A stretch of DNA of 24,721 bases. Source: a virus. Lineage: Duplodnaviria; Caudoviricetes. A program made the position numbers and the translations under genes. The notes under the pieces were generated by a model. The model did no database searches and was not told where the DNA came from. It saw only the letters and a list, made by a program, of their open reading frames with translations. Shown here piece by piece: positions 1-24,721 of the stretch (position 1 is the first letter of the stretch; each line of letters begins with the position of its first letter). The DNA lies in IMG/VR virus record IMGVR_UViG_3300010157_000238, positions 1-24,721 of that record, one strand, 5' to 3'.

Positions 1-249
1 GATTGGACGCAGAAGGTATTGGTATGCGAGGCCAAGTGCGCCAACCCACCCAATAGCAGGCCGCCAGCCACTAACAAAAATAGAAGACGATTGTGCTTCA
101 TTTGCATTCACCTGATTTTGTTGCTCATCCCAGCCCTGTAGGGATGTCCGTAGGGCTGCCTCAGCCTCCGCCCGTTGGTTTGGGTCAGGAATGAATTTGT
201 TGACGATCTGCAGGCCTGCTGAAATTGCATCATCGATGCCAAAAGCCAT
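1..249 (-). CDS. Holin, GTA-type 3TM family (partial; runs off the left edge)
   Basis: Not in the ORF track. The ATG at 249 overlaps the upstream TAA (TAATG). My translation is MAFGIDDAISAGLQIVNKFIPDPNQRAEAEAALRTSLQGWDEQQNQVNANEAQSSSIFVSGWRPAIGWVGALGLAYQYLLRPI. The KFIPDP and EA.S.S.FV.GWRPAIGWV motifs are typical of GTA_holin_3TM proteins. Confidence 0.85.
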   Translation of the reverse strand, partial: MAFGIDDAISAGLQIVNKFIPDPNQRAEAEAALRTSLQGWDEQQNQVNANEAQSSSIFVSGWRPAIGWVGALGLAYQYLLRPI

Positions 250-1811
250 TATACTTTCCCCTGTGCTATCCGAAGCGCATTTACGATATCATCGTCATGC
301 ATGTTAAGCATTTGCTTTGTACCGCCATCCAACGCCTTCTTAGCCTCTTTGAACATCCTATCCGCCTCTGGGATGCGACCGCCCGTAGAGCGCTGAGGGC
401 GATGCACGAATCCACCACGTTTTTCATGGATGTCAGTACTATTAGGGTTGAAAGTACCCTTATTACCTAAAGACGATTTGATTTGAGAGCCCTGCCCAAG
501 CACCACAGCGAGGTTCCCGCCATTCTCTTCAGGTATCCAAGCATCGTGCCCTTTGGCGCGAAGCGCATCAAACCAATCGGACTGATCTTTTTTATAGTTT
601 TCACTTTTATAAGCGGGACGCGGACCGGTGTACGGGTTTACTGCACGAATGTGGGTTGGAACAACACGACTTGCCGTGTTCATTGGTACTAAATCCCAAC
701 CATCGCGCTTATATCCTTGGCTGTCGTTTGTTGCTGCATACATTGAAGCTTCTTTTGGATCTGTCGTGAACCAAGCACCGTGACGTCCAATTTTAAACCC
801 ACCCTTCTTATTCTCGAAAGGCTGGTCTTTTGATGTCCCTGTATAGTATTGTTTTGGAGTGCTATCTGGCTCTTTCGTAAGCTGGTGAGAGCCAGAGTGC
901 CAATCGGCTAAATTCTCCTCACGCCGTGGGTCGCCGTGAGGGATAAAACCACCACCGTTATAACCGATCCTACCACCTTCAGCGCGGTGCACGAACCCGC
1001 CCTTTTCGTACCGCCGTTTAACATTCACGCGGTCATGATTAAAAACAACATAGTTTCTCGTTCCCTTTCCAACCCCACGGCTACCCTCATCAAAGTATTT
1101 GATGCCCGGTATTCCTGCTCTTTGGAAAAAGTTAGATGCGCCTTTGTACCCATGCGGGTGGCCAGCGGCGATCTCTTGATACAAATTGCCAGCTGTCTTT
1201 TCTGATTCCATATGGTCCCTAACTTTATCCCACAACGTAGGCACTTCTTTTCTGGCATTAAAAAGACTTGCCATTACACGCGGGTCTTGATCAGTCATTG
1301 GCTTATCCCAATCCAAAAAGTGATCGGGATGAGCATCAATGGCGACCTCGTACATATGGCCAGCAGGTTGATACAACTTTTTCTCATCTACATTCTCGTT
1401 CCCCAAAAAACTTTTTAATTCATAAGCATCCGGGTACGAAGCATGAGATCTTGGTCGGCCCTCACCGCCCGGAAGCGGATTGCCACTTTTATCTACCCCT
1501 TGGACCTCCACAGAATGAAGAAAATCATCATCAAATTTTGAACTCAACACTTTGTCATACGCTCGTGAAGAGGGAATCAGGTTTCCCGGTGTATAGTATT
1601 TCTTTACTAATTCGTGATAATATGGGCTTCTAGCTTGACCCGCCAATCTGTCTCTGTAGGCTTTAGCGACAGGTTCAGCTTGAGCAAAATACAAACCATG
1701 CCCATAGGCTTGAGCCCCTTCGCCCGCGCCAATCTCGCCGGTGTCAAACTTATCGAACTCATATGGAGAGCCGTGGTAAGCGGTAATGTTATTTGGTTCT
1801 TGATCGTCCAT
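249..1811 (-). CDS. 520-aa virion/ejection-associated protein with two tandem ADP-ribosyltransferase-like (ART-PolyVal-like) domains
   Basis: Domain 1 reads AYHGS..F.KF...G.GLYFA....AKAY...YEV...GIPGIKY...NYVVF. Domain 2 reads YYTGT...GAWFTTDP..A..YA...VVPTHIRAVNP...GHDA...VV...QIKSSLGNKGTFNPNSTDI. Both follow the H-Y ART pattern of polyvalent-protein ARTs. TAATG-coupled at both ends. Confidence 0.7.
   Translation of the reverse strand: MDDQEPNNITAYHGSPYEFDKFDTGEIGAGEGAQAYGHGLYFAQAEPVAKAYRDRLAGQARSPYYHELVKKYYTPGNLIPSSRAYDKVLSSKFDDDFLHSVEVQGVDKSGNPLPGGEGRPRSHASYPDAYELKSFLGNENVDEKKLYQPAGHMYEVAIDAHPDHFLDWDKPMTDQDPRVMASLFNARKEVPTLWDKVRDHMESEKTAGNLYQEIAAGHPHGYKGASNFFQRAGIPGIKYFDEGSRGVGKGTRNYVVFNHDRVNVKRRYEKGGFVHRAEGGRIGYNGGGFIPHGDPRREENLADWHSGSHQLTKEPDSTPKQYYTGTSKDQPFENKKGGFKIGRHGAWFTTDPKEASMYAATNDSQGYKRDGWDLVPMNTASRVVPTHIRAVNPYTGPRPAYKSENYKKDQSDWFDALRAKGHDAWIPEENGGNLAVVLGQGSQIKSSLGNKGTFNPNSTDIHEKRGGFVHRPQRSTGGRIPEADRMFKEAKKALDGGTKQMLNMHDDDIVNALRIAQGKV
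964..987. repeat. 24-nt direct repeat, copy 1 (ccgatcctaccaccttcagcgcgg), encoding RAEGGRIG on the minus strand
   Basis: Identical to 1902-1925, read directly from the sequence. Confidence 0.9.
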
Positions 1812-4237
1812 TACAACCTCCCACTAAATGTCGGTTCGCCCATCAACGCAGTTTGGATGTGAAAGCCGGGAATTAAACGTGCGCTGCTTGTCTCATCACC
1901 CCCGATCCTACCACCTTCAGCGCGGGCAACCGGCAATGCACCAACCGCAGCGGGGGCGTTGGCGGATAGCTTGATCATATTCTGGGCCATCGCTGACAGA
2001 AGGCGGGGGTTCTTTTGGAGCATTGCTTGAGCATCCCGGAACTGCTGAATGTCTGAAGACGCCAGCTTGTCAGCTAATCTTTTTGCATACCTAGCTCCCA
2101 TAATATGGTCAGCTATGCCGTAGGCATATTGCGCTAAAGCCAATGGCTGCGACAACAGGAAGGTTGGCACAATGCGGAGTTCGCGGAGTTTATAGTACAA
2201 AGACGGATCTGCGCGTCCAGCATTCTTGGCAACGTTTGCCAACGAATTGCGGAACAGGGATTCTGTACGTACAAAACGCTCAAGCTTCTCATAACCGTTA
2301 TTGCCAAAGATATTCTTCATGGCCTTGGCAGTGTAATTGTTGGGGTCAAAATACTTCTCAAGCATCTTGGTATTGATGCTACCGTCGCCATTGCGGGTTT
2401 TTGTCAAAAGAGATGCGAGGACACCTTGTTGGGCTAGCTCACGCTCCTTCGGGCTCATCCCAAGAGTGGCATTGAATGCATTGGTCTTTGCCAGTGTATT
2501 GCGGTCTTTATCCAGCAATCGCAAGCCGCCACTAAAAGCATCTTTCTCGCCGAAGATATCCTGCGAGTTTTTGATCGCATGATCCAACTCACGGCTGTAA
2601 GCTGGGTTAGTTTTGTCACGGATCGGGTCCATGAAAGTCTTGCCGATGCTTTGCGCTCTGCGTCCAACGCCACCTTGAGTGCTGGCACCGCTCTGGAATG
2701 ACGCATCTTGTATTGAACCAAGCTCCCTGCGGATTTGGTCAATATACTGCGTATTCATGCTGTTTTTATCAGCCAGAACCATTTTAGAAGGAGGAAGTCC
2801 TTCAATTGCTTCGCGAACCTGAGCAACAGCATCGTTTGTTTGTTTCTGCGCAGCCATCTTGGCAAACCCAGTGCTATCAGCGGGGTCTACCTTCAAGATG
2901 TTTTTCAAAGAGTTGTTATTCAGCTTGCGAAGATCATCAAACGTCTTGATGCCGTAATCATCGAATGCAGAAACGGCGTAATTTGGCATTTTTAAGTCGG
3001 ATATTGGCGTATCGCCAGTATTCATAAAAGCCGATTTGAAGTTAGGGCCAAGCTCATTTGACAGATTTGCATCTGCATTCTTGACCGCCTGATTAAAGAT
3101 TGGTTCATCAAGCAATTTGTTCCACTGAGGAAGCCACGTACCCCTGCCAAGATCAGGATTTTTGATAGGAGCCCAAGCCATCTGATTGCGTGCTTCGAAT
3201 TCACGGCGTGCATCGTCTTGAAGCTTGGCAGCGTTCAGCTCAACACCAGACATTTTTTCGGCAAAGGTATCGAAACGCTCACCCGCATCCGATAGTCTGT
3301 TCCTCATTTGCTCTATGATATCAGCAACAGCTTCAGGATCATTTTTGGCAATCTTTGAAAGAGCCTTCTGAAACTTTGGCCCGCCAATATCAGCACCCAT
3401 AATAGGCTGGCCTTCTTGTGCCGCCTTAATGAGATCGTTCATTGGTATTTTGGATGCGCCAGCTGCTTCATCCTCAAGCAAAGACTTCGACAGACTATTT
3501 AAGGCGGCATCCTTAGGAGCCACCATTGCCTTCATCCACTCAGGGGCTACCTTAGCTGCAGCCTCTCCCACCGCACCAAGACCAAGACCCAACCCCCCAC
3601 CAATAAGGGCGGATGTTCCGATATCCTGTTGCTCAGACTTTGGCTTAGAACCAATAGCCTTTTCTTCCGCCGCAGAACCGGCGCCAAGGGCTCCAGCCTC
3701 TACGCCCATGCCAGCAATGCGAGCGACTGTAGGAGCCGCTCCTAGAGCCTCCGCACCAGCCGCCACAGGTCCGGCAACTTCACCCACGAACGGGATCAAT
3801 AACTGCGAACCAATGTCCGCTGCCAGCTGAGTCTTAGGATACTCTTCCCCAGATACGCGACGTTGGGCTTCATATTGAGCCTTTAGGTCCTCACGACGCT
3901 GGCTGAAGTCCTTACCTTGTCCGTATCCAGCCGCCGCGCCGATATCAGTTGCAGCCTCGCGAACGGCAGGACCAACGCCAAGCATTTCGCCTGCTCCGGT
4001 TACAGCCGCACTCGTATAGCCGTAATCCTTGGAGCGTTGTTTCGCTTCAGGAATATGGGACTGGATTTTAGCTTCATATTCGTCAACAGGCTTAGCGGTC
4101 GCCTTGCCTGTTCTTGACGCCATAGCCTGTTCAAAGGGATCGGCTTCATTTGGTTGGTCAGAATCACTCTGGCTACTAGCCAGCTTTTTCTGCATCAAGG
4201 TATCAAATGGGTCCGCATTCGAATCATCTGTTGCCAT
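1811..4237 (-). CDS. Internal virion / DNA ejection protein (808 aa)
   Basis: Start moved to the ATG at 4237 (MATDDS), 2 nt after the upstream stop. It has an acidic N-terminus (DPFD/DPFE), an Ala/Gly-rich glycine-zipper region (ALIGGGLGLGLGAVG) and a long helical body. Its position after the nozzle and GNAT genes matches podovirus ejection proteins. Confidence 0.7.
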   Translation of the reverse strand: MATDDSNADPFDTLMQKKLASSQSDSDQPNEADPFEQAMASRTGKATAKPVDEYEAKIQSHIPEAKQRSKDYGYTSAAVTGAGEMLGVGPAVREAATDIGAAAGYGQGKDFSQRREDLKAQYEAQRRVSGEEYPKTQLAADIGSQLLIPFVGEVAGPVAAGAEALGAAPTVARIAGMGVEAGALGAGSAAEEKAIGSKPKSEQQDIGTSALIGGGLGLGLGAVGEAAAKVAPEWMKAMVAPKDAALNSLSKSLLEDEAAGASKIPMNDLIKAAQEGQPIMGADIGGPKFQKALSKIAKNDPEAVADIIEQMRNRLSDAGERFDTFAEKMSGVELNAAKLQDDARREFEARNQMAWAPIKNPDLGRGTWLPQWNKLLDEPIFNQAVKNADANLSNELGPNFKSAFMNTGDTPISDLKMPNYAVSAFDDYGIKTFDDLRKLNNNSLKNILKVDPADSTGFAKMAAQKQTNDAVAQVREAIEGLPPSKMVLADKNSMNTQYIDQIRRELGSIQDASFQSGASTQGGVGRRAQSIGKTFMDPIRDKTNPAYSRELDHAIKNSQDIFGEKDAFSGGLRLLDKDRNTLAKTNAFNATLGMSPKERELAQQGVLASLLTKTRNGDGSINTKMLEKYFDPNNYTAKAMKNIFGNNGYEKLERFVRTESLFRNSLANVAKNAGRADPSLYYKLRELRIVPTFLLSQPLALAQYAYGIADHIMGARYAKRLADKLASSDIQQFRDAQAMLQKNPRLLSAMAQNMIKLSANAPAAVGALPVARAEGGRIGGDETSSARLIPGFHIQTALMGEPTFSGRL
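1902..1925. repeat. 24-nt direct repeat, copy 2, encoding RAEGGRIG near the C-terminus of the 808-aa protein
   Basis: Identical to 964-987, including synonymous positions. Confidence 0.9.
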
Positions 4238-4239
4238 TT

Positions 4240-7200
4240 TTAGTTCACCAACCAACGGGAAAGATGCTTAACTCCGGGATAGTACTTTTGAACCTTGGCA
4301 TCAAAATCTGGCTTCGAAATGTGGCCATCCATCAATTCTGTAACCAAGTTAATGCTTCTGCCCTTAGGATTCTTCCAGCTCAAGTCTGGGCTCATAAGAT
4401 CCTGCAGGGCATTTTGTTCCTTGTTATACTGCTCTGGTGGATAGGCAGCTTGGATAGCCTGATCAACGTTCGCGCCCATACGAGCAGTCTTGCCGCCAAA
4501 GTAATTGACTGCTTGCTGAGCGTCACGAGCCATAACGCTTTGACGCATGATGCTTGTAAACACCTTGTTGGCCGACTCTGGCTCTAGAGGAGTACCCGGA
4601 AGAGCTGCTTCTGTTGCGTCAATAGTTCTAGCTGCGGCTTGATGGGAAATCGACCCAACCTGTTGGTTAGCCATCAAACGCGATATCTTTTGCAACTCTT
4701 GCGAAGCCACGACAGGATCGTCTGAGACATTATAACCAGCAATACGAGCAGCCGTTGCGGCGGCACGAATCGATGCCAACCTGAACTTGTCGCCAGCACC
4801 CATAGTACCCCAGCCATTTTGCTGAGCAATAACCAGATCATGCGCCATCGTGCTAGCATCGCCCAATGCGGTGTTAGCTATCTGAGCAGACTTGCTTGTC
4901 TCAGCTGCAGTATCTTCGAACTTGTTCTTTAAGCTTTTAGCCGTATCGGCAGAATACACAGTATTGCCAACTTGGTTCTTCAGCGTATTTGCATACTGAT
5001 CCAAGATTGAAGTTTTTTCCTGAAGAGCTTGTCCAAGCGGGGCCAGTTCAGAAGTAGACGTTGCACCACCACCTTGATCGCCAGCGCCGCCCGGTGAAGG
5101 CATATTGATGTACTTGTACTCTGGGTTTTCCGGTGTACCAGCCATGAAGAGCGCATTGCCGCCAAACGGATTTGGTGTAACACGCAATCCTTGCTCTTCA
5201 GCCCTCGTTTTGCCAGCAGTCGCTTGCGATGATTGTGCAGAACCATATTGAGCTGCGCTTTGCGCTTGGTTAAGCATCGTTTCGCGCTGTTGTTTCTGTT
5301 GCTCAAGCATGGTGTTGGCAAAACCTTGCCCTGCGCGGGAAAGGTTGGTACCGAAATCGCCACCCGAAAGAAGGTTTGCGCCAAAATTCAATGCAGCAAT
5401 TTGGCGCATATCAATTGGAGGAGGCGCGATGTAACCAAAGCCCGGCTGCGCAGCGTCAGATGTTCGACGTGTGGTATCCTGAGCAACGACATTCGTCGGA
5501 ACCCTTTGCTTAGGAGCTGTTTCTTCTTCGGTTGTGGCCAGATCCGCTGCAGTTGGCCTGTTTTTACTCACAACAGGGGTGCGTGGAGCTTTATCTGGCT
5601 GAGCTTCAACAGATGGAATAATTGGTTGAGTTTTTTCTGAAGGGAAATAAGTCCCAGTTGCCGAACGCTTTTCAGTAGGTGCCGCTATAGTATCTTGTGT
5701 ACTTGGCGCTCCCATTACCTTTTTACCCGTCTCGTATGCCCGATCAAGATCTTCCTGAGTAACGTTCTTCCCAGTCCACCAATCAAGTACACCTTTACCC
5801 ATTGGGGATAAAATGGAACCATCAGATTCTGGCTGAGCAGTGTATGCCGGTTGGTCAGGACTTGACCACATATTGTCCGAATCATCTTGAGATTTTACAG
5901 CCCCGCCGGGCTTAGGGTCACCATATCCAATGCGACCTCCCTTCGCACTTGGAAGAACACCCTTTGCAGCTAATGCTTGAAGCTGTGGACCTAGAACACC
6001 AGCACCAGAACCAGCCTCATCTGAAGCAATTTGAGAGATGTCAGATTCCGTAGGCATTCCATACATCATGCTAATAGGTGCATATCCACCGGCAGCATAG
6101 TGATGCGGATGGATACGGCCACCACGCTTTTCAGCGGAATCTGGGTCACTTGTTCTGGCATCACCAAATTGAGTATCAGCTTCAGCTTTTGCTTGAGTAT
6201 CAGCCTCTGCTTTAACATCAGCATGGTCAGCCACAGATGGGCTATTACCACGGCCACCAAGCGCACCACCAGTTTCAGAGGGAGTGTTGTTTACTTCCGA
6301 CGTTGTGCGATCAAGCCCTGCATATCCAGATCCGGGCCCATGACCTTCAGCACCAGCACTAGGGGCGGCAATATTAGAGGCAATTTGAGATAGGCCAGCA
6401 GAATATGATGGGTTAGATGGCGGCGCAGGAGGATTAGATGGATCAAACGCCGGGCTAGGAGTTGCAACAGCTCCCTTTTGATATGCGCCTTGAGAAGCCG
6501 CCATGAAATCAGCAACCGTTGCATCCATTGGAAGGCCAAAACGATTACTTGCAAAATGGCTTCCAAGGACATCTATGGCCCTTGCATTTGGATCGGCATT
6601 GGTCAAATTTTTATAACCACCTAACCCTTGATTGTAAGCAAGACCAATACTTCCAACTGTTGGATCTTTTTGTTTATTAGCAATATCGGCGGCATATTGG
6701 GCAGCACCCGTCAATGCTTGAACTGGATCAAACGGATTGGTAACACCATAAGCTTCAGCGGTTTTTGGTTGAAACTGCATTAATCCAAGGGAAGACCCAG
6801 ATTTATTAGAAGCATCTGGATTGTACGTCCCGCCAGTTTCCACATTTGCAATACCTGACAGAGTTCCTGCTGGAAGACTATTTTGAACTTCTAGATCATG
6901 TGCTAATTTAGCGTAATCACCAGTAAAACCAGCTGACCTAGAGCCGACTGCACCAAGGCCCGTTTTACTTGCAGCAAGGTCAGCCCCACCAGCCAATGGA
7001 TCAGTGATACCAGAGGTATCTTCAACAGCCGCAGGAGTACCAATAAGGCTAGGGTCAAGCTGAGTTGCTGGGATAGCGCCATAATGCAAAGCCTTGGCTA
7101 AACCATTATCCATATTAAAGAAGTCAATTTGACGTTGACCGTTTACGTTAGTAAAGCCAGCACCAACTTTGGAAAGATCGCCACCGGTAAATTGATCAGC

Positions 7201-8790
7201 CCACTGTTGAGCAGTCATGCCACTTGCAGTGTTAGGCATATCTCTGCCGCCCTGACTTGGATCAGCAACCATATTAGTCGCCATTCCGTTGGCATTGTAT
7301 GTTCCCGGACTATTGCCGTGGAACAATGCATCAAATGCACCCTTAATTCCTGTCTGAGCGCCAGTAGTTTGATCAACACCACCCATTAAACCAGTGCCAA
7401 TTTTACCAAGCAAACCCTTGGGGGCAGCAACTTCTATTGGCAAATAGCTATTGGCAGATGTGCTTGGATTAAATGTGGAGACATCTGATACGCCAGCACT
7501 TCCATCACCACCCCTCCCTGAAGTGTCAATGGCAGGAGTGGCAGGGGTCGCAGTAGCCGTGGTTGTTGGTTTTGCAGCCGTTGTAACTGCGGTGTCCGCA
7601 TAAGGTGCTGGCGCTCCAATAAATGCGTCCTTGTACTCTTGATACGCTTGATCAAGAATTGGCTTAGGAGCATGCTGGGTAACCAAAGTTTGATAACGAT
7701 TATATGCGTCTACAATACTAGAAGATGTTGGTGATCCGCCTGAAGCATAACCAACTGCTCCGCCTTGTTCGTAGTTAACGCGGCCACCCGTTTTAAGCAT
7801 GCTAAAAATTGAACCCAACCCAGATGCCGCTGCCGACATAGGGTTCGATGCAGAAATCCCGCCCGGATTTGAAAGTCCCCCAAGCATGGATAAGCCACCC
7901 AGTAGTCCGCCAGCATTGCTGACAGTGGGTGAGTACCCTGTCGTTGTTCCGCCCATAGCAGGAGCAGCACCAGAAGCGAGGCCAGCATAATAGCTAAGCT
8001 GTTGGTATGGGAATGCCTGCTGGTTCATATACTGTTGATATGCAGTTGATAGACCGGCCTGTTGCTGCTGCTGTTCTGCCGTGCCATAGCCGTATTGAGC
8101 CTGCGCTTGCTGAAGAGCCGCGTTTTGGCCTTGCGTCCCAAGATTAGCAAGATTCAAAGCGTTAGCGGATTGCAGCTGGCGGTTCTGCAATTGCGTTGCA
8201 AGACCGGTCTGCTGCTGAGTATTAAACTCACCCTGAGCCTGCGAATATCCCTGCCCAAGAAGGTTCGAGATTGTCGCATTGTTAGCAAGGTTCTGCTGAC
8301 GGGCTAGCTCAGCTTGAGCAATACCAGCACGATCACCACCAAAAGCGCCACGTTGGATAGCATTCCCCAACACTTGCTGCTGCTGCTGTGCATTGGTTTG
8401 GTTAATGTTGGCTACTGCAGACCCGACAACATCATTCAAGTATGGGTTCATATACTGATTGATATTGCCTTGGTTGAATTGCTGCATCTCTATTGGTTGA
8501 GCAGCATTTTGAACCATTTGTGAGGCTTGCTGGAATGAAGGTTGAGTACCTCCCTGCAAACCAGAAATAGTTTGACCCGCCTGAGCCTGATTAGGCGTCA
8601 TTGGGGAAAGTAGGCCAGCATTATAATTTTGGTACTGAGCAGCTGTCGCCGGTGTATATTGCGGAAATGGCTGATTAGACTGGGTTGCAGCACGACCAAG
8701 GATGTCGGTTATCGCACCCTTCACAGCCTCTGGTGGCTGATAAGATGTTGAGGCCGACGACCCAAACAGAGAACTGCATAATGAACCCAT
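4240..8790 (-). CDS. Large internal virion / DNA transfer protein with an SLT lytic transglycosylase domain (1516 aa)
   Basis: Gln-rich N-terminal region (YMNPYLNDVV...GAFGGDRAGIAQAELAR) and a Gly-rich hydrophobic segment. SLT motifs at about 6480-6920: IANVETGG.YNP.A....SLGLMQFQPKTA...NPFDP.Q...GAAQY...AYNQG. Confidence 0.8.
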   Translation of the reverse strand: MGSLCSSLFGSSASTSYQPPEAVKGAITDILGRAATQSNQPFPQYTPATAAQYQNYNAGLLSPMTPNQAQAGQTISGLQGGTQPSFQQASQMVQNAAQPIEMQQFNQGNINQYMNPYLNDVVGSAVANINQTNAQQQQQVLGNAIQRGAFGGDRAGIAQAELARQQNLANNATISNLLGQGYSQAQGEFNTQQQTGLATQLQNRQLQSANALNLANLGTQGQNAALQQAQAQYGYGTAEQQQQQAGLSTAYQQYMNQQAFPYQQLSYYAGLASGAAPAMGGTTTGYSPTVSNAGGLLGGLSMLGGLSNPGGISASNPMSAAASGLGSIFSMLKTGGRVNYEQGGAVGYASGGSPTSSSIVDAYNRYQTLVTQHAPKPILDQAYQEYKDAFIGAPAPYADTAVTTAAKPTTTATATPATPAIDTSGRGGDGSAGVSDVSTFNPSTSANSYLPIEVAAPKGLLGKIGTGLMGGVDQTTGAQTGIKGAFDALFHGNSPGTYNANGMATNMVADPSQGGRDMPNTASGMTAQQWADQFTGGDLSKVGAGFTNVNGQRQIDFFNMDNGLAKALHYGAIPATQLDPSLIGTPAAVEDTSGITDPLAGGADLAASKTGLGAVGSRSAGFTGDYAKLAHDLEVQNSLPAGTLSGIANVETGGTYNPDASNKSGSSLGLMQFQPKTAEAYGVTNPFDPVQALTGAAQYAADIANKQKDPTVGSIGLAYNQGLGGYKNLTNADPNARAIDVLGSHFASNRFGLPMDATVADFMAASQGAYQKGAVATPSPAFDPSNPPAPPSNPSYSAGLSQIASNIAAPSAGAEGHGPGSGYAGLDRTTSEVNNTPSETGGALGGRGNSPSVADHADVKAEADTQAKAEADTQFGDARTSDPDSAEKRGGRIHPHHYAAGGYAPISMMYGMPTESDISQIASDEAGSGAGVLGPQLQALAAKGVLPSAKGGRIGYGDPKPGGAVKSQDDSDNMWSSPDQPAYTAQPESDGSILSPMGKGVLDWWTGKNVTQEDLDRAYETGKKVMGAPSTQDTIAAPTEKRSATGTYFPSEKTQPIIPSVEAQPDKAPRTPVVSKNRPTAADLATTEEETAPKQRVPTNVVAQDTTRRTSDAAQPGFGYIAPPPIDMRQIAALNFGANLLSGGDFGTNLSRAGQGFANTMLEQQKQQRETMLNQAQSAAQYGSAQSSQATAGKTRAEEQGLRVTPNPFGGNALFMAGTPENPEYKYINMPSPGGAGDQGGGATSTSELAPLGQALQEKTSILDQYANTLKNQVGNTVYSADTAKSLKNKFEDTAAETSKSAQIANTALGDASTMAHDLVIAQQNGWGTMGAGDKFRLASIRAAATAARIAGYNVSDDPVVASQELQKISRLMANQQVGSISHQAAARTIDATEAALPGTPLEPESANKVFTSIMRQSVMARDAQQAVNYFGGKTARMGANVDQAIQAAYPPEQYNKEQNALQDLMSPDLSWKNPKGRSINLVTELMDGHISKPDFDAKVQKYYPGVKHLSRWLVN
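6169..6213. repeat. Imperfect tandem duplication with a 24-bp period (KAEADTQ-A-KAEADTQ)
   Basis: The units are ttgagtatcagcttcagcttttgc and ttgagtatcagcctctgcttt. Confidence 0.8.
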
Positions 8791-8801
8791 AACCTAAATC
8801 C

Positions 8802-9275
8802 TTACTGTACGTGGTTATCCGGTTTTTCATCACCGTAGTTGTAAATGAAAAACGCACCCGCTTTGCGCATCTGACGTTCCAACAGTTTGATCTTAGCTTC
8901 GGTCCGAATGTTGGAAACAATACCCATCAAAAGGGGGATTCCCACTTGATCGGAGTAACTTTTAGCAAAGGAAATTAGAGCCTTTGCCCTCGTAGACCGG
9001 CGGTACTTTGGCGCTACGAAATTGAACACATCGTTCAAACAGAACGTCTTAGAGTACCACAATTTGTCAATTACAAGACAAACCGCAGCTTCTAATTCAT
9101 CTTCACCATCAATAACGCCAATAATACCATTCTTGCCGCTAAGAACGTTAGTAACCATATCGCGAACTGCAACATAGTCCATCTCAAACAAACCATTTTC
9201 TTCATGCATTAACGCAAGAAGATCCATGATGTTGTCTGCATCCTCAACGGTAGCAAGCCTAACATTATAGTCCAT
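8802..9275 (-). CDS. GNAT-family acyltransferase-like virion assembly protein (157 aa)
   Basis: N-terminal VRLATVEDAD and the acyl-CoA motif A region FVAPKYRRSTRAKALISFA. It lies just upstream of the ejection genes, like T7 gp13 or P22 gp14. Confidence 0.8.
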   Translation of the reverse strand: MDYNVRLATVEDADNIMDLLALMHEENGLFEMDYVAVRDMVTNVLSGKNGIIGVIDGEDELEAAVCLVIDKLWYSKTFCLNDVFNFVAPKYRRSTRAKALISFAKSYSDQVGIPLLMGIVSNIRTEAKIKLLERQMRKAGAFFIYNYGDEKPDNHVQ

Positions 9276-11110
9276 TAATCTCTCCTTGGTCCGGGAAGCT
9301 TGTTAAGGGTTTTAACAAGATGCTTCCGAACGTGCTTAACAAACTCATCTAACTTATCGTGGCCTTTATTGATGTCGCCGTTACCGAAGCGTTCGACCTC
9401 ATCGGGATCAATAACATACTCACCACCAGCCGCAACAATAGGAACAGGACGGCGATTACCAGACATTACTGGGCCGCCATGAGCTTCTTTTTTGGTTGGG
9501 ATAGGCGGATTAAACATCTGCTGCATTTTGCTATATTGGTCTAGACCCGGATAATCTGGGGCGCGGAAAGAAACACCTTTTCCGCTTGTTCCAAAAGGAC
9601 CGCTATTAAACATATTAGCCATCAACGCTGAGCCAGCAAGATCCTCGCCGTTAACTCCCATTGCTATATCGCCCGGAAGAGTGCGCGAGCTTTGCAAAAA
9701 GTCTGTTTTTTTGCTGGTTCCAATTGTTGGCCCGCCAGATGCTTTGTGTGCAGGGCGGCCAGCAAACATGTGATCAACGACCTTTGAGCCAGCCATTGTA
9801 TTGCCCTCACCTAATGCCGAAACAATATCGGCAGGGAGGACATATGATCCCTCACGGACGTGCATTGGGAGATGGTCAGTGCGCCCCCCTACAGCCATGT
9901 TAATGAGGCCGGTATGGCACGGAGTAGCCTTCTCACGAGAAATCTTGTGAGCAGCGTCAATAGCCCCGCCAGAAGCCATCTGTTGGTCATCTTTCTGGCT
10001 GTTTGGGTCGTACATAAGAGGATTTGCGCCGGGGGTTTCATAAGCGCCACGGACAAAACGTTGGGTTCCGGTCATTTCTGCCGGTTCCCAAATACGAGAA
10101 ACATAGTCAGGATTTAGTTTTGACGTATCAGCCCCGACGCCAAGGCGTTGCATACCACCGCCACCGCTATTCCCGCCACGTTCAGGCTGAGTGTAATAAA
10201 TGGCTTGCTGCAGTTTTTGACCCGGAAACAACTTCTTAGCTTCGCCCAACGATCCCGGACGGGTATCATTTGGATCATTGTTTAAAAACTGACCAGAATC
10301 TTCCTGTGCACTTGTATCATGCAATGGCGGCTTTAAGCCCTGCGGAGCGCGAGCCGTAGTCAATGGCGGAGGAGTAGGCGAAGCAGAGATAGTTCTATCC
10401 GAAGCTGGTACGGGTGCTAGCATATGAGCGCGACCAGTCGATGGCGTCATATTGGCAACGCGACTATCTGGGCCGGGAATCGCCTGATAAACATTAGCAT
10501 TTGGTGCAACGCGAGGGCCAGCATTCGGGTCTAAAGCACGAATAACACGAGCGTCAGCGCCCTGCGCGGTCGCCGGTAACTTTGTTTCCGTTCCCGTATC
10601 GTCTTCCGTATCAAGACCGGCCAATGTCCTCGCTAATGCATCAGTTGGCTGCTGGCGTGTGGGGGCAGGAGCTGATGCGATTGGAGCCCTATTGCGCATG
10701 AACGATGGCATAGGCACTTCTGCGCCCGGAGGCGTGTATACAGGCGCACGAGACTGCTGTGGGGGGTAATAAGGAATGTAATCTGGGGCAAAAGAGCCGC
10801 CTTCATCTGGGCGGTTAGGAACATATGGACGCGGCGCAGGACCATAATCCGTTCCAGTGTGAACGTTAGTAGGTGCGTAACGCTGAATGCGATTGGGATT
10901 ACGGGGTGAAGGAGGAAATCCCATTGCCGCAAAGACAGAATTGTAAAAATCTTGCATGCCTTCAGGGGGAATAAGCGTAGATGGGTCAGCCTGCTGGGAT
11001 GGTCCAACCATACCTAATGACTTAAAGATATTTTGATATAACTTTGGTAACGAAGGAAGCTGAGAGCCTCCGCTTGTTAAATCATCATCGTGGTGTAGTC
11101 TATTCGCCAT
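9275..11110 (-). CDS. Pro-rich internal virion protein with a duplicated C-terminal G(E/S)YV domain (611 aa)
   Basis: GGAGG RBS upstream. About 380 aa of low-complexity Pro-rich sequence, then two related units (LPMHVREGSYVLPADIVSALGEG and VPIVAAGGEYVIDPDEVERFGNG) interleaved with ASGG/AHGG motifs. Confidence 0.65.
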   Translation of the reverse strand: MANRLHHDDDLTSGGSQLPSLPKLYQNIFKSLGMVGPSQQADPSTLIPPEGMQDFYNSVFAAMGFPPSPRNPNRIQRYAPTNVHTGTDYGPAPRPYVPNRPDEGGSFAPDYIPYYPPQQSRAPVYTPPGAEVPMPSFMRNRAPIASAPAPTRQQPTDALARTLAGLDTEDDTGTETKLPATAQGADARVIRALDPNAGPRVAPNANVYQAIPGPDSRVANMTPSTGRAHMLAPVPASDRTISASPTPPPLTTARAPQGLKPPLHDTSAQEDSGQFLNNDPNDTRPGSLGEAKKLFPGQKLQQAIYYTQPERGGNSGGGGMQRLGVGADTSKLNPDYVSRIWEPAEMTGTQRFVRGAYETPGANPLMYDPNSQKDDQQMASGGAIDAAHKISREKATPCHTGLINMAVGGRTDHLPMHVREGSYVLPADIVSALGEGNTMAGSKVVDHMFAGRPAHKASGGPTIGTSKKTDFLQSSRTLPGDIAMGVNGEDLAGSALMANMFNSGPFGTSGKGVSFRAPDYPGLDQYSKMQQMFNPPIPTKKEAHGGPVMSGNRRPVPIVAAGGEYVIDPDEVERFGNGDINKGHDKLDEFVKHVRKHLVKTLNKLPGPRRD

Positions 11111-11115
11111 TGCAT

Positions 11116-11120
11116 CCTCC
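11116..11120 (-). promoter_or_regulatory. Shine-Dalgarno sequence (GGAGG) for the 611-aa gene
   Basis: The minus strand reads GGAGG-ATGCA-ATG. Confidence 0.8.
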
Positions 11121-11167
11121 GTAATTCCATAGAACTACACTAAAACTAAACTTTTCGATAGGGGTCA

Positions 11168-11533
11168 TTATGTATATGTCAAGGATACGATAGACCCAGT
11201 TCCCGTAACAATTGTAAGACCAGTGGCAAATGGTATCTGTATTTGATATATACCAATTGCCAACGTAGAAGGTATTGCATAGATACGATTACCGGTTAAC
11301 AATGTAGAATTGTTTGTGTCGTAAATGTATCCAGTACTAGACCCTGCTGCAATCACGCTAATAGTTGCAAGCCAACCTGATGTAGTCTTTATAACGCTAG
11401 TTGTAGCAGCTGCTATTTCTTTAGTATTTTTGTTTCCATAGTAGCCAGTTCGCAAACCATCATAGTTTGCGATTGAGTTTAGGGCTACTACTCCGTTCTT
11501 CTGGGCGGAAAGAATATCGTCTAAACTGGCCAT
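11168..11533 (-). CDS. Small structural protein, possibly tail needle or plug (121 aa)
   Basis: TGATG-coupled to the nozzle gene, with a short helical N-terminus and a beta-rich C-terminus. It occupies the P22 gp26 position; the function is inferred from position only. Confidence 0.5.
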   Translation of the reverse strand: MASLDDILSAQKNGVVALNSIANYDGLRTGYYGNKNTKEIAAATTSVIKTTSGWLATISVIAAGSSTGYIYDTNNSTLLTGNRIYAIPSTLAIGIYQIQIPFATGLTIVTGTGSIVSLTYT

Positions 11534-13638
11534 CAGTACTTCCCATCAGGTGCTGCGCGATAACGAATACCACCAAGCCGCCAGAATGTCCCAACGTCTT
11601 GTGAGGATATGCTAACTGCGATTAGACGCGCTCTAATGCGGCAAGAGATATATTCTGTCGCTTGAGTCATGGGGAACGTAGCAGAATAAACTGAGTTGCT
11701 GGGCATTCCGGAATAAGATCCGGTCGTTACCGTTGCATCACCAGCATAGTTTGTCCAATACAACGTGACATAAACCGTAGCATTTTGGTTGCCGCTGTAT
11801 GTTCCCCATTTCATGTCAGGCCAAATTTGGTCAACAAACATAATTTGGTCACCCTCAGCGATGCTGAAGAAGCCGGTTTGCATTGCGGAGTTCATTGCCG
11901 TTGTCGTCGTCCCGCTGGCAGCATCGTTCCCTATTTCGTGCTGATATAGAAAGTTATCAGACCCAGAACCAATGGGAGGCCCAAGAACAGATTGATCAAT
12001 CCAAGCAGTGCGGCCAAGAGAACCAAAGTCCCATTGGTTGAGAACTGTGCTATACTTGACATACGAATCATTTTCACCAGTGCTTTTAGATGATGGGTAA
12101 AACCACATCACTTCATTGAACTGAGAATTAACAGCGCAACGAATGTGTTGCGTATATGGGATACCGTTGCTGTCGTTACCTGCTTTAAGGTTTTGGAACA
12201 CTACGTCCCAAACAGGGCATGGAAGCGGCTTAGGGCCATCCCCTGCGTTCACAAAGAACTGCTTCTGTGACATCCAATAGATGACATTGCCTAGCTGACC
12301 GACGCACTTGCGGCTAATAGCTCCACAGTTGGAGCCAATTTTGTTGAAACCGTATACAAGTGGAGCGCCAATGTATTGCATAGACCATAGATCAAGGTCG
12401 GTCCAAATCAGACCCTGTTGCGGTCCTTGAATGCAAGTAACGATCCTTGAACCTTGAGGGATACGATATGATCCAGCTTGGTTCGTGGCGGTAGCAATCC
12501 AAGTCGTGCTATCAGCGACATCGGACCACCGAATCAGCAATGGATCTGCTTGAAGCGTAAAAGAAGATCCCCAAGCGACGACTTGACGCTGTGGCATAGC
12601 TACAAAGATACCATCGTTGACCAGTGGAGAGGTCTGTCCAACTATTTGGGCATTTTGTAATGCACCTTCTGGGTTCCAATAGTAAATTGGTCCGCCAGTC
12701 GGGTTTGCAATTAAAAACTCACCAAAGTTATCAAGGGACCAATCTGTCGCCGTTATGGCTGTTCCGGGTACAGAAGCTTGAGTCGTACCAACGCCAAAGC
12801 CACCCGTTCCATACCCACCAACACCAAAACCTGTTCCTTGAGGCTGCGGACCAATGGCAATGTAATAAGTTGAGTTGATATTACCGCTATTGATGGAAGT
12901 AGCACCAACGGTGGATGTGGCGCTGTTCGCAGCTGAAAACGTAAAGGTGTTAGCGTTTGTAACTGACAAGACTGTATAAAGACCAAATAATGTAACGCCA
13001 CCAATAGTAATGGATACTCCAACATAAAAGTTGCTTCCAACAGAGTATCCGTGGTTGTTCAAAACAGCCGTGATAACGCTTGAACCACTGGTAGTAGCAA
13101 AAGTATATGATGCACCGCCGCTTGTCACCGTAGAAGCTGCAGCTGCGGGGGCGATTATCGAGTAAGAAGTACCAGCCGCAGTTTGAATCAAATACGACCC
13201 AGTCAAAACTACTCCGCCTACAGAAACTGGGGTTACGTAGTTTACATAATCAAGAACAGAAGCTGTGATGTTGGAATCAACCACATTCACCGTTGTCGAG
13301 CCAGCAACCGTCGAGAAATTAGGGGCAGTGTTGGTTGTTGATGTTTGTGGCGTTATGTTGATGCTATTGTTTCCGGTCAAAACGTTTAATGACGTTTCAG
13401 CACCCACTGCTAAATGGTTAACCGCGAGTAAGTCTGCCCAGCCCTTTAAGGCACGGATTGTAGACGAATACGCAGAGTTAAAATAAGACACCCAGCCGCC
13501 AAGCTTCTGTACAAGACCAAGGTTATTGCGGTCTGGCATAAAACGAACAAGGTTTGTTGAGGATAGGGCAGCCTCGTTCAACGTTGGTGTTTTGATTACA
13601 TCGACGCCCGGAACCAGTTTAAGTGTTGTATGTGCCAT
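11533..13638 (-). CDS. Tail nozzle / DNA stabilization protein, P22 gp10-like (701 aa)
   Basis: Beta-propeller-like motifs: LKLVPGV, NLVRF...QKLGGW, WSLDNFGEFLIA, DPLLIRWSD, NQAGSYRI, LIWTD, CGAIS..C, EVMWFYPS, W.FGSLGRTAW.D, RIRARL...WRLG. It follows an adaptor gene. Confidence 0.75.
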   Translation of the reverse strand: MAHTTLKLVPGVDVIKTPTLNEAALSSTNLVRFMPDRNNLGLVQKLGGWVSYFNSAYSSTIRALKGWADLLAVNHLAVGAETSLNVLTGNNSINITPQTSTTNTAPNFSTVAGSTTVNVVDSNITASVLDYVNYVTPVSVGGVVLTGSYLIQTAAGTSYSIIAPAAAASTVTSGGASYTFATTSGSSVITAVLNNHGYSVGSNFYVGVSITIGGVTLFGLYTVLSVTNANTFTFSAANSATSTVGATSINSGNINSTYYIAIGPQPQGTGFGVGGYGTGGFGVGTTQASVPGTAITATDWSLDNFGEFLIANPTGGPIYYWNPEGALQNAQIVGQTSPLVNDGIFVAMPQRQVVAWGSSFTLQADPLLIRWSDVADSTTWIATATNQAGSYRIPQGSRIVTCIQGPQQGLIWTDLDLWSMQYIGAPLVYGFNKIGSNCGAISRKCVGQLGNVIYWMSQKQFFVNAGDGPKPLPCPVWDVVFQNLKAGNDSNGIPYTQHIRCAVNSQFNEVMWFYPSSKSTGENDSYVKYSTVLNQWDFGSLGRTAWIDQSVLGPPIGSGSDNFLYQHEIGNDAASGTTTTAMNSAMQTGFFSIAEGDQIMFVDQIWPDMKWGTYSGNQNATVYVTLYWTNYAGDATVTTGSYSGMPSNSVYSATFPMTQATEYISCRIRARLIAVSISSQDVGTFWRLGGIRYRAAPDGKY

Positions 13639-13641
13639 GCG

Positions 13642-14364
13642 TTACCCCCGCTGTGGAGTAGCGATAGGAGACGGCGACTGCGGACCCCACGCGGCTGATT
13701 GGAATTTCTTCCGATACTCTTCCACCGTCGCACCTTTGAGGAGCGTCTGGTATTGCTGTTCCCAGTTGACAGGCATCTGTTGGTCAGCGCCGGTTGACGA
13801 GAAGTTACGCTGATAGCCACCAATGTAAACCATGCTGGCAGCGATAAACAGATCAGGAAGATAGGTAGAGATGAACGTAGTGGTATTAGTGGCGGACAAA
13901 GATGCTGCGTGTACCGTTCCCGTCAACGTTAATGGATAAGATGCGTCAGGATACGGCCCAAGGAGAATGTATTGGCTTGTGTTTCCAGTCGTGGCCGAAT
14001 CACCGCCATAAACAGCGAACACGGTTGGGACACCAGCGCTGGCTGCGCTATTGAAGACATTCTGAATATACTCCTTAGCTACCGGTGTAAGCGGCTGTAA
14101 GACACCGTTGTTATTCACCTGAATGGTCTGAAGGGTGATAAACGCAGAGGTAGGTATCGTTAAAAGATTATTGCTTGTGGTCGTCGTAAAAGACGTATTG
14201 TCGTAAACTTGAGAAGACAGAAAATCCAGATCGCGCATCATTCGCAACTCAGCGTATGAAATTGCCATTGGCAATACGATCTGGAAATTCGTGTCGGATG
14301 ATGGAACAACCGCCAGCGTGGAAATTTGTTGAACATAAGACGAGTATGAAAGACCAGTTGTCAT
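13642..14364 (-). CDS. Head-tail adaptor / tail tubular protein A-like (240 aa)
   Basis: AELRMMRDL N-terminal helix, GVPTVFA, LGPYPDASYPLTL and TFISTYLPDLFIAASM motifs. It lies immediately upstream of the nozzle gene. Confidence 0.7.
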   Translation of the reverse strand: MTTGLSYSSYVQQISTLAVVPSSDTNFQIVLPMAISYAELRMMRDLDFLSSQVYDNTSFTTTTSNNLLTIPTSAFITLQTIQVNNNGVLQPLTPVAKEYIQNVFNSAASAGVPTVFAVYGGDSATTGNTSQYILLGPYPDASYPLTLTGTVHAASLSATNTTTFISTYLPDLFIAASMVYIGGYQRNFSSTGADQQMPVNWEQQYQTLLKGATVEEYRKKFQSAAWGPQSPSPIATPQRG

Positions 14365-14378
14365 GCCCTGCGTCCCTT

Positions 14379-14558
14379 TTATTCTGTAGCTACAGAATCA
14401 ACTGGCGCAGCTGGAGCCGTTTCAATTTGTGGCTTAGCCTGCGAGTGAAGCAGCGCGATAACATCTGCAACTTCAGCATATGCACCAGCGGCTAAATGCT
14501 TCAGAACAGTGTTGATATGAGCAACGGTGAGTTTCAATTCAAGTTCGATATTATCCAT
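14379..14558 (-). CDS. Small hypothetical protein (59 aa; absent from the ORF track)
   Basis: TAGGAG RBS before the ATG at 14558. Translation is MDNIELELKLTVAHINTVLKHLAAGAYAEVADVIALLHSQAKPQIETAPAAPVDSVATE. It fills the gap in the operon. Confidence 0.8.
   Translation of the reverse strand: MDNIELELKLTVAHINTVLKHLAAGAYAEVADVIALLHSQAKPQIETAPAAPVDSVATE
14381..14398. repeat. Perfect 18-bp palindrome ATTCTGTAGCTACAGAAT
   Basis: The sequence equals its own reverse complement and overlaps the end of the 59-aa gene. Function unknown. Confidence 0.85.
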
Positions 14559-14567
14559 TATGCACTC

Positions 14568-14876
14568 CTAAAATGGCGGACTTTGTGGTTGTACTTGTGG
14601 CGCAGAGATCTGCTGAATTTGCAACGCGATGTTCGCCTCAACAGCCGGTATGCTAATCGAGTCAGAAACCCACTTAAACGCCATCGCCTGCGTAATTTGA
14701 TCGTATGGAACAAACTCAGCAGGGTTTGGCGTACCAAGTTGCACTGTACCAGAACTTGATGAACTTACCAACCCATCCGTTCCAGTGCATACCCAATTGA
14801 TGGCTGTAACCACATTGGTTAAACCATCATATGTTGGAGACACGATAAACTGGGGAAAAGACCATGCAAACTGCAT
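14568..14876 (-). CDS. Small tail-associated protein, possible fibre chaperone (102 aa); paralog of 16077..16400
   Basis: Start moved to the ATG at 14876 (TAATG). It shares DGL..VV...NW.C.GTDG...S..G...L...P...VPY...T.....WV with the 107-aa ORF. Confidence 0.65.
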   Translation of the reverse strand: MQFAWSFPQFIVSPTYDGLTNVVTAINWVCTGTDGLVSSSSSGTVQLGTPNPAEFVPYDQITQAMAFKWVSDSISIPAVEANIALQIQQISAPQVQPQSPPF

Positions 14877-15835
14877 TAGACGCACTCATACCAAGTTCCC
14901 AACGTACCTCCAGATACAGAGTATGTAGCGCCCGGAGGTATGGCTGAGAATGCCGTACTATTATTGGCTGAACCACCCCAAGAGTTTGCAAAAATCAATA
15001 AACCACTTACTGTAACTGTTATATTACTTGTTTGGCTTGTCGTATAAACAGAAATGAAAATCAATTTACCAGTTGAGTTAGTATAAGTTGTTCCAAGCGC
15101 TCTACTTCCAGTGTAGTTGGTCCATGTCGTTCCTATACTAACCGTAGCAACGGGAGTTTGAGATGCCCAAGTCGTTCCATTACTTGTCAACACATTTCCA
15201 GTTGTTCCGGGGGCAACAGCTTGTACCGCGCTGGTTCCATTGCCCAAAATAACGTTATTAGCAGTTAACGTTGAAGATCCAGTTCCACCATTAGCGACCG
15301 CAAGCGTACCGGCCAAAGTGACTGCACCAGCTGTTGCGGTAGATGGTGTCAAGCCTGTTGATCCAGCGCTAAAGGACGAAACAATGCCCGATGCAGTAAG
15401 TCCATTGTCAGAATAACCAACGTTTGTACCATCTGAAAAAATAAGAGTATTATAGGTTTGAGGAAGTATAAGTGAATTGCCAGCTAAACCACCGCTGCCA
15501 TTATTGGAACCAACTTTTACTGTAAACGAACCAGACGTATTGTTGGTAAAAATCCACATTCCAGCTACGTTCTGTGGCAGCAAAACAGTTTGATTAGCTG
15601 CTAATGCACCAGATAATAGAAACCGCATAGCTTGAGATGTTGATCCAGCAGCTGTTGAGCTTGGTGCTGCTATAAGTGTGTAGGTTGATGTTCCGCCCGT
15701 GTTGACTGACACGCCGGTCGTGTTGCCAAACATTTGATCAAGGATAGTCGAGTTATAGTTCAGCGGCTGATCCCATGTTGGGGATGTGCTGTTGTACGCT
15801 GGCTCGTTAAGGGCAAGATTGGTTGTGATACTCAT
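14876..15835 (-). CDS. Short tail fibre / spike-like protein (319 aa)
   Basis: N-terminal TTNLALNEP...TW...LN.N..ILD attachment-type motif and fibre shaft motifs (TLAVANGGTG, GNVLTSNGTTWAS). The C-terminal domain WTNYTGSRALGTTYTNSTGK...IPPGATY...W.E is typical of phage fibre tips. Confidence 0.7.
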   Translation of the reverse strand: MSITTNLALNEPAYNSTSPTWDQPLNYNSTILDQMFGNTTGVSVNTGGTSTYTLIAAPSSTAAGSTSQAMRFLLSGALAANQTVLLPQNVAGMWIFTNNTSGSFTVKVGSNNGSGGLAGNSLILPQTYNTLIFSDGTNVGYSDNGLTASGIVSSFSAGSTGLTPSTATAGAVTLAGTLAVANGGTGSSTLTANNVILGNGTSAVQAVAPGTTGNVLTSNGTTWASQTPVATVSIGTTWTNYTGSRALGTTYTNSTGKLIFISVYTTSQTSNITVTVSGLLIFANSWGGSANNSTAFSAIPPGATYSVSGGTLGTWYECV

Positions 15836-16074
15836 GACTTATCTACCTTCTGCTCTAAACGATCAAAGATCTTGGTTAACATGGTTTCGATGCGATTCAA
15901 ATGATTGGTCAAATCATCTTTGCTAACGTATTTCGTCGGTAGATCAACTCTGATGTCGTTTATCATTTGGCGGTCTTTTTTAGAATCCGCAACAATTTGA
16001 GTATAGAAATACCCTACACAAGCAAAGGCCGCCGTGATGAGTAGATTAACAATCTGCTGCCAGTCTAAAGTCAT
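15832..16074 (-). CDS. Small membrane protein with one N-terminal TM helix and a coiled coil; holin-like (80 aa)
   Basis: Start at the ATG at 16074 (MTLDWQQ). A hydrophobic stretch IVNLLITAAFACVGYFY is followed by LPTKYVSKDD...RIE..L.KIFDRLEQKVDK. Confidence 0.55.
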   Translation of the reverse strand: MTLDWQQIVNLLITAAFACVGYFYTQIVADSKKDRQMINDIRVDLPTKYVSKDDLTNHLNRIETMLTKIFDRLEQKVDKS

Positions 16075-16076
16075 GA

Positions 16077-16400
16077 TCAACCCCAAGGGTTAGGAAGAAT
16101 GGTAGGCACGTTTGCGGCAGTCGCAATCTGGCCATCGATCACAGATTGCACTGAATTAACGCCTTCAATGCCAAGGGCTGACTGTACCCATCCCGACACC
16201 AAGGTTTCAGTCAGATCAGCATATGGAACATACGTGCCATTCGGGTCTAGGGTCAAACTCGTCACCCCTGCAAGCGACCCACTGTAAGTCCCGTCAGTTC
16301 CACGGCACGTCCAATTCACAGTGACGACAACATCGACCAACCCATCAATCTGAGGGTATGAAACCATGCTGTCGATAGTCCAGTTGTATGAGTTGGCCAT
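16077..16400 (-). CDS. Small tail-associated protein, possible fibre chaperone (107 aa)
   Basis: TAATG-coupled to the LamG gene. Motifs YNWTI, VV.V.W, YVPYADLTE..V.GWVQ.ALG and a C-terminal PW. Paralog of 14568..14876. Confidence 0.7.
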   Translation of the reverse strand: MANSYNWTIDSMVSYPQIDGLVDVVVTVNWTCRGTDGTYSGSLAGVTSLTLDPNGTYVPYADLTETLVSGWVQSALGIEGVNSVQSVIDGQIATAANVPTILPNPWG

Positions 16401-19400
16401 TATCGTGCTCTGCTGGAGTTGAAGGGGTTTTCGGCGAAGGCAGCGTAGACAATTGTATTGCCAGAACCGTTTGTGGTTAAGTTTGTCGTTTTTATCTTAA
16501 AGCCGTTAGATAAAAAGTCCAAGTTGTCACCAACACCAGACGCTTCAGCTGAAGAAGTATCGGGTTGTAAATAATATATTGCAGCATTGTAGGGATTTCT
16601 TGATGTATCTACTATAAACCAATCCGCAGATTGCGAAGTGTTCTTTAGCAAGACAAACCGTGGCCTAAACCCACAATACACAAATGGACCATCTGTGCTT
16701 GCATTACCCGTGTATGACCCAAATGCACTGTATCCCGGTATTGCGGCAAAGCAGTAAGCGACATAGTTAGATGCACTAAATGCAGAGCCAATAGAAAACA
16801 CTGATGATGTTGGAGCCGTATTATTCCAAACAGTCGCATTCGCTGATGAAGCTGCGCTACTTTCAAGTGTTATGACATTGGTTGCGCCTAAACTTATATG
16901 GTAAATGGGCCAACCACCCGTCCCATTGCGAACTTTTGCAATAATCATAGACGGCGCAACGCCTAACCCATGCCCTACGGTCGCATTTGCCGCCGTACCC
17001 GTATAAGTCACCACAGAAAACCCTGCGGTCGTATTAGCAGACACGGTGGACGTGATGCTGCCATTGGTATTGGAAACGCCACCAGCGCCGCCAGCTTTCC
17101 ACTGCCAACCAACATAAGTGGTTCCATTTGAACTGTAATACGCAGGTGCAGAACCGCCAAAGTAACTAAACCCACTTGCATCAAACGAAGACAAATAACC
17201 GTTTGTTGTGTCAAAATTTGTTGATGCTTCAGAATTAGTAGCGTTTGAAATAAGGCCTTTTTGCGCCCCTCCACCTACCACTGAATTAAATAAAGCATTG
17301 GAAAGCGCTTGGCTTCTAGCTTTTGCCCAAACAAAATCAGGTTGAAAGGTGGCCCCAATCGTATTGTTTCCACCATTAGTAATTGAACCAGTGCCTGTCG
17401 TTCCTGCGCCAGTCCACGTTGAGACCGCCATATACAGCGCACCATTGGGGATGGTCACTGTTGGCAGGTTGTAGGTGTTCAGTGCATTGAAGCCCGTTGG
17501 CGGGGTGTAGGTGAAAGGCTGTTGGCCGAAGTTCCAATAACCTCCTGATGAATATGCTGCTTCACGTATGTTTCTGGCATATGGATAGAATGTACCGGAC
17601 AGCCCCGTATAAGCCGTTCCCTGCGAAGTATTATTTTTATAAAATGTAAGTGTTCCCGCGCTAAGATCAAGCGCGACACCTATTACATCTCCGTTCGTGT
17701 AACTAGAGCCATATGCTACCGCACTACCACCGCCTGATTGTTTTGTGCCTTGAATTATATAAGAATAAGAACCAAGCAGTCCGCCCGCTCCAGTACTATC
17801 ATAGTTATTTGTAACGCCGATTGATGGCCCATTTGAAGTTGACCCGGATGAATAAAACGTTACTTCAAAATACCATCTACCAGAGGAGGCACCCATAGTT
17901 CCGATAGCATTTGTCCCTGACGTACTTCCGGTTGGAACGTAAACGTAAAGATTGCCGTTTGCATATGTGTTTAATGTTCCCGGCAATAAAGGGTTCATCA
18001 CAGCATAATTCGCCACCGACGCAGACGTAACCGTAGGGCTATCCGTCATGCTGTCGTAGGTATAGTCCTGAACCGTGCTGATATTGTTGGCAGTCCAATT
18101 GTTGCCATTGCTCGACGTGTCATTGGCAATGCCAGTACCAAGAAGATTAAACGGATATGCGCCATAAATCGGCATTGTACCCGTTGTGGTCAACGTAAAG
18201 GCGTTGGATGAATTGTCAATTGCTGTGGCATTTTGGAAAGTCAGCAAAGATGTATTGGTGACATTGGTCAAGGGTGCCGTTGGAACCGTAATAGTTGCTG
18301 ATGCTGGGCTATAAATTGCAGTGCCATTTACAAGACGGACATTGCTCATATACCCATTGATGCTCTGGCCTGATATGCAGGTATTTTGTGCAAACGTCGT
18401 AGCAACAGTCCCCTGAGCCACGCGAACTCCATTTAAAAAAATGGCCGTTTGATTAACGCTTACGCCAGACCGGACAATGGCCAAATGGTTCCACTGGCCT
18501 ACCGTTGGTAAGGTCGTTGTCGTTAATAACCAAGCAACATTGGCTTGTGCTAACCCCCAAGTAGTTGAATTTTGAAAACCAAATTGAATGCCGTTCGATG
18601 CGACAAACAAAAACTGCCCAGCAAACGACGAGCTTGTTGGATAAAACCACGTCTCCATCGTGAAAGCGTTTGTTCCGACAGCAAAAGCAGTGCTTGTTGG
18701 TGCAGTTACATATCCGTTGTTGACGTTTGCTGCATAGGTAAACGAGCTGGATTGCGTAAACGGCAAATGGAAACCATTCGTGCCATACGTACCGGAATAG
18801 TTGATAGGTTGCCATACGCCGTTGGTGTCGTATGTGCCGAAGCTGGATGGCGTCAGGGCTTGGCCGTCAACCCAATATACTTCGGCCATATAGCCGTCCC
18901 AATACAGGCTTTGGGCGCTACCTGCCCCTTTACTAAACCCAAAAGTATTTGGGTTGCCGGAAGCACCAACATTGATGTTTTGAGGAATAGTTGTCTGTGT
19001 TCCCCAAGCCGTAATTTGAACACCATTGATGTAAGCCGCAACGCGATTTGTGGCTGTAGCTTGTGTAGTGTCTATATTGATGACGACATGATACCAAGCA
19101 GATGGATCACGGTAAACTGGGGTAGATTGCCACAAAAAAGAACCTTGCGCAGTTCCGGGGCTACCGACATAAATATTTAATAGGTTGTTGGAATCAAACC
19201 AAAAAGCGGTCGCATACGAGCGATTGGTATCAAAAATACCTTGTCCAGTATTAACATTTTTCTTTGCCCAAAAACTTAAAGTTAATTTCTGGTCGTTAGT
19301 ACTAGTTCCAAACGTCCTATTCAAATACGCACTTGCAGACGAACGAAAGCGCAATGAGTTCGCCACCTTGAACCCACTGCCGCCCAATCCTGCTAAGATG

Positions 19401-19414
19401 GAAGTCGTCGTCAT
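16400..19414 (-). CDS. Tail receptor-binding protein with two ConA-like/LamG domains, a SPRY domain and C-terminal beta repeats (1004 aa)
   Basis: Start moved to 19414 (TAATG; MTTTSIL). LamG1: TLSFWAK...RDPSAWYHVV...YINGV...DGYMAEV. LamG2: FTMETWFYP...WNHLAIVR...FLNG...GYMSNVRL. SPRY: GRWYFEV...GDVIGVALDL..GTLTFYKN. Confidence 0.8.
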   Translation of the reverse strand: MTTTSILAGLGGSGFKVANSLRFRSSASAYLNRTFGTSTNDQKLTLSFWAKKNVNTGQGIFDTNRSYATAFWFDSNNLLNIYVGSPGTAQGSFLWQSTPVYRDPSAWYHVVINIDTTQATATNRVAAYINGVQITAWGTQTTIPQNINVGASGNPNTFGFSKGAGSAQSLYWDGYMAEVYWVDGQALTPSSFGTYDTNGVWQPINYSGTYGTNGFHLPFTQSSSFTYAANVNNGYVTAPTSTAFAVGTNAFTMETWFYPTSSSFAGQFLFVASNGIQFGFQNSTTWGLAQANVAWLLTTTTLPTVGQWNHLAIVRSGVSVNQTAIFLNGVRVAQGTVATTFAQNTCISGQSINGYMSNVRLVNGTAIYSPASATITVPTAPLTNVTNTSLLTFQNATAIDNSSNAFTLTTTGTMPIYGAYPFNLLGTGIANDTSSNGNNWTANNISTVQDYTYDSMTDSPTVTSASVANYAVMNPLLPGTLNTYANGNLYVYVPTGSTSGTNAIGTMGASSGRWYFEVTFYSSGSTSNGPSIGVTNNYDSTGAGGLLGSYSYIIQGTKQSGGGSAVAYGSSYTNGDVIGVALDLSAGTLTFYKNNTSQGTAYTGLSGTFYPYARNIREAAYSSGGYWNFGQQPFTYTPPTGFNALNTYNLPTVTIPNGALYMAVSTWTGAGTTGTGSITNGGNNTIGATFQPDFVWAKARSQALSNALFNSVVGGGAQKGLISNATNSEASTNFDTTNGYLSSFDASGFSYFGGSAPAYYSSNGTTYVGWQWKAGGAGGVSNTNGSITSTVSANTTAGFSVVTYTGTAANATVGHGLGVAPSMIIAKVRNGTGGWPIYHISLGATNVITLESSAASSANATVWNNTAPTSSVFSIGSAFSASNYVAYCFAAIPGYSAFGSYTGNASTDGPFVYCGFRPRFVLLKNTSQSADWFIVDTSRNPYNAAIYYLQPDTSSAEASGVGDNLDFLSNGFKIKTTNLTTNGSGNTIVYAAFAENPFNSSRAR

Positions 19415-22400
19415 TACGTCAGACCCTGCCCAGTGATAACGAACGTATTTGAACCAGTGCATAGTACCGTAGCAACGCCGTTGGCCGCAAGCGATCTGTT
19501 GCCGGTCGTTGTGGAGCCAGCCAAGGTCATGGTGACTGACGCGCCCTGCGTGATGGTCTGCACCGATGAAGACTGGTTGTAGATCACGATGTTTTGGCCA
19601 GCCGTGAAGATTGAGGCAGGCACCGTGACGCCGCCCGTCGTGATGCTGATGTACTTGCCGTTATCGGTCGCCACAAGGACATAAGCTGATGTCTGGCTGT
19701 TCTGCACGATGGTGCGGACGTTGCCAATGGAATCGGAGATCGTGCTGGAGGCCGTGATCGTGCCAGCAGCGCCGACCGACGTTGTACCCACACCCAGAGC
19801 GCCAGCCATGTAGTTGTTGGCCGTGCCGCCCATATAAAGGTTCCAGCGGTTGGATGCCGCAGCCATATTGCCAAAAAACCCATAGGCGTTGGTAACAGAG
19901 GCCGCGCCTTGCGTAGCCACTGTTGTATCGGCCAAGAAGCCATATTGGTTTGTAATTGTTGAACCAGCGCCGCCAGAGCCGGGGTTTGCCCAAAAATGGG
20001 TAACAGTGTTGGTCGTAAAAGATGCTGCTGCAAGGCTGATATTGGAAACATACGCCGATGCCAACGAAGTCACGCCAGACTGGACGGAGCCATTGTTATA
20101 GTGAGCATATGCAGATGTTGCGCCTGTAATCTGGGCATTGGTAAGCAGATTGACGCCAGTTGACGTGCCAGATGAGCCAATGCTGACGTTGCCGCTGGTA
20201 TCAATACGCATACGCTCTACTTGGCTACCCGTCTTAAACAGGATCGCGTCAGACGTACCCGCGCCAGATGTGGATTCCAATGTCAACGTAGCAGAAACAG
20301 CCGTACCACCAATTAAGGCGGTTCCAGTAGACATGGTCAGCCCAAATGAATCAATTAATAGCCTAACTTTTGAAGCTGCCGAATCTGCGGATGTTTGACC
20401 CGTAAAGAATAAAAGCTGTGTTCCAGATGATTGCGTATAAAAACCAGATACACCAGTACTGTCTTGAAGGCCTACACCACCACCAAATGACCCGCCGCCT
20501 AATATAACAGGATAACTGGCAACGGTACTGGCAACGAAAGAGCCTGTAACTTGCAACCTTGAATTTGGCGAAGTCGTCCCAATACCTACGTTGCCGCCGT
20601 TAGCATTGATAGAAATATCAGTATTTGTACCAGTTGGCGTAGTTTGGCCTTGAATACCACCAATGGTTCCATTGTTTACAATAGCAATGCCAGACACAGC
20701 AGAGCTAATGCTGAAGAAAGCAGAAGTCCCGTTAGTTCCGTTATTGCCAAGAACATGCAATTTAGCGGTTGGCGAAGTTGTCCCAATACCTACGTTTCCT
20801 GACGTATTAATCGTCATTGCTGTGGATTGCGAACCCGTCTTGAAGATGATGCTGTCAGTCGTACCCGCACCAGACGTGGATTCTAATGTCAGTGTGGATG
20901 ATGCCGTCGTTCCGCCAATTATTAACGGGACCGTTTCAGATACGTTAGATGTTACTGCTCCGCCAAAATAAGACGCTCCAGCCGCTACATATAAGGCATA
21001 TGGGTTAGGTATGGTGACGTTTGTGCCAGCAGTGGGTGCGCCAGTAATGTAAAGCGTTGCGGCTGTCGTATATGTGACAGTGTTTCTTGCAGCAAGTGCC
21101 ATACCTTGGAACAATGATATGGGTGCTGTGCCAACAGTTCCAGAAGAAACAATGTCAGTATACGTCGTGCTTGTGCCGCTGCTTGAACGGAAAGATGCGG
21201 CTGATGTTGCTGAAAGGGCTACGCCGCCAGTATTATTTCCGTTTCCTACTGCCAAAGAACCTTGGAAAAGATTTGGCGCACTTCCAGCAGCATAGAAATT
21301 ATACCGTCCCGTATTAACGTATGTGCTGCCCGTGTCTGCCGTAGACGCAATCGTAACTGCAATGGTGTAAGTAAATGTCGTGGTAGAAGGCACAGACGTA
21401 ATGGTAAACGTGCCATTCAAAGATGTATTGGTTGTTGCCGCAACGATGACAGATTGGCCCGTGCCGTATCCATGCGCCGCAGATGTCGTGATAGTTGCAG
21501 TCGTGCCGTCAGCCGCTACGTTGCTGATTGTAGCGGTAGTTACGGATGGTATGTTACTATACATACCATAGTTATTGGTTGCGCCAATTAAAGTTGCTGT
21601 CGTTTGATATCCATATTGGGTTGTAATTTGTGAACCAATACCAACCGTTCCCTGAGTAGCACTATAATGAGATAGTACGGGCAATGTAAAAGATGCAGCT
21701 TGCGTATTAAATGATGAATAATACCCATAGGCCGTTGTTGTCACATCCGACAAAACAGAACCAAGATTGATAACGCTATAAGATGTAGTTGCGCCTGTTA
21801 AGTTTTTATTAACGCGAAGCGTTTGCCCAACAACTGCCGCACCTGTTCCAATGTTGATGTTCTGCGCCGTTCCAATCGTCATAGCCGTAACTTGGCTACC
21901 CGTCTTAAAGATAATGCTGTCAGACGTACCAGTGCCAGATGTTGATTCAAGCGTCAGGGTAGACGATGCGGTTGTGCCGCCGATAAGAAGCGGCGTTGTT
22001 AACGACGTCGTAAGCGTTGGTGACGAAGAATAAGACGGAGCAACACCTACACCGCCAGAGACGAGAATAGAACCTGTGGCGACATCGGATAGTTTGGATA
22101 ATGCAGTGGAGGACGATGCGTATAGCAAGTCACCGATTGTGTAGGATGACTGTCCCGTTCCGCCATTTTTTGCAGCAAGCGTTCCTGCAACCGTAATAAT
22201 ACCAGCTGTGTCTGTAGAGGGTGTTAGCCCTGTGGTGCCAAACGAAATAGAATCAACACCCGCTGTGACAGGGATCGTTGGCTGCCACGTTGGAGCAGAG
22301 CCAGCGGAGCCGATGAGGACATAGTTTGTACCCGCTGGGGGAGATACGACACCAACGGGATTGGTGCCATTGCCATACAATAAACCAAAAGATGTTAGCG

Positions 22401-22581
22401 TTGCGTCACCTGTGCCACCCGCAATAACAGGCAACGGCAAAATACCAGCGCCACCTCTTGATAAGCTAACGATTTGACCCGTAGTAATTTGAACAGATGT
22501 GCTGTTCTGAACGCCAAGAAGCGGCTCAGTACCATTGAGCCCAGTTACTGTAGGTAGATTGGTTAAGGTGATATTTGCCAT
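19414..22581 (-). CDS. Long modular tail fibre protein (1055 aa)
   Basis: Thr/Gly/Ser-rich. It begins ANITLTNLP and contains GGTG shaft motifs, GNVGIGTTSP repeats and ERMRIDTSGNV, all typical of phage fibres. Confidence 0.8.
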   Translation of the reverse strand: MANITLTNLPTVTGLNGTEPLLGVQNSTSVQITTGQIVSLSRGGAGILPLPVIAGGTGDATLTSFGLLYGNGTNPVGVVSPPAGTNYVLIGSAGSAPTWQPTIPVTAGVDSISFGTTGLTPSTDTAGIITVAGTLAAKNGGTGQSSYTIGDLLYASSSTALSKLSDVATGSILVSGGVGVAPSYSSSPTLTTSLTTPLLIGGTTASSTLTLESTSGTGTSDSIIFKTGSQVTAMTIGTAQNINIGTGAAVVGQTLRVNKNLTGATTSYSVINLGSVLSDVTTTAYGYYSSFNTQAASFTLPVLSHYSATQGTVGIGSQITTQYGYQTTATLIGATNNYGMYSNIPSVTTATISNVAADGTTATITTSAAHGYGTGQSVIVAATTNTSLNGTFTITSVPSTTTFTYTIAVTIASTADTGSTYVNTGRYNFYAAGSAPNLFQGSLAVGNGNNTGGVALSATSAASFRSSSGTSTTYTDIVSSGTVGTAPISLFQGMALAARNTVTYTTAATLYITGAPTAGTNVTIPNPYALYVAAGASYFGGAVTSNVSETVPLIIGGTTASSTLTLESTSGAGTTDSIIFKTGSQSTAMTINTSGNVGIGTTSPTAKLHVLGNNGTNGTSAFFSISSAVSGIAIVNNGTIGGIQGQTTPTGTNTDISINANGGNVGIGTTSPNSRLQVTGSFVASTVASYPVILGGGSFGGGVGLQDSTGVSGFYTQSSGTQLLFFTGQTSADSAASKVRLLIDSFGLTMSTGTALIGGTAVSATLTLESTSGAGTSDAILFKTGSQVERMRIDTSGNVSIGSSGTSTGVNLLTNAQITGATSAYAHYNNGSVQSGVTSLASAYVSNISLAAASFTTNTVTHFWANPGSGGAGSTITNQYGFLADTTVATQGAASVTNAYGFFGNMAAASNRWNLYMGGTANNYMAGALGVGTTSVGAAGTITASSTISDSIGNVRTIVQNSQTSAYVLVATDNGKYISITTGGVTVPASIFTAGQNIVIYNQSSSVQTITQGASVTMTLAGSTTTGNRSLAANGVATVLCTGSNTFVITGQGLT
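20221..21993 (-). repeat. Three diverged copies of a ~33-aa unit (L[IL]IGGTTASSTLTLESTSG.GT.D.I.FKTGSQ) within the tail fibre
   Basis: Copies lie at about 21891-21993, 20828-20928 and 20221-20317. Copies 1 and 3 share ttggctacccgtcttaaa at the DNA level. Confidence 0.85.
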
Positions 22582-22583
22582 TC

Positions 22584-23318
22584 TTAAACCCCAGTGAGCG
22601 GTATTTGAGCATAATTATTAGGTATACCAATCAAGGCGGTTACCATGAGAGTGCTACCCTGTAGCAATCCTCCCACTGGTATAGCACTGTTTACTTGATA
22701 GGTGAAGACTGTAGCAGTCGTAACAGTAACACTATAGAACCCATCTGCTAGTTTATTTGACAAACCTTCAACGGCAATTTGATCATTAGTACTTAAACCG
22801 TGAGAAGAAGAAAAAGTTACCGTTATGGTACTCGTTCCAGATTGGGATGTGACTGATAATGGGTTGAGTGTTACCCGATACGTTTTATTGTTAATCAACG
22901 GCATAACTGCACTCTGGTCCAACCCAATAGGGCGGCCAGCTGTTTGGGTCGTAACGCTGACACCGTCTTCCGTTATGATATCAATTGTTGATGGTATTGG
23001 AATGCCTGTCCAAAAATCTGTGACAGTTGGAGCGCTGATTGAAATATTGTTGGTATTGTACAGATCATACGAATCTGGACGTGCGTTCAACACAGGAATT
23101 GGATCTTGTGTAGTCAAGATTGGCTTCAGCTGAGCCTGTGGCTTGTCATAGCACTTATCGCAGACCAAAAACCTCAGGTTTTGCAACTGAGGACCACGAT
23201 AATCAAACTGAAACTTAAGCGTTTTGTGGTTATAAATGAAACCACAACGGTCGCACCGCCCCCATGCGGATGGTGCGCTTGGATTAGCAAAAGCGTGGCC
23301 GTGGGGGCGGTACGCCAT
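22584..23318 (-). CDS. Structural protein with an N-terminal CxxC...CxxC zinc-ribbon-like motif and a C-terminal small beta domain (244 aa)
   Basis: Start moved to 23318 (MAYRPHG), which overlaps the endonuclease stop as TAATG. Contains CDRCG...VCDKCYD.PQ and a C-terminal TITVT....HGL...D.I.V.G.....G.Y.V.V.....FTY. Confidence 0.7.
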   Translation of the reverse strand: MAYRPHGHAFANPSAPSAWGRCDRCGFIYNHKTLKFQFDYRGPQLQNLRFLVCDKCYDKPQAQLKPILTTQDPIPVLNARPDSYDLYNTNNISISAPTVTDFWTGIPIPSTIDIITEDGVSVTTQTAGRPIGLDQSAVMPLINNKTYRVTLNPLSVTSQSGTSTITVTFSSSHGLSTNDQIAVEGLSNKLADGFYSVTVTTATVFTYQVNSAIPVGGLLQGSTLMVTALIGIPNNYAQIPLTGV

Positions 23319-23917
23319 TAGTGCAAAGCCCCCATTTGCCTTTGTGCATAAGTTTCGCGAAGGGCGGCTGTAATTTTTGCCTGATGTTCTGGCGTGCGGG
23401 GTTTCTTTTTGCCCTTGTGCGCAGCTGATATTTTTGCCCGCCATTCAGGAGATTTGCTTTGACCTTTTTTAACAAAAGACATCTTTGCGCGGTACTCTGG
23501 CGTTGTATTTACGCGTTGCGCCGTTTCTTTTATTTTTTTCCGCCTTTCATCCGAAAGAGGCTTTCCTTTCTTCTTCTCAGACAACAACCGTTTTGTTTCT
23601 TCTGTGTGCTTGGTACCCCTCGCCCCCTCGCCGCCAGAGGCCAGATTGTACTCTGGGTTTAATTCGGCAATCAGCCTAATTTCTGCTGCGATCATCTCAT
23701 CAACGCTTGCATGGGTTTCCAATATCTCCCAAGAAAAAGCGTCTTCACCATATTTGCGAATTGCTGCGTGAAACTTGGGGCAGCTTCCTCCATTTGAAAA
23801 TTTAGCCCGTGCCTTCGCATAATGATTGGATTTACGATATGACAAACCACGGGATGTAACGCCAATATAGCGGTTCCCATTTATAATGTTTGTCGCTACG
23901 TAAACTACGTAAGTCAT
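23318..23917 (-). CDS. Free-standing GIY-YIG homing endonuclease with NUMOD3 DNA-binding repeats (199 aa)
   Basis: YVVYVATNIINGNRYIGVT, conserved R (YRKSNH), AIRKYG..F, E (AAEIRLI) and YN. NUMOD3-like segments KHTEETKRLLSEKKKGK and KSPEWRAKISAAHKGK. Confidence 0.9.
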   Translation of the reverse strand: MTYVVYVATNIINGNRYIGVTSRGLSYRKSNHYAKARAKFSNGGSCPKFHAAIRKYGEDAFSWEILETHASVDEMIAAEIRLIAELNPEYNLASGGEGARGTKHTEETKRLLSEKKKGKPLSDERRKKIKETAQRVNTTPEYRAKMSFVKKGQSKSPEWRAKISAAHKGKKKPRTPEHQAKITAALRETYAQRQMGALH

Positions 23918-23919
23918 TG

Positions 23920-24618
23920 TTAAGACACCCTAAAATATCCCGAAAGTCCAGGCATAATATAAAGAGGCACGTTTTCCGTATCCTGCGTGGCGGCGATTGT
24001 GTAGGCCTGTTGAGCCTTTGCATCCAGCATTTGCATACGCTCTGGTGCATAGATAGCTGAAAGCCTTGCCGCCAAGCCAGAGGCCATTGCATCAAGCCAA
24101 CGATACGGGATGTCAACCGTTTGCGCATCAGTAAGATCCGAATCTTGGATCTGGGTAACGGCATAGTAGTTCAGCGTATACGTGCTGGTCTGGTCAGGGA
24201 CGGGCCAAAGTGTGATAGTAGGGTTGATCAATCGATCAAACCAGAACACTGTTGGGGGTGCTTGCTGCAACTTATTAGGGGTCTGGCTGTATTCCGTGCG
24301 TGAGATTGGCATGATGACGCGGTCAAACTGCGATGAAGTTCCAGTATTCTGCTGGATAACAGCATCAAGTATCATAACCACCTTTGAGGGAACGGTGTAA
24401 GTTGTCTGACCTTGTATCAACGGCACAGAAATAAGCACAACCTCCCAGAGATTAACGCCTTGGTTAGCCCAAGATGAAAGCATTAGATTGGTTTCAAACC
24501 GCGCATCCGTCATATGCTCTTGCATAAGAGCAGTTCTGCGGACACCACAACGTGCATACGCATTCAAGACAATTTCGCCAAGCGATGGATTGAACGTATA
24601 TGTGCCGCTGGTGGTCAT
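23920..24618 (-). CDS. Head-tail adaptor / connector-like virion protein (232 aa)
   Basis: GAGG RBS. Motifs MTTSGTYTFN, AYARCG, LML..WANQGVNLW, ISR.EY...PNK...P...W.DR, LWPVPD and DIPYRW.DA...GLA..L. Confidence 0.7.
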   Translation of the reverse strand: MTTSGTYTFNPSLGEIVLNAYARCGVRRTALMQEHMTDARFETNLMLSSWANQGVNLWEVVLISVPLIQGQTTYTVPSKVVMILDAVIQQNTGTSSQFDRVIMPISRTEYSQTPNKLQQAPPTVFWFDRLINPTITLWPVPDQTSTYTLNYYAVTQIQDSDLTDAQTVDIPYRWLDAMASGLAARLSAIYAPERMQMLDAKAQQAYTIAATQDTENVPLYIMPGLSGYFRVS

Positions 24619-24635
24619 TTTTGCCTCAATTTAAA

Positions 24636-24721
24636 TTAGAAAGCGACCATGCCAGCCTGATTGAAGTTAACATGAACAGAAGCGGATGTATTTGATCCAG
24701 CATTGCTAATATAACAACGAA
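24636..24721 (-). CDS. C-terminal fragment of an upstream (probably structural) gene
   Basis: The open frame ...RCYISNAGSNTSASVHVNFNQAGMVAF* ends at the TAA at 24636, just upstream of the adaptor RBS. Confidence 0.5.
   Translation of the reverse strand, partial: RCYISNAGSNTSASVHVNFNQAGMVAF

What the first reader, a model, noticed from the sequence alone, without database searches (positions are those of the whole stretch)
372..9979. A shared xxGG(R/F)(I/V) peptide signal punctuates all four large ejection-module proteins: candidate GG-delimited cargo loading/processing system
Seen in sequence: the 520-aa protein has YEKGGFVHRAEGGRIGYNGGG (~948-1010), HEKRGGFVHR (399-428) and RSTGGRI (372-392). 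The 808-aa protein has RAEGGRIG (1901-1924). The 1516-aa protein has LKTGGRVNYEQGGAVGYASGG (~7735-7797), AEKRGGRIHPHHYAAGG (~6085-6135) and SAKGGRIGYG (~5920-5949). The 611-aa protein has MASGGAI, KASGGPT and EAHGGPV. I saw no other similarity among these proteins. The motifs cluster at domain borders (around each ART domain and on both sides of the SLT-containing segment), and I did not see this form in the adaptor or nozzle proteins. Inference: it is a common cleavage or packaging signal that lets internal proteins act as polyproteins of separable effectors loaded into the head and released into the host. I know of no characterised function for it in podoviruses.
Basis: partly seen in the sequence, partly recalled or inferred. 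Interest (0 to 1): 0.85.

Follow-up and report, generated by a model that had tools for sequence, protein, structure and literature searches.

The report
Gly-Gly joints in phage head cargo
A short peptide (bulky residue, Ala/Lys, any, Gly, Gly) marks the joints between swappable modules of four large proteins that this uncultured phage likely packs into its head and injects, and it is likely a cutting site because the same peptide begins exactly at the reported cut in phage T5's tail-ruler protein, though no cut has been measured here.

Summary
The motif is real. A profile trained only on other phages' basic head-region proteins scores 10 of 57 GG sites in the four proteins and 0 of 47 elsewhere in the window. 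It is not ejection-specific. Relatives carry it most densely in post-portal and post-capsid proteins (61/61, 44/44) and not in capsid, portal or adaptor. Sites are positionally conserved (37/39) and bound cassettes that shuffle: both ART cassettes recur, motif-bounded and in reversed order, in post-portal proteins. The 611-aa protein ends in a duplicated motif-led domain linked through an intermediate to tape-measure C-termini, with no solved-fold match. T5 pb2's mass-defined but disputed cut is R|AEGG. The portal-bound piece of crAss001 gp45 starts at the Ala of N|AFGG. Best reading (0.5): cargo polyproteins cut just before the Ala/Lys, not after GG. Main rival (0.3): an uncleaved loading tag. 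No cut or protease is shown. I found no paper describing the motif; this scan noted it before on other genomes.

The parts
249..1811 (-). 520-aa cargo protein: ART-like cassette 1 (aa 1-268), triple motif, ART-PolyVal cassette 2, double motif, conserved C-terminal module
942..1010 (-). three tandem motifs, 8-residue period (YEKGGFV, RAEGGRI, YNGGGFI)
450..860 (-). ART-PolyVal domain (aa 318-454)
   Evidence: Pfam PF18760
372..425 (-). motif pair EKRGGFV and RSTGGRI (the latter scores weakly here but aligns with RATGGRI in homologs)
252..392 (-). about 46-aa C-terminal module that begins at a motif; in relatives it ends the 808-aa protein's homolog
   Evidence: 58-73% identity; no Pfam or PHROG hit
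1811..4237 (-). 808-aa predicted ejection protein; single motif near its C-terminus
   Evidence: phrog_5880
1902..1925 (-). RAEGGRI motif; exact 24-nt DNA repeat of 964-987
4240..8790 (-). 1516-aa predicted DNA-ejection protein: conserved N-domain (aa 10-316), motif cluster, SLT-bearing cassette, motif cluster, C-terminal part
   Evidence: phrog_4287
7729..7797 (-). three tandem motifs ending the conserved N-domain (LKTGGRV, YEQGGAV, YASGGSP)
6598..6891 (-). SLT lytic transglycosylase domain (aa 634-731)
   Evidence: PF01464 E 9e-11
6079..6132 (-). motif pair EKRGGRI, YAAGGYA
5929..5949 (-). motif SAKGGRI
8802..9275 (-). GNAT acetyltransferase inside the module; no GG
   Evidence: phrog_1249
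9275..11110 (-). 611-aa protein: variable N-part plus constant C-terminal duplicated domain
9278..9976 (-). duplicated motif-led domain (AxGG...GRTDH...GSYV...AxGG...GGEYV), with an insert that starts at KASGG (9725-9745); sites at 9959-9979 and 9467-9487 lead each half

Best explanation
The motif marks the joints of proteins that are likely carried inside the head, and it is likely a maturation site cut just before its Ala/Lys, so that each cassette (ART, SLT, ejection domain, basic peptide) would be released with a new A/K-x-G-G N-terminus during particle assembly. Shown: the motif, its restriction to three gene blocks, its position at homology borders, cassette shuffling, and the motif-led domain in the 611-aa protein. 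Inferred: that the proteins are in the head; that the motif is cut; the cut position (by analogy with T5 pb2); that the same peptide also helps loading before the cut, as T4's targeting leader does. Least supported: that the duplicated domain of the 611-aa protein is what reads or cuts the motif in other proteins.
For: T5 pb2 is cut after R1127 by intact mass (PMC10038345, PMC11937500). In the fetched sequence this is PR|AEGG...GEHG; residues 1128-1219 weigh 9702 Da as reported, while a cut after GG gives 9387. The window has RAEGG twice. In crAss001 gp45 there are 7 joint-type sites among 9 [A/K]xGG matches. The portal-bound piece resolved by cryo-EM (425-552) starts at the Ala of N|AFGG and ends before the next site (560); the tail-bound piece (214-245) lies between sites 207 and 261; the four quoted MS peptides span no site (PMC10172136). 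Lambda gpH, known to be cut at an unknown site to about 78 + 14 kDa (PMC12617516), has F|ATGG...GEFV giving 79.8 + 12.5 kDa. In 6 of 16 scanned homologs of the 1516-aa protein a Peptidase_S74 auto-processing domain sits just before the first motif, so that joint is a processing region in kin. BLAST alignment ends fall within 15 aa of a site 2.4-fold more than expected (129 of 820 versus 53), other GGs 0.91-fold. Published MALDI lists of 13 crAss001 bands give no band explained by gp45 (0-3 matches in 11 bands scored in detail, none in band 1, 4 of 76 in band 3), while motif-free gp47/49/50 appear full size (PMC6235969 supplement).
Against: No cut is measured for this phage or its clade. The T5 site is disputed (older estimate V1148, PMC11937520), and the T5 site scores poorly with my profiles. 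The crAss001 authors treat gp45 as one continuous chain and never mention cleavage. Motif-free gp46 is also missing from the MALDI bands, so gp45's absence is weak evidence. Direct profile homology of the 611-aa domain to lambda is not significant (E 0.25-0.63) and none was found to T5 pb2 or crAss C1, so the link to those cases rests on a 5-residue pattern. The residue before the predicted cut is very variable, unusual for a protease. Tandem 8-residue copies and up to 12 copies in basic proteins are redundant for cutting. No protease family was found among 15 head-region proteins of relative G002. Cutting at all sites would split the domain of the 611-aa protein itself.
Confidence: 0.5

Rival explanations
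1. The motif is an uncleaved docking tag. Repeated copies bind the inside of the prohead (capsid, scaffold, portal) or the duplicated domain and bring otherwise unrelated proteins into the head, like an encapsulin cargo peptide (recalled, not tested).
For: Restricted to likely internal proteins: 7.3, 26.2 and 2.7 sites per 1000 aa in post-portal, post-capsid and ejection blocks versus 0.09 in 321 other ORFs (profile trained on these genomes, so partly circular). Multi-copy and tandem arrangement suits avidity. A few sites sit at the very C-terminus (GB2A gp065, an MW202545 protein, cr108). The motif-led C1 domain binds the portal wing (PMC10172136).
Against: Only 4 of 224 distinct complete motif-bearing proteins have their last site within 20 aa of the C-terminus. 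One tag per protein would suffice, yet sites flank every cassette. It does not explain the T5 cut register.
Confidence: 0.3
2. The motif is mainly an evolutionary seam: a flexible turn whose short DNA repeat lets cassettes recombine in frame, with no specific reader.
For: An exact 24-nt repeat joins the motif sites at 964-987 and 1902-1925. gp45 variants delete whole motif-to-motif blocks. ART cassettes move between gene blocks.
Against: That repeat is the only site pair sharing 17 nt or more in 7 genomes; codons otherwise differ while the peptide is kept. Non-glycine positions are strongly conserved, and single sites persist at fixed positions in homologs 25-40% identical.
Confidence: 0.1
3. 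The motif is a DNA-binding or condensing basic repeat, or a histone-tail-like site for the neighbouring GNAT acetyltransferase.
For: The densest carriers are rich in Lys, Arg, His and Gly; a GNAT gene lies inside the module.
Against: In the large cargo proteins 61% of sites have Ala, not Lys, at the key position and many are neutral or acidic. CRP-901 and Octadecabacter virus 2 have an annotated acetyltransferase here but no motif in virion proteins.
Confidence: 0.07

Closest known systems
Tape-measure protein maturation: T5 pb2 (cut after R1127) and lambda gpH (site unknown)
   Same: AxGG begins at the reported T5 cut; lambda has ATGG...GEFV...ATGG near the expected cut; the 611-aa domain links through a Caulobacter phage unit to tape-measure PHROG families at the same profile positions as lambda.
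   Different: Short-tailed phage module, no tape measure; the motif is spread over many proteins that lack the domain; the domain is duplicated; direct homology to lambda or T5 is not significant.
Crassvirus cargo protein C1 (crAss001 gp45, PF25725, PDB 7QOG chain M)
   Same: Internal cargo encoded after the nozzle-like gene, punctuated by the same peptide; resolved pieces lie within single cassettes; GG motifs flank the domain in the 6 sequences aligned.
   Different: No PF25725 hit and no profile match to the 611-aa domain; in crAss001 gp46-gp50 have no [A/K]xGG; the motif is not described in that paper.
T4 capsid targeting sequence and gp21; SPN3US gp245 (AXE-) processing
   Same: A short shared peptide on unrelated, often basic internal proteins that targets and/or is cut (PMC9026906, PMC10052503).
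   Different: Those are N-terminal propeptides cut after Glu by an identified prohead protease; here sites are internal, repeated, have no conserved Glu, and no protease was identified.
Polyvalent proteins (Iyer et al. 2017, PMC5512222)
   Same: ART-PolyVal, ddrB-ParB, SLT and lysozyme cassettes in large virion-region proteins.
   Different: That paper proposes MPTase or assemblin domains for processing and has no occurrence of 'GG motif' or 'diglycine'; no such peptidase was found here.

Membership tests
T4-type capsid targeting sequence | N-terminal 10-residue propeptide | tested here: not met
   first sites at aa 269, 773, 333 and 379; none before aa 300 in 39 homologs of the 1516-aa protein
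T4-type capsid targeting sequence | cut after a conserved Glu by a prohead protease | tested here: not met
   no conserved Glu at any motif position
T4-type capsid targeting sequence | sufficient to package a fused protein | not testable with these tools
   needs a fusion experiment
Prohead-protease processing system | phage-encoded head protease | tested here: inconclusive
   no protease family among 15 G002 head-region proteins; several are unannotated and the window lacks this region
Tape-measure C-terminal AxGG...GE-x-V element | AxGG followed by a G[E/S]-[Y/F]-V core | tested here: met
   both halves of the 611-aa domain; an upstream [A/K]xGG 28-84 aa before the first core in 209 of 269 homologs
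Tape-measure C-terminal AxGG...GE-x-V element | significant profile homology to tape-measure proteins | tested here: inconclusive
   via GB2A gp065 (E 9e-10) to tape-measure PHROGs (E 1e-8 to 3e-7); direct: PHROG E 0.0015-0.1 in a few of 118 members, lambda E 0.25-0.63, T5 no hit
Tape-measure C-terminal AxGG...GE-x-V element | cleavage before the Ala | not testable with these tools
   T5 mass recomputed; nothing measured for this phage
Crassvirus cargo protein 1 domain (PF25725) | match to the Pfam model | tested here: not met
   no hit for the 611-aa protein or 118 family members; hhalign probability under 1%
Crassvirus cargo protein 1 domain (PF25725) | same fold as 7QOG chain M | tested here: inconclusive
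   not listed in four PDB fold searches
Polyvalent proteins | ART-PolyVal or allied effector domains in a virion-region multidomain protein | tested here: met
   PF18760 above cut-off in the 520-aa protein
Polyvalent proteins | fused MPTase or assemblin peptidase | tested here: inconclusive
   no Pfam hit in the window proteins or 30 relatives' proteins
GG|X proteases (adenovirus, ubiquitin-like; recalled) | cut directly after GG by a cysteine protease | tested here: inconclusive
   excluded for T5 by mass; no such protease found; not measurable here

The most novel reading that the evidence does not exclude
The duplicated motif-led domain is an undescribed protease or N-terminus reader that processes A/K-x-G-G sites in cis in tape-measure proteins and in trans across all head cargo in this clade. 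One unrecognised maturation code would then unite lambda, T5, crassviruses and a very large group of uncultured short-tailed phages, and name the long-missing tape-measure cutting activity.
Probability: 0.2. Interest if true: 0.9.

Novelty: new variant of a known kind. Interest (0 to 1): 0.66.

Why it matters
How lambda gpH is cut, and where, is stated to be unknown (PMC12617516), and how short-tailed phages choose their internal cargo is largely open. The motif gives exact, testable cut predictions in cultured phages (lambda before A734, crAss001 gp45 at seven sites, Caulobacter phage GB2A gp065 before A496). It offers a way to read the cargo of thousands of uncultured phages as cassette lists (the domain has 2,262 representatives at 50% clustering). 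If it is a loading tag, it is a candidate tool for packing chosen proteins into phage heads.

Tried and rejected
Complex prediction of the domain with a motif-led 34-residue peptide gave no verdict. Two AlphaFold models of the domain were confident (pLDDT 83 and 85.5) but found no PDB match: Foldseek none at E<=0.001; VIA best Z 5.3 on the N-terminal helix pair only, then best Z 3.0. The viral library returned only uncharacterised phage proteins at E<=0.001. This shows neither a new fold nor the lack of an enzyme. The ESM Atlas gave unnamed viral clusters and a weak crAss_CARG1 lead (0.79); the domain homology it suggested was not confirmed, though it led to the motif in gp45. No solved relative of the capsid protein or the domain by sequence. 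The small His-rich protein had no match among GenBank phages. The MALDI re-analysis covered only the 22 crAss001 proteins in the fetched stretch, with minor and contaminant peaks dropped by eye; bands 5 and 10 stayed unassigned and no semi-tryptic search was scored. 'Ejection-module specific' rejected. 'Cut after GG' rejected for T5 only. 'Gly-rich chance' rejected: the tail fibres are as Gly-rich or more so and have no site. Paper searches for the motif found nothing relevant; the library lacks most subscription papers, and supplement 1 and the Extended Data figure of PMC10172136 with the full gp45 peptide map could not be read.
Full report
Setting. The window is the whole record held. Its minus strand carries adaptor, fibres, nozzle, a GNAT and four large proteins. 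The nozzle's relatives are MW202675, DSL-LC04, CRP-901/902, HTVC023P and MinM2, and near-complete kin are 50-60 kb with a Mu gpT-like capsid protein. That the four proteins are internal and ejected is inferred from gene position after the nozzle and from the PHROG 'DNA ejection protein' hit (E 7e-12).

The observation. All quoted peptides are at the stated places. With a profile trained only on basic head-region proteins of other phages, 10 of 57 GG sites in the four proteins score above 0 versus 0 of 47 in the other window proteins (p=0.002), against 0.35 expected from local shuffles.

Where the motif occurs. In 80 loci centred on the capsid gene (943 ORFs; capsid proteins 88-97% identical, so not independent), it is in 61 of 61 small His-rich post-capsid proteins and 44 of 44 basic post-portal proteins, and in most large variable post-portal proteins. 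It is in 0 of 77 capsid, 0 of 61 scaffold-like, 0 of 17 portal and 0 of 39 adaptor proteins, and 1 of 57 of a 383-aa family. In six longer genomes the rates are 7.3, 26.2 and 2.7 per 1000 aa in the post-portal, post-capsid and ejection blocks, and 0.09 in 321 other ORFs (partly circular). The signal therefore marks three gene blocks, not the ejection module alone.

Joints between cassettes. Of 39 distinct homologs of the 1516-aa protein of 530 aa or more, 37 have a site at aa 300-525 (28 at 310-365) and none before 300. Alignment ends among 89 non-redundant large carriers lie near sites 2.4-fold more than expected; other GGs 0.91-fold. Both ART cassettes of the 520-aa protein recur in post-portal proteins of relatives: in L175 in reversed order between sites 57, 226 and 519/528, and singly in G002, L102, L115 and L127, each ending at a site. 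In several relatives the 808-aa homolog and the last 46 aa of the 520-aa protein are one ORF, and an exact 24-nt repeat joins the two RAEGGRI sites, which suggests (inference) a recent insertion at a motif. Six of 16 scanned ejection homologs carry Peptidase_S74 just before the first motif.

The 611-aa protein. Its C-terminal 230 aa are a duplicated domain, each half led by a motif. It has 3,397 homologs among 3,573 candidates and 2,262 representatives, invariant GRTDH, GGEY, His and Asp residues, no convincing Pfam family and confident models without a PDB match. Its profile finds single-copy units in GB2A gp065 (E 9e-10) and MinM2. The GB2A unit matches tape-measure PHROGs at E down to 1e-8, three of them at the same profile positions that lambda gpH hits. 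Among nine annotated relatives, the domain was found in four, weakly in HTVC023P, and not in CRP-901, phiM5, Octadecabacter virus 2 or MJing1 (five of the nine fetched only in large part, MW202545 and MinM2 likewise). The four negatives show no motif in annotated capsid-region or ejection proteins, apart from single scores in two MJing1 tail-region ORFs and one polymerase; GB2A and DSL-LC04 have the domain but hardly any free motif. This fits a domain-motif link but is small and not phylogenetically independent.

Outside evidence on cutting. An earlier scan note pointed to T5 and I checked it. The reported cut after R1127 (PMC10038345 passages; masses in PMC11937500 passages; disputed in PMC11937520 passages) is PR|AEGG, and only this cut gives 9702 Da. 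Lambda's cut is unknown, with H* about 78 kDa (PMC12617516 passages); F733|ATGG gives 79.8 kDa. From an Atlas lead I fetched crAss001: gp45 has seven joint-type sites, its portal-bound piece starts at the Ala of one, and its tail-bound piece lies between two (PMC10172136 passages). Close variants delete whole cassettes (15 of 120 hits aligned), and GG motifs flank the domain in distant crassviruses. Re-reading the MALDI lists of PMC6235969 (passages; supplement 8 parts 70-74 and 173) gave no band explained by gp45, with the 77-100 kDa bands assigned to gp23, gp25 and gp26; but gp46 was not seen either.

Mechanism. I commit to cutting before the Ala/Lys (0.5), with loading as a possible second role; an uncleaved docking tag is the main rival (0.3). 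The agent is unidentified. The duplicated domain is a candidate by position, co-occurrence and invariant polar residues only.

Comparison and novelty. It works like T4's targeting leader and SPN3US head processing (PMC9026906 and PMC10052503 passages) but fails their defining features. The cargo domains are those of polyvalent proteins (PMC5512222 passages). PMC11972413 (passages) only supports tape-measure cleavage being general. Nine searches of the held library found no description of the motif (listings only). This scan has noted the motif, the domain and the T5, lambda and crAss links on other genomes; those notes are not independent support. Verdict: a real, widespread signal that I could not find described; new variant of a known kind; interest 0.66.

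Noticed in passing
window 964-987 and 1902-1925: Exact 24-nt direct repeat covering the two RAEGGRI motifs; the only such pair in 7 genomes, a likely trace of cassette insertion that split one gene into the 808- and 520-aa ORFs.
   Followed up: partly
L013 13727-16549; also L017, L031, L034, L050, L076: Peptidase_S74 auto-processing chaperone domain inside the DNA-ejection protein, just before the first motif; absent from the window's copy.
   Followed up: partly
L083 5659-7056 and 12087-12488 (G001): Basic repeat protein after the portal block and a 134-aa His/Lys-rich protein after the capsid genes, both conserved, unannotated and motif-rich; candidate internal head proteins.
   Followed up: partly
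L013 12579-12710: The compact homologs of the 611-aa protein start with a 43-aa helix pair (phrog_2423) that also exists as small stand-alone proteins in other phages; similar helices appear to begin several post-portal cargo proteins, a possible second targeting element.
   Followed up: no
L086 11094-11525 (G002): GroES-like co-chaperonin between the cargo block and the scaffold-like gene, in all near relatives looked at.
   Followed up: no
window 23318-23917: 199-aa ORF between the adaptor and the next virion gene that looks like a GIY-YIG homing endonuclease (by eye); in G002 and G005 the adaptor match is split in two.
   Followed up: no
L098 15886-24297 (MinM2): 2803-aa last ejection-block protein annotated RelA/SpoT, with no motif site.
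   Followed up: no
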